Assembly (NCBI GenBank): GCA_964434285.1
Contig: CAYSUJ010000001.1
Span: 33,913 to 97,912 of the forward strand
Source: an uncultured Candidatus Saccharibacteria bacterium
Lineage (GTDB): Bacteria > Patescibacteriota > Minisyncoccia > Phycocordibacterales > UBA2100
Length of the DNA stretch: 64,000 nucleotides
Reading direction: 5' to 3'
The position numbers were made by a program, and so were the translations under genes. Position 1 is the stretch's first letter, and each line of letters opens with the position of its first letter. Below are positions 1 through 64,000 of the stretch, piece after piece. The notes beneath the pieces are model-generated. The model worked only from the letters and a program-made list of their open reading frames with translations. It searched no databases and was not told the DNA's origin.

Positions 1-1040
1 AGGCTGCAATGCAAACAACCGAAGCTGAACTCGAAACAGTGATGCAGGAGTGGCGCGGTCTCATGGTGCGTGTACCGAACGTCCCCGACATGACCGTCCC
101 CGAGGGCGAATCCGACGCCGACAACCAGGAGGTAAAGACCTGGGGCGACATTCCGGCATTCGCTTTTGAACCAAAGAGCGCGACAGAGCTCCTCGCGATG
201 CACGACATGGTGGATCTCGAGCGTGGTGCAAAGGTTGCGGGCTTCAGAGGCTACTTCTTAAAGAACGATGGCGTGCGCCTCGTCTGGGCACTCGAGCGCT
301 TTGTCCAGGATCGCTTTATGCATCGCGAAGGTTTCCAGCCTATGATTGTGCCTTCCATGGTGCGTCGCGAGCCATTTGTCGGTACTGGCTATCTTCCGCA
401 GAGCGAGGATGATCTTTATAAGACACAGGATGGCGATTATCTTGCCGGCACCGCAGAAGTTGCCATGATGGGTTACTTTATGGACGAGATTCTTGAAAAA
501 AAGGATCTCCCACTCAAGTATTTCGCGTTTAGCCCATGCTTCCGACGCGAGGCTGGTTCACATGGCAAAGACGAGAAAGGCATCTTCCGTGTGCATGAAT
601 TCGTGAAATACGAACAGGTGATTCTCTGCGAGGCGCGTCACGAAGAGAGTGTGAAGCATCACGAAGAGCTCACGGAGAATTCAGAAAAACTCCTGCAAGA
701 ATTAAAGCTCCCATATCACGTCGTCGTGAACTGTGGCGGTGACATCGGGCTCGGGCAGGTGAAGAAGTATGATATTGAGGCGTGGATGCCATCAGAAAAA
801 CGTTACCGCGAAACGCACTCGTCATCCTATTTCCACGATTTCCAAACGCGTCGCTTGAATATTCGCTATCGCGACGACGACGGAGCGGTGAAATTCGTAC
901 ACTCCCTCAACAACACAGCGCTCGCACTTCCGCGCATCCTCGCGCACATTGTTGAGAACAACCAACAAGCAGACGGCTCTATTGCCGTGCCTGAGGTCCT
1001 CAGGACATATCTAGGGAAAGATGTCATTGCACGCACGTAA
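1..1040 (+). CDS. serS: seryl-tRNA synthetase, 5'-partial (N-terminal coiled-coil lies upstream of window)
   Basis: ORF is open to the window edge in the frame of the 9..1040 ORF. Class II aaRS core is present with FRVHEF (motif 2-like) and the C-terminal SerRS motif 3 region. Confidence 0.85.
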   Translation, partial: AAMQTTEAELETVMQEWRGLMVRVPNVPDMTVPEGESDADNQEVKTWGDIPAFAFEPKSATELLAMHDMVDLERGAKVAGFRGYFLKNDGVRLVWALERFVQDRFMHREGFQPMIVPSMVRREPFVGTGYLPQSEDDLYKTQDGDYLAGTAEVAMMGYFMDEILEKKDLPLKYFAFSPCFRREAGSHGKDEKGIFRVHEFVKYEQVILCEARHEESVKHHEELTENSEKLLQELKLPYHVVVNCGGDIGLGQVKKYDIEAWMPSEKRYRETHSSSYFHDFQTRRLNIRYRDDDGAVKFVHSLNNTALALPRILAHIVENNQQADGSIAVPEVLRTYLGKDVIART

Positions 1041-1932
1041 CGTTCTCGATATACGCAAGCCTGCAAAGCCTGCGATAAGCCGTGCGCGAGCGCGTGTTCA
1101 TATGGCGCCATTGTTTTCTCACCATAAGCAGCCGCGCCTTCGTGTGCGCAAACGCAAACAGCGTTTAATCATATTTTTGATGTGCGTATCATTCCTGGCT
1201 GTATTGGTTGTGCTCCTCGGTTACGTGTCGCACATGAAGCGACTGCAGATTTCAGACATCATGGTTTCGGGAGTTTTACGAATTCCTGAAAATGCCATTC
1301 GCGACTCTATAAAAACAACGTTGGCTGAGGATTGGTTTTCGCTCTTCTCAAAACGAAATCTATTTTTGTATCCACGAGAGAGTATTGAGGCCACACTCTC
1401 TCAGGATTTTCCACGCATTCAACACGTACAGATTTCGCGCGAATCGCTCCTTGCACAGACTATGACTGTTACAGTGCGTGAGCGGGAATCTTTTGCGCTT
1501 TGGTGTGGGCAAGGGTCATGCTTTCTCATGGATGATAAGGGATACGTGTTTGCTGAGGGAAATGATGTTCTTTCTGGCTATTTCTTTCGCGGCGGACTTA
1601 TGCCCGACACGCCGCCTGTCGGACAATCGTTTTTGCTCGGATACTTTGCAGATATGCGCACGTTTCTGGATATGCTTACTGCCGAAGGGTTTCCGCCTCG
1701 TGAGATCATAATCGAGAATGATACTGACTTTTCCGTTGCACTCTCTCCGGGGTTTAGTGCTCGTTTTTCTTTTGCTCACGCAAACGAAAATGCTGTCCGA
1801 AATTTGAAAACGGCGCTTGAAAGCGAGGCGCTGCGAGGTAAGGAAGATGAGATTGAAGTTGTTGATGTTCGTTTTGAGAACAAGGTCTATTACACATTCA
1901 AGGGTACACAAAACGAAAGCGGCAATCTGTAA
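1021..1932 (+). CDS. ftsQ: cell division protein FtsQ/DivIB-like (basic N-terminus, single TM, POTRA-like domain)
   Basis: 303-aa ORF overlapping the serS stop. It has a TM segment LIIFLMCVSFLAVLVVLLGYV followed by a POTRA-like region. The exact start is uncertain. Confidence 0.5.
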   Translation: MSLHARNVLDIRKPAKPAISRARARVHMAPLFSHHKQPRLRVRKRKQRLIIFLMCVSFLAVLVVLLGYVSHMKRLQISDIMVSGVLRIPENAIRDSIKTTLAEDWFSLFSKRNLFLYPRESIEATLSQDFPRIQHVQISRESLLAQTMTVTVRERESFALWCGQGSCFLMDDKGYVFAEGNDVLSGYFFRGGLMPDTPPVGQSFLLGYFADMRTFLDMLTAEGFPPREIIIENDTDFSVALSPGFSARFSFAHANENAVRNLKTALESEALRGKEDEIEVVDVRFENKVYYTFKGTQNESGNL

Positions 1933-1951
1933 TTGCCGCTTCTGAATTCTT

Positions 1952-2179
1952 CTAGTTTCGCCAGGCGAATCGAGTGAGTGCGCGGAGAGGTGCGGAGATG
2001 GTGATCGCAGCGTAGCGAAGCAGTACTCGAAGTGACGCGCGAGACTGTTGCAAAAGTGGCTGGTGCGGATCGAGCTCACCGAAGCCGTGGTTATCAAACT
2101 CTCGTGCCGCAAATTCTGGAGAGATAGTTGGTTTTTTCTCTGGAACAAGAGCATCTTCCAGTTCGTCAAATCCACACAT
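1952..2179 (-). CDS. hypothetical small protein (75 aa)
   Basis: Minus-strand ORF with a canonical AAGGAG Shine-Dalgarno sequence 6 nt upstream of the ATG. It sits in the 314-bp gap between ftsQ and dus. No recognisable domain. Confidence 0.35.
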   Translation of the reverse strand: MCGFDELEDALVPEKKPTISPEFAAREFDNHGFGELDPHQPLLQQSRASLRVLLRYAAITISAPLRALTRFAWRN

Positions 2180-2261
2180 GGCAGACTCCTTGGGTTACTT
2201 TGCTTGCGTGCCGTTTCCTTTGGATATCTTGCAATGACTCGCCAAAGTGCGCAAGGGTGTT

Positions 2262-3242
2262 ATGGTACTATCGATGCGTAATTTTTGGATAGACCTGCCA
2301 CGGCCCTTTTTCGTCCAAGCGCCTATGGAGAACGTCACGGACGCGGCCTTTCGACGGCTCATTGCGCAGATGGGAAGGCCCGACGTTATGTACACCGAGT
2401 TCACTTCGGCAGACGGTCTCGTTCTCGCCCCCGAGCATGGGCAAAAGGTTCTCCATGCGAAACTTGCGTTTTCTCCGGAAGAACGTCCGATCGTCGCCCA
2501 ACTTTTTTCTGCAGTTCCCGAACGAATGGAAGCTGCGGCACGCATTGTTGCGAAGCTTGGGTTCGACGGCATCGACATTAACATGGGATGTCCAGATAAA
2601 GCGGTGGAGAAAAGCGGTAGTGGCGCAGCGCTCATCAAGAATCCGAGTCTCGCTCGCGCACTTATTCGCGCAGCAGAGCGCGGCAGTGAGTCAGTCGGCA
2701 GGCCGTTACCTATTTCAGTTAAGACTCGCATTGGTTATTCTACCGAGGAAATAGATACCTGGCTTCCTGCATTATTCTCGGAGAACATCGCCAACCTTTC
2801 GCTTCACCTAAGGACGCGCACAGAGATGTCAGATGTGCCAGCACATTGGGAGCTCATGCCGCGCATTGTGTCGCTGCGTGATCATTTGAATCCCGGCACC
2901 CTCATCACTGGAAACGGCGACGTGCACGACCTTGCCGATGCCCGAGCAAAAGCACAGGCAACCAGGTGCGATGGCGTCATGCTCGGACGTGCGATTTACG
3001 GATATCCCTGGCTCTATGCTGGACGCGTCACTCAACCATCACCGGAAGAGCGCATCGCCGCGCTTGCCGAACACATACGCATATTTGATGAGTTGCTTGG
3101 CGACTTCACAAACTTTGCTACCATGAAAAAACACTTTAAAGCCTACCTCTCAGGCTGGGATCATGCGAAGGAATTACGGTCTCAGATGATGCGGACAACA
3201 TCGGCGGTACAGGCACTTGCGTTTCTTCAGTCAAGACTATAG
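2262..3242 (+). CDS. tRNA-dihydrouridine synthase (DusB-like TIM barrel)
   Basis: Dus family N-terminus: LAPMENVTDAAFRRL...MYTEF. An alternative GTG start lies at 2247. Confidence 0.8.
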   Translation: MVLSMRNFWIDLPRPFFVQAPMENVTDAAFRRLIAQMGRPDVMYTEFTSADGLVLAPEHGQKVLHAKLAFSPEERPIVAQLFSAVPERMEAAARIVAKLGFDGIDINMGCPDKAVEKSGSGAALIKNPSLARALIRAAERGSESVGRPLPISVKTRIGYSTEEIDTWLPALFSENIANLSLHLRTRTEMSDVPAHWELMPRIVSLRDHLNPGTLITGNGDVHDLADARAKAQATRCDGVMLGRAIYGYPWLYAGRVTQPSPEERIAALAEHIRIFDELLGDFTNFATMKKHFKAYLSGWDHAKELRSQMMRTTSAVQALAFLQSRL

Positions 3243-3275
3243 TCTCTGACCAGGTCTTTTAAGGGAGAATCACCA

Positions 3276-3626
3276 ATGCGGGATATCGACTTGGACTATG
3301 TGGCCTCGGTTGTGTTGCATACCATGGAAACCGGACAGAATAGCATCACCGTACTGGATCTTGCTGAGATGAGGGGAGTCGATCCGTGCGTCGTTCGTAG
3401 GTATTTGAGGAGAAAACCGTCGATGGTTGCGCTCCTCGGTGTGAGAACACATACGGAAGAGCTGTATGCGCTGTACTGTACTTACGCAGCATTACTGCGC
3501 GCGAGCGGAAAGCGCGTCACAAGCCGCCATCTCGCTGACGTCCTTAATCGCTCCTCTATTGTTGTGAAGCGCTACATGGCAGCGCATCCTGATCTTGCTC
3601 AGATGATTGGCTGGACCGATAGGTGA
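3276..3626 (+). CDS. hypothetical protein, possible HTH
   Basis: 116-aa ORF with an AAGGGAG-like RBS. No confident family. It is followed by a hairpin. Confidence 0.45.
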   Translation: MRDIDLDYVASVVLHTMETGQNSITVLDLAEMRGVDPCVVRRYLRRKPSMVALLGVRTHTEELYALYCTYAALLRASGKRVTSRHLADVLNRSSIVVKRYMAAHPDLAQMIGWTDR

Positions 3627-3652
3627 AAGCCCGCCCGCATAAAGCGGGCTTT
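3627..3652 (+). terminator. stem-loop AAAGCCCGC-cgcataaa-GCGGGCTTT downstream of the 3276..3626 ORF
   Basis: 9-bp inverted repeat directly after the stop codon. The U-tract is weak. Confidence 0.45.
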
Positions 3653-3669
3653 CTGCTACAATAGCCACC

Positions 3670-4713
3670 ATGTCTGCAAAAAAAGAGCACCAAACCCTCT
3701 ATCGCGCGTATCGGCCGCAGGAGTGGGACGCTGTGCGCGGGCAGAATCATGTCACCCATACACTGCAGGCGGCTATTAAGAACAAGAAAATCGGTCATGC
3801 GTATCTCTTCCATGGAGGTCGCGGGACAGGAAAGACGACCGTTGCGCGTATTCTCGCTCGAGAGCTCGGTGTTTCCGACAAGGATCTCTATGAGATTGAT
3901 GCGGCGTCGAATCGTGGCATTAATGAAATGAGGGAGTTGCGCGAAGGTGTCTACGCAATGCCATTTGAGAGTCCCTACAAGTGCTACATCATCGATGAGG
4001 CGCACATGCTCACCAAAGAAGCGTGGAACGCGTTCCTCAAAACGCTCGAGGAGCCACCTGCACATGCCCTTTTCATCCTCGCGACAACGGAACGCGAGAA
4101 GGTGCCTGACACAATTCAATCTCGGTGCGAAGTGTATGCGTTTAAGCAGCCAACGCGTGAAATGCTCGCCGAAATCGTGACGGACGTCGCAAAAAAGGAG
4201 GGCTATGGAATGGAGCGAGGTGCGGCAGAGCTCGTCGCCATGCTCGCTGATGGCTCGTTCCGCGATGCGCTCTCAATTCTCCAGAAAGTACTCGCTGTTT
4301 CGTCCGATAAAAAAGTAAATGTAGAGGAAGCGCTGACCGTGACCGGCGCGCCAAAGAGCGAGGTCGTGCGGCAAATACTTGGTTCCTTGGTGCATAGTGA
4401 CGCCGCCGCTGCACTCGCTGCTCTTCAGAAAGCCGTGCGGGACAACATCGACATGCGCGTTCTCGCGCGTCTCTTGATTCATCGCTTGCGCGTCGTACTG
4501 CTCATGCGTTTTGCTCCAGAACTTGCCGATTCGTTCGCGCACGAGCTTTCTGAAGAGGATGTTGCGTTTGTGCAGGGACTTGCAAAAGTTCCTGCAGTCA
4601 ATTCGGACATGCTCCGTATGCTCCTTGAGGCGCATGCCACGATGGCCTATGCCGCGCTTCCGCACCTGCCGCTCGAGCTCGCGATTATCGATATCTGCGC
4701 GGTGAAGGAATAG
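3670..4713 (+). CDS. dnaX: DNA polymerase III subunit gamma/tau (short form, 347 aa)
   Basis: AAA+ clamp-loader motifs are present: GGRGTGKTT (Walker A), IIDEAHML (Walker B region) and the SRC motif. Confidence 0.85.
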   Translation: MSAKKEHQTLYRAYRPQEWDAVRGQNHVTHTLQAAIKNKKIGHAYLFHGGRGTGKTTVARILARELGVSDKDLYEIDAASNRGINEMRELREGVYAMPFESPYKCYIIDEAHMLTKEAWNAFLKTLEEPPAHALFILATTEREKVPDTIQSRCEVYAFKQPTREMLAEIVTDVAKKEGYGMERGAAELVAMLADGSFRDALSILQKVLAVSSDKKVNVEEALTVTGAPKSEVVRQILGSLVHSDAAAALAALQKAVRDNIDMRVLARLLIHRLRVVLLMRFAPELADSFAHELSEEDVAFVQGLAKVPAVNSDMLRMLLEAHATMAYAALPHLPLELAIIDICAVKE

Positions 4714-4714
4714 T

Positions 4715-4990
4715 ATGCCAGTCACCATCCACAATCATCTCATCGACAAGCTCGCGGTCTTCACGGGAACGATATCGGCGATCGCACTTCTACCACAAGT
4801 CTGGCTGATACTCGGAGCGACGTCGTTCGAGTACTTCTCGCCAATAACTTTAGTGGTGATATTCCTCAACAGCATCGTATGGCTTGCATATGCGATCCAT
4901 CGACAACTCATCTCTCTCGCACTTCCTTCCATCATCAACATCCTCTCGACGGGTGCGGTGGTCGTGAAAATCGTGTCGCTAGTGTTGTAG
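4715..4990 (+). CDS. PQ-loop / SemiSWEET-like small membrane transporter (91 aa, 3 predicted TM)
   Basis: Starts 1 nt after the dnaX stop, suggesting translational coupling. LLPQVW PQ-motif in the first TM. Size and topology fit a SemiSWEET. Confidence 0.5.
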   Translation: MPVTIHNHLIDKLAVFTGTISAIALLPQVWLILGATSFEYFSPITLVVIFLNSIVWLAYAIHRQLISLALPSIINILSTGAVVVKIVSLVL

Positions 4991-5036
4991 TGTGGATAAG
5001 GTCGAAAATAGACTGTAGGAATGGTATCCTACCTTT

Positions 5037-5717
5037 GTGAAAAAGGAGCAGTACCACAAAGCCATTACCATGCGAAAAGAAGGAAAGACGTATGGTGAAA
5101 TACTCGAAGCGGTGCCTGTTGCAAAATCCACGCTTTCCCTTTGGCTTCGGTCTGTTGGTTTGGCGAACATACAAAAGCAGCGCATAACCCGCAAAAGAAA
5201 GGAAGCTCAACGTAGAGGGGCAGAGAGCAGGCATAGGGCTCGAATGCGTCAGATTGAAAACTTATTACGTGAGGGGCGAGGAGAAGTCGGTGCTATTACT
5301 GAACGAGAATTATGGCTTATTGGGGCGGCCTTATACTGGGCAGAAGGGGCCAAGCAACATCCACATAACCCGAGTGTTGGTGTGATATTCTCGAATTCCG
5401 ATGCCGCGATGCATCGTTGTTTTTTGAAATGGCTCTCATTGGTTCGCGTCCCCAGCCATGACGTTGCGTTCGAACTGTTTGTTCATGAAACTCGCGCAAA
5501 GGACGTCCTGGTATTTCAGAAATGGTGGGAGGGCCAACTGCATCTCGTTCGTCATACTATAAAAACAGTGTATCTTAAGTCCGGATCTGTAAAGACAAAC
5601 AGGCATAATACTGATGACTTGTACCACGGACTATTACGGATTAAAGTTGCAGGGAGCACGTCTTTGAATCGAAAGATTCAGGGTTGGATAGAGGGAATTG
5701 CACGATGTGCGGAATAA
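5037..5717 (+). CDS. hypothetical protein with N-terminal resolvase-like HTH
   Basis: HTH segment TYGEILEAVPVAKSTLSLWL. Start is GTG (ORF track). The gene ends 1 nt before tRNA-Gln. Confidence 0.45.
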   Translation: MKKEQYHKAITMRKEGKTYGEILEAVPVAKSTLSLWLRSVGLANIQKQRITRKRKEAQRRGAESRHRARMRQIENLLREGRGEVGAITERELWLIGAALYWAEGAKQHPHNPSVGVIFSNSDAAMHRCFLKWLSLVRVPSHDVAFELFVHETRAKDVLVFQKWWEGQLHLVRHTIKTVYLKSGSVKTNRHNTDDLYHGLLRIKVAGSTSLNRKIQGWIEGIARCAE

Positions 5718-5718
5718 C

Positions 5719-5789
5719 TGCCGGGTCGTCTAATGGTAGGACTCCAGGTTTTGGTCCTGGCTATTTTGGTTCGAGTCCAAACCCGGCAA
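5719..5789 (+). tRNA. tRNA-Gln (anticodon TTG)
   Basis: Cloverleaf folded by hand. Acceptor is TGCCGGG/CCCGGCA with U1:A72. D-stem GTCT/GGAC. Anticodon stem CCAGG/CCTGG with loop TTTTGGT. T-arm TTTGG-TTCGAGT-CCAAA. CCA is not encoded. Confidence 0.85.
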
Positions 5790-5799
5790 CTTGTAAGGT

Positions 5800-6253
5800 A
5801 GACTGTATCGATGGTGGAAAAACACAGGGCACGAATCGCGTCATACGTCATTTTCGAGCACGGGGGAAAGACATTACTGGCACGATGCTTTCGGACGGGG
5901 TATAAGGACGGTTTCTATCAGATGCCGTCTGACACGTAGAGAATCATGAATATCCCCCAGCAGCTGCAATTCGGGAAGTTAAAGAAGAGGTTGGTGTGGA
6001 TATCGACCCGGAGGATTTGAGATTTCTACACGCCTCATATCGCGTAAATACTGACAAAGCGGGGGACTATGTTGATTTTTTCTTCGCAACCAACAAATGG
6101 AACGGGGATATTGTTAACGCTGATCCAGAAAAGTGCGACGAACTCATCTGGGTATCGCTTGATCAACTCCCTGACAATACAGTGCCGGCCATAAAAGAGG
6201 CTGTCGCTTTCATCCTACACAATACGCCTTTCTCGGAAAATGGGCGGACGTAA
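5800..6253 (+). pseudogene. Nudix hydrolase, disrupted (frameshift or stop near 5905-5932)
   Basis: The C-terminal frame (5933..6253) encodes the Nudix box remnant HVENHEYPPAAAIREVKEEVGV but is truncated by an in-frame TGA at 5930. The N-terminal part lies in another frame (..RGKDITGTMLSDGV*). Confidence 0.5.
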
Positions 6254-6452
6254 TGATGCTCACGCCGTCGCTTGATCAATTTTAAAGCGAATCCTTCGTA
6301 TTGGTGGAACGAGTATGCTTGTGAGGGCGGGAATACCAAGGCGTGGAGCGGCAATACCGTCGCTCATTGGGACGTGCCTGTGGAAATCATGCCGTTTACG
6401 CAAAACTCTTAATGTATACTGAATTGATACTGGCATTTACGGACTCACACTT

Positions 6453-6899
6453 ATGGCCATTATCACGCACGGCACGTATAAGTATCCCTTTATAATCAGG
6501 TGGTTAGTCGGCGCGCCACTCGTCTGGCTTATGATCGTACCTGTCGTTATCTCTGACATTTTTCTTGAAATCTATCATCGGATTGCTTTCCCGATTTTTG
6601 GCATCAAGCTCGTGAAGCGAAGCCAGTATATTCGGGTTTTGGATCGGGAAAAATTGCCGTACCTCACGTGGTATGAGAAAGCGGGGTGCGTGTACTGTGG
6701 CTATGTGAATGGGTGGCTCCATTACGCGTCTGTTATTGCAGGGCGAACACAAAATTATTTCTGTGCGATTGCGCATCTTGAATCACGCGGCTTTATTCCT
6801 TCAGAATATGAAAAATCATTTGCGAAGTACGGCGACGAAGCGGCGTTGCGTCGACGATACGAGCAGCATTATCGGGATTACGGTGCAGGAATAGAATGA
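6453..6899 (+). CDS. hypothetical membrane protein (2 N-terminal TM segments plus a Cys-containing soluble domain)
   Basis: 148-aa ORF. Its stop overlaps the start region of the downstream patatin gene (tga at 6897, ATG at 6901). Confidence 0.5.
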   Translation: MAIITHGTYKYPFIIRWLVGAPLVWLMIVPVVISDIFLEIYHRIAFPIFGIKLVKRSQYIRVLDREKLPYLTWYEKAGCVYCGYVNGWLHYASVIAGRTQNYFCAIAHLESRGFIPSEYEKSFAKYGDEAALRRRYEQHYRDYGAGIE

Positions 6900-6900
6900 T

Positions 6901-7845
6901 ATGCAGGTAGCAAGCGAGGAGCGCGCTGATAGGCCGCTCGTGGTCTACTTCAGTGCAGGTGCAATGTCAGGCGTATTCAGTGCTGGCTTATCGAAGGCGT
7001 TTGCTGAGGCGGATCTGACGCGCTACATCGACAGTGTCTATGGAAACTCTGCTGGCGGTTTTACCGCGCTTTGTTTCCTTGCCAATCAAGTTGAGCAAGG
7101 TGCGGCGATGTACTGGGAGGACCTCAGTGGGGATAAGTACATTAAGTGGTCGCGACTTCCAAAGTATGTGCTGAAAGGCTTTTCGAATAAGCTCTTTCAT
7201 ACGCGATTCGAACTAGAGCCAGTGTTTGATATCGACTATATAGAACATATACTTCTTACACGAAGAAAGATAGATTTTTCTGCAATCAAGAGCACCGGAG
7301 CGCGGCTCTTTATGATCGTGTACAACCTCAAGAAAAGCGTACATGAGTATCTTGAAGTGAAAGAAGAGGTAGACGTCATTCCTATGCTTCGAGCGACTGG
7401 TGGTGGTCACCCTGCGTACCCGCACTCCGAATTGATACACGGCAACCTGTACGTTGATGGTGGCACGATTGACGACAAGGACCGCATCTTGAGTCTGATT
7501 CGTCGCCACCCTGACAAGGAGATAATTTGCGTGCTTAACAATCCAAAATGGAAACAGGGTGCCTTGATGAACTTCCTCAACAAAACATCGATTGCGGCAG
7601 TGATGTTGCCCTTTTTTGGCATTCGAGAGGCATATAAAACGGCGAATTCAGATTTCGCGACCGTCGATATACAGAAGCTACAACTTGATCATCCCTACTT
7701 ACACTTTATTGGCAATGATCTCAACGGGTACCAAATGAGCACAAACCCAGAGCATCACAAGATGCTGTACCGCAGGGGGTTCGAATTGGGGAGAGAGTTC
7801 ATTCTCTCGCATGCGCTACGTCGTGTGGCGCCCGTTATTGATTAG
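6901..7845 (+). CDS. patatin-like phospholipase family protein
   Basis: GNSAGG (GxSxG nucleophile), YVDGG (catalytic Asp of the Ser-Asp dyad), and an oxyanion-region FSAGAMSG. Confidence 0.75.
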   Translation: MQVASEERADRPLVVYFSAGAMSGVFSAGLSKAFAEADLTRYIDSVYGNSAGGFTALCFLANQVEQGAAMYWEDLSGDKYIKWSRLPKYVLKGFSNKLFHTRFELEPVFDIDYIEHILLTRRKIDFSAIKSTGARLFMIVYNLKKSVHEYLEVKEEVDVIPMLRATGGGHPAYPHSELIHGNLYVDGGTIDDKDRILSLIRRHPDKEIICVLNNPKWKQGALMNFLNKTSIAAVMLPFFGIREAYKTANSDFATVDIQKLQLDHPYLHFIGNDLNGYQMSTNPEHHKMLYRRGFELGREFILSHALRRVAPVID

Positions 7846-8540
7846 ATAATTCCGAGTGACGTCAGAAAAGTGCGCAGCTCAGCGGCTGTGATTGAGCGGT
7901 GCGCACCCGGTTTGAGCCCCGAGAGGTGAATGTTCATGATGCGTACTCGCTCAAGCGTTGCGACGACGTAGCCGAGGGCGGCGCACATGCGGCGGATTTG
8001 GTGTTTTTTGCCTTCGGTGAGGACGATGGAGAACCGTTTTTCGCCGAGAACATTCACACGGCATTCTTTCGTTGTGTAGCCTTCAATGTCGACGCCGTGC
8101 TCCATGCGTTCATTGAAGTTTGATTTCAACGCTTCCTTCGTCGTCACGATATATTCTTTCTCATGCACGTAGTCTGGGTTCAGGAGCTTATCCGTGATCC
8201 TCCCATCATCGGTGAGGATAATGAGGCCACTTGAATCCTTGTCGAGTCGCCCGACGGGGAAGACGCCCTTCACGGGTGAGACATCGGCGATTTCTTTTTC
8301 TCCTTCTTGCGCGGAATGCGTGATGACGCCGCGGGGCTTGTGGTAGGCGTAGTAGCGATAGGTTTTCACGCGAAAACGCACTTGCACATCATCTTTTTCC
8401 TGCACCTTGTCGCCGAGCTTCGCGGGCACGCCATTTATCAGGACCTTTCCGTCTTTGATAAGTGCGTCTGCCTCGCGACGCGTGCAGAGATTCTTGTACG
8501 CAAGATACTTATTAATGCGCATGGGGTATTCGGCGTTCAC
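7842..8540 (-). CDS. pseudouridine synthase, RsuA/RluB family (S4 domain plus catalytic domain)
   Basis: MRINKYLAYKNLCTRREADALIKDGKVLINGV (S4) and GRLDKDSSGLIILTDDG (catalytic Asp motif). Confidence 0.8.
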   Translation of the reverse strand: MNAEYPMRINKYLAYKNLCTRREADALIKDGKVLINGVPAKLGDKVQEKDDVQVRFRVKTYRYYAYHKPRGVITHSAQEGEKEIADVSPVKGVFPVGRLDKDSSGLIILTDDGRITDKLLNPDYVHEKEYIVTTKEALKSNFNERMEHGVDIEGYTTKECRVNVLGEKRFSIVLTEGKKHQIRRMCAALGYVVATLERVRIMNIHLSGLKPGAHRSITAAELRTFLTSLGII

Positions 8541-8596
8541 GCTCGCATCCTAGCACGAGGCTTCCCTCATGCGCAGCTCTTCTGTATACTCTCCCG

Positions 8597-8896
8597 ATGC
8601 ACATCCAAGTCCCGCACAAAAAGCTGAAAAGTGAGGCAAAACAAAAAATTAAGGACGCCATCGAAGAGGCGCGACCGCACATGCAGGGGCAGGTAGAGGT
8701 CACAAGGGAAGAGTGGCAGGACGACACCCTCCATTTCGCCGTGTCGGTACAAGGTAAGGCGATTACGGGAACGCTCCTTGTGACCGAAACAGATTTTGTC
8801 CTTGACGCAAAGCTCCCCTTGATGTGGCGTATGTTTGAAGGGCGTATTCAGAAAGAAGTGACAAAGCAGGTTGAGCAGATGCGCGGTGGGAGGTAA
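8597..8896 (+). CDS. small protein resembling the 'polyhydroxyalkanoic acid system' family (function unknown)
   Basis: 99 aa. The pattern W..D.LHF.....G....GTL.V.......LDAKL matches my recollection of that family. This is memory-based only. Confidence 0.35.
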   Translation: MHIQVPHKKLKSEAKQKIKDAIEEARPHMQGQVEVTREEWQDDTLHFAVSVQGKAITGTLLVTETDFVLDAKLPLMWRMFEGRIQKEVTKQVEQMRGGR

Positions 8897-8927
8897 TATA
8901 CTACTGTACTGCGCGTCTCTTTTCCGT

Positions 8928-9335
8928 ATGTCCATCTTCCAATTCGAACGGATTCTCATAGCCTTCTTTGTGGTTCTCGTGATCAGCATTGCGGGCGTCG
9001 GCGGTTATTTGTGGCACGTCGAATCGCAGGGAATCCCTGTGCCGGAAGCGGAAACGCCAACCGACATTGCAATCATGGAGGGCACCTATGGATGCGTTCC
9101 TCGCATCGATGAGACATCGACGAGCGAGTGTCTGCCGGCCATCAAAATGGGAGGCGAATTTTATGCACTCGATCTTACTCAAGTGATCGAGGCTGGCGGC
9201 ACGCTCAATCTGCGTGTCGGTGAACCTGTCACGGTGGGCGGCATCTTCGTCCCCATCGAAGAGATCTCCACTAACGAATGGGAGGTTTATCGCATTCAGG
9301 GCATCATGAAAGTCGAAGAGCTCACTAGGGAATAG
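8928..9335 (+). CDS. hypothetical membrane-anchored or secreted protein
   Basis: N-terminal hydrophobic segment ILIAFFVVLVISIAGVGGYLW. The track ORF starts at 8871 and the first ATG is at 8928. Confidence 0.4.
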   Translation: MSIFQFERILIAFFVVLVISIAGVGGYLWHVESQGIPVPEAETPTDIAIMEGTYGCVPRIDETSTSECLPAIKMGGEFYALDLTQVIEAGGTLNLRVGEPVTVGGIFVPIEEISTNEWEVYRIQGIMKVEELTRE

Positions 9336-9350
9336 TGGTACTATCAATGC

Positions 9351-10307
9351 ATGCTTGTTGATGACGTGACCATCCGCCTTTCAGGCGGAAACGGAGGTTC
9401 TGGGATTGTCGGCTTTGCGCGCACGAAGGGTAATTTAGGACCGACGGGTGCAAATGGCGGACCAGGCGGCGATGTTATTTTGGAAGGGGTGAATGACATC
9501 TCGGCGCTACTGCAGTTTCGTTTTAATAAGGAATTTAAGGCGGCTGATGGTGGGGTGGGCACAACCCGGCTGCGAGACGGCGAGCGAGGTGAAGATCTTA
9601 TTCTTAAAATTCCGGTGGGCACTGTCATTACGAATCAGGACACCGGCGAAACGCACGAAATAACGAATGAGGGTGAGCAGATTCTCGTTGCGCATGGCGG
9701 GTATCGCGGGCGTGGCAACTACCATTTCCGCGCGTCTACTAACACCTCCCCGAAGGAGTTTGAAGAAGGCAAGGAGGGCGAGAGTTTTACCTTCCGTTTA
9801 GAGCTTAAGATGATCGCCGACGTGGGGCTTATCGGTCTACCCAACGCTGGCAAATCCTCGCTCTTGAACGCACTTACGGGTGCACATTCGAAGGTCGGGA
9901 ATTACAGCTTTACGACGCTCGAGCCACACCTGGGAGCGTTCTACGGTCTGATACTCGCCGATGTACCAGGCCTCATCGAAGGCGCTTCAGAGGGGAAAGG
10001 GCTCGGTGATAAATTTCTGCGTCACATCGAGCGCACGCGTTCGATTTTCCATCTTATTTCCGCTGAAAACGATGACGTCGTCCGTGATTACAAAATTGTT
10101 CGCACCGAACTTGCGGAGTTCAATCCTGCGCTATTAGAGAAAGAAGAGTACGTATTTCTTTCGAAGGTTGATATGGTGAGCGAGGACGAGCGGATCGAAA
10201 AATTGCAAAAACTACGAGCCGCTCATGTGAATGTGAGCACGATTTCAGTCATCGACGATGAGAGTATGGGGCGAGTTCGAGAGCTTCTGAACACCATGCG
10301 GGCGTAA
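9351..10307 (+). CDS. obg: GTPase Obg (short, 318 aa)
   Basis: Obg-fold N-terminus with a glycine-rich region and a G domain carrying GLIGLPNAGKSSLLNALT (G1) and DVPGLIEGA (G3). Confidence 0.85.
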   Translation: MLVDDVTIRLSGGNGGSGIVGFARTKGNLGPTGANGGPGGDVILEGVNDISALLQFRFNKEFKAADGGVGTTRLRDGERGEDLILKIPVGTVITNQDTGETHEITNEGEQILVAHGGYRGRGNYHFRASTNTSPKEFEEGKEGESFTFRLELKMIADVGLIGLPNAGKSSLLNALTGAHSKVGNYSFTTLEPHLGAFYGLILADVPGLIEGASEGKGLGDKFLRHIERTRSIFHLISAENDDVVRDYKIVRTELAEFNPALLEKEEYVFLSKVDMVSEDERIEKLQKLRAAHVNVSTISVIDDESMGRVRELLNTMRA

Positions 10308-10325
10308 TCTTGATACAATACGCGC

Positions 10326-11570
10326 ATGGCACTTTTTGTAAATCCCGCTTTTTGGACAGGCTCTCTAGTGATGCTTGCTGGTGTTCTGCTCGTTGCAGCA
10401 CTCATGATAGCAATTTACTTTGCAATGACTGCGCGTCGTCGCGCCGAGCATGGCATGGAACTTCTCGTTGATGATCGAAGGCGTGCCGAGGAACGACTTC
10501 ATGAAGCGGAAGAGATAGGGAAAGTTGGTAGTTTTTTGTGGGACTTCGAGGATCCGACGCGTTCGTATTGGTCAGATGAGATGTATACGCTGTTTGGTCT
10601 CGTAAAGAGAAGGAAAATGCCACCCATTGATTCCTTAGACCCGTACATTCACGAAGGTGATCGAGAGCGCTTTAGGGGCGCATGGCAACGAGCCGCTTCG
10701 CAACCAGGGATGTTTAGTTTTACGGTGCGTACCGTCTCATCGCAAGGTCAAGTGCGTAATTTGAATGTTGAAGGACGTTCGGCTGTTGTAGACCACAAGA
10801 CGCGTTCCGTGCGTGGCGTGGCGCATGATGTCACCAAAGAAATGGAAGTAGATCGAGCTAAGTCGGAATTCGTCTCGCTCGCATCGCATCAATTGAAAAC
10901 GCCTTTGACTTCGATTAAATGGCTTTCAGAGATGCTCGTTGCGGAAGGTGCTGAACCTCTTACTCCAAAACAAGAAGAGTACATAAAAAATATCAAGAGT
11001 TCAGCCCGCCAAATGGTGGAGATGGTGAACGACCTCCTGAACATGTCACGCATCGAGCTCGGTACCCTTGCGATGACGCTTTCGGATTTTAGTATCGATA
11101 CCTTACTACATGATGTTGCTCGTGAGCAGGAACATGCGGCGGCACAAAGAAAAGTGAAAGTAAATCTCGTTTCGGATCCGAATTTTCCTACCATGCACGC
11201 TGACGAAAAGCTCGTCCGCATGATGTTACAGAATCTGCTCTCAAACGCGATCAAGTATTCACGTGAAGGCGGCACGGTGGACTATACACTCTCTCTCGTG
11301 AGCGTCCCGAACGATGCCATTTATTTGGTGGTGAAGGATAGTGGTATTGGCATTCCCGAGAGTGAGCGTGAAAAAGTGTTTCAGCGTCTGTATCGTGCAA
11401 CAAATGCACAAAAATTGGTACCCGACGGAACCGGACTCGGCTTGTATGTTATTAAGATTGTGCTCGCGCGTGCGGGCGGTAGTATTACCTTCGAAACAGA
11501 GGAGGGCAAGGGAACTACTTTCTTCGTTTCCATGCCCGTCGTTTGGCAGAGTGGGGAAAAAGCTGCATAA
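10326..11570 (+). CDS. sensor histidine kinase (TM, PAS, HisKA, HATPase_c)
   Basis: H-box SLASHQLKTPLTSIKWLSEML, plus N box and G box (DSGIGIP, GTGLGLYVIK). Confidence 0.8.
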   Translation: MALFVNPAFWTGSLVMLAGVLLVAALMIAIYFAMTARRRAEHGMELLVDDRRRAEERLHEAEEIGKVGSFLWDFEDPTRSYWSDEMYTLFGLVKRRKMPPIDSLDPYIHEGDRERFRGAWQRAASQPGMFSFTVRTVSSQGQVRNLNVEGRSAVVDHKTRSVRGVAHDVTKEMEVDRAKSEFVSLASHQLKTPLTSIKWLSEMLVAEGAEPLTPKQEEYIKNIKSSARQMVEMVNDLLNMSRIELGTLAMTLSDFSIDTLLHDVAREQEHAAAQRKVKVNLVSDPNFPTMHADEKLVRMMLQNLLSNAIKYSREGGTVDYTLSLVSVPNDAIYLVVKDSGIGIPESEREKVFQRLYRATNAQKLVPDGTGLGLYVIKIVLARAGGSITFETEEGKGTTFFVSMPVVWQSGEKAA

Positions 11571-11597
11571 CTTTGTAATTAATCGTATACTGCCCGC

Positions 11598-11975
11598 ATG
11601 ACGAATACAAAAACAGTTCTCGTGGTTGAGGATGAGCCAGCGGTTGCGCTCGCGCTGACTGATGCTCTTCAAAAAGAAACGTTTACCGTATTGAGCGCCA
11701 AGGACGGGCAGGAGGGTCTTGCGCAGGTACTTGCACACCATCCCGACATTGTTGTCACTGATATAAAAATGCCCGTCATGACCGGTCTTGAGATGATCGA
11801 AAAAATTCGCGCCGATGAATGGGGTAGGGATGCAAAAATACTTATACTCTCGAACATGAGCGACCTTGAGACCCTGCAGAATGCCATGGAGAAGGGGGCT
11901 TTCCACTATATGATGAAGGGGGATTCGAGTATGGCGGATATTGTTGCGGCTATTAAAAAATATCTGGAGATGTAA
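11598..11975 (+). CDS. response regulator, stand-alone receiver (CheY-like)
   Basis: VLVVEDEP ... VVTDIKMPVMTGLE ... KILILSNM. No output domain. Confidence 0.8.
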   Translation: MTNTKTVLVVEDEPAVALALTDALQKETFTVLSAKDGQEGLAQVLAHHPDIVVTDIKMPVMTGLEMIEKIRADEWGRDAKILILSNMSDLETLQNAMEKGAFHYMMKGDSSMADIVAAIKKYLEM

Positions 11976-11987
11976 GCTGCTCTCATC

Positions 11988-12671
11988 ATGTTGAAAATAA
12001 TATCGGGATTGCTTGCCGGTGGAATGCTTCTCGGGCTTGGCTTTTGGTATAGTGGCACCTCGAAAGTCAGTACGAGCGACGAAGCGCAGAAGATGGCCGA
12101 GCGTTTCGTTGAAAATTACGGGCGCACAAGGGAAGCGCAGGCTGCCGCAGCTTCGGCACCTGTGTCCGATACCATTAAGAGCAATAGCAAAAAAATCATG
12201 AACGCAACACTACACACGAATCAGGGCGATATTACCATTGAGTTTACTCAGGATGCACCGAACACGGTCGCCAATTTTACCAAACTTGCCGGGGAAGGTT
12301 TCTACAACGGCACTAAGTTTCACCGTGTCATCAAGGGCTTTATGATCCAGGGTGGTGATCCTCTCACAAAAGATGATTCGATGGCGGCGCGTTGGGGTAC
12401 GGGCGGTCCTGGCTATCAATTCGCCGATGAGATCCATGCAAACAATAAGAATGAAATCGGTACGATCTCAATGGCAAACGCGGGGCCGAACACCAACGGT
12501 AGCCAATTCTTTATCAACGTTGCGAACAACAACTTCCTCGACTCGAAGCACACTGTCTTCGGGAAAGTGACGGCGGGTATGGACGTTGTCGCGGCGATTG
12601 AAAGCACGGCGACTGGTGCGGGCGATCGTCCAGCGGAGCCGATGGTGATTGAGAGTGTAACACTTAAATAA
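11988..12671 (+). CDS. peptidyl-prolyl cis-trans isomerase, cyclophilin type, with N-terminal signal/TM
   Basis: HRVIKGFMIQGGDP and GTISMANAGPNTNGSQFFI cyclophilin motifs. Confidence 0.85.
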   Translation: MLKIISGLLAGGMLLGLGFWYSGTSKVSTSDEAQKMAERFVENYGRTREAQAAAASAPVSDTIKSNSKKIMNATLHTNQGDITIEFTQDAPNTVANFTKLAGEGFYNGTKFHRVIKGFMIQGGDPLTKDDSMAARWGTGGPGYQFADEIHANNKNEIGTISMANAGPNTNGSQFFINVANNNFLDSKHTVFGKVTAGMDVVAAIESTATGAGDRPAEPMVIESVTLK

Positions 12672-12731
12672 TAGTTGTTTGTGGCCGCTGTTACGTACTT
12701 CACGCTACAACGATCATCGCGTGCGAAGTAC

Positions 12732-13220
12732 ATGCGAATCACGGTGCGCCCAGGCGGATTTGTTGTGCTGACCGCGCCACCCACGATGTCGATGGCGGAA
12801 ATAGAAAGTTATGTCGCCTCAAAGCGAACATGGCTCACGAAAAGTATTGCGCGCATGGAAAGCTTACGCGCGCTCCCTGTTTCTGGGCGTCGCTCCTATG
12901 TGCGTCATAAAGAGGGGGCTCGCGTGTTCGTGACTGAGCGCCTCGTTCATTGGAATCAGTACTGCCGGTACTCATACAAACGCGTTTCCATAAAAAACAC
13001 ACGACGACTCTGGGGGAGCTGTTCTCGCAGAGGAAATCTCAATTTTTCATTTGCACTTCTCTTCCTCCCGCGCGAGCTTGCTGATTACGTAATAGTCCAC
13101 GAATTGTGCCACCTCAAGGAGCACAGTCATGGGCGTGATTTTTGGCGCCTTGTAGAACGAGTGCTGCCTGACTACCGCGCCCGACGTGCCGAGTTACGAC
13201 GCTACAGCCCGGCGGGCTAG
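12732..13220 (+). CDS. YgjP/DUF45-like (WLM/M48-type) metal-dependent hydrolase
   Basis: HELCHLKEHSHGRDFW HExxH motif near the C-terminus. The track ORF starts at 12675. Confidence 0.6.
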   Translation: MRITVRPGGFVVLTAPPTMSMAEIESYVASKRTWLTKSIARMESLRALPVSGRRSYVRHKEGARVFVTERLVHWNQYCRYSYKRVSIKNTRRLWGSCSRRGNLNFSFALLFLPRELADYVIVHELCHLKEHSHGRDFWRLVERVLPDYRARRAELRRYSPAG

Positions 13221-13260
13221 TCTAGTTGGAACGCGTGTTCCCGCGAGGTAGGATGCCTCT

Positions 13261-13803
13261 ATGGAAGCGGGCGAAACTTTTACTATCGCACAAAAGAGTC
13301 GTTTTTCACGCCTGTGGGAGATTACGAATGCCTACGGCGGTCGCGTGGGTGCCTTTCGCACGCTGCGACGTTTTGGATACTTCAAAGGTGAGGGAGAGGC
13401 GGCGGGCACGACGCGCACGCTTGTGTATGGAAATTGGGGATGGGGTCGCGGTGAAGTGCGCGACGAATGGGGGCATGCGGTTGGCACGACCCAACGCTCG
13501 TTTCTTGCGCGAGAGGCACAGCTCATCCTGTATGAAAAAGAGTATGTGTGGCGCACGGATCTTGGGGGCACTTTTTTCTCGATTACGCTCACTGATGACG
13601 CGGAACTAGTGCGGGTCACGGGCTGTGGTGGTTTTGGTATGGGAGGCACGATTACCGTGCATGAGCCAGTAGAAAATGGCGAATTGCTCACCCTCGTCTA
13701 CATGGGCCTCTTTCAAACCCGTGCGCGTGAGGCGGAGGTTGCACTCGTGAGCGGTATTATGGCTGCCATCGCACTCTTCGGTTTGACCCGATTTCTTTCG
13801 TAA
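13261..13803 (+). CDS. hypothetical protein with C-terminal hydrophobic anchor
   Basis: 180-aa ORF. I chose this frame over the overlapping Arg-rich 13226..13609 frame. No family recognised. Confidence 0.3.
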   Translation: MEAGETFTIAQKSRFSRLWEITNAYGGRVGAFRTLRRFGYFKGEGEAAGTTRTLVYGNWGWGRGEVRDEWGHAVGTTQRSFLAREAQLILYEKEYVWRTDLGGTFFSITLTDDAELVRVTGCGGFGMGGTITVHEPVENGELLTLVYMGLFQTRAREAEVALVSGIMAAIALFGLTRFLS

Positions 13804-13839
13804 GGTTTTCATTCCGCCATCGTCTGTTAGGATACGGAT

Positions 13840-15018
13840 ATGAGAAAGGGAATTCTTTCACTCATGGTTTTTGTCGTGCTTGCACCGCAGGCGGCTTCTG
13901 CAGCCGTGTGGTCGGCGCCGTTTGAGATTTCTGGCTGGATACCCTATTGGCGCGCAGCAACGGGTACGCAGGAGACACTCGCACACCTCGACACTTTTAA
14001 AGAAATCAACCCGTTCGGCTACACGGTGCAGGAAGATGGTCGCTTGTGGGATGCCGCAGCTATTTCCGTCGAACCGTGGACGACCTTGCGTGCCGAGGCT
14101 AAGAAAAAAAATGTGCGCTATATCCCGACCGTTATGTGGTCAAATGCAGAGGCAATGCACAACGTACTCTCTGATCCGAAACTCCGCGCGCGACATATTG
14201 CGATGATCGTTGATGAGGCAAAGGCGAACGATTTTGACGGCATCGACATCGACTACGAGGGCAAATATGAAAAGACGCGACCCTATTTTTCGCTTTTCCT
14301 CAAAGAGCTCTATAAGGCGATGGGGGAGAAGTGGGTGATGTGTACGATTGAAAGCCGCACGCCGCTAGCCGACCGCTATCACGGCACAACGCCGCCAGCT
14401 GATGCGGGGCTGTACGCAAATGACTGGGTGGAGATCAACAAATACTGCGACCGCGTGCGCTTCATGACCTACGATCAGCAGACGATCGATCAGAAGCGCG
14501 AAGCGGAAGTGAGTGAGCCCTACGGTCCTGTCTCCGACACCGTGTGGGTTGAAAAAGCAATTCGTGAGGCAATGAAGACGATTCCGAAAAATAAGATCGT
14601 GATGGGCATCCCGACGTATGGTTATGAATGGAACGTGACAACGTACGCAAATAACGAGCACATGTATGACCTCCTGTGGACGTTCAATCCACAATACGGA
14701 TGGGATGTAGCGAATGAATACAATGTGACACCGGGGCGAAACGCGGGTGGCGAATTAGGGTTCACGTACTTCCCGAAAGACAGTAAATTCTCGCTCGGGC
14801 GCCCTTCGAGCGCGTGGCCGTTCAACCTCGTTGCCTCTGCCGCTTCGGCACTCACAACCGCGCAGAACACCAACATAACCTATCGCATGGTTACCTGGCA
14901 GGATTCACAGGCGATTGCCGAAAAAATCGCGCTCGCAAAAAAACTCGGCATCCGCGGCGTTGCTATCTTTAAGGTAGACGGCGGTCAGGATCCGAAGATG
15001 TGGGATGTGTTGAAATAA
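13840..15018 (+). CDS. secreted glycoside hydrolase family 18 (chitinase-like)
   Basis: Signal peptide, then FDGIDIDYEG (DxxDxDxE catalytic motif). Confidence 0.75.
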   Translation: MRKGILSLMVFVVLAPQAASAAVWSAPFEISGWIPYWRAATGTQETLAHLDTFKEINPFGYTVQEDGRLWDAAAISVEPWTTLRAEAKKKNVRYIPTVMWSNAEAMHNVLSDPKLRARHIAMIVDEAKANDFDGIDIDYEGKYEKTRPYFSLFLKELYKAMGEKWVMCTIESRTPLADRYHGTTPPADAGLYANDWVEINKYCDRVRFMTYDQQTIDQKREAEVSEPYGPVSDTVWVEKAIREAMKTIPKNKIVMGIPTYGYEWNVTTYANNEHMYDLLWTFNPQYGWDVANEYNVTPGRNAGGELGFTYFPKDSKFSLGRPSSAWPFNLVASAASALTTAQNTNITYRMVTWQDSQAIAEKIALAKKLGIRGVAIFKVDGGQDPKMWDVLK

Positions 15019-15046
15019 CCTCCGTTTTTCGATATATACTGTGTGC

Positions 15047-16096
15047 ATGCATACCCGCATATCGGGACTCTATTTTCTCCTCTTGCTCCTTGGCGGTGCA
15101 CTCGTCTTGAGTTACTTTATTTTTGAACCGTTTCTCACTCCGCTTATTCTCGCAGCCGTGTTTGCCGTGGTGCTGCAGCCACTCTACCTTCATGTGGCAT
15201 CGTTCATCCCGCGATGGCCTTCACTTGCTTCCTTAATCACTGTCATTATTACCATTGTGGGAATTCTCGTACCGCTCTCGCTCGTAGGGACACAAATTGG
15301 CATCGAGTCGCGCGACCTCTATCTCCAGCTCTCCGACAGGGAAACTCGCACGCAGATTCAATCTGTCGCGGCGAATCTCGAGCAACTTGTTGGAGATCGT
15401 TTCCCGGCCGCGCGTGGTTTCTCCAATGATCTCTCAGCGAATCTCTCCACCTACGCACAAACGGCGCTCCAATGGCTCATTCAACATGTGGGCACGGCGG
15501 CAACGAGTGCGGCGTCGGTCGTTCTCAAATTTTTCCTCTTCTTTATCGCGCTCTATTATCTCTTGCGTGATGGGGCCAAGCTCAAAGAGAAAATCGTTGA
15601 ACTCTCCCCCCTCAAAGATACGTACGACGAATCTATTTTCGACAAGCTCGAACTCGCCGTGAATTCTGTGATCCGCGGAAATCTTTCGATTGCGCTCATC
15701 CAAGGCGTGCTCACCGGCATCGGCTTCACGATCTTTGGTGTTCCGAATAGCGTTTTGTGGGGCACGGTAGCGGCCATCGCCGCCCTTATCCCCGGCCTTG
15801 GCACGGGTCTCGTGTTTGCACCGACGATTCTTTTTATGTATTTCGCGGGGGACACCACCGCAGCGATAGGGCTCGCCGTGTGGGGCGTACTCGCTGTCGG
15901 CCTTATCGACAACTTCCTCGGGCCACAGCTTATTGGTCGCGGCGTCAATCTCCACCCGCTCCTCGTGCTTCTCTCGGTTCTCGGCGGCCTTTCGTTTTTC
16001 GGTCCTATTGGGATCTTTCTCGGCCCACTTTCCCTGAGCCTGCTCTTCGCGTTTATCTCTATATATTCAGAAATCTCAAAGCGTGCCTCAAACTAG
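15047..16096 (+). CDS. AI-2E family transporter (PerM/YdiK-like)
   Basis: Polytopic membrane protein with AI-2E-like topology and a conserved Gly-rich C-terminal half. Confidence 0.7.
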   Translation: MHTRISGLYFLLLLLGGALVLSYFIFEPFLTPLILAAVFAVVLQPLYLHVASFIPRWPSLASLITVIITIVGILVPLSLVGTQIGIESRDLYLQLSDRETRTQIQSVAANLEQLVGDRFPAARGFSNDLSANLSTYAQTALQWLIQHVGTAATSAASVVLKFFLFFIALYYLLRDGAKLKEKIVELSPLKDTYDESIFDKLELAVNSVIRGNLSIALIQGVLTGIGFTIFGVPNSVLWGTVAAIAALIPGLGTGLVFAPTILFMYFAGDTTAAIGLAVWGVLAVGLIDNFLGPQLIGRGVNLHPLLVLLSVLGGLSFFGPIGIFLGPLSLSLLFAFISIYSEISKRASN

Positions 16097-16128
16097 ACAG
16101 TAATCGTTTGACCGAGTATTCTCGGTGA

Positions 16129-17364
16129 ATGTCAAAAAAACTCTACACACCGTCGCCGGAAATTCTTAAGAAGTACGCAGATGTCCTCGTAAACTTTGCC
16201 CTCGGAGGAGGGAAGGGAATTAAGAAGGGGGATGTTGTGCAAGTTACCGGCTCTGAGAGCTGTAAGCCGCTTTTTATCGCGGTGCGAAATGCTGTCTTGA
16301 ATGCGGGTGGACACGTGATTGCGACGTATTCGCCGGACTCCAACAACCCAAAAGAGAGCATGGCGCGCTACTTCTACGAAAACGCGAAAGACCACCAGCT
16401 CGATTGGTTTCCCAAGAAATATGTGCGCGGTCTCGTTGATGAGATGGATCACGTCGTCCACATAATTTCCGAAGCTAACAAGAAGGAACTTGAGGGAATT
16501 GACCCGAAAAAGATCATGCGCCGTGGTCTCGCGTGGAAGCCCTCTCGCGACTGGCAGAATGAGAAGGAGATGCAGGGAAAATTCTTCTGGACGATTGCAC
16601 TCTATGGCACGCCCGCGATGGCGAAGGAGGCGGGGCTTACTGAAAAAGAATACTGGAACGAGATCATAAAAGCGTGTTTCCTCGACAAAAAAGATCCGAT
16701 TGCAGAGTGGCGAAAAGTTTACGCAGATATCGAGAAGTATCGCTCACGCTTGAATAAGCTCTCGCCAAAGATCGACAAGCTTCATGTGAAAGGAGTCGAC
16801 GCCGATCTCTGGATCACTTTGGGCGAAAAACGTCAGTGGCTTGCGGGCTCAGGCAGAAACATCCCTTCCTTCGAGATCTTCACGTCGCCTGACTGGCGTG
16901 GCACGAACGGTTGGATTCGATTTAACCAGCCCCTCTATCGTTATGGAGCAAAAATCACCGGGATACAGCTCTGGTGGAAGGATGGTCGTGTCGTGAAGGC
17001 AACAGCTAAGACCAACGAAAAACTCCTTAAGGAGATGATTGCTACTAAAGATGCTGACAAGATGGGGGAATATTCACTCACCGACAGTCGCCACTCACGC
17101 ATCACGAAATTCATGGCCGAGACGCTCTTCGACGAAAACATGGGTGGACCACAAGGCAACACGCACCTCGCCGTTGGCATGAGCTACAAAGACACCTACA
17201 GCGGGAATCTCAAAACGTTCACCAAAAAACAGGCGGAAAAGCTCGGCTTCAACGATTCATCGGTACACACGGATATCATTTCGACCACGCGCCGCACCGT
17301 GACGGCGCACCTTAAGGACGGAACCACAAAAGTCATCTATTCTGACGGAAAGTTCGTGCTCTAG
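16129..17364 (+). CDS. aminopeptidase, M29 (AmpS/PepS/aminopeptidase T) family
   Basis: N-terminus MSKKLYTPSPEILKKYADVLVNFAL and overall length (411 aa) are typical of M29. Confidence 0.6.
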   Translation: MSKKLYTPSPEILKKYADVLVNFALGGGKGIKKGDVVQVTGSESCKPLFIAVRNAVLNAGGHVIATYSPDSNNPKESMARYFYENAKDHQLDWFPKKYVRGLVDEMDHVVHIISEANKKELEGIDPKKIMRRGLAWKPSRDWQNEKEMQGKFFWTIALYGTPAMAKEAGLTEKEYWNEIIKACFLDKKDPIAEWRKVYADIEKYRSRLNKLSPKIDKLHVKGVDADLWITLGEKRQWLAGSGRNIPSFEIFTSPDWRGTNGWIRFNQPLYRYGAKITGIQLWWKDGRVVKATAKTNEKLLKEMIATKDADKMGEYSLTDSRHSRITKFMAETLFDENMGGPQGNTHLAVGMSYKDTYSGNLKTFTKKQAEKLGFNDSSVHTDIISTTRRTVTAHLKDGTTKVIYSDGKFVL

Positions 17365-17376
17365 CCTAGATATCGA

Positions 17377-17420
17377 AAGAGCCGAGGACATTGTAGTGTC
17401 TCGGCTCTTAATTTTTGTAT
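17377..17420. terminator. bidirectional rho-independent terminator (AAGAGCCGAGgACA ... TGTCTCGGCTCTT plus TTTTT)
   Basis: 12-bp stem with one bulge. AATTTTTG follows on the plus strand and an A/T-rich stretch on the minus strand. It lies between convergent genes. Confidence 0.55.
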
Positions 17421-17449
17421 TTCTTTCGTTTCCTCCATGTCTCTACTCC

Positions 17450-17665
17450 TTAGGCTTTGCCGAAAATGCGCGCTTGGCCGCATGACCACTTTTGCACGCG
17501 CCAGTTCGGATGACCCTCTTGCCACTTCGCGATTTCATGCTGCCCGTAGAGCATGCATTGATGGGGAGTGACCTGCTCTGCCATGTAGGTCAGGCGCTCT
17601 GTTTTACATGGCACGCGTCGATCTCCCTCGAGGATTGAGCATATGGTGAGGACGAGTTCAATCAT
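17450..17665 (-). CDS. hypothetical small Cys-containing protein (71 aa; C9, C20, C37, C62)
   Basis: Strong GAGGAG Shine-Dalgarno sequence 4 nt upstream of the ATG. Divergent from msrB. Confidence 0.45.
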   Translation of the reverse strand: MIELVLTICSILEGDRRVPCKTERLTYMAEQVTPHQCMLYGQHEIAKWQEGHPNWRVQKWSCGQARIFGKA

Positions 17666-17786
17666 TTCAATCTCCTCTTCTGGAAAGAACGCAGAACTTG
17701 CGCATTGTGGTGGTGATTCTGTGCGCGGACGTACAGATTACTATGGAGAAAGGTACCGCCATAAATCGAGGCTGTAAAGAGGGTGG

Positions 17787-18221
17787 ATGGTGTGGCTGTG
17801 GCATACTGTGTTCATGGACGAAGAGGATCTGCGAAAAAAGTTAACCAGCGAAGAGTATCGAGTCTTGCGGGAGAAGGGTACAGAAGCACCCTTCACGGGG
17901 ACGCTTCTGGGTGAGAAGCGTGCCGGAATGTTCCGATGCGTCGCATGCGGCAACCAGTTATTCGAATCGTCAATGAAATTTGACTCAGGCACTGGATGGC
18001 CATCGTTCGATCAGGCACTGCCCCATGCAGTTGAGTTTGTTGAGGATGATTCACACGGCATGCACCGTACGGAGGTGATTTGTGCCCAGTGCAAGTCGCA
18101 TTTAGGGCATATTTTCAACGACGGTCCGACGGAAACGGGTAAGCGTCACTGCATAAATTCAGTTTGCCTCGCGTTTGAGCCGAAAAACGGCTCTACACAG
18201 GGTGAGGGAAAAGTCGATTGA
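17787..18221 (+). CDS. msrB: peptide-methionine (R)-S-oxide reductase MsrB
   Basis: Two CxxC zinc motifs (CVACGNQLF / CAQCKSHLGH) and the catalytic region HLGHIFNDGP. An alternative ATG lies at 17814. Confidence 0.85.
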   Translation: MVWLWHTVFMDEEDLRKKLTSEEYRVLREKGTEAPFTGTLLGEKRAGMFRCVACGNQLFESSMKFDSGTGWPSFDQALPHAVEFVEDDSHGMHRTEVICAQCKSHLGHIFNDGPTETGKRHCINSVCLAFEPKNGSTQGEGKVD

Positions 18222-18295
18222 CGAGGCGCCCCTAGTCGTATTTAGTGTAGGGGTCAGACGCATGACGATTATTAAGCTCTAACAATCCAATTTCT

Positions 18296-18550
18296 ATGGC
18301 AAAGAGCAATTCAGCATTTATGAAGCCGATGAAGCTTTCGGACGATCTTGAAGCAGTCGTAGGTAAGGGTCCTATGCCTCGTTCCGAGGTGGTGAAAGGC
18401 CTCTGGGCGTACATCAAGAAGCATGGTCTCCAGGATCAGAAGAACAAGCGCAACATCAACGCAGACGACAAGCTTAAGGTCGTCTTCGGGGGTAAGGGCA
18501 CGGTATCGATGTTCGAGATGACAAAGCTCGTTTCCAAGCACCTTTCTTAA
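18296..18550 (+). CDS. SWIB/MDM2 domain protein
   Basis: 84 aa, with DLEAVVG...MPRSEVVKGLWAYIKKHGLQD... Confidence 0.65.
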   Translation: MAKSNSAFMKPMKLSDDLEAVVGKGPMPRSEVVKGLWAYIKKHGLQDQKNKRNINADDKLKVVFGGKGTVSMFEMTKLVSKHLS

Positions 18551-19401
18551 GAAAGTGCCGCGCGAGAGGAGAGTACCCCGGCAATCCCGGGGTTTTCTTC
18601 TATATGCTCTTCGTGCGGAAGAATTATCTGGAGGCCAACCATCATCATGACACCGAGTGCGGCTGCTATAAGGTGTCGTATGCCACCGCCGTTTATGCGG
18701 ATACTATGTGCGGCGTGCGGGATGAGGTCGCGAAGGACGACCGCCAAGAATCCACCGGCTGCGATCCCTCCAAATAAGACGAGGATTTCCTCGGATGAGG
18801 AGAGGAATAGCGCAAGCATCACACCGGCAAGAATAGTTGCCGAGGCAAGAAGGTTGCGTGTGAGGGCGTCACGAACTGAATACCCCGCGCTTCTGAGTAC
18901 GAAAAACTCGGAAACCTCTTGCACGAACTCATGAATCAGAATACCAAGAGTGGCAGCAACACCTGTCGCTGGTCCTGCGCTGAACGACGCGACGATGAGA
19001 ACGCCGTCGCCAACGTTGTGGACCGCATCGCTCGCGAGCACACGTCTGCCATCGATTGGTGAGTGCTCGTGACCATGCTCGATCGAGTGGTGATGGTGTC
19101 CGGAGGGGAGAAGGTGGTGCAAGGACTCTATGAGTGCTGCACCGAACAGGACCGCTCCGGCCGCGAGTGCGACGGAGCCCTCATGAAGCGATTCTTCCAA
19201 GAGGTGATAGATCACAATGATGAAGACGCCGCCCGCGAACGTGGCGAGATAGGGGAGATTGCGCTGCATCCAGGTTCGCAAGAATCCAGAGGCGAAGAGA
19301 ACGCCTGATAATGAAACAAGCATGACCGCAAGCGCGGCCATGAACGACATGAGCGTAATAGACATATAGGGGCACTCTAGCACCACTTTTCTGTTTTGCA
19401 A
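18547..19401 (-). CDS. ZIP family metal (zinc) transporter
   Basis: His-rich loop HHHSIEHGHEH and conserved ZIP TM helices (HNVGDG, HEFVQE). An alternative start M13 lies at 19365. Confidence 0.75.
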   Translation of the reverse strand: MQNRKVVLECPYMSITLMSFMAALAVMLVSLSGVLFASGFLRTWMQRNLPYLATFAGGVFIIVIYHLLEESLHEGSVALAAGAVLFGAALIESLHHLLPSGHHHHSIEHGHEHSPIDGRRVLASDAVHNVGDGVLIVASFSAGPATGVAATLGILIHEFVQEVSEFFVLRSAGYSVRDALTRNLLASATILAGVMLALFLSSSEEILVLFGGIAAGGFLAVVLRDLIPHAAHSIRINGGGIRHLIAAALGVMMMVGLQIILPHEEHIEENPGIAGVLSSRAALS

Positions 19402-19411
19402 ATGATTTGCA
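19397..19411. promoter_or_regulatory. Zur/Fur-box-like 7-1-7 palindrome TGCAAATgATTTGCA
   Basis: Perfect inverted repeat in the divergent ZIP/fur intergenic region. It matches the Zur box TGAAAATGATTTTCA at 13 of 15 positions. Confidence 0.5.
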
Positions 19412-19430
19412 TTATGCTACTGTGGACACT

Positions 19431-19826
19431 ATGCAAGCTTCCAGCACCTTGGCGAGCGCCCCTTTTCGGGCTACACCGAAACGCATTGCCCTCATGGCAG
19501 TCCTCCAAAAAGCCGGGAAACCGCTCTCTGCAGAAATGATCCATAGCCAGATGCGGGAAATCGATCTCGTTACCGTGTATCGCAATCTCCAGGAGTTTCT
19601 AAAGGCAGGAATCGTGCACGAAGTGCGTTTCAAAGACGGTGTCGTGCGCTATGAGCTTGCGCACACGCATCACCACCACATCGTGTGCACCACATGCGGA
19701 TTGGTTGAAGAGCTCGACATGTGTGACGTAGCTCTCGAGAAGAAGGCGCTCAAGCACTCTCGACACTTCACGACTGTCTCAGAACATGCACTTGAGTTCT
19801 TTGGCATGTGCAAGAGATGTGCGTGA
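19431..19826 (+). CDS. Fur family transcriptional regulator (probably Zur)
   Basis: DNA-binding wHTH plus HTHHHHIVCTTCG...C metal sites. Divergent from the ZIP transporter. The ATG at 19431 was chosen so the CDS does not overlap the operator (track start 19407). Confidence 0.75.
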   Translation: MQASSTLASAPFRATPKRIALMAVLQKAGKPLSAEMIHSQMREIDLVTVYRNLQEFLKAGIVHEVRFKDGVVRYELAHTHHHHIVCTTCGLVEELDMCDVALEKKALKHSRHFTTVSEHALEFFGMCKRCA

Positions 19827-19840
19827 CGTATACTGAGTGC

Positions 19841-20929
19841 ATGCGGATGTTGTTCATCTTTCTTCTCTTTGCTCTTCCGGTTTCGGCACAAGAGCTCGTC
19901 GCGGACACGGTGTACATCATGAAAGCGCGAGTGGTTGAGGTGCTTGCGCAAGACGTCAAGCAAGTGCCCGGCACGAACGTGACGGGCACCTACCAGACGA
20001 TTCGAGTCGAGATACTTGAGGAGCCCGAAAAAGGCTCCGTTGTTACGATCGAGAACGATTACCTCGTGCTCGACGAAGGCGACGTCCTCTACGTGAATCA
20101 CACGACGAGCGACCTTGATGGCAGTGACTATTACTCCGTGATGGAGCGCGATAGGAGTATGTCACTTCTTATTCTCACACTTCTCTTTATCGGGGTGACT
20201 CTGCTCTTCGGTGGCAAGCAAGGCGCGCGCGGGCTCCTGGCTCTTTTCGGCAGCTTCTTTTTCATTGGCGCCTTCTTGCTCCCCGGCATTCTCGCCGGAT
20301 ATTCACCCGTCCTTGTTTCAATTGGAGTCGCCGCCGTGATCGTGACCCTTGGTTCTTATGTGACGCACGGATTCACAAAAACGACAAGCGCGGCAGTTCT
20401 CGGAATGATCGTCACGATTGGTATCACAGGGCTCCTTGCTTGGCTCTCGATTGAATGGACGCATCTTGAGGGGTGGAGTGGAGACGAGGTGACGTATTTG
20501 CATCTGAACGCACGCGGAGCAATCGACCTCGCGGGGCTGCTCCTCGGGGGCATTCTTATTGGGCTTTTAGGCGTGCTTTACGATGGCGCAATTGGTCAGG
20601 CGGTTGCTGTCGAAGAACTTGCTAGTGCTGGGCAACACCTTTCTCGACGTGCTATTTACTTGCGTGCGCTTCGTATCGGCCGTGAGCATGTGGGCGCTTT
20701 AGTGAACACGCTTGCGATTGCGTATGCTGGTGCCGCGCTCCCGCTCTTACTTCTGTTTTATCAGATAGGCGACCTGAATCTCGGTCTTACCATCAATCGC
20801 GAACTCTTCGCAACAGAAATCGTCCGCATCCTCGTTGGCTCCATCGGTCTCGTGCTTGCCGTTCCGATAACGACCTGGGTTTCCGTGCGCATGCTCGTTG
20901 CGGAAGAGCGTGCTAACATGGAGTCATGA
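19841..20929 (+). CDS. YibE/F family membrane protein with signal peptide
   Basis: Signal MRMLFIFLLFALPVSAQE, a periplasmic N-domain, then about 6 TM segments. The track ORF starts at 19808. Confidence 0.6.
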   Translation: MRMLFIFLLFALPVSAQELVADTVYIMKARVVEVLAQDVKQVPGTNVTGTYQTIRVEILEEPEKGSVVTIENDYLVLDEGDVLYVNHTTSDLDGSDYYSVMERDRSMSLLILTLLFIGVTLLFGGKQGARGLLALFGSFFFIGAFLLPGILAGYSPVLVSIGVAAVIVTLGSYVTHGFTKTTSAAVLGMIVTIGITGLLAWLSIEWTHLEGWSGDEVTYLHLNARGAIDLAGLLLGGILIGLLGVLYDGAIGQAVAVEELASAGQHLSRRAIYLRALRIGREHVGALVNTLAIAYAGAALPLLLLFYQIGDLNLGLTINRELFATEIVRILVGSIGLVLAVPITTWVSVRMLVAEERANMES

Positions 20930-21342
20930 AAGCGGGGGTGCTTATTGTCGGGTTTGTCGCACTCATTTCTCTAGGCACCTACCTTCTTATGCGACAAGGG
21001 GAGACAGATCCCTACATTACGCCGAAAGCTGCTCCGATCGAATCAAGTAAGGAAGAAGCACCCCCACAGCCAACCGAACACCAAGGTGCCTCTATCGGCG
21101 ACGAGAATCTTGCCGAGTTTGTTTGTGCAGAGGGTAAAAAAATGACCGCAGTGTTTACGAGGGATATTCTTGGCCTCACACTTTCGGATGGCCGACAAAT
21201 CACGCTACGCCAGGTGGAAGGCGGGGCTGAAATTCGTTATCTCAATAACACACAGACAATTGAGTTTCGGGGTAAGGATTACGGTGCAACACTGCTCGAA
21301 GATGGAAACGAGACATACAAGGAATGCGCGGTGCAATTGTAG
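20926..21342 (+). CDS. MliC-like (membrane-bound lysozyme inhibitor of C-type lysozyme fold) protein
   Basis: N-terminal anchor and two Cys (CAEG...KEC). The EGGAEIRY segment resembles the MliC SGSGA(R/K)Y region. Confidence 0.4.
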   Translation: MKAGVLIVGFVALISLGTYLLMRQGETDPYITPKAAPIESSKEEAPPQPTEHQGASIGDENLAEFVCAEGKKMTAVFTRDILGLTLSDGRQITLRQVEGGAEIRYLNNTQTIEFRGKDYGATLLEDGNETYKECAVQL

Positions 21343-21364
21343 TTCCTCGTGCTAGTATTCCCAC

Positions 21365-22828
21365 ATGTCGAGCGGTGACGATATCCGAGCAGAACGCCTG
21401 AAGAAACTCGAGCTCCTGCGCCTCGCGGGGATGGAGCCGTATCCTGCCACAACGGAACGCGATACGGATGCAGAGACGTTTACAGACACGTTCGCAGACT
21501 TTCTCTCATCGGGAAAACAGGCAACACTCGCTGGGCGCATCATGTCGAAGCGGGGGCAGGGCGGCATCATCTTTGCTGACCTCTTCGACGGCACGGGGAA
21601 GGTGCAGGTCGTCTTCCAGAAGGACGATTTCTCCGGCGGCGCAGAGCTCTTTGATCTCTTTTCAGATGCGATTGACGTGGGTGATTTCATTCAAGTGACA
21701 GGCGCCGCCTACATAACCAACCGCGGACACAACTCTCTTAAAGCCGCAGAATGGAAGATGCTTGCAAAATCACTCGCGCCGATTCCTGATCAGTGGTTTG
21801 GACTCAAAGATGAGGAGACGCTTTTGCGCGAGCGCTATCTTTCAATTCTTCTCGATCAGGATTTGCGTGCACTCTTTGAGCGTCGTGCGCGTTTTTGGAG
21901 CGCGATTCGCGAATTTCTTCACGCGCGCGGGTTCCTCGAGGTGGAGACACCAGTTTTGGAGACCTCCCCTGGCGGCGCCGATGCGCGCCCCTTCATCACA
22001 AAGCACAACGCACTCGATATAGAGGTGTATCTCCGCATCTCGCTCGAGCTCTGGCAGAAACGCTTGCTTGTTGCGGGATTCCCGAAGGTGTTTGAGATCG
22101 GCCGCATTTTTAGAAACGAAGGCCAATCGCGCGAGCATTTGCAGGATTACGTGCAGCTTGAGACCTACGAAGCGTTCAGCGACATGAGAAAAGGAATGGA
22201 ATTTACAAAGGAACTCTATCGACACATCGTGAACACGGTGTATGGGAAATACACGTTCCAGATAGGGGATCACACGGTTGATTTTGCAGAGGAGTGGCCA
22301 CTTGTCGATTTTTGTGAGGCGATCGAAAAAGAATATGGCGTGAATCCGGCAGCGTGCACTGAAGAAGAGGCGCTGCAAGCCGCGCGTGACGCGCGGGTGG
22401 AGCTTGGAAAAGATCCGAACAAGGCGCGCGCGATCGACAACATGTGGAAGAAAATCCGCAAAGGAATTGCTGGTCCAGCATTTCTCGTGGGCGTGCCTGT
22501 CTATCTCGAACCCTTGGCGAAGCGCTCGCGCGCGAACCCGAATGTCGTCGAGCGATTCCAGGTGCTTCTTGCCGGTTCTGAAATGGGGAAGGGCTTCAGC
22601 GAACTGAACGACCCACAGGACCAGCGCGCACGCTTTGAAGAACAGCAAAAGATGCGCGACGCGGGCGACGATGAAGCACAGCGTCTCGACGAAGACTACG
22701 TGAAGGCGATGGAATACGGCATGCCGCCGGCCTTTGGCTTCGGTGTCTCAGAGCGCCTCTTTTCGTTCCTTGAAGGTAGACCCGTACACGAAGCGCAGCT
22801 TTTCCCACTCTTGCGCCCTAAGAATTGA
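21365..22828 (+). CDS. lysS: lysine--tRNA ligase (class II)
   Basis: OB-fold anticodon-binding domain and class II core (FLEVETPVL, FEIGRIFRNEG, motif 3 GFGFG). Confidence 0.9.
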   Translation: MSSGDDIRAERLKKLELLRLAGMEPYPATTERDTDAETFTDTFADFLSSGKQATLAGRIMSKRGQGGIIFADLFDGTGKVQVVFQKDDFSGGAELFDLFSDAIDVGDFIQVTGAAYITNRGHNSLKAAEWKMLAKSLAPIPDQWFGLKDEETLLRERYLSILLDQDLRALFERRARFWSAIREFLHARGFLEVETPVLETSPGGADARPFITKHNALDIEVYLRISLELWQKRLLVAGFPKVFEIGRIFRNEGQSREHLQDYVQLETYEAFSDMRKGMEFTKELYRHIVNTVYGKYTFQIGDHTVDFAEEWPLVDFCEAIEKEYGVNPAACTEEEALQAARDARVELGKDPNKARAIDNMWKKIRKGIAGPAFLVGVPVYLEPLAKRSRANPNVVERFQVLLAGSEMGKGFSELNDPQDQRARFEEQQKMRDAGDDEAQRLDEDYVKAMEYGMPPAFGFGVSERLFSFLEGRPVHEAQLFPLLRPKN

Positions 22829-22830
22829 GC

Positions 22831-23715
22831 ATGCAGTACGGAGCACTTTTCATTTTCATTGCAGCCATTTTGTGGGGGTTGGACGGTATTTTACGCCGCT
22901 CGCTCTATTCGCTTCCGCCGATCACCATCGTGCTCTTAGAACATGTGATAGGGCTCATCATTCTCGCGCCGTTTTTGTTTCGCGCGTGGAAAAAGGAACG
23001 GCTCACCAAGAGAGAGTGGGGTGCGCTCGGCGTCGTTGCACTGTTTTCCGGCGTCTTAGGCACGCTCTTTTTTACGACCGCTCTTCTCAAAGTCGGCTTC
23101 ATTTCGTTCTCGGTGGTCCTCTTACTCCAGAAAATCCAGCCGCTCTTTGCGGTCATCGTGGGCTGGTTGGTGCTCGGGGAGAAGGTCTCTCGTGCCTACA
23201 TCGGTTGGGCGCTGCTTGCACTCCTCGCTGGCTACTTCGTGACCTTCCCATTTGGTATCGTGAATTTTGCAGACGGTGGTGCGCACGTTATGGCCGCGCT
23301 GTTTGCTGTTCTTGCCGCGGCGTGTTGGGGCGGTTCAACTGCCTTCTCGCGGCTCACGCTCTTGAATCACTCGCCACTCTTCATCACGGGGTTACGCTTC
23401 CTCCTCACGGTGCCTATCGCACTCGTATTTCTTTTCGTGCTCGGTGCCGCACCGTCTCTCGATACGGTCTCCGACATGCAATACGCGACGCTCGCCTTGA
23501 TTGCACTCTCGACCGGCATGGTGGCGCTCTTTATTTACTACAAAGGCTTGCAAACGACACCCGTTGCTGTTGCCGCCATCATGGAACTCGCGTATCCGGT
23601 CGTTGCGGTTGGTGCGGATTATTTCCTGTATGGCACGGTGCTTGCCTGGAGCCAATATCTCGCGGCGCTCGTCCTCTTGTTTGCGATGTATAAAGTCTCT
23701 ACACTAAGGACATGA
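22831..23715 (+). CDS. EamA/DMT family transporter
   Basis: 10-TM duplicated EamA architecture. The stop of lysS overlaps the start region. Confidence 0.7.
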   Translation: MQYGALFIFIAAILWGLDGILRRSLYSLPPITIVLLEHVIGLIILAPFLFRAWKKERLTKREWGALGVVALFSGVLGTLFFTTALLKVGFISFSVVLLLQKIQPLFAVIVGWLVLGEKVSRAYIGWALLALLAGYFVTFPFGIVNFADGGAHVMAALFAVLAAACWGGSTAFSRLTLLNHSPLFITGLRFLLTVPIALVFLFVLGAAPSLDTVSDMQYATLALIALSTGMVALFIYYKGLQTTPVAVAAIMELAYPVVAVGADYFLYGTVLAWSQYLAALVLLFAMYKVSTLRT

Positions 23716-24263
23716 TGCGCGCGGCTGTTGTTGGTGGCGGGTGTTTCTGGTGCACCGAGGCGGTGTTCAAGATGCTGAAGGGCGTCGTGCATGTGGAACC
23801 GGGGTACGCGGGTGGTTCAGTCATGAATCCGCGCTATGAGCAGGTGAGTGCGGGAGACACCGGGCACGCGGAGGTAATTCGTGTTACCTACGACCCGACA
23901 CGAATTTCCTACGAAGATCTCCTTACCGTCTTTTTTGGTTCTCACGATCCGACGACGCCGAACCGACAGGGGAATGATGTTGGTGAACAGTATCGTTCGG
24001 TCATTTTTTACGAGACAGAAGAAGAAAAAGCCGTCGCGGAGCGACTCATTGAATCAGTGAACGAATCCTTGAAAGATGGAACGCGCGTTGTGACGCAGCT
24101 CGTACCGCTCGCCCCGGCGCCTGGCGGTTTTTTCCCGGCGGAGGAGTACCACAAAAATTATTATGCACAGAACGTTTCGGCGCCGTACTGCGAGCTCATC
24201 ATCGAGCCGAAGCTTGAAAAGGTGAGAAAGCGCTTTGCTGAGCTCTTGGCGCCTGCCGTTTGA
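23712..24263 (+). CDS. msrA: peptide-methionine (S)-S-oxide reductase MsrA
   Basis: GCFWC active-site motif near the N-terminus. Confidence 0.85.
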   Translation: MMRAAVVGGGCFWCTEAVFKMLKGVVHVEPGYAGGSVMNPRYEQVSAGDTGHAEVIRVTYDPTRISYEDLLTVFFGSHDPTTPNRQGNDVGEQYRSVIFYETEEEKAVAERLIESVNESLKDGTRVVTQLVPLAPAPGGFFPAEEYHKNYYAQNVSAPYCELIIEPKLEKVRKRFAELLAPAV

Positions 24264-24327
24264 AAAACATGCGAGACTTGGTATAGAATCAGCGAAGTTT
24301 GTTCTCTTAGAAAGTGAGGGTAAAAGC

Positions 24328-24885
24328 ATGAATATGCGAATCACGGCCGAAAATGCTGCGCTTCAAAGCGTGCTCATTAGCGGTATCGATCCACGAAAGA
24401 ATAAAGACGAACGCTTCGGAATGCATTGCATGTTGCTGCAGTGGATATTGGAGTGTAAGACCGGTGCTCTGATTCATCCGATCATCACCAATATGGATTT
24501 GTGCGGGCATCGTACAGCTCCTCAGTATCGCTCCGGCACGCGTGCCGCCGAGGCAACGCTGATGCCGAACGCGTGTTACGTGCGGCAATTGCTCAAGTGC
24601 TGGTGGTTCAGAATACAGTGTGAACTGCCCAATGTGCGAACGATGGATGAGGGGCGCCAGCGAGAATGGGTATGGCGTCAACACGATTTTCTGATTTGTC
24701 TCGAACCATTCGAGAGTGCAAACGGACGTACGGCGCGCGCGGTGTACTACATGCTCTCAACGGCATTGAGACATGAAATACACATCATTGGTGCGGATAA
24801 AGCGGCAGCCTATTACGCTCACAAGCGCGACTTTCGTCTAAATGAATTTGCGCCTCGTATGCGCGAGCGCGGGTATATTTCATGA
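24328..24885 (+). CDS. Fic/Doc-fold-like protein with degenerate core motif (LEPFESANGRTAR in place of HPFx[DE]GNGRxxR)
   Basis: The alignment ...QHDFLICLEPFESANGRTARAV fits the Fic motif context but lacks the catalytic His. A GAGGG RBS precedes the ATG at 24328 (track ORF starts 24235). Confidence 0.4.
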   Translation: MNMRITAENAALQSVLISGIDPRKNKDERFGMHCMLLQWILECKTGALIHPIITNMDLCGHRTAPQYRSGTRAAEATLMPNACYVRQLLKCWWFRIQCELPNVRTMDEGRQREWVWRQHDFLICLEPFESANGRTARAVYYMLSTALRHEIHIIGADKAAAYYAHKRDFRLNEFAPRMRERGYIS

Positions 24886-24935
24886 GAACGTCGCCCGGTC
24901 TTTCGGCCGGGCGATTTTTTTTGTATTGTTTCTAT

Positions 24936-25328
24936 ATGTCGTCGGAGGAATTCGAAGCATTGGTCGAAGAGGGGTATCGCCAACTCTCTTCTTCAGTACG
25001 AGAAAAAATCAAGAACGTAGCGCTTCTTATTGAAGATGAGCCATCGGAGGACGTGCGCGTGCGCGAGCGGCTCTCAGTTGATGAAACTCTCCTTGGTTAT
25101 TACCAAGGTATTCCGCTTTCAGAGCGTGGTGAAAACTATGGGGTCGGGGGAACAATGCCGGATACCATCACGCTCTACAGAAAGTCTATTGAAGAAGCTG
25201 CTCACGCAGATGGTGTGCCAGTCACTCGGGTCATTGCGGAGACAATATGGCACGAATTCGCGCATCATTTCGGCATGGACGAACACGAGGTGCGGTCGAG
25301 GGAAGATGTACGTCATGGCAGGATTTGA
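24936..25328 (+). CDS. zincin-like metallopeptidase domain protein (DUF1025-type)
   Basis: C-terminal HEFAHHFGMDE HExxH-like motif. The short acidic N-terminus is typical of this small family. Confidence 0.55.
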   Translation: MSSEEFEALVEEGYRQLSSSVREKIKNVALLIEDEPSEDVRVRERLSVDETLLGYYQGIPLSERGENYGVGGTMPDTITLYRKSIEEAAHADGVPVTRVIAETIWHEFAHHFGMDEHEVRSREDVRHGRI

Positions 25329-25418
25329 CGCATGTGAAGCGTCTGATATGCTCTTCGCAGAGTTAGAAAGTGTTCGGCACTTTCCTCTAGGCTGAATAAC
25401 TCAGCTCGCCTCCCTACT

Positions 25419-25449
25419 GGGCCGCACATTTCGCGCGGCCCTTTTTTAT
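25419..25449 (+). terminator. rho-independent terminator (GGGCCGC...GCGGCCC plus TTTTTTATT)
   Basis: GC-rich stem followed by a U-tract, 90 nt after the stop of the zincin-like gene. Confidence 0.6.
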
Positions 25450-25522
25450 TGTGCTGTGTCAGTAAGGGGGGGTGCTGTGATACTCGTAAAGTGCCACCGC
25501 GAGCTCACCCCGCTCCGAAACT

Positions 25523-25557
25523 TTGGCTGCCCTCCGGCAGCCTCCTTTTTGTGTTAT
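25523..25557 (+). promoter_or_regulatory. leader hairpin GGCTGCC-ctcc-GGCAGCC plus TCCTTTTTG immediately upstream of the tyrS start codon (possible attenuator)
   Basis: 7-bp GC stem plus U-tract ending about 10 nt before the tyrS ATG. The upstream AAAGTGCCACCGCG has partial similarity to the T-box core. Confidence 0.3.
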
Positions 25558-25567
25558 ATTGCGGCGC

Positions 25568-26815
25568 ATGAGTCTTGCAAAGACACTTCGCGAGCGCGGG
25601 TATGTGCATCAGCATTCCTCCGAAACACTTGAGCAAATAACCGACGGCAAAAAGCGCGTAGTGTATCTTGGCGTTGATCCGAGTGCGGATTCACTCCACG
25701 TCGGCAACCTCGTCGGTCTTCTCGTGATGCGTCGTTTCCTTGAAGACGGTCATCGCGTCGTCATTCTGACGGGTGGCGGCACGGGTATGATCGGTGACCC
25801 CGGAGGAAAGAGCGAGGAGCGCAATCTTCTGGATGAGGAGACGATCGCGCGCAACACCGCGGCGGTTGCTGCGCAGATTCGCCAAGTGTTTGGTTCGTCA
25901 AATTTTATTGCAGTTAACAATGCGGACTGGCTTTCTGAGCTCAGGCTCCTTTCATTTCTGCGCGATATCGGGAAGCACTTTACGGTGAACGCAATGATAA
26001 AAAAGGACATCGTCAAAAATCGCCTCGACGCTGAATCACCGATATCATTCACGGAATTCAGTTATTCGCTGCTGCAAGGATTTGATTTTCTGCACCTTAA
26101 CCGAGAGTATGGTGTCGATGTTCAGGTTGGTGGGTCAGACCAGTGGTCGAACATCCTCGCCGGTGTCGAGTTCATTCGCCGGAAAGAAGACAAAGAGGTG
26201 TTCGCGCTAACGTGGCCTCTTGTCATCAATAGAGCATCGGGTAAAAAATTCGGTAAAAGCGAGCAGGGGGCGGTGTGGCTGGATGCCAAGAAGACGTCTC
26301 CGTATAAGTTTTACCAATTCTTCCTGAATATCGAGGATGACGTTGCTGAAGAGCTTCTTTTAAAGCTAACACTTCTTCCTTATCAAGAGATCGAGAGCAT
26401 CATGCTGGCACATAAGGCTGCTCCTGGCTCTCGCACCGCACAGAAAGAACTTGCGCGTGCGGTCACGGCACTCGTGCACGGCGACAACGCTGCAGAAAAC
26501 GCTGCGAGTGTTTCGTCGGTACTCTTCGGTGAGAAGCATATCGGGGAAGTGTCGAAAGAAGCACATGCCTTGCTGGCGCAAGAGGCGCCCAGTGCTGGTA
26601 TTAAAATAGGAAGACCAGTCATTGATGTCCTGGTGGACGCTGGGCTCGCTTCGTCAAAGCGCGAAGCGAGGCAGTTTATCGATGACGGCGCTATTGCGCT
26701 CGGGGGCGAGAGGGTGGAAAGTAGTGAGCGCGTTCTTAGTGAATCCGATTTTGAAAATGGACTCGCGCTATTAAAGCGAGGTAAACGGAATGTTGCCGTC
26801 TTAGTGCTCGACTAA
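25568..26815 (+). CDS. tyrS: tyrosine--tRNA ligase (class I) with C-terminal S4 domain
   Basis: HVGN (HIGH variant) and KFGKS (KMSKS) motifs. The S4-like C-terminus has a KREARQFI-type region. Confidence 0.9.
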   Translation: MSLAKTLRERGYVHQHSSETLEQITDGKKRVVYLGVDPSADSLHVGNLVGLLVMRRFLEDGHRVVILTGGGTGMIGDPGGKSEERNLLDEETIARNTAAVAAQIRQVFGSSNFIAVNNADWLSELRLLSFLRDIGKHFTVNAMIKKDIVKNRLDAESPISFTEFSYSLLQGFDFLHLNREYGVDVQVGGSDQWSNILAGVEFIRRKEDKEVFALTWPLVINRASGKKFGKSEQGAVWLDAKKTSPYKFYQFFLNIEDDVAEELLLKLTLLPYQEIESIMLAHKAAPGSRTAQKELARAVTALVHGDNAAENAASVSSVLFGEKHIGEVSKEAHALLAQEAPSAGIKIGRPVIDVLVDAGLASSKREARQFIDDGAIALGGERVESSERVLSESDFENGLALLKRGKRNVAVLVLD

Positions 26816-26849
26816 AAAGCGGTGGCGACCCATGAGGGCCGCCAAGCGT

Positions 26850-27023
26850 TTATTCGTGGCCGTCGGCCACATAAGTGTATTTGGGAGCAGAGATGCTGCG
26901 TGCAAGTTTTCCCGCGAACATAAGGGCTAGAAGCCCTGGTGCCTGAGGGAAGTCGCTGGCTCTGGAAACCCGAATAGATACTTCCAGCTTTTTTAGATTT
27001 TTCTTACCCTTACGTTTCGTCAT
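26850..27023 (-). CDS. hypothetical small basic protein (57 aa)
   Basis: GGGAGA Shine-Dalgarno sequence 5 nt upstream of the ATG. Lies between tyrS and uvrB. The track ORF extends to 27086. Confidence 0.35.
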   Translation of the reverse strand: MTKRKGKKNLKKLEVSIRVSRASDFPQAPGLLALMFAGKLARSISAPKYTYVADGHE

Positions 27024-27065
27024 CGCTATCTCCCTGATTTGCGATGTGCCTATAAAAGAAATACC

Positions 27066-29093
<2,028 letters not shown>

Positions 29094-29094
29094 T

Positions 29095-30030
29095 ATGTTA
29101 GAAATTCGCTCGCACATATCGCTCTCAGACCTCACCACTTTCGAGATTGGTGGAGCGGCGAAGTACTTTGTGGAGGTTAAAAATGAGGAGGAAATCCGCG
29201 AGGCTATTCTCTGGGCACGAGATAACAACCAGAAATTTTTTGTCATGGGTGGGGGGAGCAATATCCTCGTGCCAGATGAGGGTTTTGATGGACTCGTGAT
29301 TCATGTCGCGAGCAGTCAGTTTGGCTTTGCGGACGGGGTTCTTGAAGCGGATGCGGGATGCAATTTACTCTCACTTATCCGCTCTTCTGCTGCGGAAGGG
29401 CTTGGCGGGTGGGAGAAGCTTTCGGGTATTCCGGGCACACTTGGAGGTGCCGTTCGTGGAAACGCAGGAGCTTTTGGCTCCGAAATTAAAGACTTCGTCA
29501 CGTGGGTCAAAGTGCTTGATACGAATACGCTTGAGACGCACGAGTTTTCGAACCCAGAATGCTCATTCGATTACCGCATGAGCCATTTCAAAAAGCATCC
29601 CGAACTCATCATCCTGAATGTGCAAGCCAGGCTTGCGCAAACTGAGCGTGCCAAGGCTTCGGATTTAATTGAATCAACGATAGCGGAGCGCGAGAAACGG
29701 CACATTCAGAATGTTCGCGCAGCCGGTTCATATTTCATGAATCCGATTGCGCCCGGCGCGGTGATTGCGCAATTCGAAAATGATAAAAAAACCATTTCCC
29801 GCGGCGGGCGAGTGCCCGCGGGTTGGCTTATTGAGCAGGCTGGAATGAAGGGTGTTCGCGTCGGTGGAGCAATTTCTAGCACGATGCACCCTAATTACCT
29901 TGTCAATGAGACAGGGACCGCACGAGCGAGTGAGGTGCGTGAGCTTGCTCAACGCATACAGGCGGCTGTTGAGAAACAGTTTGCCTTGTCACTTCATGAG
30001 GAGGCTGTTGTGCTTACGCCTGGTCTGTGA
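29095..30030 (+). CDS. murB: UDP-N-acetylenolpyruvoylglucosamine reductase
   Basis: FAD-binding domain (TTFEIGGAAKYF...GGGSNIL) and MurB C-terminal domain. The start overlaps the uvrB stop. Confidence 0.85.
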   Translation: MLEIRSHISLSDLTTFEIGGAAKYFVEVKNEEEIREAILWARDNNQKFFVMGGGSNILVPDEGFDGLVIHVASSQFGFADGVLEADAGCNLLSLIRSSAAEGLGGWEKLSGIPGTLGGAVRGNAGAFGSEIKDFVTWVKVLDTNTLETHEFSNPECSFDYRMSHFKKHPELIILNVQARLAQTERAKASDLIESTIAEREKRHIQNVRAAGSYFMNPIAPGAVIAQFENDKKTISRGGRVPAGWLIEQAGMKGVRVGGAISSTMHPNYLVNETGTARASEVRELAQRIQAAVEKQFALSLHEEAVVLTPGL

Positions 30031-30077
30031 CATAGTCCTATTGGGAAGAGTAATTGTTTTGGACATGAGAGGTTCAA

Positions 30078-30431
30078 ATGACGGACTATTCAGACGGGAT
30101 GCGGTTCGGTGGGTGGCGTGGACCAGGAATTGCGAGAAGTTCCTCAAGTCGTTGTCGGCAGGGGACTCATGAGGTGCCGTATTTCGAAACCCTCGAGTGC
30201 TTGCCTGTGGACATGCATGCATATGAGGAAGTCGTTGTCGTCGTTCAAGACGTCAAGGAAGGTGGGCGCGTCATCGTCCCGGCAGGCCTTGTCGGTCGAG
30301 TGCTCTCAAAGCGTGCGTTTGAAAGGCGTGGTAGTTCGGATTTGGACGTGGGAGATACGGTGGTGCTCTTTGATGTGCGCGGTCAAGTCGTGATTTCGAA
30401 ATCGTGCCTTCGTCTGAATAAGAAACCGTGA
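30078..30431 (+). CDS. hypothetical protein
   Basis: 117-aa ORF between murB and uvrA. A hairpin TAGGGAGCC-gaaa-GGCTCCCTA follows at about 30437-30465. Confidence 0.35.
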   Translation: MTDYSDGMRFGGWRGPGIARSSSSRCRQGTHEVPYFETLECLPVDMHAYEEVVVVVQDVKEGGRVIVPAGLVGRVLSKRAFERRGSSDLDVGDTVVLFDVRGQVVISKSCLRLNKKP

Positions 30432-30516
30432 ACACTAGCATAGGGAGCCGAAAGGCTCCCTATATGCTATATTGCTCCCACCTACCCCCCCATCTCACAT
30501 GAGGGGCAAATTTATC

Positions 30517-33117
30517 ATGGAAGAAAAAATTATTGTCAAAGGAGCGCGGACCCACAATCTCAAGAACGTGAGTGTCGAAGTGCCGCGCAATAAAATGATC
30601 GTATTCACGGGGCTTTCCGGCAGCGGGAAGTCGTCTTTGGCGTTTGATACGATTTTTGCGGAAGGACAGCGGAAGTATGTGGAATCGCTCTCGGCCTACG
30701 CTCGCCAATTCCTCAGGCAGATGCAGAAGCCGGATGTGGATGAGATCTCAGGCCTTTCTCCCGCCATCTCTATCGATCAGAAATCACGCTCGAATAATCC
30801 GCGTTCAACGGTGGCGACGATCACCGAAATCTACGACTATCTGCGCGTCTTGTTTTCGCGTATCGGACATCCGCATTGCCCCACGTGCGATAGAGAAGTG
30901 CGCAAGCTCTCCAACGAAGAAATTCTTGATTCCGTGGTGAAGACGGTCGAGAAGACGAGCAAAAATTTGAAAAAAGCGAATCCGGATGCACTGACGGCCG
31001 GCGTATCGAAGGCTAAGGTGCGGATTCTTGCGCCCGTCGTTGTCGGGCGCAAGGGTGAGTACTACCAGCTTCTGTACGACATGTTGAATAAGGGATATGA
31101 AAAGGCGGTGGTGGATGGTAAAGAGCATTCGCTTCGGGAGCGCATTGAACTCAAAAAGCACTTTAAGCATTCCATTGACATTGTGGTTGATGAGCTCTTT
31201 GTGAGCGAATTTGCCGATGATCCTAAAGCGGCGCGCGAGCGTGTTTCTGAAGCGATCGAGCGCGCACTGCATGAAGCCGATGGCTTGGTGAAGCTCGTCG
31301 AGCCAAGCGGCGAAGAGCGAATCGTCTCCGCGAAATTTATGTGCCCCTACGACGGCTTCTCGTTCCCAGAAGTGGAGCCGCGCCTCTTCTCCTTTAACTC
31401 TCCCTACGGCGCGTGCCCAGCATGCAATGGCTTGGGCACAAAATATGTGTGGGGCGACGAACCGTGTGAGACGTGCAATGGAGCACGCTTGCGCTCGGAA
31501 GCACTCAATGTGTTTCTCAAAACAAAGCACGGTTCAGAAGAAGGACGCAAGAATATCGTGGAGATTTCCTCGATGTCGATTGAGGATGCGAAAAAGTTCT
31601 TCGACGAGCTCAATCTTTCAGATAAAGAGAAAGAAATATCGAAGGCGGTGGTGAAGGAGATCACAAGCCGCATTCAGTTCATGCTGAATGTGGGTATTGA
31701 GTACCTCACGCTTGATCGCCGAGCTTCAACGCTCTCTGGTGGCGAGGCACAGCGTATTCGTCTTGCGTCGCAGCTTGGGTCGGGGCTTGTGGGTGCGCTC
31801 TATGTGTTGGATGAACCAACGATCGGGCTGCACCAGCGCGACAACGAGCGCCTGATTAAGACGCTCGAGAAATTGCGTGATCTGGGTAATACCGTCCTCG
31901 TGGTTGAGCATGATGAGGACACTATCTTTGCCGCGGATTACATCGTTGACATTGGCCCGGGTGCCGGCGTGCACGGCGGGAATATAGTCGTTTCCGGCTG
32001 GCTTGAGGACTTGCTCACGGCAAAGACGAACAAAAGCAGCTCGCGCACGCTTGCTTACCTGCGCGAGGAGGCGCGGGTGGAGGTGCCAAAAGAACGGCGT
32101 TCGCAAGACAAAGGAAAAGTGAAGATTCGTGGCGCGAATAAATTTTCGATCAAAAATCAGGATGTCGATATTCCGCTTGGGAAATTAGTGGTGGTGTCTG
32201 GCGTCTCGGGATCGGGCAAATCTACCTTCCTATATGAAATCCTGCACCGCAACCTGCAAGCGCGCTTTGATAAGCGGTATCGTACAGCGAAGCTCTACAA
32301 CGTCGCCGAATTTTCCGGCACCGAGTACCTCTCGCGTGCAATTCTGATTGATCAATCACCGATTGGGCGCACGCCACGCTCAAATCCAGCGACATACACC
32401 GGCGCGTGGACACACATTCGCGATCTTTTTGCGATGAGTGAGGAGGCGCGAGCGCGTGGGTGGGGGCCAGGGCGCTTCTCATTCAATCGAAAGGGTGGGC
32501 GTTGTGAGACGTGCGAAGGGAATGGGATGATCGCAGTGGAAATGCATTTTTTACCAACAGTCTACGTGACGTGTGACGTCTGTAATGGCAAGCGCTTTAT
32601 GAAAGAGACGCTTGAAGTCAAATACAAGAAGAAAAGCATTCATGATATTTTGAAAATGACTGTCGAAGAAGGACTTGCGTTCTTTGAAGATATTCCTGCA
32701 ATTTCCGACAGGCTCCAGACACTGTCTGATGTGGGACTTGGATATCTCGAGCTCGGGCAGAGTGCTACGACGCTCTCGGGTGGTGAAGCGCAGCGTGTAA
32801 AAATCGCATCCGAGCTCTATCGTCCGCTGCAGAACAAAACGATGTACCTTCTCGACGAGCCGACGGTAGGTTTGCACTACGACGATGTGGCGAAGCTTAT
32901 CGAGATCCTGCAGCGCTTGGTGGATCGCGGTAATTCCGTTGTCGTGATCGAGCACAACCTTGACGTGTTGAAGAGCGCCGATTATCTCATCGACATGGGT
33001 CCCGAAGGTGGCTCGCGTGGTGGCTCGATTGTCGCCAAAGGAACGCCTGAACAAGTGGCACAGGCGAAGGGCTCACACACCGGGCACTATCTAAAGAGGG
33101 TGCTCAATAAAAAATAG
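30517..33117 (+). CDS. uvrA: excinuclease ABC subunit A
   Basis: Two ABC ATPase modules ([19 protein letters not shown]; signature LSGGEAQR twice) and zinc-finger Cys clusters. Confidence 0.9.
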
Positions 33118-33204
33118 TTGTCCCCAAGTCTCGCGAATTGCTTTCGAACTGAAATCCTGATTAAATGTGTTTTTAGAGTGTTCTGGAAGAAAAAGAGGTG
33201 CAAC

Positions 33205-33462
33205 ATGCGGCGCATTCTCACTCCGAGCGAGTGGCAGCTCCGCTGCCTCCTGTCCTACTTCAAAACCGAAGATCGCTGTAAAGTGTTTATCGAGTGCCAC
33301 AAGCGACAAAATATGTCGGGTGGCGCCGAAACCGCGAAATTCGATTACCGTCTCTACGAAGAGTGTGGACAGATACCACCATACGTTGTGGCAGAATTTT
33401 ATACCGCGTTCCCCTGGAATCGGCGTGATGACGGGGATGATGAGTTACTTGCCGCAGAGTAA
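33205..33462 (+). CDS. hypothetical small protein (85 aa)
   Basis: AAGAGGTG RBS. Lies between uvrA and uvrC. Several Cys residues and no recognised family. Confidence 0.4.
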   Translation: MRRILTPSEWQLRCLLSYFKTEDRCKVFIECHKRQNMSGGAETAKFDYRLYEECGQIPPYVVAEFYTAFPWNRRDDGDDELLAAE

Positions 33463-33483
33463 AACCTGCGGCACACTCTTTTG

Positions 33484-34716
33484 ATGCAGAGAGAAACACT
33501 GGCACAGTATGAACTTCCCGATGCACCAGGAATCTACCGCTTCCAGAAGGGGAGACGGGTATTGTATGTTGGAAAAGCGACTTCTCTTCGTGACCGCGTG
33601 CGCAGTTACTTCTCGAAAGATTTGGCTGAGGCGCGGTCACCCGCTATAGTGGGGATGGTTGCAGATGCGGACACGCTCACGTGGGAAGAAACAGACTCAG
33701 TACTTGAGGCATTAATTTGCGAAGCGAATGAGATCAAGAGGCTCGAGCCGCCGTTCAACATAGATCAGAAGGACAACAAGAGTTTCAACTATCTCATCGT
33801 GACCGATGAGGCATTTCCAGTATTTCTCGTGGTCCGCGGGCGCGAACTATTTATGAACTGGGAGGGTGGGAAAATTAAACACCTCTTTGGTCCCTTTCCG
33901 CAAGGAGGCGCGCTTCGAGAGGCGATGAAGCTGGTGCGGAAGATTTTGCCATACCGCGATCAAAAATGTGCGCCAGGAAAGGGGAGGCCGTGCTTCAATA
34001 GACAGATCGGACTGTGTCCTGGTGTGTGTACGGGCGAGATGAATGAGAAAGAATATGACGAGCGCGTGAAGCACATCGTGCTTCTCTTTTCAGGGAAGAA
34101 GCAGACTCTTTTGAAAGAGCTCGAGCGCGGAATGACGCGCGCGGCGAAAGACGAGCGTTTTGAAGATGCGGCTGTGCTTCGCCGCCAAGTGTCCGCACTC
34201 ACACATATTCGCGATGTTGCGCTCATCAAAGATGATGTGCGCTTCGCGAGCGGCGGAGCCGTGCGTGCGAATGGAAGTCGTATCGAAGCATATGATGTCG
34301 CGCACACGGCCGGAAATGAGACTGTGGGAGTTATGGTTGTTGTCGAAGAAGGGGAAATACGGAAAACCGAGTACCGAAAGTTCAAGGTACAGGGATATAC
34401 CAACAATGACCCGGGTGCTCTGAAAGAGATTCTACAGCGTCGCCTCATGCACCCAGAATGGCCGTATCCGCGCCTCATTATCATCGATGGGTCCACTGCG
34501 CAGATGAATGCTGCGAAACGAGTGCTTGAAAGGGCGGGCGTGCTCATACCGCTCGTGGGCGTCGTTAAAGATGAATTTCACCGTCCACTGCGTCTTGTAG
34601 GAAACACGGTAGAAATCGCCAGTCATGAAAAAGAGATACTCTTGGCCAATAGTGAGGCACATCGATTCGCTATTACTTGGCACCGTTCTCGGTTGCGGAA
34701 GAAATTGACAGATTAA
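33484..34716 (+). CDS. uvrC: excinuclease ABC subunit C homolog, short form (GIY-YIG, Cys4, UVR and RNase H-like domains; no C-terminal HhH2)
   Basis: YRFQKGRRVLYVGKATSLRDRVRSYF (GIY-YIG), Cys cluster KCAPGKGRPCFNRQIGLCPGVCTG, and RIEAYDVAHTAG endonuclease domain. The protein ends at 411 aa. Confidence 0.75.
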   Translation: MQRETLAQYELPDAPGIYRFQKGRRVLYVGKATSLRDRVRSYFSKDLAEARSPAIVGMVADADTLTWEETDSVLEALICEANEIKRLEPPFNIDQKDNKSFNYLIVTDEAFPVFLVVRGRELFMNWEGGKIKHLFGPFPQGGALREAMKLVRKILPYRDQKCAPGKGRPCFNRQIGLCPGVCTGEMNEKEYDERVKHIVLLFSGKKQTLLKELERGMTRAAKDERFEDAAVLRRQVSALTHIRDVALIKDDVRFASGGAVRANGSRIEAYDVAHTAGNETVGVMVVVEEGEIRKTEYRKFKVQGYTNNDPGALKEILQRRLMHPEWPYPRLIIIDGSTAQMNAAKRVLERAGVLIPLVGVVKDEFHRPLRLVGNTVEIASHEKEILLANSEAHRFAITWHRSRLRKKLTD

Positions 34717-34773
34717 TATTATGAATTATTGTACAAAGCAAGACCCTTGGGGTCGAGCTCAAGATGGGAGGAG

Positions 34774-35187
34774 ATGATGGAAATTGTTTTGATAGTGATT
34801 TTGCCGGTATTTATCGCAGTGTTTGGACCTCTCTCGAACATCCTCAGGCGGCGAGCTCGTAATCGCGCGAAGCGAGATATGCAGGATCGCCGCAACAATG
34901 AACGAGTGAAGACGGAGTACGTCGATCGGCTTCTCGCGGATGTTCGGAATGCGATTAATCGGCGCGAACGGGGCCTCAGTAACGTCGAGGCGGCGATCAA
35001 GTTCCTTCGACTGCGACAGGAGTGGAATGGTCCTCTCTGCTGGGATGAACGTGTGCTGCTTCGCCGCCGTGCCAGTCTTACTGGAGACGGCGGTCTGGTG
35101 CAAACGATCGACGCTGCTTTGGCGACCATTCCAGTGGCTGTCGATGACATCGAAGTCGTTTTCGGCGCTCGAGGTGTGCATCAGTAG
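34774..35187 (+). CDS. hypothetical protein with N-terminal TM
   Basis: GGGAGGAG RBS. Followed by a terminator. Confidence 0.4.
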   Translation: MMEIVLIVILPVFIAVFGPLSNILRRRARNRAKRDMQDRRNNERVKTEYVDRLLADVRNAINRRERGLSNVEAAIKFLRLRQEWNGPLCWDERVLLRRRASLTGDGGLVQTIDAALATIPVAVDDIEVVFGARGVHQ

Positions 35188-35197
35188 TAATGGCAGA

Positions 35198-35229
35198 GCC
35201 GCGGGAACACTTCCCGCGGCTTTTCTTTC
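35198..35229 (+). terminator. rho-independent terminator GCCGCGGGAA-cac-TTCCCGCGGC plus TTTTCTTTC
   Basis: 10-bp GC-rich stem plus U-tract directly after the stop codon. Confidence 0.6.
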
Positions 35230-35274
35230 GACACTCACCTGGTTCCGTGATTAGATGAGGTAAGGAAGAAGCCA

Positions 35275-35625
35275 ATGGAGGAACCGATGAGTGTTCAAAG
35301 TGTTCTCAACATGATTCAAGGTGCAATCGAGGCGGTGTTCCGGTTTATTGGAACGGCATGGTCATGGTGGATTGCCGAACTCAGTCGGACTCAGGCCCTC
35401 GCCTGGGGGACGATGCCGTGGTGGAAAGTCGTCTGTGTGCTCATTGCGGTGGGCGCTGCAGGGTACTGCGCGTATCAACTGATCAAAATGATCTGGACAC
35501 GCGCGGTCGCATTGTTTTCCGTCTTCGGTGAGTTCGTAAAAGCAATAATCGCGTCGCTCCCGTGGGCGCTCGGCGCCGGACTTGCGCTCTGGCTTGGAAA
35601 TTATATTGCGCATCTCAAGATCTGA
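35275..35625 (+). CDS. hypothetical membrane protein (3 predicted TM)
   Basis: 116 aa with a GAGGTAAGGAAG RBS region. Followed by the hairpin AAGGCCCGAT...ATCGGGCCTT (35643-35672). Confidence 0.4.
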   Translation: MEEPMSVQSVLNMIQGAIEAVFRFIGTAWSWWIAELSRTQALAWGTMPWWKVVCVLIAVGAAGYCAYQLIKMIWTRAVALFSVFGEFVKAIIASLPWALGAGLALWLGNYIAHLKI

Positions 35626-35715
35626 ACTGAGTGTGCGTCAAAAAGGCCCGATTATATCGATGATCGGGCCTTGCCTACGCAACAGGCTTTCGTGCTTCAA
35701 TGATATACTTTCGAT

Positions 35716-36684
35716 ATGGCACGCATGGTCGTGGGTGTTCTTCGTGGTGGCCCTTCGAGCGAATATGAACTTTCGCTCAAAACGGGTACGGCAATTTTGA
35801 ATGCACTTCCTGAAAGTGAATATGACCTGCGCGATATTTTTATAGACAAAAAAGGTTATTGGCTCGCGCGCGGGATGCCGGTGGAGCCGGCACGCGCGGT
35901 TGCGCAGGTGGACTTCGTGGTAAACGGACTCCACGGCGGTCCCGGCGAAGATGGGACTGTGCAGCGTATGTTGCAAACGCTCGGTGTTCCGTTTACTGGC
36001 TCAAATGCGGTCGCTTCAGGACTTTCGCTCAATAAGATTCTCGCGGGCGATGCACTCCAAAAAGCCGGTCTCCGTGTGCCGCTTTCGGTTGGGTTCACGC
36101 TCTCTTCAGGCCTGAATAGTTCCGAGATGGCGCGTTTTGTGTTTCAAGAATTCGGGCCACCCTATATCGTGAAGCCCGCGCGGGAGGGTGCCTCTCATGG
36201 GGTGGTGCTTGTTGCGACATTTCTCGATCTTGGCAGCGCGATTGCCGACATGCTGGAGAGCTTTGGTAATGCTGTGGTGCAGGAATACATCATGGGAGAT
36301 GAGGCGACTGTGGGCGTTATTGATGATTTTCGTGGCGAAGAACTCTACGTGCTTCCGCCGGCGCGCGTGCTGTATCCCGAGGAATCTCCGTTTCTTCATT
36401 TCGACCACCATCACTCGGGCGCGGCGCGGTATCTCGCGCCAAGCGATTTCGATGCGCGTCACAAAGGCCAATTGGCAGACATGGCGCGCCGGGCACATCG
36501 TGCACTCGGGCTCACGGGTGCTTCGCGCTCCGATTTTATTGTTACTCCTCGCGGTCCCTATCTTCTCGAGACGAACGCGCTTCCTGGGCTCTACGATGGG
36601 GCGGCATTTCCATCCATGCTCGAAAGCGTCGGCTCTTCGACAACGGACTACCTCACGCACGCGATAGCCCTCGCGCGGCGGTAG
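35716..36684 (+). CDS. ddl: D-alanine--D-alanine ligase
   Basis: ATP-grasp fold. N-terminal MVVGVLRGGPSSEYELSLKTG and C-terminal LETNALPGL motifs are typical of Ddl. Confidence 0.85.
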   Translation: MARMVVGVLRGGPSSEYELSLKTGTAILNALPESEYDLRDIFIDKKGYWLARGMPVEPARAVAQVDFVVNGLHGGPGEDGTVQRMLQTLGVPFTGSNAVASGLSLNKILAGDALQKAGLRVPLSVGFTLSSGLNSSEMARFVFQEFGPPYIVKPAREGASHGVVLVATFLDLGSAIADMLESFGNAVVQEYIMGDEATVGVIDDFRGEELYVLPPARVLYPEESPFLHFDHHHSGAARYLAPSDFDARHKGQLADMARRAHRALGLTGASRSDFIVTPRGPYLLETNALPGLYDGAAFPSMLESVGSSTTDYLTHAIALARR

Positions 36685-36709
36685 GTATTCTGGTATAGTG
36701 CACGGCGAC

Positions 36710-36782
36710 GGGCCCTTAGCTCATCTGGTAGAGCACCTCATTTGCAATGAGGGGGTGGCAGGTTCGAGTCCTGTAGGGTCCA
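36710..36782 (+). tRNA. tRNA-Ala (anticodon TGC) with G3:U70 identity pair
   Basis: Acceptor GGGCCCT/AGGGTCC with a G3-T70 wobble. Anticodon stem-loop CCTCA-TTTGCAA-TGAGG. T-arm GGCAGGTTCGAGTCCTGT. CCA is not encoded. Confidence 0.9.
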
Positions 36783-36783
36783 C

Positions 36784-36825
36784 AACGCACTAAAATCCTC
36801 CCTTTCGGGAGGATTTTAGTGCGTT
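36784..36825. repeat. perfect 19-bp inverted repeat (AACGCACTAAAATCCTCCC-tttc-GGGAGGATTTTAGTGCGTT) directly 3' of tRNA-Ala, followed by two more stem-loops up to about 36900
   Basis: Seen directly. No U-tract follows on either strand. Additional hairpins follow: GGCGGA..TCCGCC, and ATTTTGAGCC-tgacga-GGCTCAAAAT at 36868-36900. Confidence 0.6.
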
Positions 36826-37079
36826 GCGGAGGGCGGAGCCATATTCCGCCAGCAGGCGGAATAGCGAGCCGGGGTCGAGAAATTTTGAGCCTGACGAGGC
36901 TCAAAATATTCGTGACCACCTGTGTAAGACGGAGCGATGTCGTGCCAGCAGATGCGACCGTGCGTCGGTGCCTGCGGAATTTATGTGCGTCGGCAAAAAA
37001 ATATCCGTGGGCCACTCGTGGAATGCAGAACCGCATTTCGCCGGCATGCGGAGTCTCTCTTTTGCTACAATCATTCAAT

Positions 37080-37496
37080 ATGGGATTGTTCTCCCCAGGC
37101 GTCCGTCGTTTCTTTCGATACACTGCTGTTGGCAGCTCTACCTTTGCGCTCGATCTCGCATTACTATATTTTTTTACAGACGTGCTAGGTATATACTACC
37201 TTGCTTCCGCGGGAATCTCTTTTCTTGTTGCCGTATCAATCAATTATTGGCTTGCTAGGGAGCACGTATTTCCTGAAACAACTCGCGCTTTGGAATCGGG
37301 GTATTTTTTGTTTCTAACCATAGCCGGAACGGGCCTCGCTGCTGTCGTGGCGCTCATGTATCTTGCGGTCGATGTTTTTGGGTTTGGCTACATGGTGAGT
37401 CGTGTTGTGATCGCGTGTTTTGTGGGTATGTGGACTTATACGATGAATTTGTACGTAAATTTCCATGTTGCAGGAAAGGTGAGTGCCAAAAAATAA
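37080..37496 (+). CDS. GtrA family membrane protein (polysaccharide/glycosylation-associated flippase-like)
   Basis: FFRYTAVGSSTFALDLALLYFFTDVLG is typical of GtrA-like 4-TM proteins. The track ORF begins at 36819 and the first ATG is at 37080. Confidence 0.6.
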   Translation: MGLFSPGVRRFFRYTAVGSSTFALDLALLYFFTDVLGIYYLASAGISFLVAVSINYWLAREHVFPETTRALESGYFLFLTIAGTGLAAVVALMYLAVDVFGFGYMVSRVVIACFVGMWTYTMNLYVNFHVAGKVSAKK

Positions 37497-37519
37497 CGCC
37501 CCCACCTGTGGTGGGGGCG
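37497..37519. terminator. hairpin CGCCCCCACC-tgt-GGTGGGGGCG flanked by an A-run, serving as terminator for the minus-strand gene 37543..37743
   Basis: 10-bp GC stem. On the minus strand a T-run follows the hairpin. Confidence 0.5.
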
Positions 37520-37542
37520 GGCAGCACGCGGATGACTGCTCA

Positions 37543-37743
37543 TCAGCGGGGTCCATAATAGTAACGACCTCGTGGCTTGTCATCGATACCGTATCCGCCG
37601 CAATCTTCTGGGAAGTTATCGAGATCGATCGGCTTTCGGTTGCCTTCCTTGATACCACCACCTCCTGGTTCTTCCGTGTGCAGATTCGGTTTCGGAGCAA
37701 GCTCCGGTAGTTTCGTCTCTTCGCTCTGCTTTTCCTGAGGCAT
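37543..37743 (-). CDS. hypothetical small Gly/Pro/Glu-rich protein (66 aa)
   Basis: GGAGG RBS 6 nt upstream of ATG (MPQEKQSEE...). A terminator lies downstream. The track ORF extends to 37788. Confidence 0.4.
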   Translation of the reverse strand: MPQEKQSEETKLPELAPKPNLHTEEPGGGGIKEGNRKPIDLDNFPEDCGGYGIDDKPRGRYYYGPR

Positions 37744-37953
37744 GTTTTCCTCCGTTTCTTCAGGTAAGCGCGTGCCAGTGATTAACACTACACCTGGGTG
37801 TTTTAACTGTCGAGTGTTTTGTGAACAGCGTTAATTGTGCTTCACTGCGCTGAGCTGAGTACAATGTGTAAAAATCAACGGAGCAATTATTTGCATGGAT
37901 GTCAATTTTGAAGTAATTTATGCAGGTGGTAACAACAATGAAAGGACCACGAC

Positions 37954-38196
37954 GTGAGCACACAAACGAAATTGGGTCGCATCAGGCCGTCAAACAACCA
38001 ACTCATGGGGTTGGTGAATGAAGTGGTCAAAGACAAGCAGCGGTTAGGGGATCTTCTCCATATGCTTGCTGTCGCAATGCGTCGCCAAGCCATGCAAACT
38101 TCTCGAGATTCAGTCGGAGGAGATGTGGTTTCTCCCGAAAAACTTCGGCTTGTGAGTATGGCCGTCGAAAATGCATCGACGATAATTCGGAAGTAG
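37954..38196 (+). CDS. hypothetical small protein (80 aa), candidate regulator
   Basis: GTG start with an AAAGGA RBS. Followed immediately by a strong terminator. Sits just upstream of the TasA-like cluster. Confidence 0.35.
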   Translation: MSTQTKLGRIRPSNNQLMGLVNEVVKDKQRLGDLLHMLAVAMRRQAMQTSRDSVGGDVVSPEKLRLVSMAVENASTIIRK

Positions 38197-38202
38197 GCTC
38201 AA

Positions 38203-38231
38203 GGGGCGGCACGCAGTGCCGCCCCGCTCTT
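38203..38231 (+). terminator. rho-independent terminator GGGGCGGCAC-gcag-GTGCCGCCCC plus GCTCTTT
   Basis: Perfect 10-bp GC stem 7 nt after the stop of the 37954..38196 ORF. Confidence 0.6.
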
Positions 38232-38237
38232 TAAACT

Positions 38238-38310
38238 TATCCACGCGGTGTCCACATATTTCATCTTCATGTCCACAATGTTTTGACACGTTGTCCACAT
38301 AGTTTTCCAC
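38238..38310. promoter_or_regulatory. five direct repeats of TCCAC(A/G/C) with helical phasing, upstream of the cluster promoter
   Basis: ATCCACG, then GTCCACA three times, then TTCCACC, starting at 38239, 38250, 38271, 38293 and 38305. Spacings are 11, 21, 22 and 12 bp. Minus-strand reading is (T)GTGGA. Confidence 0.4.
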
Positions 38311-38332
38311 CGAAATAAAGGGGGATTAAAAA

Positions 38333-38362
38333 ATTGACACGCATTCGTGCGTGCTATTACTC
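38333..38362 (+). promoter_or_regulatory. sigma70-like promoter candidate (TTGACA -35; TATTAC/ATTACT -10) with an embedded inverted repeat CACGCA-ttcg-TGCGTG in the spacer
   Basis: Perfect TTGACA at 38333-38338. A -10-like hexamer lies 15-16 nt downstream. A 6-4-6 inverted repeat at 38337-38352 overlaps the spacer. Confidence 0.35.
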
Positions 38363-38453
38363 TAGGAGTGTCACGCGGCGGGGAACGTGCGACACACGAA
38401 ACCCGCATGGTGTATCTCACCATCACTTGTTTATCAGAGAAGCTCAGCACGAC

Positions 38454-38495
38454 GAGCCGGTTTTGTTTTGCGCACGCGCAAAACAAAACCGGCTC
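38454..38495 (+). terminator. perfect 20-bp stem-loop GAGCCGGTTTTGTTTTGCGC-ac-GCGCAAAACAAAACCGGCTC followed by CTTTGTCG (leader attenuator or terminator candidate)
   Basis: Seen directly, about 95 nt downstream of the promoter candidate and 120 nt upstream of the first TasA-like gene. Confidence 0.45.
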
Positions 38496-38615
38496 TTTGT
38501 CGTGAGCGATTGTCGTGGGAACCAACGGTCGATCCCGACAAGGAGTCAGACATTAAAAGTGATTATCAAAATTATCAATGACGGGTTTCCGAAACCCGTC
38601 ACATCAGAAAAAAAT

Positions 38616-39860
38616 ATGACACGAATTCTTAATACGCGAATCCTCGGGGCTCTCGCGATGATCGTGTTCGTGGGTGCAATCGTCGCTTCGTCGACTGGTG
38701 CATTCTTCTCGGACACCGAAACATCAACAGGGAATACGTTTACAGCAGGGGCAATCGATCTCAAGATCGACAGCGTTGCGCACTACAACGGCATGGTGTG
38801 TGCCGCGAATGGCGAGACATACATTTGGGTTCCAAATGCAAGCGCACCGCTTGACCTAGAAACTATGCAGCCAGTTCTCAGTGACCTTATGAACGAACAG
38901 TCTGAATGGGATGCATTCAACACTGCAAACCCGCTTCAGTATCCAAAGGCAGGTGTTGTTTGTACGGGCACATGGCCGCTCGCTGATCTTGGCGACGGCG
39001 AATTGGCTGTTGGTACGTTCTTCGATTTCGACGACATCAAGCCGGGTGACGAGGGTGAAAACACGGTTTCCATCCACATCGACACCAACGACGCATGGAT
39101 GTGTGCTGAGTTGAGCAATGTGGCAGAGGCGGACAACGGTCAGACAGAGCCGGAGGCTCCAGTCGATCCTGACGCAGATGTTGCAGCGGAACTCGATAAC
39201 AACCTCCACTTCTTCGCATGGCGTGACGATGGCGACAATATCTTCGAGGATGGCGAAACGCCACTCGGTGGTCCTGTTGCTGCAAGCACGCTCGTCAACC
39301 AGAAGTGGGCACTTGCTGATTCAACGACGGGCAACGGCCCAATCGTGGGTGACGTGACTTCGTACATCGGTGTGTACTGGTGTGCTGGCACCATCTCGGT
39401 TGTGGGCAACACCCTCAGCTGTAGCGGTGCAGAAATGGGCAACGAAGCTCAGACGGACTCATGGTCTGCTGACCTCTCGTTCTATGTCGAACAGTCTCGT
39501 AACAATGCGAACTTCCGATGTAATCCTGTGACGCAGCCTGAGACGGCTGCTCTGACTGTTGATAAGGAAGTTACGTTTTCTAGCGTGACTCTTGCTGTCG
39601 GTGTTGGCGACTTCACGCTTCACATTAGCAATGGTGCAGGGATTGACCAAGATGTGACTGATGAAACTCAAGTAACTGGCTTGCCAGCAGGAACTTACAC
39701 GGTTACAGAGATCTACACTGGGTCTGAAAACATCACCTTTGACGCAGAGTTTGGGGGTGCTTGTACGGACAACGGTTCAACCGGTTCTGTCACATTGGCA
39801 GAAGGTGATAATCTGACGTGCACAATCACGAACAGTATTTCTCCAGTTGATCCAGTCTAG
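38616..39860 (+). CDS. secreted TasA/CalY(camelysin)-like protein P1 with SipW-cognate signal peptide and C-terminal CnaB/prealbumin-like domain
   Basis: N-terminus MTRILNTRILGALAMIVFVGAIVASSTGAFFSDTETSTGNTFTAGAIDLKIDS. Core motifs KPGDEGENTVSIH, NEPE, AWRDDGDNIFEDGE, YIGVYWCAG and NEAQTD...SFY..QSRNN..FRC are shared with P2-P4. C-terminal GTYTVTE...NLTCTITN domain. The track ORF starts upstream at 38334 and the first ATG consistent with a signal peptide is at 38616. Confidence 0.7.
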   Translation: MTRILNTRILGALAMIVFVGAIVASSTGAFFSDTETSTGNTFTAGAIDLKIDSVAHYNGMVCAANGETYIWVPNASAPLDLETMQPVLSDLMNEQSEWDAFNTANPLQYPKAGVVCTGTWPLADLGDGELAVGTFFDFDDIKPGDEGENTVSIHIDTNDAWMCAELSNVAEADNGQTEPEAPVDPDADVAAELDNNLHFFAWRDDGDNIFEDGETPLGGPVAASTLVNQKWALADSTTGNGPIVGDVTSYIGVYWCAGTISVVGNTLSCSGAEMGNEAQTDSWSADLSFYVEQSRNNANFRCNPVTQPETAALTVDKEVTFSSVTLAVGVGDFTLHISNGAGIDQDVTDETQVTGLPAGTYTVTEIYTGSENITFDAEFGGACTDNGSTGSVTLAEGDNLTCTITNSISPVDPV

Positions 39861-39865
39861 TCCTG

Positions 39866-40004
39866 GCCCAACTAACGGCTCAAATAGCGCTATTTGACCC
39901 GTTGGGCAAAAAGAGTCAATCGTTCAATTTCGCCCGAAATTGAACGATTAGGGCTCGGGTATAGCCGAACTCTGGCCGGATTTCAGCCAAGGGCTGAAAT
40001 CCGG
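39866..40004. repeat. three consecutive perfect stem-loops in the P1-P2 intergenic region
   Basis: Hairpin 1 (39866-39907): GCCCAAC...GTTGGGC enclosing the palindrome CAAATAGCGCTATTTG. Hairpin 2 (39918-39949): AATCGTTCAATTTCG-cc-CGAAATTGAACGATT. Hairpin 3 (39976-40004): CCGGATTTCAGCC-aag-GGCTGAAATCCGG. Confidence 0.65.
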
Positions 40005-40061
40005 CAGAGGGGGCTGTATCTCTAGGGGAAACAGCGGTTATTAAATTAAAAAAATAACAGT

Positions 40062-41627
40062 ATGGTAAAAACATTACTTAACACTCGAATACTGGCATCG
40101 CTCGCGATGATTGTGTTCGTTGGTGCGGTCGTCGCAAGCTCGACGGGCGCATTCTTCTCCGACACGGAGACCTCCACGGGGAATACCTTCACCGCAGGAG
40201 CAATCGATCTCAAGATTGATAACTCAAGCTATGGGTTTGATTGGAATAATCCTGCAATCGCTTTGGATGAGGCAACGGGTGTCTGGGGTCCGAACGCGGC
40301 AAACTCATGGGAGCTCGCCGATCTCACGAATCAGCTCTTCTTTAGCTTCCGCGACCTGAAGCCGGGGGATTACGGCGAGGACACCATCTCGCTCCACGTG
40401 AACGACAACGATGCCTACGCATGTATGGCGTTCGACCTGACGGGTACTCCTGAAAACGGCCAGAATGAGCCGGAAGCAGCAGTTGACGCAACCGCAGGCG
40501 CAGACGAAGGCGAGTTGCAAAACTACCTCTCGTTCCTCTTCTGGTACGACGATGGCGACAACATTCTTGAAGTGGGCGAACAAGTTATTCCTGAGCTCAG
40601 CGGCGCACCAGGCTCGGTATTCTCCGGCACATGGCTTCCAATTGCTGAAGGTGGCGACACACCGCTTCCGGGTGGCTCCACACAGTACATCGGCAAGGGC
40701 TGGTGCTTCGGTAACATCTCGCCAAATCCTATGGCGCAGGATGGTGTGGGCACAGGTGCTCCAACCGCTGAGACGACAGGCTTTATTTGCTCGGGCGCAG
40801 CGGGTGACCACAACGATGCACAGACAGACGGCATTCAAGTGAACGTCGGTTTCTACGCAGTGCAGTCTCGCAACAACGGACAGTTCCAGTGCGCTGGGTT
40901 GCCACCGTTTGGGGATGCTAATGAGACCCGCACGCAAACTGTAAACCAGGCTGCGCTCGCGCTTGATATCGACGATGTGCTCGCAGATCCAACGTTGTGG
41001 TTCTTCTACAACGACACCGCTCCTGAAGGAATAATGACGATTGACCAATTCAGCGGTGCGGGCGGTGAAAACCACATGGAATCAGTTGATTCTGAAGCAG
41101 GAGCAAAGATGGTGCTCGATACCGGTGTAAATCCTCGCTACAACATTGCGACGGCGCAATTCAGCGATATCTTGGGAACCATCAGCTCGCTTAAGTTCCG
41201 CGTCTATGATGCGACAGCTGATAGCGACACACCGTTCTTGCAGTTCAACGTCGATTTTGCGACAAGCACAATGGGCGTGGGATATCAGGGGCGCTTGACC
41301 ATGCAGCCGGGAACCGGCGGCAATGCCGCGCTTCCTGCAGTAACGTGGACGACGGTAGACGCACAAGGCACTGCAATGTGGACGTGGTCTAAGCTCGCTG
41401 TTGGTCCGGATTTGATTGCGGCAACAGCAGACGACAACACTTGGCCAGATGGTGACACGAATCAATATCGTTCGTGGGACTCTATCGTTGCAGCATTTCC
41501 AGATGCGAAGCTTCTTTCTCCTGGTTCGTTCCTCGGTGTCCGCACTGGGCAGCCGGGGCCAGCCGGAGCAACGAACTTCGTGAGCTCTATCGAGTTTGAT
41601 GGCGTGATCTACGACTTCGAACTCTAG
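40062..41627 (+). CDS. secreted TasA/CalY-like protein P2 with SipW-cognate signal peptide and unique ~300-aa C-terminal domain
   Basis: N-terminus MVKTLLNTRILASLAMIVFVGAVVASSTGAFFSDTETSTGNTFTAGAIDLKIDN. Core motifs KPGDYGEDTISLH, NEPE, WYDDGDNILEVGE, YIGKGWCFG and NDAQTD...FYAVQSRNN..FQC. Confidence 0.7.
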   Translation: MVKTLLNTRILASLAMIVFVGAVVASSTGAFFSDTETSTGNTFTAGAIDLKIDNSSYGFDWNNPAIALDEATGVWGPNAANSWELADLTNQLFFSFRDLKPGDYGEDTISLHVNDNDAYACMAFDLTGTPENGQNEPEAAVDATAGADEGELQNYLSFLFWYDDGDNILEVGEQVIPELSGAPGSVFSGTWLPIAEGGDTPLPGGSTQYIGKGWCFGNISPNPMAQDGVGTGAPTAETTGFICSGAAGDHNDAQTDGIQVNVGFYAVQSRNNGQFQCAGLPPFGDANETRTQTVNQAALALDIDDVLADPTLWFFYNDTAPEGIMTIDQFSGAGGENHMESVDSEAGAKMVLDTGVNPRYNIATAQFSDILGTISSLKFRVYDATADSDTPFLQFNVDFATSTMGVGYQGRLTMQPGTGGNAALPAVTWTTVDAQGTAMWTWSKLAVGPDLIAATADDNTWPDGDTNQYRSWDSIVAAFPDAKLLSPGSFLGVRTGQPGPAGATNFVSSIEFDGVIYDFEL

Positions 41628-41744
41628 TTTTCTCTAGCCGTTCTGGGCATCGTGCGGTGCCCAGCGGGCTGAAGAAAAATTCAGCAAGGTCTAATTATTC
41701 ACAGGGGAAACATTATTTAATCACTCGGGGGATAAAAACTAATT

Positions 41745-43694
41745 ATGAACACATCACGAATCCTGCTCGCGCTTCTCCTTATCATCGGAGCGGGCGGTGC
41801 GCTTGCTGGGGGAACCACCGCATTCTTCTCCGACACGGAGACGTCTTCGGGCAATATGTTTACCGCGGGCGACATCGACCTGAAGATTGATAACGACAGC
41901 TACTACAACGGCAATCGTTGTACAAATGTCGGCAACGAAGAGGCGCCTGACTACCAATGGGTGGGAGAGGCTGCGTTTCCAGTTGCCGGAACTCCCTGCG
42001 ACACCTCGTTCCCAGCAAGTGACTTGGATAATGGACTCTTGTTCTTCAACTTTACCGACATCAAGCCGAGCGATGACGGCGAAGACACTATCTCCATCCA
42101 TGCGGGCACGAACGAAGCCTATGCATGTCTCGACATGGCACTCACCTCGAACGACGACATCTCCTCGAACGAGCCTGAGCTTGGCGATGGCGACGCCCCT
42201 GAAGACGAGAACAACACCTGGGATGGTGAACTCGCACAGACCTTGCAGATGTTTTGGTGGGCGGACGACGGCGACAACGTGTATGAAATAGGTGAAGGTG
42301 CCCTCACGGATGGTGTGCAGACTGTCGAGGATATGTTTGGTGGCGACCAGCAGGTCTTCACCGCGACCTTGGCTGATGCAGACGAAAACATTTGGGGCGA
42401 AGACGGCGGGATCCCCGGCAACCAGACTCGCTACATCGCGAAAGCGTGGTGTTTTGGTGACCTTGCTATGAACGCGCTCCCGAATGACGCAGGTACCGGC
42501 CCACAGGATCGCCCTGGCTTCTTCACCTGTGATGGTTCTGCACTCGATAACACAACGCAAACCGACGGCATAACGCTTGATGTGGCCTTCCGCGCGATCC
42601 AAGCGCGTCACAACGACCGCTTCCAGTGCGATGGCGAGGATGAGGAGACGCGCACCGCGACTCTCACTGTGATTAAGGTGGTAACGAACGATAACGGCGG
42701 CAACAATGTGGTCGCCGACTTCCAACTCTTCGCAGATAATGGCGTGACCGAAATCGGGCTTACCTCTGGCGTACCGACGGTTGTGCCTGCGACAAACTAC
42801 ACCATCACGGAAACCGGCATCTCGGGCTACGTGGCATCGTTTAGCGGCGACTGTGATGCAAATGGCTTCATCACACTCGCACCGGGTGACAACAAGACCT
42901 GCACCATCACGAACAACGACCTTCCGGCAAACATCACACTTATCAAGAACGTGATAAACGACAACGGTGGCACGGCAACAGCGAACTCGGCGTGGGGTCT
43001 CCGCATTGACGGCAATATCGTGCCGAACAACACGTCGGTCTCGGTCTCTGCAAACACACCGCACTCGATCAGCGAAGATGGCCGCGCAGGCTATGTGTTC
43101 CAATCCATCACCGGGCATCCGAAGTGTCCGTTGGTTCTTGGTGGCACGGCAACGCTTGATGAAGGGGAAGCCATCACTTGTACCATCACAAATAATGATG
43201 TGGCGCCGCTCACCGAGAGCTTCGGCACGGGTGCTTGTCTCCAAGACATCCCAGGTTGGGATGAAGACGCAGGAGAAAGCTGTGTGAACGGTACTGTTGC
43301 TGCTGCTATCGGCGTGGGCGACGATACGGCGAGCCCTGATGGCGGCAGGTTCGCACTCATCGGTAACACTGGCTATATCTGCCGTCAGGTGAGCGCAACA
43401 GGTCTTCAGAATCTTCAGCTGAAGTACTACTGGCGAGGAGATTCGGCAGGTGACGCCGGAGCAGATTTTGGTGTCGTGCAGGTATACACCGGCGGCACGT
43501 GTGCTTCGCCGACGGGCGTCACACAACTCGCGTCCCACGATGTCTCGGTAAATTCATGGAGTGCACTCCAAACAGTTAATCTTCCGGGTGCGCTCGACAA
43601 CACAAGCTTCTTCGTTCGATTCGCCGCAGATACGAACGGCGGCACGGAGAGCTTCCGCATCGACGGGGTTAGCGTGACGGGCTCGCCGCTCTAG
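41745..43694 (+). CDS. secreted TasA/CalY-like protein P3 with SipW-cognate signal peptide, two tandem CnaB/prealbumin-like domains and a C-terminal Cys-containing domain
   Basis: N-terminus MNTSRILLALLLIIGAGGALAGGTTAFFSDTETSSGNMFTAGDIDLKIDN. Core KPSDDGEDTISIH, NEPE, WADDGDNVYEIGE, YIAKAWCFG and TTQTD...FRAIQARHN..FQC. Two tandem repeats each end in TCTITNND. A GGGGGA RBS precedes the start. Confidence 0.7.
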   Translation: MNTSRILLALLLIIGAGGALAGGTTAFFSDTETSSGNMFTAGDIDLKIDNDSYYNGNRCTNVGNEEAPDYQWVGEAAFPVAGTPCDTSFPASDLDNGLLFFNFTDIKPSDDGEDTISIHAGTNEAYACLDMALTSNDDISSNEPELGDGDAPEDENNTWDGELAQTLQMFWWADDGDNVYEIGEGALTDGVQTVEDMFGGDQQVFTATLADADENIWGEDGGIPGNQTRYIAKAWCFGDLAMNALPNDAGTGPQDRPGFFTCDGSALDNTTQTDGITLDVAFRAIQARHNDRFQCDGEDEETRTATLTVIKVVTNDNGGNNVVADFQLFADNGVTEIGLTSGVPTVVPATNYTITETGISGYVASFSGDCDANGFITLAPGDNKTCTITNNDLPANITLIKNVINDNGGTATANSAWGLRIDGNIVPNNTSVSVSANTPHSISEDGRAGYVFQSITGHPKCPLVLGGTATLDEGEAITCTITNNDVAPLTESFGTGACLQDIPGWDEDAGESCVNGTVAAAIGVGDDTASPDGGRFALIGNTGYICRQVSATGLQNLQLKYYWRGDSAGDAGADFGVVQVYTGGTCASPTGVTQLASHDVSVNSWSALQTVNLPGALDNTSFFVRFAADTNGGTESFRIDGVSVTGSPL

Positions 43695-43698
43695 GAGT

Positions 43699-43735
43699 GG
43701 GGCGCGCCGGAGGCGCGCCCGATGTTCTTTCGTTC
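43699..43735 (+). terminator. GC hairpin GGGCGCGCC-ggag-GCGCGCCC followed by a U-rich tract between P3 and P4
   Basis: 8-9 bp all-GC stem followed by GATGTTCTTTCGTTC. Confidence 0.4.
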
Positions 43736-43749
43736 GAAGAGGAAATACT

Positions 43750-44718
43750 ATGTCATCTCTCAAACTCTCAATTCGCCTCGTATTCACCGCCGTCATTATG
43801 TCGGCAGTGATACTGGCGTTTGGGTTTAGGAGTGAGGCAACAGGCACGACCTTTGCGACGAAGAAAAAAGGCGAGACATTTGATTTGAAGATTGATAGCA
43901 AGGCTTCGTGGAACGGCGTCTTGCAGCCATCTTCGACGTGGGCCCTGAAGAACCTGAACCCGACGTCAGACAAATTCTTCAATCTTGATGACGTGAAGCC
44001 AGGTGACAGAGGCGAGGCGACGATTTCACTCCACGTAAACAAGGACGCATGGGTGTGTTTGGACTTCGAGAATCTTAAGGAGAAAGAGAATGGCAGAAAT
44101 GAACCAGAACTCCTGGTGGATGATTCTGGTGGCGCAAACTCGGGGGAGCTTGCCGATGGTACCGAATTCTTCGGTTGGCGCGATGATGGCGACAATATCT
44201 TTGAGGTGGGAGAAATTCCGCTCTTCGGTACGTCGACCAACAAACAAGCGGCGACGCAGGTGCTTAATCAAATGACATATCCGCTCGCGGATTCAAAAAC
44301 AGGGAATGCACTTGTAGCATCGACCACACGCTACATTGGGATTGAGTGGTGCGCGGGCGATTTGGAGGTGGATGTGCCCACGGCGACCATCACCTGTGAT
44401 GGCGAGGCTTTGAGGAACGAAGCGCAGACCGATTCCTTCTCCGTGGACATTTCGTTCCGCGCGGTGCCGGTGAAAGACAACAAAAAATTCACCTGCGTGA
44501 AGAAGGGGACGACCTGTGAGTACGGCTGTTCAGGCAACTGTGGCCCCGTCAACGTGACAGTGGACAACAGCGCAACCGTCACAAACACGACGACATCAAA
44601 CTCAAACACGGGCGGCAATTACGCAGGTGGCGGTGGAACGGTCACGACAGGAAACGCATCTTCAACCTCTTCAACGACGAATATCATCAACCAGTTGCGG
44701 CTCTTGATCGGAAGATAA
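43750..44718 (+). CDS. secreted TasA/CalY-like protein P4 (diverged N-terminal signal region; core domain plus S/T/N/G-rich C-terminal tail)
   Basis: The N-terminus has a TM/signal segment and ..GTTFATKKKGETFDLKIDS. Core KPGDRGEATISLH, NEPE, GWRDDGDNIFEVGE, YIGIEWCAG and NEAQTD...FRAV. Tail TNTTTSNSNTGGNYAGGGGTVTTGNASSTSSTTN. An AGAGGAA RBS precedes the start. Confidence 0.6.
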   Translation: MSSLKLSIRLVFTAVIMSAVILAFGFRSEATGTTFATKKKGETFDLKIDSKASWNGVLQPSSTWALKNLNPTSDKFFNLDDVKPGDRGEATISLHVNKDAWVCLDFENLKEKENGRNEPELLVDDSGGANSGELADGTEFFGWRDDGDNIFEVGEIPLFGTSTNKQAATQVLNQMTYPLADSKTGNALVASTTRYIGIEWCAGDLEVDVPTATITCDGEALRNEAQTDSFSVDISFRAVPVKDNKKFTCVKKGTTCEYGCSGNCGPVNVTVDNSATVTNTTTSNSNTGGNYAGGGGTVTTGNASSTSSTTNIINQLRLLIGR

Positions 44719-44724
44719 AACGCT

Positions 44725-45996
44725 ATGTTGAAATTTGTTAACACACTCGTCACAACACTCTTCATCGCAACGATGCTTGGCGTTGCGGGGCTTCTCGTGG
44801 GCTCGATGCTTCCGATTCCTGGCAACATCGAGATCAAGATCGTGAAGTCGGGCTCGATGGAGCCGGCGATCCCAACTGGGTCACTCGTCGTCGTGAAGCC
44901 CTCCGCATCGTTTGCCTACAATGTGGGCGACGTCATCACCTTTGGAGCCGACACGCGAAGCGAGGTGCCGACGACCCACCGCATCGTGGCGGTGGAGGGC
45001 ACGGGCTCAGAGCGAATTTTCGTTACCAAAGGTGACGCGAACGAAGACATCGATCAGGAATCGGTTGCGCTCTCGGAGGTCATCGGAAAGGTGCTCTTTA
45101 GCGTGCCAGGCGCTGGCTATGTGCTCGCGTTTGCGCGGGAACCGCTCGGTTTTGCGCTTCTTGTGGGCATTCCTGCGGGGCTCATCATTCTTGAAGAACT
45201 CATAACGATAGGGAAAGAAGTGCGGGCGGCCGTGCGCAGGCGTCGTGACGAGGAGGATGAGCCGAAAGGCGGCGCAGGCTCGCTCGACGAAGACGGCGCG
45301 CCCCTGCGGCTCTTTTATGGGCGCAGTCGCGTGATGGATGAAATCTTCGTGCCGATGTATCAGAAGCCCAGCTTCTTACACGCGGAGTGGTGGCACAAAC
45401 AATTTCGCATGCACAAAGACACCTATGGCACTTCGACGGCGCTCGTCTTGGGGCTCGTGTTTATGTCTTCCATGATGGTGGGCGGTGCTGGCGGCACCAT
45501 CTCATACTTTAGCGACATAGAGCGCTCGGTGGGCAACATCTTCCGCGCGGGTGAGTGGTTACCGCCAGAGCCGCCGCTCATTGCTGAAGAGATTATTCCT
45601 TTCGCTGCGGTACTTGGCGTAGCGACAGAGAATACGCCCGCTCCTGAAGAAGTCGTGCCCGAAAAGGAACCAGCAACATCTGATTCGGAGGCCGTTATTC
45701 CGGACACTTCTGTGCAGAATGAGGAAGGTAGCGGAAACTCGAACGAAGGGAATCCGAGCTCAAGTATGAGTGAGCCGATTCCGTCGACTGAGCCTCAGCT
45801 GACGCAAGACGAAGGGACCATGGAGTATGATCCGAGCATAGGGTTAGATGGCGAGGTGGAAGAATCTGTAACACAGTCTCCGGATGAAAATCTGCCCCCT
45901 GGTGAAGGTGCATCGTCTCAAGAAACAATCGTGCCCGAAGAGACGCAAGAACCAAACGTGGGTGAACTAGTCGGCGAGGAGATCAGTGTGCTGTGA
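44725..45996 (+). CDS. sipW: signal peptidase I, SipW type (S26B), with a ~250-aa C-terminal extension containing an internal SipW-cognate signal-like motif and an acidic S/E/P-rich tail
   Basis: Catalytic Ser motif KSGSMEPAIPTGSLVVVKP, His motif PTTHRIVAV and TKGDANEDID. After the C-terminal TM (FALLVGIPAGLIILEELI) and RRRRDEEDE comes TSTALVLGLVFMSSMMVGGAGGTISYFSDIERSVGNIFRAGEW. A low-complexity acidic tail runs to the stop. Confidence 0.75.
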   Translation: MLKFVNTLVTTLFIATMLGVAGLLVGSMLPIPGNIEIKIVKSGSMEPAIPTGSLVVVKPSASFAYNVGDVITFGADTRSEVPTTHRIVAVEGTGSERIFVTKGDANEDIDQESVALSEVIGKVLFSVPGAGYVLAFAREPLGFALLVGIPAGLIILEELITIGKEVRAAVRRRRDEEDEPKGGAGSLDEDGAPLRLFYGRSRVMDEIFVPMYQKPSFLHAEWWHKQFRMHKDTYGTSTALVLGLVFMSSMMVGGAGGTISYFSDIERSVGNIFRAGEWLPPEPPLIAEEIIPFAAVLGVATENTPAPEEVVPEKEPATSDSEAVIPDTSVQNEEGSGNSNEGNPSSSMSEPIPSTEPQLTQDEGTMEYDPSIGLDGEVEESVTQSPDENLPPGEGASSQETIVPEETQEPNVGELVGEEISVL

Positions 45997-46096
45997 CGAT
46001 TCATGTCGTTAGTAGCGGACACGTTGTAAGGTAGTAATTTGTGTGGTATAGAAAGCACGGAATGTCTGTCCAGCAACGCTACGAAAGGAGTGTGTC

Positions 46097-46519
46097 GTGT
46101 GGAATATCGTTATTTCAATACTCATGATGCTGTCCACCTTCTCACAGGCGGCGGCTGAAGCCTCGATCGAAAGCACTTTCGCAGAGTACGGCATTCAGGT
46201 GCAGATCGACAGTGCGGTCCGATGCGGGCGTGCTCAAGGCGAATGCGAGGCCAAGCGAATCATCGTCGTGACTGGTGTCTCATGCAATAGTCCGGCTGAT
46301 TCGCTTGGGGTGGAAGTGGGCGATATCGTTATCGGCCATGGCAACGCCACAATCGAAACTGAGAATGGTCCATCGGAGAAAGCGCTGTTCTTCAGATTGT
46401 GTTGCTTCGGCACACAAATGGCCGCGTGCGGTATATCATCCAATGGTTGGAAAAGCGCCCGTTCGACAATGATGCAGAAAACGTCCGTTGTGGGCGTCCA
46501 GGAAGTCGCATATAAGTGA
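46097..46519 (+). CDS. hypothetical secreted Cys-rich protein, possibly PDZ-like
   Basis: GTG start with an AAAGGAG RBS. Signal peptide ...TFSQAAAEA. Six Cys. GVEVGDIVIG resembles a PDZ carboxylate-binding region. Confidence 0.4.
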   Translation: MWNIVISILMMLSTFSQAAAEASIESTFAEYGIQVQIDSAVRCGRAQGECEAKRIIVVTGVSCNSPADSLGVEVGDIVIGHGNATIETENGPSEKALFFRLCCFGTQMAACGISSNGWKSARSTMMQKTSVVGVQEVAYK

Positions 46520-46552
46520 AAGAGCCGATTCGGAAAGAATCGGCTCTTTGAT
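46519..46552. terminator. rho-independent terminator AAGAGCCGATTC-ggaaa-GAATCGGCTCTT plus TTGATATAT
   Basis: 12-bp perfect stem directly after the stop at 46519. Probable 3' end of the cluster transcript. Convergent with the minus-strand gene. Confidence 0.55.
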
Positions 46553-46577
46553 ATATATGAACCATTCTGTGAACATG

Positions 46578-46943
46578 CTAACTGAAAATACAGAGCAAGA
46601 GGAACGATATGCCGGCTGAAAGGATCGCGCTTATTGTATATGCGAAATGCACCGTCTCTTTACTGCTTGCGAGCAGTAGTAATCCTGCTGCAAGGACAAA
46701 GAATCCGAAGCCGTACCACCTATGCATTGGCACCTCCTTCTGCATGCATAATGCGACGCATCCCGTAAGTATAAGAAGGCAAATGCCGACAAGGATTTGT
46801 GCGTGCCATGCCCATGCGGGAAAGGAAATCCCAAAGAGCGAAGCAAGTGACATTGCCACAGGGAACACCACGATGCTTACCGCTAATGTGTGAATGCTGT
46901 GGCGTATCGAGTTTTTGACGAGGTCTTTCACGTGTATCTGCAT
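46578..46943 (-). CDS. hypothetical membrane protein (4 predicted TM)
   Basis: GGAGG RBS 8 nt upstream of the ATG at 46943. The track ORF extends to 47018. Confidence 0.4.
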   Translation of the reverse strand: MQIHVKDLVKNSIRHSIHTLAVSIVVFPVAMSLASLFGISFPAWAWHAQILVGICLLILTGCVALCMQKEVPMHRWYGFGFFVLAAGLLLLASSKETVHFAYTISAILSAGISFLLLCIFS

Positions 46944-47065
46944 GATTTGAGCCTCCAAACGCTCCGCCGCTGGCGGAGCTCCTCTCATAATTGTAGTAGT
47001 CACTCTTACTCGTGCCATTGACTAACAACCAATCTCATTTCATGACACATTTCTACTTCATAATT

Positions 47066-47130
47066 TGTGGATAAGTGAGGTGCTGTGGGATATAGTGGAA
47101 TATACTCTAATTCAGTGGGAGAAAGTGGGA
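47066..47130 (+). promoter_or_regulatory. MraZ-box-like GTGG(G/A)A direct repeats upstream of mraZ
   Basis: GTGGAT at 47066, GTGAGG at 47075, GTGGGA at 47085, GTGGAA at 47095, and GTGGGA at 47115 and 47125. Core repeats show about 10-bp periodicity. A TATACT -10-like hexamer lies at 47101. Confidence 0.45.
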
Positions 47131-47173
47131 AATGCGGTTGCGCGCAGATTCCATCCTTCCAAAATTTTTAACC

Positions 47174-47608
47174 ATGTTCATCGGGGAATACGAACACACA
47201 CTTGATGATAAAAGCCGCGTCTCTCTCCCGAGGCAGTTCCGTACGGGTCTCGGGAGGAAGGTGGTCATGACGCGAGGCTTAGACAATTGTTTGTTCGTCT
47301 ACTCTCGTTCGAGTTGGGAGAAAGTGGCCGCAAAGTTGCAGGAACTTTCTTTCGCTCAAGCAGATACGCGCGGCTTCAATCGCTTCATTCTTTCAGGTGC
47401 AGCGGAGGTCGAGGTGGATTCTGCCGGACGCGTGCTTATTCCAGAACACCAACGGGCTTTTGCAGGACTCACCAAGAATTGTGTCTTTGCAGGAGTTTCC
47501 GACCGGGTCGAGGTGTGGGATGCAAAGCGTTGGAACGAATACAAGGCGGCTATCGAAAAGAAAGCAGACGCTTTGGCGGAGAAGCTTGGTGAGGTGGGCG
47601 CGCTCTAA
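47174..47608 (+). CDS. mraZ: transcriptional regulator MraZ
   Basis: MFIGEYEHTLDDKSRVSLP and a second DxxxR repeat (duplicated MraZ domain). The track ORF starts at 47132. Confidence 0.85.
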   Translation: MFIGEYEHTLDDKSRVSLPRQFRTGLGRKVVMTRGLDNCLFVYSRSSWEKVAAKLQELSFAQADTRGFNRFILSGAAEVEVDSAGRVLIPEHQRAFAGLTKNCVFAGVSDRVEVWDAKRWNEYKAAIEKKADALAEKLGEVGAL

Positions 47609-47637
47609 GCGGGCTCGGGTTGCTAGAGGACATCGTC

Positions 47638-48591
47638 ATGCGCACGCGACGTAATAAATCCTCTAGCTACCCGATGCCGTTTCGGCATCGCGATGTGGTT
47701 CAAAGGGAAGCGAGTCACATTAGTGTTCTTTCAAATGAGATTGTTTCAGGGCTTGCACTACAGGAGGCGGATGTCGTTCTTGATGCAACGCTCGGCGGCG
47801 CAGGACACGCGCGCATGATCTGTGAGAAACTCGGGAAGCAGGGAATCTTTCTGGGAATCGACGCAGATAGTGCAGCGATCACGCGAGCCGAGGTGGCACT
47901 CAAAGGCGTCGAGCCTCGTGTAATCATTCGTCAGGGAAACTTTCGGAATCTCGTGCACGTTGCACGCGAAGCCGGCGTTCCCGCTCTCAGGAAGGCGCTA
48001 TTCGACCTTGGCTGGAGCGGATTTCAGCTCGCGGAAGGGAAAGGGTTTTCCTTTCTTGCCGACGAGCCACTTCTCATGACCTATGGCGAGCCCGTGGAAG
48101 GCGTACTCACCGCGCGCGAGATTGTGAACACGTGGGAAGAAGAATCATTGATGCACGTGTTCGAGGGTTGGGGAGAAGAAGCGCATGCTGGACGCATCGC
48201 GCGCGGTATCGTCGAAGCGAGACGCGAAAAGCCAGTAGAAACGGCACGCGAGCTTGCCGAGATTGTGCGCTCGTCGGTGCCTGTGTGGTATCGCAAGGGC
48301 CATACCCATCCCGCGACGAAGACATTCCAAGCACTTCGCATCGCGGTGAATGACGAAATGGGTGCTTTGAAGGAGGGAATCACGGGGGCGTGGGAGATGC
48401 TTGCGAAAGGCGGTCGCCTTGCTGTCATCACCTTTCACTCAACCGAGGATCGCGAGGTGAAGCGCTTATTCAACCAGTTTGTGACTGAAGGCGGAGTGCT
48501 CTTTACCAAAAAGCCTCAGAAACCATCTCGAGAAGAACTTAGAACAAATCCCCGTGCGCGAAGTGCGAAACTTAGAATCATTACAAAATAG
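47638..48591 (+). CDS. rsmH: 16S rRNA (cytosine1402-N4)-methyltransferase RsmH (MraW)
   Basis: HISVLSNEIVSGL...DATLGGAGHA SAM-binding motif. Located in the dcw cluster. A TTG alternative start lies at 47620. Confidence 0.85.
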   Translation: MRTRRNKSSSYPMPFRHRDVVQREASHISVLSNEIVSGLALQEADVVLDATLGGAGHARMICEKLGKQGIFLGIDADSAAITRAEVALKGVEPRVIIRQGNFRNLVHVAREAGVPALRKALFDLGWSGFQLAEGKGFSFLADEPLLMTYGEPVEGVLTAREIVNTWEEESLMHVFEGWGEEAHAGRIARGIVEARREKPVETARELAEIVRSSVPVWYRKGHTHPATKTFQALRIAVNDEMGALKEGITGAWEMLAKGGRLAVITFHSTEDREVKRLFNQFVTEGGVLFTKKPQKPSREELRTNPRARSAKLRIITK

Positions 48592-48605
48592 ATATCACAT
48601 ATTGT

Positions 48606-48938
48606 ATGCAGACACAGCACATTTCCATACGACTCGACGCGTTTCCTGGAGAACAGCATGCTCTTCGAGTGTTGGGTCTTGCGATTGTTGGATCCGCCTT
48701 TGCTTATGTCTTGCTTGTGTCATTTTCAATCATGAATGTGATAGCATATCGCGAAGCAGTCGCGGCAACTGAGAGTCTTCGAACAAGTGTTAGTATGCTG
48801 GAACAAGACTATTTTGAGCTCTCAAGTCAGGTAGATCAAGAGGCGGCAACCAGTCTTGGACTCGTTCCGGTGTCCGAACAAACATTCGTCCGCGAGCCAA
48901 GTTCGCTGGGAGATGCATGGAGACCAAGTGCTCTCTAA
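48606..48938 (+). CDS. FtsL-like cell division membrane protein
   Basis: Small single-TM protein with a coiled-coil-like periplasmic tail, in the canonical position between rsmH and ftsI. Confidence 0.45.
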   Translation: MQTQHISIRLDAFPGEQHALRVLGLAIVGSAFAYVLLVSFSIMNVIAYREAVAATESLRTSVSMLEQDYFELSSQVDQEAATSLGLVPVSEQTFVREPSSLGDAWRPSAL

Positions 48939-48965
48939 TTCGCTTCCGTCGCGTATACTACTCAC

Positions 48966-50681
48966 ATGCGTGCACGACTTGTGCTTCGGGCGAGACTCCT
49001 CTCGCTGGTTATGGTTTTTGTTGCTATCGTGCTCGTAGCTCGTTTGTACCAGCTCCAAATTATTCGCGGAGATGACTATGCTCGTAAAGCGGAGGGGCAA
49101 TATATGGAGGCAGTGACCGATGAAGCGCCTCGCGGCGAGATTTTTTTTAGAAAAAAAGGTGGTGAGCGTGTTGCGGCTGCGCTCATGCAAAATGGCTGGC
49201 GCGTCGCAATGGACCCTCGCGCTCTTGAAGATGTTGATGACGCGCTGCAAAAACTTTCGGCTATTGTTACAGTCGACGAAGCACGATTTAAAACAAGTGC
49301 TGCACGGAAGAATGATCCCTACGAGGATATCGTCTTTAAGCTAGATGATCGGCAGGCAAAAGCAGTAAGAGAGGCCGACATTCCAGGAATATTTACTGTA
49401 CGTGATGAGTGGCGGTTCTATCCAGCGGAACGTCTAGCTGCGCATGCCCTTGGCTTTGTGAGTTATCGTGGCACGCGAAAAGAAGGAGTGTATGGCCTCG
49501 AACGATACTGGGAGCATGTTTTGCGCCATGAAGGCAGCGGGCTCTATGTGAATCCCTTTGCAGAAATATTTTCAGATCTCGGGGCATTGGTTGTGGACCC
49601 CTCAAAGCAAGAGGGGAGTGTTGTTACTTCGCTCGAACCTATTGCACAAAGAGAACTTGAAAACACCATCGCGAAAGTGGTCGAAGCCTATAGTCCGCGT
49701 TCTGCGGGGGGCATAGTGATGGATCCGAAAAATGGTGAAATTTATGCGCTTGCAATAGCACCGAATTTCGATCCCAACACCTTCAATCTCGTGGATGACG
49801 TGGGCATCTTTTCCAACCCCTTAGTGGAGCGGAGGTATGAAATGGGATCAATCGTAAAGCCTTTGACGATCGCCGCTGCAATCGATGCGGGTGCAATCAC
49901 GCCACATACAACATATGAGGACAAAGGCTGCATCACAAAATCGGGTTACAAACTATGTAATTTCGATTTTAGAGGTCGTGGCGTTGTGCCGATGCAAGAG
50001 GTGCTCTCGCAGTCCTTGAACACCGGCGTTTCCTTTGCGGTGGACAAGATGGGTAATGCAGCCTTCGCTGACTATATGAAGCGATTCGGTTTGGGCGAAG
50101 AAACTGGCATTGATCTACCAGGAGAAATTGCAGGTGCCATCGATTCGCTTTTTGTGCAGGGGGCGGCCGATGTGGACTTCGCTTCGGCATCGTTCGGGCA
50201 GTCCATCGCGATCACGCCGATTGCAATGATTAGAGCGCTTGCCGCACTCGCTAATGGTGGCGTAATACCAGAGCCACATGTCGCTACGGCCATTCGCACC
50301 GAGTCTGGCATTGAGCGCCGTATCATCATTCCTCAGGGTGAGCGTGTCTTAAAACCCGAGACAGCTGAAACAGTTACGAATATGCTCGTGAAGGTATATG
50401 ACGACGCATTGTTAGAGGGCGTGTTGAAACAAGAGCATTATTCCATTGCGGCGAAAACAGGCACTGCTCAAATCGCAATCCCTGGCGGCGGCGGCTATTA
50501 TACAGATCGCTGGCTCCATTCATTTTTTGGCTACTTCCCTGCATACGAACCGCGGTTCATTGTTTTGCTCTACGCCATCGAGCCGCATAATGAACAATAC
50601 GCTTCGCGCACCCTTGCGCGGCCATTCGACGAACTCGCAAAGTTTTTAATCAACTACTACGAGATTCCACCGGATCGATAG
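48966..50681 (+). CDS. ftsI: penicillin-binding protein 2 / FtsI-type transpeptidase
   Basis: N-terminal TM and dimerisation domain. Transpeptidase motifs GSIVKP (SxxK), SLNTG (SxN) and AKTGTAQ (KTG). Confidence 0.8.
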   Translation: MRARLVLRARLLSLVMVFVAIVLVARLYQLQIIRGDDYARKAEGQYMEAVTDEAPRGEIFFRKKGGERVAAALMQNGWRVAMDPRALEDVDDALQKLSAIVTVDEARFKTSAARKNDPYEDIVFKLDDRQAKAVREADIPGIFTVRDEWRFYPAERLAAHALGFVSYRGTRKEGVYGLERYWEHVLRHEGSGLYVNPFAEIFSDLGALVVDPSKQEGSVVTSLEPIAQRELENTIAKVVEAYSPRSAGGIVMDPKNGEIYALAIAPNFDPNTFNLVDDVGIFSNPLVERRYEMGSIVKPLTIAAAIDAGAITPHTTYEDKGCITKSGYKLCNFDFRGRGVVPMQEVLSQSLNTGVSFAVDKMGNAAFADYMKRFGLGEETGIDLPGEIAGAIDSLFVQGAADVDFASASFGQSIAITPIAMIRALAALANGGVIPEPHVATAIRTESGIERRIIIPQGERVLKPETAETVTNMLVKVYDDALLEGVLKQEHYSIAAKTGTAQIAIPGGGGYYTDRWLHSFFGYFPAYEPRFIVLLYAIEPHNEQYASRTLARPFDELAKFLINYYEIPPDR

Positions 50682-50740
50682 ACTTAGAGAATTGGCCATG
50701 TTAGGGCTGCGTTAGCTTCAATCCCAAAGGAGCAATCGCG

Positions 50741-50950
50741 ATGACTTATAGGAGATCGATTGGTCTGACCAGGCAGGCCTATCAAGTTGTAAGAAAGGCG
50801 GCAGAGGAGCATGATGTATCTGGCAATCAGATCATCGAAATGGCAATTCTCTGGTGGGAACGTTGCGAGCGCGCAACCAAGGGGCGCCGCATTGTCTCGA
50901 TAACCGTTGAAAACCCCGATGGTTCCGGAGAAACGTTCCGCGTACTCTAG
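50741..50950 (+). CDS. ribbon-helix-helix (CopG/Arc-like) small protein
   Basis: AAAGGAG RBS. MTYRRSIGLTRQAYQVVRKAAEEHDVSGNQIIEMAILWW fits the RHH beta-alpha-alpha pattern. Inserted between ftsI and murF. Confidence 0.45.
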   Translation: MTYRRSIGLTRQAYQVVRKAAEEHDVSGNQIIEMAILWWERCERATKGRRIVSITVENPDGSGETFRVL

Positions 50951-50973
50951 TAGCATGCTGCTCAAGCGACAGG

Positions 50974-51007
50974 CAAAAGCCTCTTGCATGAGCGGCTTTT
51001 GTTTTTT
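50974..51007 (+). terminator. rho-independent terminator CAAAAGCC...GGCTTTTG plus TTTTTT
   Basis: 8-bp stem with a 12-nt loop followed by a U6 tract, located just upstream of murF. Confidence 0.6.
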
Positions 51008-51028
51008 GGTACAATGGGTAGACACACC

Positions 51029-52327
51029 ATGAAATCCCTACTCCGCACGCTCATCGTCGCCATACTCACCTGGGAGGCTCGCCTCGTTTTAAAGCGTCGC
51101 AAGCCGAAAATTATTGCAGTGACGGGAAGTGCCGGGAAGACATCCTCCAAAGATGCGATTTTCGCTGTCCTTTCGTATGCGGGGCTTTCGGTACGGAAGA
51201 GTGAGAAGAGTTACAACTCTGAATTTGGCGTGCCACTCACCATTCTCGGTCTCGAGACGGGGTGGAGCTCTCCGTGGCACTGGATCGCGAACATCGCGCA
51301 GGGCCTCATGACCGCCTTCGGGAACGATCCCTACCCTGTGTGGCTTGTTGTTGAGGTAGGAGCGGACCGACCGGGCGATATTCGCCGCATCGCGCGCTGG
51401 CTCAAGCCCGATATCGCCGTTATTACCTCAATTCCCGATATTCCTGTGCATGTGGAATATTTCCACTCCCCGCACGCGCTCGCGCAGGAGAAGCGCCGCT
51501 TGGCAGAACACATGCGTCCGGGCGGGCTTCTCATCATCAATGGCGACGACACTTACACCAAACACATTCATGCCGAGTTTGCTGATTCCGCGGTCACGTT
51601 TGGCTTTGAGGGGCACAACGCATTCGTTGCGAAAGATGCGGGCATTCATTACGAGGAGAAAAAACCGGTCGGCATGCATTTCTACTGCGAGCACTCAAAT
51701 AGCCGCATTTCGGTGACTGTGCTCGGCGCCCTCGGCAAGCCTCGCATCTATTCCACACTGTGTGCGCTTGCAGTTGCCGAAGCGACAGGTATTGCTCTCG
51801 AGTCGGCTGCGGAGGCACTTGCAAAGTTTGAGCCACCGCCGGGACGTATGCGCATATTGCCAGGTATTCGCGGTTCAGTGATTATTGACGACACCTACAA
51901 CTCGAGTCCGGCAGCCGCGCTTTCAGCACTTGAGACTCTCAAAGAGATAAAAGGTTTGAAGCGTCGCATTGCAGTCTTGGGGGACATGCTCGAACTCGGT
52001 CGCTTTTCAAAAATGGCACACACGCAGGTGGGGGAGATGGCAAAACAATCTGCTGATCTCCTGATCACCGTCGGCTTTCGGGCGAAAGAGATAGGGCAGG
52101 TTGCACTCGACCACGGGATGCCGGAATCGAATATCCGTGCGTATGACCAGCAGGAATCCGCTCGGGTTGGCAAAGAACTCGAGCCCGAATTAAAAGAGGG
52201 CGTCGTGGTTTTGGTGAAAGGTTCGCAAGGCATGCGCATGGAAAAGACCGTTCTCGAAATTATGGCTGATCCTGAACGAGCACCAGAACTGCTCGTGCGT
52301 ATGGATCGAGATTGGCGGATGCGATAA
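51029..52327 (+). CDS. murF: UDP-N-acetylmuramoyl-tripeptide--D-alanyl-D-alanine ligase
   Basis: Mur ligase P-loop AVTGSAGKTS plus middle and C-terminal Mur ligase domains. The track ORF starts at 50984. Confidence 0.85.
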   Translation: MKSLLRTLIVAILTWEARLVLKRRKPKIIAVTGSAGKTSSKDAIFAVLSYAGLSVRKSEKSYNSEFGVPLTILGLETGWSSPWHWIANIAQGLMTAFGNDPYPVWLVVEVGADRPGDIRRIARWLKPDIAVITSIPDIPVHVEYFHSPHALAQEKRRLAEHMRPGGLLIINGDDTYTKHIHAEFADSAVTFGFEGHNAFVAKDAGIHYEEKKPVGMHFYCEHSNSRISVTVLGALGKPRIYSTLCALAVAEATGIALESAAEALAKFEPPPGRMRILPGIRGSVIIDDTYNSSPAAALSALETLKEIKGLKRRIAVLGDMLELGRFSKMAHTQVGEMAKQSADLLITVGFRAKEIGQVALDHGMPESNIRAYDQQESARVGKELEPELKEGVVVLVKGSQGMRMEKTVLEIMADPERAPELLVRMDRDWRMR

Positions 52328-52341
52328 TATAAAAGTAAGAA

Positions 52342-52362
52342 GCGGCCGAGATTCTCGGCCGC
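52342..52362. terminator. GC inverted repeat GCGGCCGAGA..TCTCGGCCGC between murF and a convergent small gene
   Basis: 10-bp inverted repeat. A T-rich tract follows on the minus strand only, so it more likely terminates the minus-strand ORF. Confidence 0.45.
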
Positions 52363-52379
52363 TCGACAAGCGTTACTAG

Positions 52380-52546
52380 CTCAGCATTCGCAGATGAGAG
52401 CGCGTTTTGCGAATGTCCTGCTGTGCGTGTACGACCCGCCAGTAATCTCGCGCTTTGATCGCCATGATGAACTCCTTCAATTGCGCCATGTAGAGTTCCC
52501 ACGTGGTGCAGTTGGCGGGTGTGCGATGAAGCTCTAGCATTGTTTC
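52380..52546 (-). CDS. hypothetical small protein (55 aa; below the ORF-track length cutoff)
   Basis: Hand translation: MLELHRTPANCTTWELYMAQLKEFIMAIKARDYWRVVHAQQDIRKTRSHLRMLS. GGAGG RBS 6 nt upstream. A terminator lies downstream. Confidence 0.35.
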
Positions 52547-52794
52547 CTCCTATTGGTGCTGAGTTGAACTGCTTTGACAGACTGTCGTATATTATTCAGC
52601 TCTGACTCGATATCGTCAAGTTCTGCTCCTATGTCTCGGGGGTCTAAAATGCGAGGAAGAATGTGAATATGCCACAACTCGGGTGAGAGCTTGCCTAACA
52701 TGAATCGTGTCCAAAGACGCTTGAGAGCCGTATACATGAGCTTTCTCCTAAACGATTCTACGGTCATCATAGCATTGCGTCCCAATAGAACCAC
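52534..52794 (-). CDS. hypothetical small ORF (start uncertain; possible ATG at 52770)
   Basis: 86-aa track ORF with a weak RBS. Sits between murF and tRNA-Glu where mraY would be expected. Confidence 0.25.
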   Translation of the reverse strand: MVLLGRNAMMTVESFRRKLMYTALKRLWTRFMLGKLSPELWHIHILPRILDPRDIGAELDDIESELNNIRQSVKAVQLSTNRRKQC

Positions 52795-52841
52795 TCCCGC
52801 TAACTGGTGCCACCCTCTTGTTTGTTGTATATTCAGTTCGC

Positions 52842-52913
52842 GGCCTTATCGTCTAGCGGCTAGGACACATCCTTCTCAAGGATGGAACCGGGGTTCGATT
52901 CCCCGTAAGGTCA
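52842..52913 (+). tRNA. tRNA-Glu (anticodon CTC)
   Basis: Acceptor GGCCTTA/TAAGGTC, D-arm GTCT-AGCGGCTA-GGAC, anticodon stem-loop CATCC-TTCTCAA-GGATG, T-arm CGGGG-TTCGATT-CCCCG. CCA is not encoded. Confidence 0.85.
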
Positions 52914-53168
52914 AAAAATAACAAGGACGACACAGTGTGTCGGCTGACTATATTATTCTCGACCTTACAGGGAATAGAAGGCGGGTGCGGACACCCATTC
53001 AGCAGCATGGGCCGCACGAGCAGGGGTGATAGGAGTTTAAATTTGGCGGAATGAAAACAAGCTCTTGGCCGTTTCCCGTAAGGTCATCAAATAACTAAAT
53101 GTAATTTGCGTGCGCCATTGTGAATATCACGTCATTGACAACATATTAGAAAGCGCTAATATGAAACA

Positions 53169-53441
53169 ATGGTGCTCGAAAAGGTGTGCAGGGCGTTTGG
53201 TAACCCCGAGCGAGTGAAGCTCGTGGCGTGTCTCGCGCACGAAGCCACAGTTGAAACGCTCCTTAGAAAGTGCAGCCTAAGCCAGAGTGCGCTTTCTCAG
53301 CATCTTGCAATCTTGCGAGATGCACGTGCGGTGCACACGCGCCGTGAGGGAAAGCACATATATTACAAGGCCGCATCGCCGCATGTTGGGCGACTTGCGC
53401 GCATGGTTATCGAATTAAGCAATCAAAAAGACAACGTATGA
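53169..53441 (+). CDS. ArsR/SmtB family transcriptional regulator
   Basis: wHTH ...ETLLRKCSLSQSALSQHLAILRDARAVHTRREGKHIYY. First gene of the operon with rhodanese and MBL genes. Confidence 0.75.
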   Translation: MVLEKVCRAFGNPERVKLVACLAHEATVETLLRKCSLSQSALSQHLAILRDARAVHTRREGKHIYYKAASPHVGRLARMVIELSNQKDNV

Positions 53442-53959
53442 AACACATTAGCGTATCCGGTCTGCGCCATGTCATGCAAACAGAATCGCACAATCCGACG
53501 ATAGACTTTATCAATGTCTGCACGAGCGCAGAGTACAATGAAAAGCATATAGCGGGTGTTCGCTCCGTTCCGCTTGATGAACTCGAGCAGCGCCTGCCCG
53601 AATTTTCTGGAAAGAAAACTATCTACATCCACTGTCGTTCGGGCCGCCGCGGTGCAGAGGCGATTCAGAAGCTCGCAGGACTCGGAGTGCAGGCTGAGCT
53701 CGTCAATGTAGAGGGCGGTCTCATAGCCTGGGAGGGTGCTGGCTTTGCGACGAAAGCGAACACGACGCGTATGCCACTCATGCGACAAGTCTTCCTTGGT
53801 GCGGGTGTTGTCACGCTCGTTGGATCCGTGCTTGCGCTCACGATCAACCCTCTTTTCGTCTATATTCCGCTCGTCGTTTCGCTTGGTCTCATGCTCTCGG
53901 GGGCAACGGGATGGTGCGGCATGGCGTTTCTACTCGCGCGCATGCCCTGGAACAGGTAA
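53438..53959 (+). CDS. rhodanese-domain protein with C-terminal DUF2892-like TM domain (YgaP-like)
   Basis: Rhodanese active-site loop CRSGRRG followed by 2 TM segments. Its start overlaps the arsR stop. Confidence 0.7.
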   Translation: MKHISVSGLRHVMQTESHNPTIDFINVCTSAEYNEKHIAGVRSVPLDELEQRLPEFSGKKTIYIHCRSGRRGAEAIQKLAGLGVQAELVNVEGGLIAWEGAGFATKANTTRMPLMRQVFLGAGVVTLVGSVLALTINPLFVYIPLVVSLGLMLSGATGWCGMAFLLARMPWNR

Positions 53960-53992
53960 CTCAATCATTGGAACTCAATCCAGCACATATCT

Positions 53993-54856
53993 ATGCACAA
54001 AAATCTGAACATTCATCCAATATTCGACACTGATTCTCACACCATCACCTATGTCGTGTGGGATTCGGAAACAAAGCACTCAGCCGTCATCGATTCCGTT
54101 CTCGATTACAATCACAAGAACGTCGAAACAAAGACCGATCTCGCCGACAAAGTCGTCGCGTTCATCAACGAAAACGCTCTCACGAACGATTGGCTCCTTG
54201 AAACGCATATGCATGCGGATCACATCTCGGCATCGTCATACCTTAAAGAGAACATAGGCGGAAAGAAAGCAATTGGAAGTGCTATCACCAAGGTTCAGTC
54301 GTATTTGAAAAAAGCGTTTGACCTAAACGACGCATTCAAAACCGACGGCTCTCAGTTCGATGTGCTATTCGACGATGGAACAACGTTCGGGGTCGGCTCA
54401 ATCCCTGCGCGTGCAATACATGCGCCGGGGCACACACCCGCGGATATGGTGTACGAAATCGGCGGCGTTTTGTTTGTCGGTGACACACTCTTTGCACCCG
54501 ACATGGGCACCGCACGGTGCGATTTTCCAGGTGGTTCGGCCGAGAGCATGTATGCCTCCGTTCGACGCATCCTCGAATCGTATCCCGCAGAAACGCCGAT
54601 CTACCTTTGTCACGATTATCCAGAAGGAAATGGAAGAGAGGTTAGTTACCGTACAACAATCGGTGAAGAGCGAGAAAAGAACATCCATGTGCGCGACGGC
54701 ATTACTAAAGAGGAGTTTATTCAGATGCGAATCGCGCGCGACAAGACGCTCGATCTGCCTACTTACATATTCCCGTCGGTGCAGATTAATGGAAACGCGG
54801 GCTCAATAGTGCCGGGCGAGTTTATTAAGCTTACCTACAATAAGCGGGTGTTATAA
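53993..54856 (+). CDS. MBL-fold metallo-hydrolase, persulfide dioxygenase (ETHE1/Blh)-like
   Basis: HMHADH (HxHxDH), downstream His/Asp ligands, and an ArsR-rhodanese operon context. Confidence 0.65.
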   Translation: MHKNLNIHPIFDTDSHTITYVVWDSETKHSAVIDSVLDYNHKNVETKTDLADKVVAFINENALTNDWLLETHMHADHISASSYLKENIGGKKAIGSAITKVQSYLKKAFDLNDAFKTDGSQFDVLFDDGTTFGVGSIPARAIHAPGHTPADMVYEIGGVLFVGDTLFAPDMGTARCDFPGGSAESMYASVRRILESYPAETPIYLCHDYPEGNGREVSYRTTIGEEREKNIHVRDGITKEEFIQMRIARDKTLDLPTYIFPSVQINGNAGSIVPGEFIKLTYNKRVL

Positions 54857-54887
54857 AAGAGAGCCGCCCGCGGAGCGGGCGGCGTCC

Positions 54888-55133
54888 TCACCGATTCGTA
54901 GCAAGGAGGGGTTCCGTGCCGTATGAAATGAACTCTTCCAACGGCAATTCACGCAACTCCATGAGTTGGTTGTGGGTGAGCTCGGCTTTTACGAAGAGTC
55001 TCACCTTGTCACGCTCGACGATATCGATGTTGTTGCGCCTCAAGAACTGAACAATGGTATCGAAGTCATTAGCGGTTGTCGTGTCGATGTAAAGCAGTGT
55101 CATAAGGGTCTCCCTGGTCAGAGCATTCTGCAC
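54888..55133 (-). CDS. hypothetical small protein
   Basis: 81-aa ORF convergent with the MBL gene. No family assigned. Confidence 0.3.
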   Translation of the reverse strand: MQNALTRETLMTLLYIDTTTANDFDTIVQFLRRNNIDIVERDKVRLFVKAELTHNQLMELRELPLEEFISYGTEPLLATNR

Positions 55134-55182
55134 AAGATTATATCATGATAAACCGTACTCGTCATTGTGTGCTACACGCAGA

Positions 55183-55800
55183 TCACTTGTCGACAGCGCG
55201 CCATAGATACCACGATGCAATCGATGCATATGCGCGCCACGGGCGGGCAAGCTTCTCCATCTCCGCATGCGTGGGAAGCGACTTTAGATTGTAGACTTTC
55301 TGAAAGCCCTTTTTGATGCCGAGATCACCAGTCGGCAGGATATCGAGGCGGTGAAGTGTAAATATTAATACCATATGCGCTGTCCAGATGCCCACGCCTT
55401 TTATTTGCACAAAATGCTCAATGATTTCTTCGCTCGTCATTTTGGGGAAGCGTCGCGGGTTCACCGTACCGTCAGCGAACTTCAGGGCGGCGTCTCGCAG
55501 ATAGGCAATCTTCTGTGCGGAGTAACCGCAGGCACGAAGCTCCGCATCTGAAAGTGCAAGAAGTCGCGCGGGCGTCGGCGTTTTTCGCGGAAAGAGTTCT
55601 GTCGCTCGGCCGTAGATAGCGTCCGCTGCTTTGCCGGAAATCTGCTGATAGGTAACGGAGCGCACAATTGCACCAAACACGCCACCGACTTTCGGAAAGT
55701 AGGTTGAGAAGTCCGGGTAACCATGTGCTCGTATCAAGCGCCTGAATTGTACCTGTTTCGATAGGTGCTTGACAGCGCAGGAGACTTTGGCTTTTGTCAT
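55183..55800 (-). CDS. DNA-3-methyladenine glycosylase II-like (HhH-GPD superfamily)
   Basis: HhH-GPD motif VKGIGIWTAHMVLIFTL...D, consistent with an AlkA-like base-excision glycosylase. Confidence 0.7.
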   Translation of the reverse strand: MTKAKVSCAVKHLSKQVQFRRLIRAHGYPDFSTYFPKVGGVFGAIVRSVTYQQISGKAADAIYGRATELFPRKTPTPARLLALSDAELRACGYSAQKIAYLRDAALKFADGTVNPRRFPKMTSEEIIEHFVQIKGVGIWTAHMVLIFTLHRLDILPTGDLGIKKGFQKVYNLKSLPTHAEMEKLARPWRAYASIASWYLWRAVDK

Positions 55801-55864
55801 GCAGGTACTCTAGTGCAAGTGGCTGCTATTGAGAAGCCGTCGCGCTTCGGCGCGACGGCTTCTG

Positions 55865-56263
55865 TCATGGATGAGACTCCATCACTTCGAGAAATTTTCT
55901 GAGCGCCATCGTGTAGCTCGAGAGGAGTGAGACCAGTCCATCGGTCACGACAGGTTCCTGCAAAGACAAGAAGCCTTCATTTGCCGTGTCGCTCATGTTA
56001 CGGATCTTCTCTTCCGAGTATCCTAGTGCCAAGAGTATGTTGCCGTGCTCGTTGAGGTTTTGCTGTAGTGCCTGCGTCGAAGCGTAGACTCCCGCGATAC
56101 TTGCCATCAAGTTGACGAGCATCTGCCGCAAGGGGAGGAGTCGGTAATATTCTCTATGATTTCGATACCGTTCGACTTCTGAGAACACTCGATACACCTC
56201 TTCAATTTCATCCTCGACCTCACGAGGGACTCCACTTCCGTTAGCGACCATCTGAGTCTCCAT
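55865..56263 (-). CDS. hypothetical protein
   Basis: 132-aa all-helical-looking ORF upstream of the alkA-like gene. Confidence 0.4.
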   Translation of the reverse strand: METQMVANGSGVPREVEDEIEEVYRVFSEVERYRNHREYYRLLPLRQMLVNLMASIAGVYASTQALQQNLNEHGNILLALGYSEEKIRNMSDTANEGFLSLQEPVVTDGLVSLLSSYTMALRKFLEVMESHP

Positions 56264-56356
56264 GTAGCAGAATATTGGACTACGCTACTGTCCTGATATA
56301 TACAACAAAACTCTGTTAAATGCAAGTTCGTGGTTTTGAGCTATAGTTGAGACTCA

Positions 56357-57292
56357 ATGAGCACTATCCTCGTTTCTGGCTCCATCGCATATGACAACAT
56401 CATGGATCTGCCTGGTTTTTTTAAGCATTATTTCCTTCCTGACAAACTCCACACGATTAATGTGAGTTTTGTCGTGCCTGACCACAGAGAGCACTTTGGG
56501 GGCACGGCAGCCAACGTCGCATATTCGCTCTCACTCCTCGGAGAAAAAGCAGACATCATCGCCACGGTGGGGCATGATTTCGAACGTTATCAAAAGTATT
56601 TGGAATTCAAGGGAATATCCACTGAAACTATTCATATCGACCCAGGAAAAAAGACGGCATTTGCGTACATCGTGACGGACAGGGGCGATAACCAGATCGC
56701 TGCGTTCCACCCTGGAGCGAGCGCGGTGCCATATGGTGATGTAAATCCTAAAGGGGGAGCAATCGCACTCATCTCCGCGGGGTGCCTCGACGACATGCGC
56801 ACGCTTCCTGACGTGTATCGAGGGTATGGTACTCGTTTTTTGTTCGATCCCGGCCAATGCATTCCCGCACTCACTGCAGACGACCTTCGCAATGGGATGA
56901 CGGACGCGACTGTGGTTTTTATGAATGACTACGAGTTCGAGCTCATAAAAGTAGCAACAGGTTGGAAAGAGCAAGATATTCTCAAAGTCGCTGAAACCTT
57001 AGTTATTACTCTTGGTGGCCAGGGCTCTCGTGTATTGACGAGAAACGGCGAGACGTTGGTGAAGGCGGTATTCGCGAAAGAGGTTGTTGATCCGACTGGT
57101 GCGGGAGACGCATATCGGGCGGGGTATATCAAAGGGATGACGCTCGGCTGGGCGGCACCTCAGTGCGCACAGCTCGGGAGCACCGCTGCGGCATACTGCG
57201 TTGAAAAAGCCGGTACGCAGGCGCACTCGTTCACCAAAGGCGATCTGCAAGAGCGCTGTGCCTCGAGTTATGGCGAGACAATTTTGCTCTAA
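56357..57292 (+). CDS. PfkB family carbohydrate/nucleoside kinase (adenosine kinase-like)
   Basis: DPTGAGDAY anion-hole motif and an N-terminal GG motif. Adjacent to ahcY, which suggests adenosine salvage. Confidence 0.65.
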
Positions 57293-57309
57293 CTAGCTAT
57301 ACTCTCGCG

Positions 57310-58560
57310 ATGAACTACGACATCATGAATGCGGCTCTTGCTGCACAAGGTAAAAAACGAATCGAATGGGCTGATCGCGACATGCCCGTCCTTCAGAAAG
57401 TGCGGGAGCGATTTGCAAAAGAAAAGCCTCTAAAAGACAAGGTACTCGCCGCGTGTCTGCATGTGACGGCAGAAACCGCAAATCTCGTGCGCACACTTAA
57501 GGCAGGAGGCGCACACGTATATCTCTGCGCGTCGAACCCGCTCTCCACGCAAGATGACGTCGCGGCAGCATTAGTGAAGGAATACGGCATTCCCGTTTTT
57601 GCGCGTAAGGGGGAAGATCGCAAGACGTTCTTCAAACACATCAATGCCGTTCTCGATCAAAAACCGAATCTCACCATGGATGATGGAGCGGATCTCGTTT
57701 CTACACTACATACGAAGCGTAAGGATCTCCTTACCAACATGTATGGAGGCACAGAAGAAACCACGACAGGCGTCATCCGCTTGCGCGCGATGGCGAAAGC
57801 CAAAGCATTGAAGTTCCCAGTCGTTGCAGTGAACGACGCGAAGACAAAAAACATGTTCGACAATCGCTATGGCACGGGGCAGTCCACGCTGGACGGCATC
57901 ATCCGTGCGACCGACATGCTTATTTCGGGGAAAGTATTCGTCGTCGCGGGTTACGGCTGGTGCGGCAAGGGGCTTGCGATGCGTGCGCGGGGTATGGGTG
58001 CAAACGTCATCGTCACAGAAATCGATCCGGTAAAAGCACTTGAGGCCGTGATGGATGGTTTTCGCGTTCTTCCGATGGATGAAGCGGCGAAGGTGGGTGA
58101 TCTTTTCTGCACCGTGACAGGGAACAAAGATATCCTCGTCAAGAAGCACTTCAAATTGATGAAAGACGGTGCCATGATCTGCAACTCAGGACACTTTGAT
58201 GTGGAGATTAATATCGACGATCTTAAGTCGCTCGCTAAGAAAGTCGAAAAGAGCGTGCGCCCGAATGTTGATGGTTACAAAATCGGCGCAAAGACACTCT
58301 ACCTCCTTGCCGAAGGCCGTCTCGTGAATCTTGCTGCGGCAGAAGGGCATCCTGCGAGCGTGATGGATATGAGTTTCGCAACACAAGCACTCGGCTGTGA
58401 GTGGATTGCAAAACAGAAGCGCGCGCCAGAAGTCTACGACATCCCGCAGGAAATCGAGGACGTGGTCTCAACCGTAAAACTCGCTTCGATGGGCGTCAGC
58501 ATGGACGTACTCACGAAAGAACAGGCAGACTATCTCGCTGGTTGGCAGGAGGGTACCTAA
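57310..58560 (+). CDS. ahcY: adenosylhomocysteinase
   Basis: Highly conserved SAHH sequence (HVTAETANL..., NAD-binding GYGWCGKG). Confidence 0.9.
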
Positions 58561-58575
58561 TAGAAGGTGCATAAG

Positions 58576-58603
58576 AAAAAGCCGCTTCTCTCGAAGCGGC
58601 TTT
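58576..58603. terminator. bidirectional terminator AAAAAGCCGCTTC-tctc-GAAGCGGCTTT
   Basis: 11-bp stem flanked by an A-run and a T-run, between convergent ahcY and the methyltransferase gene. Confidence 0.6.
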
Positions 58604-58614
58604 AAGGTTCTTCA

Positions 58615-59346
58615 TCATGCGGGCTTTCGTGCGACGACGAGCAAGCGGATCGCGGGATATCGTGAATACTTTTCGTATGCGGCTCGGTCATCATCGGTTG
58701 CTCCTTCAGGAACCTGGGGAAACGAGATTTCCTTTGATTCCTGCACCTCGAAACCTGCGCCACGAACGATTTTCAGAGTATCCTCCACGCTCCGTCGCCA
58801 GTTATCCAGCACGCCACCCCAAGGGGCGCTCGTCTGAAAGTGTCCGTACGTCTGGATCAGATTGCCATCAACATCAGTCATCTTGTCAGGATGCGTCACG
58901 ACAAAACCAAACGTGCCACCGGGTTTTAGTGCCTTGAAGGCTATGGCAGATGCTGACGCTAACTGCCGGTCGTCGAGGTGTTCAAAAACCATGTGCGAGA
59001 ATGCAACGTTAAAGGTGTTCGTGGGGAGTTCAACGCGGGTAATGTCTCCCACGATGAAATTTGCCCCCGGAACAACCTCTTTTGCGATTTTCACCTGATC
59101 GGGGCTGATCTCCACACCCGTGATATTTTCGGGTTTGACCCCGTTCGGGATCAGAAGTCCACGCTCAACACGAGCACTTGCCGAGCCCATGTCGAGGAAT
59201 GTGGCACTCCCATTCCCGTAAAAGGGTTTGAAAATGCTCTCCATCGCAGGCTTACCGACGTACCGCCATGTTGGCAGTGCGTCAGACTTTGCGAATTCTG
59301 AGGCGAACGCATCGTACACGTCGCCCATGTTGATGTTTTCTGTCAT
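58615..59346 (-). CDS. class I SAM-dependent methyltransferase
   Basis: Rossmann motif region VLDMGSASARV ... LKPGG. AAAGG RBS 6 nt upstream of the ATG at 59346. The track ORF extends to 59418. Confidence 0.6.
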   Translation of the reverse strand: MTENINMGDVYDAFASEFAKSDALPTWRYVGKPAMESIFKPFYGNGSATFLDMGSASARVERGLLIPNGVKPENITGVEISPDQVKIAKEVVPGANFIVGDITRVELPTNTFNVAFSHMVFEHLDDRQLASASAIAFKALKPGGTFGFVVTHPDKMTDVDGNLIQTYGHFQTSAPWGGVLDNWRRSVEDTLKIVRGAGFEVQESKEISFPQVPEGATDDDRAAYEKYSRYPAIRLLVVARKPA

Positions 59347-59458
59347 GGTTGCCTTTCTTACCAGTAAAGGACTTAGTGTCCGCATGTGACTATAACGCAT
59401 ATAATCGAATGTATCCAAATATGTCCTTCGTTTCTACACCAAGCATTTTACTTGTATA

Positions 59459-60322
59459 GTGCGCCCTATGCGCCCCGCACACGTCGTCGAGATAGTCACC
59501 CCCAAGAAATTCCTCCTGAGCGGGCTCTGGTTTGGGTCGAGGAAGCCAAAAAGAGCTATCATCTGGATACATGGGCTCGCCAGTTCTGCCTTTTCTAAGC
59601 TCGATATTGTTGAGCAATTGATTGATGCTGATACCGCGGTGCTCACATTCAATAATCGCGGGCACGATACGGTGACGCGGGTGCTGCAGCTCACAAACAA
59701 AAAGAAGACAAAGAAGATTCTTGCCGGCGCCGCGCATGAGGTATTTACAGACTGCATCGACGATATCCAGGGCGCAATCAATCTCGCAAAAAAACAGGGT
59801 GCAAAAAAGATTTATCTTGCAGGACACTCGACAGGTTCGCAGAAATCAGCCTATTTTGCTGCGAAGGTCGGAAAGGGAATTGATGGCATCATTCTCCTCG
59901 CGCCGATGAGCGATTACGCAGGCGCGGTGCATCTCGATGCGAAAGCGGTCGCACGAGGCACCATTCTTGCACGGAAGCTCGCGAAGAAAGGAGGGAAGCA
60001 GACTATCGTGCCTGGTTCATGGATGGGTGCGCAGAGATTCTTATCCCTCAACACTCCTGACAGCGTGGAAGAGATTTTCTCGTATGCTCACCCAGAAAAA
60101 AATCCCAAGACCTACCAATCAGTTAAAGTACCCCTCTTGGTCCTGCTTCCGGAGGAGGATGAATACCGCGACCGTCCGATGGATGAAATCGCTGCATGGT
60201 TTAAGACATATCAGCGATCCCGTCGCTTTGCTCTAAACATCTTTCCCAAAGCGGAACATAGTTTTTCCGGCTTTGAGGCTGAGGTTGCACAAACCATCAG
60301 GCAGTGGATTTCGGCGCTATAA
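59459..60322 (+). CDS. alpha/beta hydrolase
   Basis: GHSTGSQ (GxSxG nucleophile elbow) and overall alpha/beta hydrolase layout. Confidence 0.65.
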   Translation: MRPMRPAHVVEIVTPKKFLLSGLWFGSRKPKRAIIWIHGLASSAFSKLDIVEQLIDADTAVLTFNNRGHDTVTRVLQLTNKKKTKKILAGAAHEVFTDCIDDIQGAINLAKKQGAKKIYLAGHSTGSQKSAYFAAKVGKGIDGIILLAPMSDYAGAVHLDAKAVARGTILARKLAKKGGKQTIVPGSWMGAQRFLSLNTPDSVEEIFSYAHPEKNPKTYQSVKVPLLVLLPEEDEYRDRPMDEIAAWFKTYQRSRRFALNIFPKAEHSFSGFEAEVAQTIRQWISAL

Positions 60323-60330
60323 AAAGTGTG

Positions 60331-60354
60331 CCGCTGGCTTGGGGGCCAGCGGCG
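60331..60354. terminator. hairpin GCCGCTGGC-ttggg-GGCCAGCGGC between convergent genes
   Basis: 9-bp GC stem immediately after the hydrolase stop and before the minus-strand gene stop. Confidence 0.45.
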
Positions 60355-60362
60355 AGTGTCTT

Positions 60363-60872
60363 TCAAGCGGTCTTCATCCAGTCCCTCACGAACGGACGGC
60401 GTGACGGGCGACGCCGTGTTCGCATCGACTGCATGAAGGGGAGATGGGAATAGGGATCCTCCAGACGATCGAGTACGTTCTCGACGGCCCGGGTGGAAGC
60501 AGTCTCCTCCTCGTTTACCTTGCTCCAGTCATCACCCTGATCCAGACCATCCACATGACGCAGGTCGTCTGACCGGCGGCACCCCTCGTCTGGATAATCG
60601 TAGTCTGCGCACTCGTCGTACGAGTAGTCATACCCCCACTCGTATTCATGGTCATCAAGATAGCTGTACGGATCATGGCCGTTGAAGCCATGGGTCGGCT
60701 GATTGGTCGCATACAAGGACCAAAGATCCTCGAGCTCCGCATCTAGATCTTCGAGTTCGCGCGCGACGATTGCGTCGTCGTTCGCATATTCGGGATTCAG
60801 CAGAATCCAGCGATTGTAGCCGTTGGGCTCTTCGCGCTGGACTACGGCGAAAGTCTTCAGATGCTTGGGCAT
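60363..60872 (-). CDS. hypothetical acidic Asp/Tyr/Glu-rich protein
   Basis: 169 aa, strongly acidic, with DYDYPDEG-type repeats. Divergent from the atp operon. Confidence 0.45.
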   Translation of the reverse strand: MPKHLKTFAVVQREEPNGYNRWILLNPEYANDDAIVARELEDLDAELEDLWSLYATNQPTHGFNGHDPYSYLDDHEYEWGYDYSYDECADYDYPDEGCRRSDDLRHVDGLDQGDDWSKVNEEETASTRAVENVLDRLEDPYSHLPFMQSMRTRRRPSRRPFVRDWMKTA

Positions 60873-60981
60873 TTGACCTTTCCTCCAAGTTGTCTGACGT
60901 GTTCAAATCCCGGAATATTATACTAAACACTCAGCCTTTGTCAAACTCTATTTTTTGGCTTTGTTATGCTAATCTAGCGAT

Positions 60982-61806
60982 ATGGCAGTAGAAGGTATAG
61001 CAATCGAGGCGGCAGGACATGCCGCAGAAGCCGCCCTGGCCGGTCAGGCGGTTCATACTGAGGGCGGTATTCACATTGCGCTCGCGGCTGAAAAGCTGGG
61101 TACATTCCTCGGCATCCCTATAACGAACAGCCTTATCACCGCGTGGCTCACCATGGCGCTTCTCATTGTGGTGGGACTCATCATAGGTCGTCGGGCGCAG
61201 CTCGTCCCGACGCGGCTCCAGCTCCTTTTTGAGAGCATGTTTGAGTATGTGTACGACTTCATGACGCAGATTCTCGAGAGTAGGGAAGAGGCGCGGAAAT
61301 ATTTTCCACTCCTCATGACACTGTTTCTTTTTATCTTCATCGCAAACATGTTCCACTTCATCCCGGGCGTGGGCAGCATCACCTACACGGACGCTGCTGG
61401 ACACTCGTATCCACTTTTGCGTGCCCCAAATACTGACCTCAACGTTACGCTCGCGCTCACGATCATTACGGTCACCGTTATCGAGCTTGCGGGGGTTTTC
61501 ACCGTAGGGCTCTGGCGATACACAGGCAAATTCATCAATTTTTCTTCTCCAGTCAATTTTCTCGTCGGGCTTATCGAGCTTGTATCAGAAGCTGGCCGTC
61601 TCGTCTCATTTTCGTTTCGACTTTTTGGCAACATATTTGCCGGTGAAGTACTGATTGCCGTAGTAGTCTTTTTTGTCCCTTACATTTTACCGGTCCCTCT
61701 TATGGCGTTCGAGGTTTTTGTCGGGTTTGTGCAAGCCGCCGTTTTCACAATGCTCGCACTCTTTTTCATCAAACTAGCAATCACTCCGCCTCACGGCGCG
61801 CATTAG
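60982..61806 (+). CDS. atpB: F0F1 ATP synthase subunit a
   Basis: Polytopic protein with the conserved C-terminal helix containing Arg (LVSFSFRLFGNIFAGE). Confidence 0.85.
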   Translation: MAVEGIAIEAAGHAAEAALAGQAVHTEGGIHIALAAEKLGTFLGIPITNSLITAWLTMALLIVVGLIIGRRAQLVPTRLQLLFESMFEYVYDFMTQILESREEARKYFPLLMTLFLFIFIANMFHFIPGVGSITYTDAAGHSYPLLRAPNTDLNVTLALTIITVTVIELAGVFTVGLWRYTGKFINFSSPVNFLVGLIELVSEAGRLVSFSFRLFGNIFAGEVLIAVVVFFVPYILPVPLMAFEVFVGFVQAAVFTMLALFFIKLAITPPHGAH

Positions 61807-61859
61807 GAAATAAGAGTGATTTTGTGCTATATTATTTGCATTATTAAACTGAAAAAAGT

Positions 61860-62087
61860 ATGGAAATTGAATCAGCAAAACTTATTGGAATGGCTCTCGC
61901 AGCAGGTCTCGGTGTTCTTGGTCCTGCAATAGGTGTCGGTATGATAGGTTCTCGCGCAATGGATGCTATTGGTCGCAACCCAGAGGCTTCAGACAAGATC
62001 GTCTCGAACATGATTCTTGCGATCGCGTTCGCAGAAGCGCTCGGTATTTTGGCACTTGTTGTCTCCTTCATCATTAAGTTCGTGTAA
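61860..62087 (+). CDS. atpE: F0F1 ATP synthase subunit c
   Basis: 75-aa hairpin proteolipid with the conserved carboxylate helix (ILAIAFAEALGILALVVSF). Confidence 0.9.
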   Translation: MEIESAKLIGMALAAGLGVLGPAIGVGMIGSRAMDAIGRNPEASDKIVSNMILAIAFAEALGILALVVSFIIKFV

Positions 62088-62100
62088 TCAGGCGGGCTGT

Positions 62101-62550
62101 ATGGGTGACCTTTTCTCAACCTTCGGAGTCGACTGGAGACTGCTCCTCATCCAAGCGGTCAACTTTGGGCTGCTGCTCCTCATACTCTGGCGCTTCCTCT
62201 ACATTCCACTTGTGAAAGTGTTGGATGAGCGCCGCGGGAAAATTGCTGAAAGTGTTGCAAAAGCAGAAGCTGCAGATCGTCGCTTGGTAGAGGCTGATAT
62301 GGAGGGAAAGGCGCTTGTTGCAACGGCAGGCAAAGAAGCAGAAGGCTTGGTTGCCGCTGGACGCTCGCGCGCGGAGACTCAAGCAACAGAAATCCTGAAG
62401 AACACCCAGGCGAAGGCAGATGCGCTCCTTGCAGACGCTACAGCTCGAGCCGAGGAGGCAAAGCGCCAAGCACTTGCGGCGGGAGAGAAAGAAATCGCAC
62501 GCGCAGCCATGCTTGCAGCTGAAAAGATTCTCGAGAAAAAGCACTCATAA
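62101..62550 (+). CDS. atpF: F0F1 ATP synthase subunit b
   Basis: N-terminal TM followed by a long Ala/Glu/Lys/Arg-rich coiled coil. The ATG at 62101 lies inside the longer 62017 track ORF. Confidence 0.8.
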   Translation: MGDLFSTFGVDWRLLLIQAVNFGLLLLILWRFLYIPLVKVLDERRGKIAESVAKAEAADRRLVEADMEGKALVATAGKEAEGLVAAGRSRAETQATEILKNTQAKADALLADATARAEEAKRQALAAGEKEIARAAMLAAEKILEKKHS

Positions 62551-62551
62551 T

Positions 62552-62911
62552 ATGGAAAAACTTTACGCACAGGCACTCTGGAACTTGATACAGAACGGTG
62601 CGGCACCGAAAGAGGCGGTTGGCAAAATCCACACCGCCCTCACTGCGCATGGGCGTTCAGCGCTCATGCCAGCGGTGGGAAAAGCCTTTGAGCGCCTCGC
62701 GCAGCGAGAAGCACAGAAGAACCGTTCTGTTCTTGTCGTTGCGCGAAAGAGTGACGAAGCAAAAGCTCGCAAAGAGAGTGGTGCGAAAGACGCCGAATTG
62801 CGAATCGACGAAACACTCATTGGCGGCTGGCAGCTCTTCGAGAAGGGCGAGTTGCGCGATGAGAGTTGGAAGAGTGCATTGTTATCCATTTATAACCAAG
62901 CAGTTAGATAA
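62552..62911 (+). CDS. atpH: F0F1 ATP synthase subunit delta (short, 119 aa)
   Basis: Position between atpF and atpA. The C-terminal LIGGWQLFEKGELRDESWKSAL resembles the OSCP C-terminus. Unusually short. Confidence 0.65.
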   Translation: MEKLYAQALWNLIQNGAAPKEAVGKIHTALTAHGRSALMPAVGKAFERLAQREAQKNRSVLVVARKSDEAKARKESGAKDAELRIDETLIGGWQLFEKGELRDESWKSALLSIYNQAVR

Positions 62912-62917
62912 ATTAGT

Positions 62918-64000
62918 ATGTCAGACCAATCAATCGTAGAAAAGATCGTGAAGGAGATCGAAGCGCATTCGCCGAAGAGCGAAGGTGTGCACGTGGGGCG
63001 TGTCGCAGCGGTGGGCGACGGCGTCGTCGCGATTGATGGTCTTTCCAAAGCCGTGATGGCCGAAGTTCTTGAATTTGAGGAGACGAAGGGTAAATCCCTC
63101 AAGGATTCCCTCGAACATGAGGGTTCGCTCTACGGCCTCGTGTTGAACCTCGAAGAAGATGGTGTTCGCGCAGTCATTCTTGGGGACTCAGCGCGTGTGA
63201 AAGAGGGAATGACGGTGAAATCCACCGGCAAGATCCTTTCTGTTCCATCAGGTGACGAGCTTCTCGGTCGCGTCGTAAACGCGCTCGGCGAGCCAATCGA
63301 CGGGAAGGGTCCCTTCAAAAAGGCGACTATGATGCCTGTCGAGCGCGAGGCCTACAGCGTCATCCACCGAAAATCCGTTTCGACCCCGCTTCAAACAGGC
63401 ATCAAAGCGATCGACTCAATGATTCCGATTGGTCGCGGTCAGCGCGAACTCATCATTGGTGATCGCTCAACTGGTAAGACAACGGTCGCAATCGACACCA
63501 TCATCAACCAGAAATACGAGCCGAAGGAAAAGCGCCCGGTGTGCGTGTATGTCGCGATTGGTCAGAAGGAATCAAAGACCGCGCGCATCATGCAGCAATT
63601 GAAGGACAACGGCGCGTTTGAATACACGATTATCGTGGACGCTTCGGCTTCCGCGCCTGCAGCACTGCAGTTCCTCGCACCGTTCACCGGTGTTGCGATT
63701 GGCGAATACTTCATGGATCGCGGTCAGGATGTGCTCGTTGTCTATGACGATCTCTCCAAGCAGGCAGTCGCGTATCGTCAGCTCTCGTTGCTCCTCCGTC
63801 GTCCGCCGGGCCGTGAAGCATATCCGGGCGACGTTTTCTACTTGCACTCACGCCTTCTGGAGCGCTCAGCACGTCTTTCTGACGAGAAGGGTGGCGGCTC
63901 TTTGACCGCGCTCCCGATTATCGAGACGCAAGACGGCGATATTTCTGGCTACATTCCAACTAACGTGATCTCCATTACCGATGGTCAGATCTTCTTGGAA
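62918..64000 (+). CDS. atpA: F0F1 ATP synthase subunit alpha, 3'-partial (runs off window end)
   Basis: Hand translation from the ATG at 62918 gives 361 codons with no stop. It contains the P-loop GDRSTGKTT and many conserved alpha-subunit blocks. Absent from the ORF track because no stop lies within the window. Confidence 0.9.

Follow-up and report, generated by a model that had tools for sequence, protein, structure and literature searches.

A candidate DnaA-box promoter and a conserved structured RNA as the probable leader of a surface-fibre operon in Patescibacteria

DnaA-box clusters are found at DnaA-regulated promoters in Bacillus subtilis (sda, ywlC, yydA, and dnaA) and Escherichia coli (dnaA and nrdAB), and the DnaA consensus, TTWTNCACA, leaves its fifth position free. 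MraZ operators are direct repeats of GTGGG with a 10-bp spacing. Among leader RNAs, riboswitch-type and protein-responsive elements are covarying, multi-helix structures that directly follow a promoter, while EAR (the eps-associated RNA, Rfam epsC motif) and the processive-antitermination leaders belong to long extracellular-matrix or surface operons, EAR lying inside its operon. To our knowledge, gene regulation in Patescibacteria is almost unknown, transcription factors are few, and the control of surface appendages is little known; in the literature, we found no description of the RNA at 38368–38547, of DnaA boxes in the phylum, or of leaderless mRNAs there. Here, we analyze the region that precedes a fibre-gene cluster in a window of 64,000 nucleotides (the whole stretch of DNA that was studied, to which all positions refer). 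We read this region, with moderate confidence, as the promoter and 5' leader of an operon comprising genes P1–P4 and a SipW-type signal peptidase (Table 1).

Sequence comparison supports the view that the stretch upstream of P1 is a real, multi-part control region of the cluster, which has been kept across relatives. The comparison set comprised 12 related Patescibacteria loci (labeled L004, L021, L025, L030, etc.), and there are 13 distinct loci bearing the RNA, 11 complete and two truncated at a contig end. When the region is aligned with that of L004, the mean column identity is 82%, and the identical columns cluster where the boxes, the promoter, and the RNA lie. The original prediction had seen here a complex control region for a surface-structure cluster, with conservation upstream of orthologous clusters as a check. 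Its four elements were all found in the sequence at the positions it gave, and the repeats, the promoter, and the structured transcript do recur before orthologous clusters. The hairpin at the upstream edge is likely the terminator of the preceding 80-aa ORF and lies outside the conserved module. That ORF was dropped as a local regulator because it has no Pfam match and is missing beside the module in related loci.

Table 1. Coordinates of the features upstream of and including the first fibre gene
Feature	Position	Strand	Remarks
GC-rich hairpin, 10 bp, 3-nt loop	38203–38225	+	Closes 80-aa ORF 37954–38196; likely terminator
Array of five DnaA-box-like 9-mers, single orientation	38237–38311	+	Arrays kept in L004, L025, L032, L036, L005, L042
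Box 1, TTATCCACG	38237	+	
Box 2, GTGTCCACA	38248	+	
Box 3, ATGTCCACA	38269	+	
Box 4, TTGTCCACA	38291	+	
Box 5, TTTTCCACC	38303	+	
TTTGACA element	38282–38288	+	Directly 5' of the TTGTCCACA-tag-TTTTCCACC pair; 6-mers TTGACA and TTTGAC enriched
Degenerate reverse box	38320–38328	−	GGGGATTAA on + strand; inferred from positional comparison
Promoter	38334–38361	+	−35 TTGACA 38334–38339, −10 TATTACT 38355–38361; predicted start G38368
Conserved structured RNA, ~180 nt	38368–38547	+	Opens the 248-nt stretch between 38368 and the P1 ATG at 38616
Helix P1, GUGUCACG / CGUG-GACAC	38368–38395	+	89–96% paired, compensatory changes
Helix P2, AUGGUG-uaucu-CACCAU	38407–38423	+	Relatives: GGUG/CACC to GCUG/CAGC or GCAG/CUGC
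Helix P3, long hairpin	38442–38507	+	Upper part is the 38454–38495 hairpin; tip hypervariable, compensatory changes
Helix P4, UUGUCG(U)GG / CCCGACAA	38510–38541	+	Compensatory changes in L030, L036, L032, L033
Nearly invariant strand GGCUCUUUGUCGUGAGCGAUUG	38491–38512	+	3' strand of P3; also complementary to 38526–38547
Conserved tail strand CGGUCGAUCCCGACAAGGAGUC	38526–38547	+	Can pair with 38491–38512; the resulting long helix is incompatible with lower P3 and P4
AU-rich spacer with (G/A)AUUAUCAA repeat	38561–38578	+	Relatives: GAUUA(C/U)AAA repeats in the same place (by eye)
Perfect 11-1-11 palindrome, 10-bp hairpin as RNA	38579–38601	+	Lineage-specific
Gene P1, first TasA/camelysin-like gene	38616–39860	+	ATG at 38616; SipW-type signal peptide

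As for the repeats, the five phased TCCAC copies that had been predicted are borne out, with TCCAC(G/A/A/A/C) starting at 38240, 38251, 38272, 38294, and 38306 (a spacing of 11/21/22/12). Boxes 1 and 2, and 4 and 5, are each separated by 2–3 bp, a gap that is frequent between adjacent boxes across loci, and the 8-mer TGTCCACA is present in three copies inside 50 bp here versus six in the entire 64 kb on both strands. Upstream sequences from 10 loci show the strongest 6-mer enrichment for TGTCCA, TCCACA, and GTCCAC (~20-fold). A tally of 33 CCAC cores from 13 loci, with T at −1 (30/33), −3 (27/33), and −4 (19/33), A at +1 (25/33), and −2 free, yields the consensus tTnTCCACA. The fifth position varies too, as in the box variants TTGTTCACA and TTGTACACT, and position-5 variants were spotted by eye in L004, L005, and L032. 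The tally and these variants agree with the degeneracy of a DnaA-type box, in which positions 3 and 5 are free and T1, T2, T4, and C6–A9 are fixed. Three of the five boxes in the window match TTWTNCACA with at most one mismatch, and the other two have TGTCCACA (one or two mismatches being allowed); perfect TTATCCACA or TTTTCCACA boxes are found in L038, L039, L030, and L042. Across relatives, boxes are present in both orientations, reverse-oriented ones being kept in L021, L025, L030, L033, and L038. At the position of the reverse box, just upstream of the −35 element, seven relatives carry TGTGGATTA/T, TGTGGAAAA, TGTGGATAA, or TGTGTAAAA. The TTTGACA element and the box pair that follows form a conserved module, TTTGACAnnTTGTCCACAnagTTyTCCACCGAAA. 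Every relative examined has an array or a single box before the orthologous gene, several having a single box left together with the promoter and the RNA, and the array sits 30–140 bp upstream of the promoter. The boxes conform to the DnaA-box pattern and are candidate DnaA sites. As at DnaA-regulated promoters, several 9-bp boxes of the TTATCCACA type are grouped between genes, shortly before a promoter and outside the origin, with mixed orientations and some gaps of 2–3 bp. Here, by contrast, the putative target is a Patescibacteria surface-fibre operon, and the preferred box is (T/C)TGTCCACA. As the mutant form of the box core for binding tests, we name TGTCGTCA in place of TGTCCACA.

On balance, we favor the idea that DnaA binds these putative boxes in the role of a transcription factor, which would couple the making of fibres to the state of replication or the cell cycle. 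The original prediction had instead related the repeats to a response regulator or an MraZ-like repeat-binding protein, and it is possible, if rather doubtful, that they are operators of MraZ, of a response regulator, or of another dedicated transcription factor. The array has the GTGG(A) core of MraZ operators and is helically phased, and the window contains an mraZ gene whose promoter has GTGG(G/A)A boxes, 10 or 20 bp apart, which the opposite-strand core GTGGA matches; the 11/21/22/12 phasing would suit cooperative binding on a single helix face, and regulators are few in small genomes. However, sequence information is not confined to this core but covers the full 9 bp (A at +1 and T at −1, −3, and −4), the fourth G varies, the flanks of the mraZ boxes differ from those of the array, the variants TTGTTCACA, TTGTACACT, TTATCCCCT, and TTATCCGTC retain the TTnT half and drop GTGG, and the boxes occur in both orientations. 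A 9-bp DnaA-type box, which varies where the DnaA consensus allows, fits better. For an OmpR/PhoB-type site, the ~11-bp period is suitable, but reverse boxes are conserved, and the sole response regulator seen in the window, a 125-aa ORF, appears from its length and N-terminal sequence to be receiver-only; a crude regular-expression search found no OmpR-type motif. The box cluster could also be a replication element (i.e., a chromosomal origin or a datA/DARS-like titration site) with no part in transcriptional control. This we consider improbable, even though five to seven DnaA-type boxes with 2–3-bp spacing lie beside an A/T-rich stretch and DnaA-box clusters exist outside the origin in Bacillus and E. 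coli. GC skew is positive on either side of the array, the cumulative skew rises monotonically with no minimum at 38 kb, the flanking genes on both sides are nearly all on the + strand, neither dnaA nor dnaN was found close by in the sequences examined, and several relatives are down to one box yet have kept the promoter and the RNA. GC skew and gene orientation show no origin at the array, and a titration role is compatible with the explanation we prefer, DnaA control of the promoter.

The promoter downstream of the array had been predicted as a perfect TTGACA element with an operator-like repeat in its spacer. Both are present, the latter as CACGCA-ttcg-TGCGTG (6-4-6) at 38338–38353, but the inverted repeat is not conserved in L004 and was dropped as an operator. 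The −10 element is weak, and a consensus scan made no sigma-70 call at its thresholds. In 10 of the 11 complete RNA loci, a TAnnnT-type −10 is found 4–9 nt upstream of a conserved GUGUC (in L037, it lies upstream of a start that was assigned by eye), and the −10/ATG geometry agrees with the spacing at other genes of the window. We infer that transcription starts near G38368 and continues into P1. The data suggest that this genome relies largely on leaderless mRNAs, against which an untranslated interval of 248 nt before P1 is conspicuous. Upstream of P1 itself, we found neither a Shine-Dalgarno sequence nor a −10, one or the other of which is present at each of the other window genes checked. 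A P1 N-terminal extension or an upstream ORF was also considered; the in-frame leader is open for 99 codons in the window and for just 2–21 in relatives, which we attribute to chance. Repeat detection picked up a resemblance between 38328–38346 and the start of P1, which was set aside since the extension had been judged fortuitous.

Folding and comparative analysis of the leader point to a conserved structured RNA. Its fold energy relative to shuffled sequence gives a z-score of −6.0, a second fold z-score being −7.3. A covariance model trained on 7 sequences recovers L025, L037, L038, and L039, which were outside the training set, with E values of 1e-14 to 1e-31, and each locus yields a single full-length match, on the forward strand. 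In the model alignment, which is based on only 11 full-length and mutually related sequences, 92% of cells are paired and double changes affect 25 of 37 pairs, versus 9.7 when shuffled and 5–9 with partners slid; another alignment (A4) was made by hand and adjusted to fit the structure. G-U pairs set the + strand as the transcribed one. Compensatory changes support the predicted helices P1, P2, upper P3, and P4. In upper P3, double changes are found at 9 of 13 pairs, with 97% of cells paired, and in P4 a change in L038 that was read by eye agrees with the pairing counts of the model alignment. The loop of helix P1 contains an invariant GCGGGG (38378–38383) that may pair with CCCGC (38402–38406) in an H-type pseudoknot, this candidate being 90% paired with changes of the wobble type only and no double changes. 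The P4 loop harbors a conserved motif, CGGUCGAU (38526–38533), and GGUCGAU in the loop is the sole feature shared with the divergent leader of L042.

The RNA matches no catalogued RNA family. Rfam 15 gave no gathering-score match in the window, only chance microRNA-type matches to the hairpin at E up to 10, and nothing for six homologous loci at E up to 0.1. As candidate identities, 6S RNA, SRP RNA, RNase P, tmRNA, retron msr-msd, and self-cleaving ribozymes were considered and dropped for lack of an Rfam match, wrong architecture, and no reverse transcriptase nearby. Covariance-model searches of L003, L005, and L042 found no extra or divergent copies, and a scan of viral contigs with the invariant 19-mer found no match. 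Of the 20 matches from a metagenome scan with a 20-mer, 18 are chance hits in high-GC coding DNA, and L021 and L025 are real.

The 3' third of the RNA is predicted to have two or more folds that exclude one another and are close in energy. In fold A, P3 is complete and P4 forms; in fold B, the nearly invariant strand pairs with the tail in a long helix of 16 pairs, with 98.5% of cells paired and every change an A/G opposite U. RNAalifold independently selects this alternative helix, and the energy gap between the folds is 0.4–7.8 kcal/mol in the eight sequences tested. Double compensatory changes are absent from the long helix because both strands are nearly invariant, and the conservation of these strands could serve another purpose. 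Covariation-backed structure and exclusive pairings of similar stability, both characteristic of switch leaders, were thus found computationally; no sequestration of a Shine-Dalgarno sequence or AUG and no terminator was seen in the leader sequence and predicted fold.

That the RNA is cotranscribed with P1 and acts in cis is, in our judgment, probable. It lies 40–110 nt upstream of a P1-type gene in 13 of 13 RNA-bearing loci, with no terminator in between in most relatives (by eye), and the lack of both a −10 and a Shine-Dalgarno sequence directly before P1 counts for a leader role. It is unlikely that the ~180-nt RNA comes from an independent small RNA gene, with a trans-acting or protein-binding product, that is linked to the cluster by chance, with P1 transcribed separately. 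The RNA does have its own promoter, its most conserved feature, the GGUCGAU loop motif, could contact a protein or RNA, and the strong hairpins that follow it in the window (38579–38601), L021, and L025 could mark the 3' end of an independent small RNA. However, these hairpins have no U-tracts and are missing from 8 of 11 complete loci, P1 is preceded by no promoter or ribosome-binding element of its own, and the placement before the same gene is invariant even though the P1 proteins of relatives are only ~41–65% identical to that of the window. Even less probable is that the 38454–38495 hairpin is an intrinsic terminator or attenuator halting most transcripts ~130 nt after the start. The original prediction had described it as a perfect 20-bp stem-loop with a weak U-tract ~95 nt into the transcript, possibly an attenuator, an RNA processing signal, or a small RNA. 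The stem-loop is there, beginning 86 nt after the likely start, as 19 bp with a 4-nt loop in RNA and, in DNA, as the central part of an inverted repeat of 32 nt, 88% complementary, that is the longest of hairpin type in the window (arms ≤12 nt apart). A strong stem followed by a nearly invariant UCUUUGUCGU, which a scan flagged as terminator-like, would suit termination, but we reject it because the U-run is just 3 nt and covarying structure continues 50 nt beyond the hairpin (P4 and tail, to 38547). Moreover, the invariance of UCUUUGUCGU is accounted for by its pairing in both folds, and no upstream anti-terminator excluding the upper stem was found. The hairpin is instead a central, internal helix within the conserved ~180-nt element.

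We therefore propose a cis-acting leader RNA of a new, switch-like kind that would follow a DnaA-box-controlled promoter and toggle between folds A and B in response to a ligand or protein signal, which would affect the P1 message in its stability, processing, read-through, or translation. Like riboswitch-type and protein-responsive leaders, it is a covarying, multi-helix RNA directly after a promoter, with a candidate pseudoknotted 5' domain, exclusive 3' helices, and one fixed gene class; it differs from them in having no Rfam match and no recognizable terminator or Shine-Dalgarno-sequestering output. It shares with EAR and the processive-antitermination leaders its association with a long extracellular-matrix or surface operon, which here contains strong intercistronic hairpins (three between P1 and P2). 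Unlike EAR, it sits in the leader; it gave no match to the EAR family in sequence or structure, and the intercistronic hairpins have no U-tracts. Antitermination by the leader is only a conjecture. We can only tentatively suggest a new Patescibacteria-specific class of riboswitch-like or antitermination leaders dedicated to TasA/SipW-type fibre operons, with a promoter under direct DnaA control.

An important implication is that a major surface-fibre operon is preceded by a conserved, testable promoter and leader module, whose RNA offers a well-delimited candidate family in which to look for ligands or proteins. The box patterns suggest that DnaA may act as a transcription factor beyond the origin in this lineage. 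If both this and the leader class suggested above hold, the production of attachment fibres would hinge on an intracellular signal as well as on the state of replication or the cell cycle in minimal-genome, probably host-attached bacteria.

Finally, the 23-bp palindrome before P1 had been suggested to occlude the ribosome-binding site or to act as an operator. It is perfect and where predicted, ending 14 nt before the ATG, but it is lineage-specific, and in the predicted fold it forms no pairs with the start codon. It is absent from L004, L030–L033, and L036–L039, and L021 and L025 carry non-homologous hairpins in its place. As it is unique in the window, it was dropped as a repeated element. 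This hairpin near the AUG is probably a lineage-specific addition with an mRNA-stabilizing or processing role.

The region upstream of gene P1, the first TasA/camelysin-like gene of the fibre cluster, holds every element listed for 38203-38615 by the original prediction (see table), and the repeats, the hairpin, the palindrome and the folding of the leader are all beyond chance expectation. The TGTCCACA motif occurs three times in a 50-bp stretch here versus six times in the whole window (both strands counted), no hairpin-type inverted repeat of the 64 kb is longer than the hairpin, the palindrome occurs once in the window, and the leader folds with a z of -6.0. We class it as a structured orphan leader RNA whose promoter architecture is unusual.

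Downstream, the cluster encodes four paralogues that have SipW-type signal peptides and weak camelysin/TasA matches, the third of which has a SpaA-like domain in addition, followed by a gene for a SipW-type signal peptidase. The upstream neighbours are a GtrA-like gene, a 66-aa minus-strand gene and an ORF of 80 aa that has a terminator hairpin of its own; conservation of this ORF beside the module was looked for in related loci and not found. The comparison covered 13 distinct related patescibacterial loci and one more distant (handles beginning with L), collected by a genome scan for P1, a metagenome scan with a leader 20-mer (two real matches) and exact-protein look-ups of P1 homologues. 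Between the window and L004, mean column identity is 82% from the boxes to ~70 nt before the ATG, and the flanks differ. The module of boxes, promoter and RNA is also present in L021, L025, L030, L032, L033, L036, L037, L038 and L039, and is incomplete in L031 and L040/41, where it is cut by a contig end.

At the centre of this module is a structured RNA common to the relatives, running from 38368 to ~38547, and there is hardly any doubt that it is real and conserved. A seven-sequence covariance model recovers four sequences outside its training set (E = 1e-14 to 1e-31) and yields one full-length forward-strand match per locus, with no further matches elsewhere in the window. In an 11-sequence alignment derived from the model, 92% of cells are paired and 25 of the 37 pairs show double changes, versus 9.7 after column shuffling and 5-9 after sliding the partners, figures that are supportive rather than proof because related sequences were used and the alignment favours the model. 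The invariant GCGGGG in the loop of helix P1 can form a pseudoknot with a CCCGC further downstream (90% paired, wobble-type changes only). Since G-U pairs are frequent, the plus strand is the transcribed one. The predicted 20-bp hairpin is present, with a 19-bp stem as RNA, but as the upper part of helix P3 of a larger conserved RNA. Membership in a catalogued family was rejected, as Rfam 15 matched neither the window nor any of six relatives.

Coordinates of the elements upstream of gene P1 (window positions)
Feature	Positions	Strand	Remarks
TCCAC core starts	38240, 38251, 38272, 38294, 38306		
-35 TTGACA	38334-38339		
Spacer repeat CACGCA-ttcg-TGCGTG	38338-38353		
Weak -10 TATTACT	38355-38361		
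Helix P1	38368-38395	+	compensatory changes
Helix P2	38407-38423	+	GGUG/CACC becomes GCUG/CAGC or GCAG/CUGC in relatives
Helix P3	38442-38507	+	upper stem 97% paired, double changes in 9/13 pairs
Hairpin	38454-38495		19-bp stem, 4-nt loop; core of an imperfect 32-nt inverted repeat
GGCUCUUUGUCGUGAGCGAUUG	38491-38512	+	3' strand of helix P3
Helix P4	38510-38541	+	double changes in L030, L032, L033, L036; change in L038 read by eye
CGGUCGAUCCCGACAAGGAGUC	38526-38547	+	loop and 3' strand of helix P4, and tail
Palindrome	38579-38601		perfect 11-1-11; ATG begins 14 nt further on
Gene P1	38616-39860	+	

Two loci, L025 (minus strand) and L038 (3455-3565), carry a ~90-nt insertion in the loop of helix P1 with conserved UUAGGUCGGGGGUGAGAU...GGAAAUUUUCAGAAGAAAAUUAUC, an optional extra domain. 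L042 has a divergent leader, which contains a long composite hairpin and another hairpin bearing GCGGTCGATGG in its loop; since it goes undetected by the covariance model, the RNA family may extend beyond the model.

The RNA contains two nearly invariant 22-nt strands, 38491-38512 and 38526-38547, which are mutually complementary and whose pairing was chosen by RNAalifold on two different alignments. The resulting long helix of 16 pairs, incompatible with lower P3 and P4, is kept in 98.5% of cells; its changes are all A/G exchanges opposite U, hence the lack of any double compensatory change. Constrained folding puts the two states 0.4-7.8 kcal/mol apart in all eight tail-bearing sequences, the long helix being slightly the more stable in L033. 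Because the compensatory changes in P4 are genuine and the long helix is perfectly maintained, both states are thought to form. Such modeled two-state folding would, we think, be the signature of a regulatory switch, and we regard the case for the RNA being a conformational switch as evenly balanced. No U-tract terminator that could serve as its output is visible in the leader, which speaks against the proposed attenuator with a weak U-tract at the hairpin. Nor is the purine-rich tail (AAGGAG in the window) a conserved Shine-Dalgarno sequence, as it reads AGAGAG or AAAGAA in other loci.

Ten complete RNA loci have a conserved GUGUC, and each carries a TAnnnT-type -10 4-9 nt before it (TAGTAT, TACTAT, TATGAT, CATAAT or TAGTGT; the window and L004 have TATTACT); a similar element precedes the RNA start assigned by eye in L037. 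Since this spacing matches the distance from -10 to ATG at many other, leaderless-looking genes of the window, we placed the transcription start at G38368. The -35 is common only to the window and L004, and the spacer repeat, proposed as an operator, is not conserved on comparison with L004 and was therefore treated as chance. Among six genes examined near the ATG (9330-9351, 16108-16129, 21344-21365, 35695-35716, 56336-56357 and 57289-57310), five have a TAnnnT hexamer exactly 6 nt before it (TACTAT, TATTCT, TAGTAT, TATACT, TATACT), the sixth (56357) has TATAGT 9 nt upstream, and none has a Shine-Dalgarno sequence, a pattern suggestive of frequent leaderless mRNAs in this genome.

A P1-type gene follows the RNA at a distance of 40-110 nt in every locus; its product starts with MT-x-(I/L)(L/F)N-x-R-(I/V)L, the sole exception being the divergent L037 (MKAVLN). 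The AU-rich spacer carries GAUUA(C/U)AAA-type repeats. The leader is non-coding, since the 99 open in-frame codons of the window drop to 2-21 in relatives. It is reasonably probable that the RNA works in cis as the leader of P1, a gene that lacks both a Shine-Dalgarno sequence and a -10 at leaderless distance. The palindrome is absent from eight complete loci, L021 and L025 having unrelated hairpins at its position, and the suggestion that it could occlude the RBS as RNA is not supported, the start codon being unpaired in the predicted fold. All RNA-linked P1 genes but that of L037 start AUGACA (38616-38621), with which three UGUC(G/A)-type segments of the RNA (38368-38373, 38497-38502 and 38511-38516) could pair; the RNA tail CGACAA resembles the start region of P1, and shared ancestry alone may account for this.

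As for the repeats, their cores sit inside the 9-mers TTATCCACG, GTGTCCACA, ATGTCCACA, TTGTCCACA and TTTTCCACC, and TGTCCA, TCCACA and GTCCAC are the top enriched 6-mers upstream of the relatives' clusters (~20-fold). When the flanks of all 33 CCAC cores (13 loci) were counted without bias, T stood at -1 in 30, at -3 in 27 and at -4 in 19, A stood at +1 in 25, and -2 showed no preferred base, which gives the motif tTnTCCACA; weaker boxes (TTGTTCACA, TTGTACACT) vary at the fifth position too. The DnaA consensus, TTWTNCACA, allows any base at the fifth position; at the third, our boxes are looser than its W. Perfect TTATCCACA or TTTTCCACA boxes are present in L038, L039, L030 and L042, both orientations are found among loci, and the gap between adjacent boxes is often 2-3 bp, a spacing like that of cooperative DnaA arrays. 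Judged by these motifs, binding by DnaA is predicted with slight preference. Recognition by another factor, including the MraZ originally proposed, is distinctly less likely: the mraZ promoter of the window (47060-47131) does have GTGG(G/A)A boxes of related core at 10- and 20-bp spacing, but their flanks are unlike those of the leader boxes, which retain the TTnT half even where GTGG is lost (TTATCCCCT, TTATCCGTC). DnaA titration is a possible additional role. A chromosomal origin was rejected: there is no cumulative GC-skew minimum at the array, skew being positive on either side, nearly all genes over 64 kb are on the plus strand, and no dnaA was found in the window or the collected loci. 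Since L005 and L042, more distant clusters, keep box arrays before the first fibre gene without the RNA as modeled, the boxes belong with the operon promoter rather than the RNA alone.

The array of L042 (4610-5000) reads TTTTCCACA-tc-TTATCCCCT ... TAATCCACA-gg-TTATCCGTC-ga-ATCCACA. Around mraZ (47060-47175), boxes at 47069, 47087, 47097, 47117 and 47127 surround a TATACT -10, the first falling within TTATCCACA, a perfect DnaA box on the minus strand (47066-47074); the true mraZ start is probably ATG 47175 (MFIGEYEH) rather than 47132. Only one response regulator was seen in the window, an ORF of 125 aa (11598-11975), which we read as receiver-only from its length and N-terminal sequence; it adjoins a 414-aa membrane protein (10326-11570), possibly a sensor kinase, and no DNA-binding output domain was seen at this pair (10326-11975).

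The closest known systems are DnaA-regulated promoters and riboswitch-type leaders and, in functional terms, antitermination RNAs such as EAR. The leader RNA could act on mRNA processing or stability, on read-through of strong intercistronic hairpins, or on translation. Between genes P1 and P2 (39861-40061) there are three tandem strong hairpins with stems of 14-15 bp and no U-tracts (39874-39903, 39918-39949 and 39975-40005). L004, L038, L033 and L030 have similar hairpins after P1, some of them clear homologues; they may be mRNA stabilizers or attenuators setting subunit ratios. Elsewhere in the window, a 660-bp stretch after tRNA-Gln (5790-6452) has no ORF of at least 90 aa and may be a gene remnant, part of its translation resembling, by eye, the C-terminal region of a NUDIX-type hydrolase.

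What the first reader, a model, noticed from the sequence alone, without database searches (positions are those of the whole stretch)
38616..45996. Tandem array of four paralogous TasA/camelysin-like secreted proteins plus an extended SipW signal peptidase: candidate fibre or adhesin system
Four co-directional genes (P1 38616-39860, P2 40062-41627, P3 41745-43694, P4 43750-44718) encode proteins of 322-649 aa. Their N-termini in P1-P3 are a hydrophobic h-region followed by G(A/T)FFSDTETS(T/S)GN(T/M)FTAG(A/D)IDLKID; P4 carries a diverged version. This is the SipW-cognate signal class of Bacillus TasA (AAFNDIKSKDATFASGTLDL) and CalY/camelysin (GGTFAFFSDKEVSNNTFAAGTLDL). All four share a roughly 250-aa core with conserved blocks: KPGD.GE.TIS(L/I)H, (A)(Y/W)(A/M)C, NEPE, (W/Y)(A/D/R)DDGDN(I/V)(F/L/Y)E(V/D/I)GE, YI(G/A)..WC(F/A)G, and C(S/D)G....N(D/E/T)(A/T)QTD...(V/L)...F(Y/R)A(V/I)..(R/K).N..F(Q/R/T)C. 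Four Cys are conserved, likely forming two disulfides, and DDGDN is an acidic Ca-binding-like motif. C-terminal modules vary: P1 has one CnaB/prealbumin-like domain, P3 has two, P2 has a unique 300-aa domain, and P4 has an S/T/N/G-rich tail. The SipW-type signal peptidase gene follows directly, as in B. subtilis tapA-sipW-tasA, but with a different gene order and a multiplied substrate set. The first ~150 nt of P1 and P2 are roughly 75-80% identical at the DNA level, pointing to recent duplication or gene conversion. Overall this looks like a major subunit plus tip or minor adhesin subunits processed by a dedicated peptidase. The window contains no canonical Bacillus regulators sinR or tapA.
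Basis: partly seen in the sequence, partly recalled or inferred. Interest (0 to 1): 0.85.

Follow-up and report, generated by a model that had tools for sequence, protein, structure and literature searches.

The report
TasA-like fibre operon with peptidase-substrate fusion
A tiny uncultured (Patescibacteria) bacterium carries a conserved five-gene set that most likely builds a TasA-type surface fibre. Its dedicated signal peptidase is fused to a short copy of the strand that such fibres use to link subunits. No experiment has yet shown the fibre.

Summary

The module is ancient and ordered. It occurs in 222 species-level Patescibacteria genomes. P4-type lies next to SipW in 67 of 80 loci, and P3-type lies one position upstream. 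The codon test shows no recent gene conversion.

New here: the peptidase's "extension" is a fifth substrate. It has a third membrane helix, then GGTISYFSDIERSVGNIFRAG, then an acidic tail. It is fused to SipW in 33 loci and a separate gene in 28. P4-type proteins consistently lack the canonical motif.

I read this as a donor-only initiator, polymerising subunits with adhesin modules, and an acceptor-only end piece. This is a new variant of a known kind, and fibre formation is inferred only.

The parts
38435..38552 (+). Conserved structured leader upstream of the first subunit gene. It holds a 19-bp hairpin (38454-38495) with a U-rich 3' side, followed by a second conserved element.
   Evidence: Terminator-like hairpin. 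The fold has z-score -7.7. The region is 80% identical to L002. Covariance model R1 finds it directly upstream of the first core gene in six further loci, five of them at E <= 0.0034 and L058 only at E 0.17. 12 of 22 pairs show compensatory changes in 8 sequences. No Rfam family matches.
38616..39860 (+). P1. Parts: signal (aa 1-28), donor-strand-like N-terminus (aa 29-45), core (aa 46-304), one weak SpaA/prealbumin-like C-terminal domain (aa 310-404).
   Evidence: TIGR04088 25.0 bits against cut-off 19. M73 hit covers aa 21-53 only and SpaA_2 is sub-threshold. Core alignment.
39917..40007 (+). Two hairpins in the P1-P2 intergenic region.
   Evidence: The region is 84% identical to the equivalent intergenic region of L002.
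40062..41627 (+). P2. Parts: signal plus donor-like motif, core (aa 47-279), rare ~240-aa C-terminal beta-sandwich domain (aa 284-521).
   Evidence: TIGR04088 24.3 bits. The C-terminal domain has only 13 homologues. Its AF2 model has pLDDT 80.7 and pTM 0.82. Best PDB matches are carbohydrate-binding modules: xanthanase CBM at E 4.5e-4 and CBM11 at TM 0.40/0.53.
41745..43694 (+). P3. Parts: signal plus donor-like motif, core (aa 43-297), two SpaA_2 prealbumin-like domains (aa ~304-484), unassigned C-terminal ~165-aa domain.
   Evidence: TIGR04088 34.4 bits. SpaA_2 61.3 bits in two stretches and M73 23.5 bits against cut-off 22.5. P3-type occupies position -1 relative to P4 in 40 of 69 loci. The C-terminal domain has no PDB sequence match.
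43700..43720 (+). GC-rich hairpin in the P3-P4 intergenic region.
43750..44718 (+). P4. Parts: hydrophobic N-terminus without the canonical motif, core (aa 44-251), Cys-rich linker, conserved S/T/N/G tail (…SNTGGNxAGxGGTVxTGNASS…TNIxN).
44725..45234 (+). SipW/ER-type signal peptidase domain (aa 1-170): TM1, catalytic domain with Ser44, His85 and Asp104, then TM2.
   Evidence: TIGR02228 99.3 bits against cut-off 51.85. Catalytic residues are invariant in 29 homologues. Hydropathy.
45235..45426 (+). Predicted cytoplasmic linker (aa 171-234): RRRR cluster and the conserved motif Y.R.R.MDEIFVPM. In genomes where the gene is split, this stretch is the N-region of the downstream preprotein.
   Evidence: Alignment A4. 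N-termini of the split versions.
45427..45561 (+). Third membrane helix (aa 235-256) followed by GGT|ISYFSDIERSVGNIFRAG. This is a SipW-cognate signal and donor-strand-like segment inside the peptidase ORF.
   Evidence: TIGR04088 17.5 bits against cut-off 19. T258, Y261, D264, S268, N271 and A275 are invariant in 29 homologues. 13 of 29 fused homologues hit TIGR04088 at E<=0.01, best 1.4e-7. Split orthologues score 22.2 and 26.5 bits.
45562..45996 (+). Acidic Glu/Pro/Ser-rich, low-complexity tail (aa 280-423). It occupies the place of the Lamin-tail-domain module seen in relatives.
   Evidence: Composition. LTD (PF00932) is present in fused and split relatives.

Best explanation
This is a self-contained, SipW-dependent surface-fibre module of a Paceibacteria-class Patescibacterium. 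It is built on the TasA principle.

Shown:
- The operon encodes an ER-type signal peptidase and five proteins with N-terminal membrane helices.
- Four of the five (P1, P2, P3 and the peptidase's own C-terminal extension) carry the SipW-cognate motif directly after that helix.
- P1-P4 share a Cys-stabilised, acidic beta-sandwich core whose best structural match is the TasA fibre subunit.
- C-terminal modules are of adhesin type (SpaA/CnaB-like and CBM-like here; VWA, SdrD-B and beta-helix in relatives).
- Gene order and the split between motif-bearing and motif-lacking subunits are conserved across the class.

Inferred mechanism:
1. SipW cleaves after the small residues that precede (A)FFSDTE. 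This exposes AFFSDTETSTG, the counterpart of TasA residues 28-38, as a donor strand.
2. Each P1-P3 subunit inserts this strand into the beta-sandwich of the next subunit. The result is a fibre decorated with adhesin modules. The acidic DDGDN loop and pI of about 4 suggest calcium dependence.
3. The two end pieces are encoded in the operon. The peptidase-fused segment ISYFSDIERSVGNIFRAG has a donor strand but no acceptor domain, so it can only start or cap the fibre at its acceptor end. That is what the N-terminus of TapA does for TasA. Here it is either held at the membrane by the peptidase or released with an acidic tail.
4. P4 has an acceptor core but no canonical donor strand. It can therefore sit only at the opposite end, either as a cap or, if its helix is not cleaved, as a membrane-anchored base.
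5. The likely use is attachment to host cells or surfaces, or matrix formation.
For: - Peptidase identity and catalytic residues.
- Signal class: TIGR04088 above cut-off in P1-P3. The motif is present in 133 of 138 P1/2/3-type proteins in 80 loci.
- Conservation pattern: the mature N-terminal ~25 residues are the most conserved part of a family whose mean column identity is 13%. P1/P2 are 79-88% identical there against about 45% in the core. This is more than a cleavage site needs. It matches the TasA donor strand (residues 28-38, with F29, I32 and F39; PMC9674648).
- Charge: pI about 4.05 and 13-16% Asp+Glu. This resembles the calcium-responsive AbpX group (preprint 10.64898/2026.01.04.697558).
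- Adhesin-type C-terminal modules.
- Module conservation: 222 loci. Ordered array. No other conserved neighbour gene.
- Fusion: 3 membrane helices with the RRRR cluster on the cytoplasmic side, which places the motif on the same side as the catalytic domain. 33 loci are fused and 28 split. 13 of 29 fused proteins match both TIGR02228 and TIGR04088.
- TapA precedent: residues 44-57 alone suffice for function, and TapA donates its N-terminal strand (PMC10151520).
Against: - No sequence-level homology links the core to TasA. PF12389 matches only profile positions ~3-56 of 196. hhalign against TasA gives probability 3%. The PDB sequence search finds nothing.
- No multimer model, expression data or microscopy was available.
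- The cleavage sites, the fate of the fused segment (cleaved or not) and P4's processing are untested.
- In this window every subunit carries a C-terminal module, so no obvious plain stalk subunit exists. Many relatives do have a core-only first gene.
- The window's fused motif scores just below the TIGR04088 cut-off (17.5 against 19).
Confidence: 0.6

Rival explanations
1. These are monomeric surface or secreted adhesins. Each protein is exported and trimmed by SipW and then acts alone as a calcium-binding beta-sandwich carrying a binding module. On this reading the conserved N-terminal motif serves only peptidase recognition, and no fibre forms.
Against: About 25 residues after the cleavage region are nearly invariant across a very diverged family. 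A peptidase site would not require that. The operon keeps one class without the motif (P4) and one piece with only the motif (the extension). That pattern is expected for fibre ends and unexplained for independent adhesins. The top structural hits are donor-strand filament subunits.
Confidence: 0.2
2. This is an envelope lattice or S-layer-like coat. The paralogues would co-assemble into a two-dimensional calcium-dependent surface layer, in keeping with their position beside cell-wall and division genes.
For: The proteins are acidic and have a DDGDN motif. Ddl lies upstream and the mraZ-rsmH-PBP-mur genes lie downstream. The module is widely conserved in the class.
Against: The dcw neighbourhood is kept only in the closest relatives. 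No S-layer or SLH domain was found. Variable adhesin-type C-terminal modules and the best structural matches point to filaments.
Confidence: 0.1
3. These are camelysin-type secreted metalloproteases, following the literal Pfam name Peptidase_M73.
For: PF12389 hits in P1-P3 and in 60 of 87 family representatives.
Against: The hits cover only the signal and first strand (profile positions 3-56 of 196). There is no HExxH, and only one invariant His in the core. TasA, the best-studied member of that Pfam family, is a fibre subunit (PMC9674648).
Confidence: 0.03
4. The peptidase-substrate fusion has no function of its own. It would be an accidental loss of a stop codon that joined SipW to a decaying downstream gene, whose globular and LTD domains have already been lost here.
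For: In the window and its closest relatives the tail is low-complexity and lacks the LTD seen elsewhere. 28 loci keep the two genes separate.
Against: The fusion occurs in 33 species-level loci spread over several lineages. The linker motif, third helix and donor-like motif are invariant across them. That argues for selection on the fused form.
Confidence: 0.15

Closest known systems
Bacillus subtilis tapA-sipW-tasA operon (TasA fibre; PDB 8AUR, 5OF1)
   Same: A dedicated ER-type signal peptidase is encoded with its substrates. The substrates carry the same signal class (TIGR04088), and the conserved mature N-terminus is the donor strand. The subunit is a beta-sandwich. There is an accessory piece that carries a donor-like N-terminus but does not polymerise (TapA).
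   Different: The core shows no sequence similarity to TasA and has four conserved Cys and a DDGDN motif. There are four paralogous subunits with large adhesin-type C-terminal modules, not one 26-kDa subunit. The gene order differs. No TapA Ig domain is present; instead the donor-like piece is fused to (or follows) the peptidase. No SinR-type regulator was seen next to the operon, but the window was not scanned exhaustively. The host is a Patescibacterium.
Bacillus cereus sipW-calY1-calY2 (camelysins)
   Same: More than one paralogous SipW substrate sits beside the peptidase. One paralogue is proposed to take the TapA role (PMC10151520). The FFSD-type motif is the closest sequence match to P1-P3.
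   Different: Camelysins are ~200-aa single-domain proteins matched over the full PF12389 profile. Here only the first ~50 profile positions match.
Archaeal and bacterial TasA-superfamily loci (AbpA, AbpX, Tafi, Saci_0406 thread, cannulae)
   Different: Those surveys kept proteins of 100-350 aa and did not report Patescibacteria. Their peptidase accessory is DUF5305 or a 10-helix peptidase, not a fused substrate segment.
Chaperone-usher pili (Fim/Pap), as an analogy for polarity
   Same: The fibre ends are defined by subunits that can only accept a strand (the FimH tip adhesin lacks a donor extension). This statement on Fim/Pap rests on my own knowledge.
   Different: There is no outer membrane, chaperone or usher, and no evolutionary relationship.
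Signal peptidase I fused to accessory modules (for example DUF5305 fusions such as Anaerolinea thermophila E8MZY1, cited in the AbpX preprint)
   Same: A dedicated peptidase of a TasA-type locus is extended by extra membrane spans and extracellular parts.
   Different: There the fused part is an accessory subunit. Here it carries the peptidase's own substrate motif, and it is a separate substrate gene in 28 related genomes.

Membership tests
ER-type/SipW signal peptidase (S26B; NCBIfam TIGR02228) | Profile score above the curated cut-off | tested here: met
   99.3 bits against cut-off 51.85 over aa 9-161. All 29 aligned homologues also match.
ER-type/SipW signal peptidase (S26B; NCBIfam TIGR02228) | Catalytic Ser and His (plus Asp) instead of the Ser-Lys dyad | tested here: met
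   S44 (SGSMEP), H85 (TTHR) and D104 (GDAN) are invariant in 29 homologues. The mapping to B. subtilis SipW Ser47/His87/Asp106 comes from my own knowledge.
ER-type/SipW signal peptidase (S26B; NCBIfam TIGR02228) | Membrane helices flanking the catalytic domain | tested here: met
   Hydropathy segments lie within aa 1-35 and 119-164. A third lies at 235-259.
B. subtilis SipW equivalog (NF046067) | Score above the equivalog cut-off | tested here: not met
   102.7 bits against cut-off 190. It is a relative, not an equivalog.
SipW-cognate signal class (TIGR04088) | Profile score above cut-off 19 | tested here: met
   P1 25.0, P2 24.3, P3 34.4. P4 gives no hit, so the test is not met for P4. The peptidase extension scores 17.5, just below cut-off. 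13 of 29 fused relatives match at E<=0.01, and split orthologues score 22.2 and 26.5.
SipW-cognate signal class (TIGR04088) | Encoded next to a SipW-type peptidase | tested here: met
   Same strand, same array, in the window and in 78 of 82 loci held.
TasA/camelysin (Pfam PF12389 Peptidase_M73) | Score above the Pfam gathering threshold (22.5) | tested here: inconclusive
   P3 23.5 (met); P1 18.8 and P2 19.1 (below); P4 none.
TasA/camelysin (Pfam PF12389 Peptidase_M73) | Match across the jelly-roll domain | tested here: not met
   Only profile positions 17-50 of 196 match in the window, and 3-56 in ten relatives. hhalign against TasA gives probability 3%. No PDB sequence hit.
TasA superfamily (structure-defined) | Beta-sandwich/jelly-roll fold resembling TasA | tested here: inconclusive
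TasA superfamily (structure-defined) | Polymerisation by donor-strand exchange | not testable with these tools
   No multimer prediction or coordinates were available. Support is indirect only: conservation of the mature N-terminus.
TapA | TapA Ig-like central domain | tested here: not met
   No Pfam or NCBIfam hit in the extension. The resemblance is functional only: a donor-like N-terminus after a SipW-type signal.
Sortase-assembled Gram-positive pilins | C-terminal LPXTG sorting signal | tested here: not met
   No LPXT[GAN] occurs in P1-P4 despite the SpaA/CnaB-type domains, and there is no C-terminal hydrophobic segment.
Type IV pilins | Short charged leader, then cleavage before a hydrophobic helix with Glu5 | tested here: not met
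   In P1-P4 the hydrophobic helix precedes the conserved motif.

The most novel reading that the evidence does not exclude
The signal peptidase doubles as the assembly platform of the fibre. Its fused, membrane-tethered donor strand would fill the groove of the first subunit right where subunits are being cleaved, so processing, nucleation and anchoring happen on one polypeptide. The motif-less P4 class supplies the opposite, acceptor-only end. This would be a minimal pilus machine without chaperone, usher or sortase, specific to ultra-small Patescibacteria. It may be the long-sought second kind of appendage they use to hold on to hosts. The operon would also be preceded by an undescribed structured leader RNA.
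Probability: 0.3. Interest if true: 0.8.

Novelty: new variant of a known kind. Interest (0 to 1): 0.62.

Why it matters
Patescibacteria make up a large share of bacterial diversity and many of them live attached to other cells. Type IV pili are so far the only appendage studied in them. This module is conserved, ordered and self-contained. I found it in 222 species-level genomes, and the core family has 1,770 clusters at 50% identity. It gives a concrete second candidate for attachment or matrix formation.

The natural set of pieces is directly testable: donor-only, donor-plus-acceptor, and acceptor-only. It could show how TasA-type fibres are started, ended and anchored, which is still open even for Bacillus TapA.

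The finding also shows that Pfam-based counts of "TasA homologues" in this phylum rest on the signal and donor-strand region alone.

Tried and rejected
- Sequence search of the four-paralogue profile against all PDB chains returned nothing relevant.
- hhalign of the family against TasA gave probability 3%. The TasA sequence was recalled from memory and verified as identical to 8AUR. Sequence homology of the core is therefore not claimed.
- The second Foldseek hit, TLP-1a, is a pond fibril of unknown origin (PMC11494351). I checked it as a possible link. It is Flavobacteriales-like and the match is weak (E 6e-3), so I dropped it.
- Gene conversion between P1 and P2 is rejected by the synonymous-codon test.
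- A functional link to the dcw cluster is rejected, because mraZ adjacency occurs only in the closest relatives.
- A search for further conserved accessory genes in 5-kb flanks of 80 loci found no family in more than 12 loci. The commonest were CAP-domain proteins, glycosyltransferases and ATP synthase.
- Metalloprotease motifs, LPXTG and lipobox readings are rejected.
- The C-terminal domains of P2 and P3 gave no PDB sequence hits.
- Literature searches for SipW or camelysin in Patescibacteria and for TIGR04088 found one sentence noting PF12389 hits in the phylum (PMC9245690). Nothing was found on a peptidase-substrate fusion.
- A model of the fused peptidase could not be examined.

Full report
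**1. What is there**

The region holds five co-directional ORFs at exactly the reported coordinates. Upstream lie uvrA, uvrC, a tRNA, ddl and a GtrA-family gene. Downstream lie mraZ, rsmH, a PBP and a Mur ligase. This is an ordinary chromosomal setting with even GC content of about 0.51-0.56.

The sequence is also present on a public 405-kb contig and on a Logan assembly of SRR14932609. Homologues are all from Patescibacteria, mainly the Paceibacteria class: Kaiser-, Adler-, Taylor-, Zambryski-, Nomura- and Lloydbacteria. More distant ones occur in Levybacteria, Moranbacteria and WWE3.

**2.

P1-P4 share a ~250-aa core with 40-49% pairwise identity to P1 and 52 invariant columns.

P1-P3 have a hydrophobic helix followed by AFFSDTETS(T/S)GN(T/M)FTAG.IDLKID. 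P4 has a helix followed by FRSEATGTTFATKKKGETFDLKID.

The mature proteins are very acidic, with pI about 4.05-4.65 and 13-16% Asp+Glu. There is no HExxH and no LPXTG.

**3.

| Protein | TIGR04088 (cut-off 19) | Pfam and other hits |
|---|---|---|
| P1 | 25.0 | PF12389 aa ~20-55 only; SpaA_2 16 bits (sub-threshold) |
| P2 | 24.3 | PF12389 aa ~20-55 only |
| P3 | 34.4 | PF12389 23.5 (cut-off 22.5); SpaA_2 61 bits, two stretches |
| P4 | none | none |
| Peptidase ORF | 17.5 (at aa 252-278) | TIGR02228 99.3 (cut-off 51.85) |

- The peptidase also scores 102.7 on the B. subtilis SipW equivalog model, below that model's cut-off of 190. It is therefore a SipW-type enzyme but not the Bacillus orthologue.
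- Ser44, His85 and Asp104 are invariant in 29 homologues.
- Pfam Peptidase_M73 matches only profile positions 17-50 of 196. The same is true of ten short relatives.

**4. Is the core TasA-like?**

By sequence, no.
- A profile of the four paralogues finds nothing relevant in the PDB.
- hhalign of a 63-sequence family alignment against TasA gives probability 3%. The TasA sequence was verified as identical to 8AUR.

By fold, moderately yes.
- An AlphaFold2 model of P4 built on 63 sequences has mean pLDDT 74, with 80-93 across the core.

The segment that would be the donor strand (aa 27-37) is disordered in the monomer model. The corresponding N-terminal segment of monomeric TasA is likewise poorly ordered in its crystal structure.

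**5. The family and its architecture**

A profile of the four cores finds 1,770 clusters (50% identity) at E<=1e-3 and 627 at E<=1e-30 among 1.84 billion representatives.
- The core always starts at about residue 41-47, straight after the signal.
- Total lengths range from 280 to 990 aa.

Among 87 representatives the Pfam hits are as follows:
- 60 hit PF12389 (N-terminal part only).
- 24 carry SpaA_2 and 6 carry VWA.
- Single cases carry SdrD-B, beta-helix, DUF642 and others.

The pattern is therefore a constant core plus variable adhesin-type C-terminal modules.

In the window:
- P2's C-terminal domain is rare, with 13 homologues.
- It models well (pLDDT 80.7, pTM 0.82).
- It resembles carbohydrate-binding modules: xanthanase CBM at E 4.5e-4 and CBM11 at TM 0.40/0.53.

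Across the 87 representatives, the most conserved stretch of the whole protein is T.AFFSD.E.S.GN.F.AG..DL..D.

**6. Synteny**

Scanning one genome per species found 222 loci. I analysed the best 80 with HMMs built here.
- Typical order: one to three P1/P2-type genes, then a P3-type gene (position -1 in 40 of 69 loci), then a P4-type gene (adjacent to the peptidase in 67 of 80), then the peptidase.
- The number of core genes upstream of the peptidase is three in 43 loci, four in 13 and two in 15.
- No other gene family recurs in more than 12 loci within 5 kb, so the module is self-contained.
- The dcw genes follow only in the closest relatives.

The paralogues are therefore old and have held fixed positions. 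The codon test agrees: among identical residues of P1 and P2, the same codon is used in 48% of cases in the N-terminal part and 49% in the core. The extra DNA identity at the 5' end reflects protein-level constraint.

**7. The peptidase extension is a fifth substrate**

Homologues of the 423-aa ORF are nearly all extended, to 350-730 aa. The alignment shows this order after the catalytic domain and second helix:
- An RRRR cluster.
- A conserved Y.R.R.MDEIFVPM motif.
- A third helix.
- GGT.SYFSD.E.S.GN.F.AG, with T258, Y261, D264, S268, N271 and A275 invariant.
- A variable tail.

Hydropathy gives three helices. With the arginines inside the cell, the motif lies outside, on the side of the active site.

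Of 29 fused homologues, all match TIGR02228, and 13 also match TIGR04088 at E<=0.01, with the best at 1.4e-7.

Across the 78 loci that hold a peptidase gene, the arrangement is as follows:

| Arrangement | Loci | Notes |
|---|---|---|
| Fused to the peptidase | 33 | Linker motif, third helix and donor-like motif conserved |
| Separate downstream gene | 28 | Own Met start, same N-region and helix; canonical motif such as GGTGAYFSDHEQSTGNTFAAGPLDF; TIGR04088 22.2 and 26.5 bits in the two of eight split genes scanned that matched |
| Not detected | 17 | Partly at contig ends |

The protein usually carries a Lamin-tail domain. The window and its nearest relatives have lost that domain and keep a 143-aa Glu/Pro/Ser-rich tail. 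I found no description of such a peptidase-substrate fusion in the searchable literature. Fusions of TasA-locus peptidases to an accessory module (DUF5305) have been noted.

**8. P4 is a distinct class**

The canonical motif is present in 133 of 138 P1/2/3-type proteins but in only 7 of 68 P4-type proteins.
- P4 orthologues keep TG.TFA.G...L.IDS but lack the FFSD.E part that aligns with the TasA donor strand.
- They share a conserved tail, N..T....TTSSSNTGGN.AG.GGTV.TGNASS...TNI.N, which is modelled with low confidence.

**9. Mechanism proposed**

Established knowledge:
- TasA polymerises when residues 28-38 of one subunit complete the sheet of the next (PMC9674648).
- TapA, also cut by SipW, donates its N-terminus to start the fibre.
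- TapA residues 44-57 alone suffice (PMC10151520).

Shown here: the signal class, the peptidase, the fold resemblance, the strong conservation of the mature N-terminus, the module's composition, and the donor-only and acceptor-only pieces.

Inferred:
1. SipW exposes AFFSDTETSTG.
2. P1-P3 chain together by strand donation and display their adhesin modules.
3. The fused ISYFSD segment starts or caps the acceptor end while tethered to, or released from, the peptidase.
4. P4 occupies the other end, or anchors the fibre if its helix is kept.
5. Calcium may assist assembly, given the DDGDN loop and pI of about 4, as in the AbpX group.

Hairpins after the first gene and before P4 may tune stoichiometry. 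Which protein is the major subunit is unresolved. Many relatives have a core-only first gene (23 of 52 arrays with three or more core genes), but the window does not.

**10. Comparison and novelty**

The closest known systems are:
- tapA-sipW-tasA.
- The B. cereus camelysin locus.
- The archaeal and bacterial TasA-superfamily loci with a peptidase plus minor and tip subunits.

PF12389 hits in Patescibacteria were mentioned once (PMC9245690) without analysis. My results show that those hits rest on the signal and donor-strand region only.

The system is therefore a new variant of a known kind. What is new:
- A new core family.
- An ordered multi-paralogue array with adhesin modules.
- A motif-less subunit class.
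- A peptidase-substrate fusion.

**11. Side finding**

A structured leader (38435-38552) precedes P1.
- A covariance model built from three loci finds it, on the same strand and directly upstream of the first core gene, in six further loci. The scores are 74.9, 49.8, 40.8, 26.5, 21.1 and 15.5 bits. The weakest, L058, has E 0.17 and is marginal.
- 12 of 22 hairpin pairs show compensatory changes.
- Rfam has no match.
- It could be an attenuator or a stabilising stem-loop.

**12. Limits**

- There is no multimer modelling and no coordinates, so disulfides and docking are untested.
- There are no expression or proteomic data.
- Structural similarity scores are moderate.
- Cleavage sites are assigned by analogy only.

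Noticed in passing
window 38435-38552 (+); also L002 7016-7138, L005 6498-6617, L008 7234-7367, L047 1417-1529, L010 7388-7500, L041 1191-1310: A conserved structured leader lies about 65-180 nt upstream of the first fibre gene. It has a long hairpin (38454-38495) with a U-rich 3' side, plus a second conserved element (ACGGTCGATCCCGACAAGGAG). 12 of 22 pairs covary in 8 sequences. No Rfam family matches. It is a candidate attenuator or mRNA-stabilising stem-loop specific to this operon.
   Followed up: partly
window 39917-40007 and 43700-43720: There are two hairpins after P1, 84% conserved in L002, and a GC-rich hairpin between P3 and P4. They may be partial terminators or processing sites that set subunit ratios.
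   Followed up: partly
window 44560-44718 (P4 aa 271-322): The P4 tail motif SNTGGNxAGxGGTVxTGNASS..TNIxN is conserved in P4 orthologues: six residues (G288, N290, T300, G301, N311, N314) in at least 98%, T287 and G289 in 97%, N286, G295 and G296 in 95%. In some orthologues GGSGGAGG-type expansions separate the two halves. It is reminiscent of curli-type Gly/Asn repeats. It is modelled with low confidence and its function is unknown.
   Followed up: partly
window 45310-45350 (peptidase aa 196-208) and about 45630-45650: Two further conserved motifs in the fused substrate have no known role. One is a predicted-cytoplasmic Y.R.R.MDEIFVPM motif before the third helix, also present at the N-terminus of the split genes. 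The other is an (E/A)VLG(E/A)(S/T) motif about 30 residues after the donor-like segment.
   Followed up: no
It has no Pfam hit and no PDB sequence match.
   Followed up: partly
window 38559-38616 and 40062-40107: Public gene calls disagree on start codons. P1 is called at 433 aa (GTG 38559) in NCBI against 414 aa. P2 is called at 506 aa (ATG 40107) against 521 aa. The 414 and 521 aa starts give matching charged n-regions in P1-P3.
   Followed up: partly
window 37543-37788 (-) and 37954-38196 (+): Two small ORFs (81 and 80 aa) lie in the 1.1-kb gap between the GtrA-family gene and P1, each followed by a terminator-like hairpin (37519-37497 on the minus strand; 38204-38226). The plus-strand ORF has no Pfam hit; the minus-strand ORF was not scanned. 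Part of the minus-strand ORF region is 79% identical in L002.
   Followed up: no
window 46097-46519 (+): A 140-aa ORF directly after the peptidase has a hydrophobic N-terminus and a weak PDZ hit (E 0.0014). It was not found beside the module in any other genome's locus; the only match is L001, the Logan copy of this same sequence. It is probably not part of the system.
   Followed up: partly
window 36710-36782 (+): A tRNA gene (Rfam RF00005, 63.9 bits) lies between ddl and the GtrA-family gene.
   Followed up: no
L013 11755-13395, L028 4395-5564, L071 6751-9213 and others: In relatives the fifth substrate carries a ~130-aa unassigned domain plus a Lamin-tail domain (PF00932), whether fused to the peptidase or encoded separately. 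L071 adds a bacterial Ig-like domain. The role of LTD in this system is unknown.
   Followed up: partly

Follow-up and report, generated by a model that had tools for sequence, protein, structure and literature searches.

The DNA analyzed here (the window) is a stretch of 64,000 nucleotides from an uncultured Candidatus Saccharibacteria bacterium. It contains an open reading frame in which a signal peptidase of the archaeal/ER type is followed by a 70-aa linker, a third hydrophobic helix, a SipW-cognate motif and a 141-aa acidic tail. We refer to the part joined to the peptidase as module X. The features of the locus are:

38616..39860, + strand: free SipW-type substrate 1; the start is probably the ATG at 38616, the listed ORF from the TTG at 38334 being an over-extension
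40062..41627, + strand: free SipW-type substrate 2 (521 aa); TIGR04088 match of 24.3 bits
41745..43694, + strand: free SipW-type substrate 3 (649 aa), with the motif, the shared N-terminal domain and SpaA_2 prealbumin-like domains; TIGR04088 match of 34.4 bits
43750..44718, + strand: motif-less paralog of the fiber-subunit domain (322 aa), directly upstream of the fusion; candidate acceptor-only subunit
44725..45996, + strand: the whole fusion ORF, 423 codons plus stop; SipW-type signal peptidase joined to substrate module X
44725..45219, + strand: peptidase part, residues 1-165, with TM1 (~4-28), an extracytoplasmic catalytic beta domain and TM2 (~140-165)
45220..45429, + strand: cytoplasmic linker, residues 166-235, with the basic stretch RRRRDEEDE, an LRLxYxRxRxMDEIFVPM element, and WWHKQFRMHKD preceding TM3
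45430..45504, + strand: TM3 (signal-peptide-like h-region and Gly-rich c-region), residues 236-260, ending at the predicted site T258-I259-S260/Y261
45505..45558, + strand: donor-strand-like motif YFSDIERSVGNIFRAGEW, residues 261-278; predicted N-terminus of the released product
45559..45993, + strand: acidic Pro/Glu/Ser/Thr-rich tail, residues 279-423, fast-evolving, with a short conserved [GA][EA]VLG at 294-300 (45604..45624)

An earlier note on this DNA had ascribed the motif AFFSDTETS.GN.FTAG to four upstream substrates. Three upstream genes (starting at 38616, 40062 and 41745) do carry it, but the fourth (43750..44718) does not. In substrate 1, the motif HMM matches residues 111-149 of the stop-to-stop frame starting at 38319. 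The shared domain of substrate 2 matches a profile of homologs of 43750..44718 (E 3e-50), and substrate 3 matches PF19403 (E 1.4e-16) and PF12389 (23.5 bits). The PF12389 matches on the upstream genes (19.1 and 23.5 bits, cutoff 22.5) span profile positions 17-50 only, which is the signal-peptide region. Pfam searches of these genes returned the PF12389 matches and SpaA_2, and no assignment for the shared N-terminal domain. PF12389 homologs have been remarked on in Patescibacteria before (PMC9245690).

The peptidase-substrate fusion and its peptidase part

The ORF at 44725..45996 is a real, conserved single gene. The ORF listing confirms 423 codons uninterrupted by a stop. A check for a missed frameshift or stop found none: a second assembly (L086) is identical to the window locus over 2272 of 2272 bases (100%), and three close relatives (L001, L003 and L004; 79-83% amino acid identity) retain the fusion frame at a dS, relative to the window gene, that ranges by region from 0.65 to saturation. 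All close relatives have the fusion, as do about 108 of the 120 best homologs; these ~108 are independent protein clusters from many samples. A 404-aa ortholog of the fusion protein was found on 13 contigs. The database label of the fused proteins is "signal peptidase I" only.

The peptidase core with SGSMEP, HRIV and GDAN that the earlier note described is well supported. Residues 9-161 match TIGR02228 with 99.3 bits (cutoff 51.85), as do all 82 aligned homologs, and S44 (SGSMEP), H85 (HRIV) and D104 (GDAN) are invariant across those 82 proteins. SipW activity depends on the serine and the histidine, and enzymes of this type have no catalytic Lys. From the invariance of S44, H85 and D104, we predict that the peptidase part is an active enzyme. 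The Bacillus SipW model NF046067 matches residues 3-179 with 102.7 bits, below its equivalog cutoff of 190; the window peptidase is thus of the SipW-like type and, by the NCBI equivalog criterion, is not an ortholog of Bacillus SipW. The catalytic domain is bounded by N-terminal and C-terminal membrane helices, as seen both in the AF2 model (helices 2-28 and 140-177, pLDDT ~90) and in the hydropathy profile (peaks at residues 17 and 153). Relative to the close relatives, dN/dS of the peptidase part is 0.055-0.068.

After TM2 come the basic stretch (RRRRDEEDE, residues 171-179) and then the second hydrophobic segment (residues 236-257), as had been noted earlier. The linker has 14 K+R; six lie in residues 164-180, right after TM2, and three in residues 222-236, before TM3, a positive-inside pattern. 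It is under purifying selection (dN/dS 0.06-0.15 relative to L001, L003 and L004), and in the AF2 model residues 196-212 form a beta hairpin and residues 217-226 a helix. The LRLxYxRxRxMDEIFVPM element is kept among homologs and also occurs at the N-terminus of free X proteins.

Module X in fused and split forms

TM3 appears as a helix at residues 233-254 in the AF2 model, with a Kyte-Doolittle hydropathy peak at 248. The hydrophobic segment is followed by TISYFSDIERSVGNIFRAGEW (residues 258-278), and the SipW-cognate cleavage and donor-strand motif of the fusion protein reads T-I-S/Y-F-S-D-I-E-R-S-V-G-N, in which the slash marks the predicted cleavage site. The stretch spanning this site in the uncleaved chain is GGAGGTISYFSDIER. 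The register of the site was taken from that of TasA, GGTWA/AF, which has been studied experimentally and has F at P2' (PMC10269814). Of 109 fused proteins, 107 have T at P-3, 107 have S (64) or A (43) at P-1, 106 have Y at P+1 and 97 have F at P+2. The c-region of the fused homologs is Gly-rich, with mostly Gly at P-8, P-5 and P-4. The same site pattern is found in 135 free upstream substrates and in 40 free X proteins. From P+1 to P+16, the conserved residues are identical to those of the upstream subunits. Conservation is at least 90% at Y261, F262, D264, E266 and S268 and complete at N271 and A275. Residues 261-278 correspond to the donor strand of TasA, which comprises residues 28-38 (PMC9674648). 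TM3 and the motif have a dN/dS of 0.03-0.09 among the close relatives. Judged by its residues, the fused module retains the full cleavage-site and donor-strand signature of the free substrates.

The motif match also persists under profile HMMs. TIGR04088 matches residues 252-278 of the window protein with 17.5 bits (E 0.0034), just below the cutoff of 19, and it matches 33 of the 82 fused homologs at E<=0.01, the best at 1.4e-7. A profile built from 132 free substrates, all from related loci, matches residues 255-276 with 31.1 bits, and the best of 5,000 shuffled versions of the window protein scored 6.6. The match is far above chance. TIGR04088 proteins have the same hydrophobic helix followed by a GGT.[SA]/YF.D.E.S.GN.F.AG motif, but there the motif is at the N-terminus of the precursor, whereas here (residues 236-278) it begins about 236 residues in, behind the cognate peptidase and the linker. 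This internal position is a novel feature relative to TIGR04088 proteins. In the AF2 model of residues 1-300 (82-sequence alignment), the motif is disordered and undocked in the monomer, and pLDDT is below 50 for residues 258-271.

The acidic, S/E/P-rich nature of the tail is as first described. Residues 283-423 (141 aa) contain 33 D+E and one K+R, with 19% E, 13% P and 11% S and a pI of 4.05. The tail diverges quickly between close relatives (dN 0.5-0.94, many indels), and in many homologs a lamin-tail domain (LTD, PF00932) is inserted ahead of it. Beyond the motif, a Pfam search of the window protein gave no match; this part is low-complexity sequence and is disordered in the AF2 model.

In most related Patescibacteria, X is a separate gene right behind sipW, often overlapping it. 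The 85 related loci, of which 80 are GTDB-species hits, contain 88 peptidase ORFs. A motif-bearing gene directly follows or overlaps sipW in 51 cases, the two are fused in 19, and neither arrangement is seen in 18. The free X proteins of relatives L005, L010, L017 and L021 have their own N-terminal signal-peptide-like helix, the same motif, and a cytoplasmic element that appears in forms such as RLMMDIIPPV, RQRMTDGVFAPH and LSDMFVPH. L080 encodes a free, minimal X that consists of the helix, a degenerate motif and the acidic tail. A Pfam search of the free X proteins found the LTD and assigned no domain to the beta domain of X. X can be described as a small exported protein in which a long N-region in the cytoplasm is followed by a signal-peptide-like helix and a SipW-cognate motif. 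The proposal that a substrate-type module is embedded in the peptidase ORF therefore stands, given the free forms of X in L005, L010, L017, L021 and L080; the suggestion of an internal start that accompanied it is disfavored (see below). In a neighbor-joining tree of the peptidases, fused forms occur in at least three separate clades. Fused and split forms are interspersed on this tree, which indicates recurrent fusion of the enzyme and substrate genes.

Predicted self-processing and its alternatives

We lean toward the interpretation that two neighboring genes of a TasA-like fiber operon have fused naturally, and that the fusion protein cleaves itself and releases a TapA-like primer or cap. 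Self-processing is the most likely reading, as suggested by the conserved P-3 and P-1 residues and by the predicted topology. The protein has three hydrophobic helices, with basic residues right after TM2 and before TM3. TM1 would cross the membrane from inside to outside, with the catalytic domain outside; TM2 would return to the cytoplasm, where the linker of about 70 residues would lie; and TM3 would cross from inside to outside like a signal peptide. This topology would place T258-I259-S260/Y261-F262 at the outer face of the membrane, beside the active site. We postulate that the peptidase cuts after Ser260, either in cis or through a neighboring molecule. The enzyme would be left as a membrane protein of 260 residues with three TM helices, and a 163-residue product would be set free.

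The first 11 residues of this product (YFSDIERSVGN) would be the counterpart of the TasA/TapA donor strand, and the remainder would consist of IFRAGEW and the acidic disordered tail, without a beta-sandwich of its own. Such a product could donate a strand and would be unable to accept one, which would give it a TapA-like role. It might prime or cap fibers formed by the three motif-bearing upstream proteins, and the motif-less paralog (43750..44718) may be a complementary, acceptor-only end subunit. The fusion would ensure that the processing enzyme and the fiber initiator are produced 1:1 and in the same place. Both the cleavage and the function of the fusion are things we infer from sequence and modeling, and the TapA-like role of X is an analogy, with likeness to the TapA sequence limited to the short motif. 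We found no report of fibers in these organisms in the literature searched.

An unlikely, though not negligible, alternative is that X is never cut. TM3 would then be a stable anchor, the donor strand, tethered to the peptidase, would insert in the groove of the first subunit, and the peptidase would form the fiber base with the tail pointing outward. The predicted topology sets the motif at the outer face, near the site of pilin-precursor processing, the module has a donor strand without an acceptor domain, and TapA has been reported to co-localize with the membrane (PMC10151520), all of which fit an anchor. However, in free X orthologs the helix is N-terminal, as in a normal cleavable signal peptide, and residues of use only for cleavage (Thr at P-3, Ser or Ala at P-1, and a c-region rich in helix-breaking Gly) are as conserved as in free substrates. 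In addition, holding the N-terminal end of the donor strand at the membrane would constrain the geometry of binding. It is similarly improbable, in our estimation, that the peptidase is an assembly platform and membrane base whose tethered strand, not yet cleaved or never cleaved, primes the initial subunit at the place where pilin precursors are processed.

In principle, P-3 and P-1 might be conserved for binding to the active site, without cleavage. X might be a pseudo-substrate that fills the substrate groove without turnover and regulates the access of the real substrates. A tethered, substrate-like motif would be present at high local concentration, and the non-cognate peptidase LepB binds TasA-type sites tightly and releases them slowly (PMC10269814). 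We consider auto-inhibition very unlikely, however: P-1 and P-3 have the canonical residues of a site that the cognate enzyme cleaves, a plug would have no use for extracellular domains as large and variable as the LTD, the beta domain and the acidic tail, and free versions of X exist.

Production of two proteins from one ORF, with X made from an internal start at Met204 (45334), Met211 (45355) or Met229 (45409) and the full-length fusion minor or non-functional, is likewise highly improbable. The earlier note had raised the start at MDEIF, which is Met204, as the source of a separate substrate. This Met is nearly invariant in the clade of the window protein, MHKDTYG followed by TM3 and the motif resembles an ordinary signal peptide, and many relatives encode X separately. 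On the other hand, the 38 codons before Met204 (residues 166-203) are conserved across the clade and are under purifying selection in frame (dN/dS 0.10-0.23), and are therefore translated as protein. The genuine gene starts of this genome have A/T-rich leaders and little Shine-Dalgarno sequence; a search before Met204, Met211 and Met229 found neither a Shine-Dalgarno sequence nor an A-rich leader, and none of the three has the A/T-rich leader typical of other starts in the window. In L005, a relative with the split form, the corresponding Met sits 15-16 codons into the X ORF and is not the start, so its conservation does not come from start-codon function. In distant fused forms the conserved Met is absent from this position. 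The evidence, as read from the sequence, disfavors an internal start for X.

Lastly, an assembly error or frameshift that joined two genes, which might be suspected from the commoner split arrangement with its often overlapping genes, is ruled out by the identical second assembly, by purifying selection on the fusion in three diverged relatives and by the ~108 independent fused clusters across many samples.

Relation to known fiber systems and implications

The closest parallel is the tapA-sipW-tasA operon of B. subtilis. Both loci encode a dedicated ER/archaeal-type peptidase together with its substrates (PMC10151520, PMC9674648, PMC10269814). The substrates share GGT-x-[AS]/aromatic-F-x-D, with the first mature residues as donor strand, and in each case a minor component (there TapA; here, putatively, X) would give the priming strand only and has a disordered acidic C-terminus. 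TapA supplies the first strand to the TasA fiber (PMC9674648). Its first 14 mature residues are enough for function: tapA1-57, which leads to secretion of residues 44-57 only, supports biofilm formation (PMC10151520). The tapA and sipW genes overlap, the tapA stop codon with the sipW start codon (PMC10151520); in the related loci, X and sipW often overlap as well. In contrast to B. subtilis, the nucleator-like module here follows the C-terminus of the peptidase in one covalent chain, connected by a cytoplasmic linker and a third helix, and it has no folded domain and no homology to the Ig-like central domain of TapA. The gene order (pilins followed by sipW::X) and the host, a member of the Patescibacteria (CPR), also differ, and the score of the peptidase falls short of the Bacillus SipW equivalog cutoff. 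The earlier note cited the short C-tail of B. subtilis SipW as a precedent; the analogy is only a loose one, because the extension here is a whole second gene.

The archaeal pilus loci of the TasA superfamily (ABP, Tafi, AbpX) are similar in that their operons encode donor-strand subunits with a jelly-roll fold along with a dedicated TIGR02228 peptidase. Those loci also have tip and minor pilin genes, with AbpB proposed as initiator and TafF as anchor (PMC9245690, PMC12337348). There, however, the anchors are separate proteins with their own jelly-roll domain. Signal peptidases joined to accessory modules have been noted in the form of DUF5305-SPase I fusions (bioRxiv 10.64898/2026.01.04.697558), but the fused partner in these reported cases is an accessory subunit and not a substrate.

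Chaperone-usher pili use two kinds of end subunits, a FimH-type tip without a donor strand and a PapH-type terminator that is unable to accept one. The locus described here may follow the same logic of specialized end subunits, one without a donor strand and one non-accepting, although the proteins and the export route are unrelated and the donor-only element here would be a short peptide with a disordered tail.

Signal peptidases, whether housekeeping or dedicated, are normally separate enzymes, and we found no description in the searchable literature of one that is translated together with its own substrate. The fusion provides a Rosetta-stone link between a SipW-type peptidase and one substrate that has only a donor strand. 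It supports the idea, based so far on B. subtilis TapA, that fiber initiation is coupled to the processing enzyme. With one ORF and one catalytic Ser, the locus also offers a self-contained system, with a simple cleavage read-out, for the study of ER-type signal peptidase specificity.

If the peptidase does serve as an assembly platform, which we consider improbable, a signal peptidase would physically nucleate and anchor a surface filament in the cell-wall-poor Patescibacteria. The fiber would then carry the motif-less neighbor as its acceptor-only tip at the distal end, and the variable tails (LTD or acidic) would be host-contact elements. Such a fusion of enzyme and substrate would be the basis of a minimal pilus machine without chaperone, usher or sortase.

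Patescibacteria are thought to live attached to host cells. Many of them have a compact operon of this kind for putative TasA-like fibers, and its clear candidate end subunits are testable targets in attachment.

Architecture and conservation of the fusion gene

One uninterrupted ORF in the window joins a SipW-type signal peptidase to X, a substrate-type module that is a separate gene directly after sipW in most related Patescibacteria.

Features of the fusion gene and of the gene before it
43750..44718, +: motif-less fibre-domain paralogue, 322 aa, directly upstream of the fusion gene
44725..45996, +: fusion ORF (SipW-type peptidase and X), 423 codons, uninterrupted
residues 166-235: linker, 70 residues, between membrane helices TM2 and TM3
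residues 171-179: basic stretch RRRRDEEDE, after TM2
residues 236-257: third hydrophobic segment (TM3)
residues 258-278: motif TISYFSDIERSVGNIFRAGEW, directly after TM3

The peptidase part matches TIGR02228 (archaeal/ER-type signal peptidase; residues 9-161) at 99.3 bits, above the cutoff of 51.85, and the Bacillus SipW model (residues 3-179) at 102.7 bits, below the equivalog cutoff of 190 bits. Judged by these scores, the enzyme is of the archaeal/ER-type family and, by NCBI's cutoff, not an orthologue of Bacillus SipW. S44 (SGSMEP), H85 (HRIV) and D104 (GDAN) are invariant across an 82-sequence alignment. The 141-residue tail has 33 acidic residues and 1 basic residue (pI 4.05; 19% Glu, 13% Pro, 11% Ser). 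The core boxes, basic stretch, hydrophobic segment and tail described in the earlier note were all confirmed. The one exception is that the motif, assigned there to four upstream genes, is present in three (38616, 40062 and 41745); the fourth is the motif-less paralogue. A short element, [GA][EA]VLG[EAT][ST] (45604..45624; residues 294-300, AAVLGVA), is kept in most fused homologues and in the free X of locus L080. It lies immediately N-terminal to the acidic tail, after the lamin-tail domain (LTD) where one is present, and an AlphaFold2 model has a short helix at 292-297.

That peptidase and X form a single chain is firmly established, and this arrangement is widespread. Run SRR14932609, assembled separately, matches the window without a difference over 2,272 bases, and a 404-aa orthologue (P0004) is present on 13 contigs. 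Three close relatives (loci L001 [GCA_022842645.1], L003 and L004) keep the single frame at 79-83% protein identity, with heavily diverged synonymous sites (dS 0.65 to beyond saturation, by region). Peptidase, helix and motif are in one chain in about 108 of the 120 best homologues from a collection of 5.8 billion proteins. Where named, the fused homologues are from Kaiserbacteria, Parcubacteria, Minisyncoccia, Pacebacteria or "Patescibacteria group", and are labeled "signal peptidase I" and nothing more.

The motif match persists under profile HMMs. TIGR04088 (SipW-dependent-type signal peptide) matches residues 252-278 at 17.5 bits (E 0.0034), just below its cutoff of 19, and matches 33/82 fused homologues at E<=0.01 (best 1.4e-7). 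A profile for which only free substrates were used (132 distinct proteins, encoded 5' of sipW in related loci) gives 31.1 bits for residues 255-276, versus a best score of 6.6 among 5,000 shuffles of the fusion protein. By these scores, the motif is more than chance.

Relation to the free downstream gene

Scanning GTDB with one genome for each species yielded 80 Patescibacteria loci, some of them in records with other automatic names. Among 88 peptidase ORFs from these and five further related loci, 51 have a motif-bearing gene directly 3' of sipW, often overlapping; 19 are fused to X, and 18 have neither arrangement. For example, in the split locus L005, the gene for a 232-aa peptidase overlaps X by 16 nt (8684..8699) in different frames. 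The L005 X product contains, in order, MEKAVIQYNEARARLMMDIIPPV, a helix and ASTTISYFSDSELSALNSMSAGILNF; these are followed by a beta-rich domain (~150 aa) and then an acidic tail. Similar X genes, with or without an LTD, are found in L010, L017 and L021, and L080 has a minimal free X (helix, degenerate motif, GGEVAG, acidic tail). The cytoplasmic element R.R.MDEIFVPM in the window's linker corresponds to the N-terminus of the free X proteins (RQRMTDGVFAPH, LSDMFVPH), which identifies the window gene as sipW joined in one ORF to its downstream neighbor X.

In a rough neighbor-joining tree of peptidase domains, without support values, fused forms are spread over three or more distinct clades, with split forms in between; the number of fusion events is approximate. 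One fused clade is Microgenomates-like (record titles Chisholmbacteria and Woesebacteria), with an LTD directly after the motif. Given the overlap in L005, a single frameshift-type event could interconvert the two forms, which fits repeated fusion and fission on this tree. L082 (record titled Woesebacteria; about 5806..6861) is a fused ORF whose linker includes a masked run (residues read as the letter X), so that the exact linker is unreadable.

Work on the TasA, ABP, Tafi and AbpX systems describes dedicated peptidases and also peptidases with a fused accessory module, DUF5305; fusion to a substrate is not among the cases described there. One paper remarks on PF12389 homologues in Patescibacteria. 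No description of a peptidase-substrate fusion came up in literature searches for SipW, TasA or camelysin in Patescibacteria/CPR or in fused form.

Predicted cleavage and alternative readings

The TasA site, GGTWA/AF (Thr P3, Ala P1, Phe P2'), has been studied experimentally; the enzyme that processes it is SipW, an ER-type peptidase [PMC10269814]. Aligned to this site, the predicted one in the window is T258-I259-S260/Y261-F262.

Conserved positions among 109 fused homologues (TasA register)
P-3 Thr: 107
P-1 Ser / Ala: 64 / 43
P+1 Tyr: 106
P+2 Phe: 97
P+4 Asp: 103
P+6 Glu: 107
P+8 Ser: 106
P+11 Asn: 108
P+15 Ala: 108

Gly predominates at P-8, P-5 and P-4, indicating a helix-breaking c-region. 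Free proteins share this signature, both the upstream substrates (135) and X (40); what sets X apart, fused or free, is Tyr at P+1 together with a hydrophobic residue at P-2. The positions before the scissile bond play no donor-strand role, and their conservation argues that cleavage is selected.

The AlphaFold2 model (82-sequence alignment, mean pLDDT 78) has helices at 2-28, 140-177 and 233-254 and, within the linker, a beta hairpin (196-212) followed by a helix (217-226). Basic residues are concentrated in two places, right behind TM2 (6 in 164-180) and shortly before TM3 (3 in 222-236); the linker carries 14 in all. TM3 is therefore expected to be N-in/C-out, like a signal peptide. This orientation should place the predicted site on the catalytic-domain side of the membrane. 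Residues 258-271 are modeled as disordered and undocked, which is neither for nor against cleavage.

Alternatively, the chain might stay uncleaved, with the peptidase itself as the fibre base. This is topologically possible and echoes the anchor subunits proposed in archaeal Tafi loci [PMC12337348], but we consider it unlikely, since the cleavage determinants are conserved and X also exists as free orthologues. An internal start yielding X separately, one of two readings offered in the earlier note, is very improbable. By the Nei-Gojobori method against the three close relatives, dN/dS is 0.055-0.068 in the peptidase region, 0.06-0.15 in the linker, 0.10-0.23 in the 38 codons upstream of Met204, and 0.03-0.09 in TM3 plus the motif; the tail evolves fast (dN 0.5-0.94, numerous indels). 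Thus the linker, including the part upstream of Met204, is translated in the fusion frame. In addition, start contexts are unfavorable, and the equivalent Met is internal in L005. We give equally little credence to X as a pseudo-substrate plug, which leaves its large, variable extracellular parts unexplained. An assembly artefact is excluded by the identical second assembly, the selection on the frame in relatives and the prevalence of fused homologues.

The predicted released piece and its neighbors

If cleavage occurs as predicted, the product would begin YFSDIERSVGN-IFRAGEW. The donor strand that completes the next subunit of a TasA fibre consists of the 11 residues at the mature N-terminus (28-38), and TapA, with its TasA-like N-terminus, is the proposed source of the first strand [PMC9674648]. 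Biofilm still forms in a strain whose secreted TapA is limited to residues 44-57, and the overlap of the tapA stop codon with the sipW start codon was read as a hint of association [PMC10151520]. The predicted X product has no folded domain after this N-terminus, just the short [GA][EA]VLG element and the acidic tail; many homologues have an LTD inserted after the motif, and more distant ones have a beta-rich domain of ~150 aa in its place. Such a product could donate a strand and could not accept one, which fits a TapA-like primer or cap. Like the cleavage, this role is a prediction, and the resemblance to TapA would be in function only. X is like a TIGR04088 substrate in predicted behavior; however, in the fusion its motif is internal rather than N-terminal, and this position is the new feature relative to that family.

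Several observations concern the surrounding genes. ORF 38334..39860 (+) has a listed TTG start at 38334, and its signal peptide and motif begin at ATG 38616 (MTRILNTRILGAL), so its first ~94 codons are probably non-coding. The starts at 38616, 40062, 41745, 43750 and 44725 have A/T-rich leaders with little or no Shine-Dalgarno sequence, and start calls here should not lean on such motifs. The next gene 3' of the fusion (46097..46519, +) encodes a secreted-looking protein of 140 aa; its syntenic counterparts in L001, L002 and L004 have a PDZ domain (PF00595). The fibre operon lies between uvrC, ddl and a GtrA-like gene (5') and, immediately 3', a division/cell-wall cluster (47132..50681, +; mraZ, rsmH, ftsL-like, PBP transpeptidase), an order preserved in L001 to L003. 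A few kb 3' of the dcw genes is an RVT_1 reverse-transcriptase gene in L001 (16596..17215) and L002 (10102..10721, -), on the closest relative's contig.

In the 322-aa paralogue, the motif is missing its FFSDTETS part; TG.TFA...DLKID alone remains. Its highly conserved Asn/Gly/Thr/Ser-rich C-terminus, TTTSSSNTGGN.AG.GGTV.TGNASSTSSTTNI, is modeled as disordered. The protein is conserved at 60-88% identity in many relatives, above the peptidase, and its gene is directly 5' of the peptidase in 14/19 fused loci versus 7/69 other peptidase ORFs. The pairing of a donor-less subunit with an adjoining donor-only module suggests that the paralogue and X may form the two ends of a fibre.
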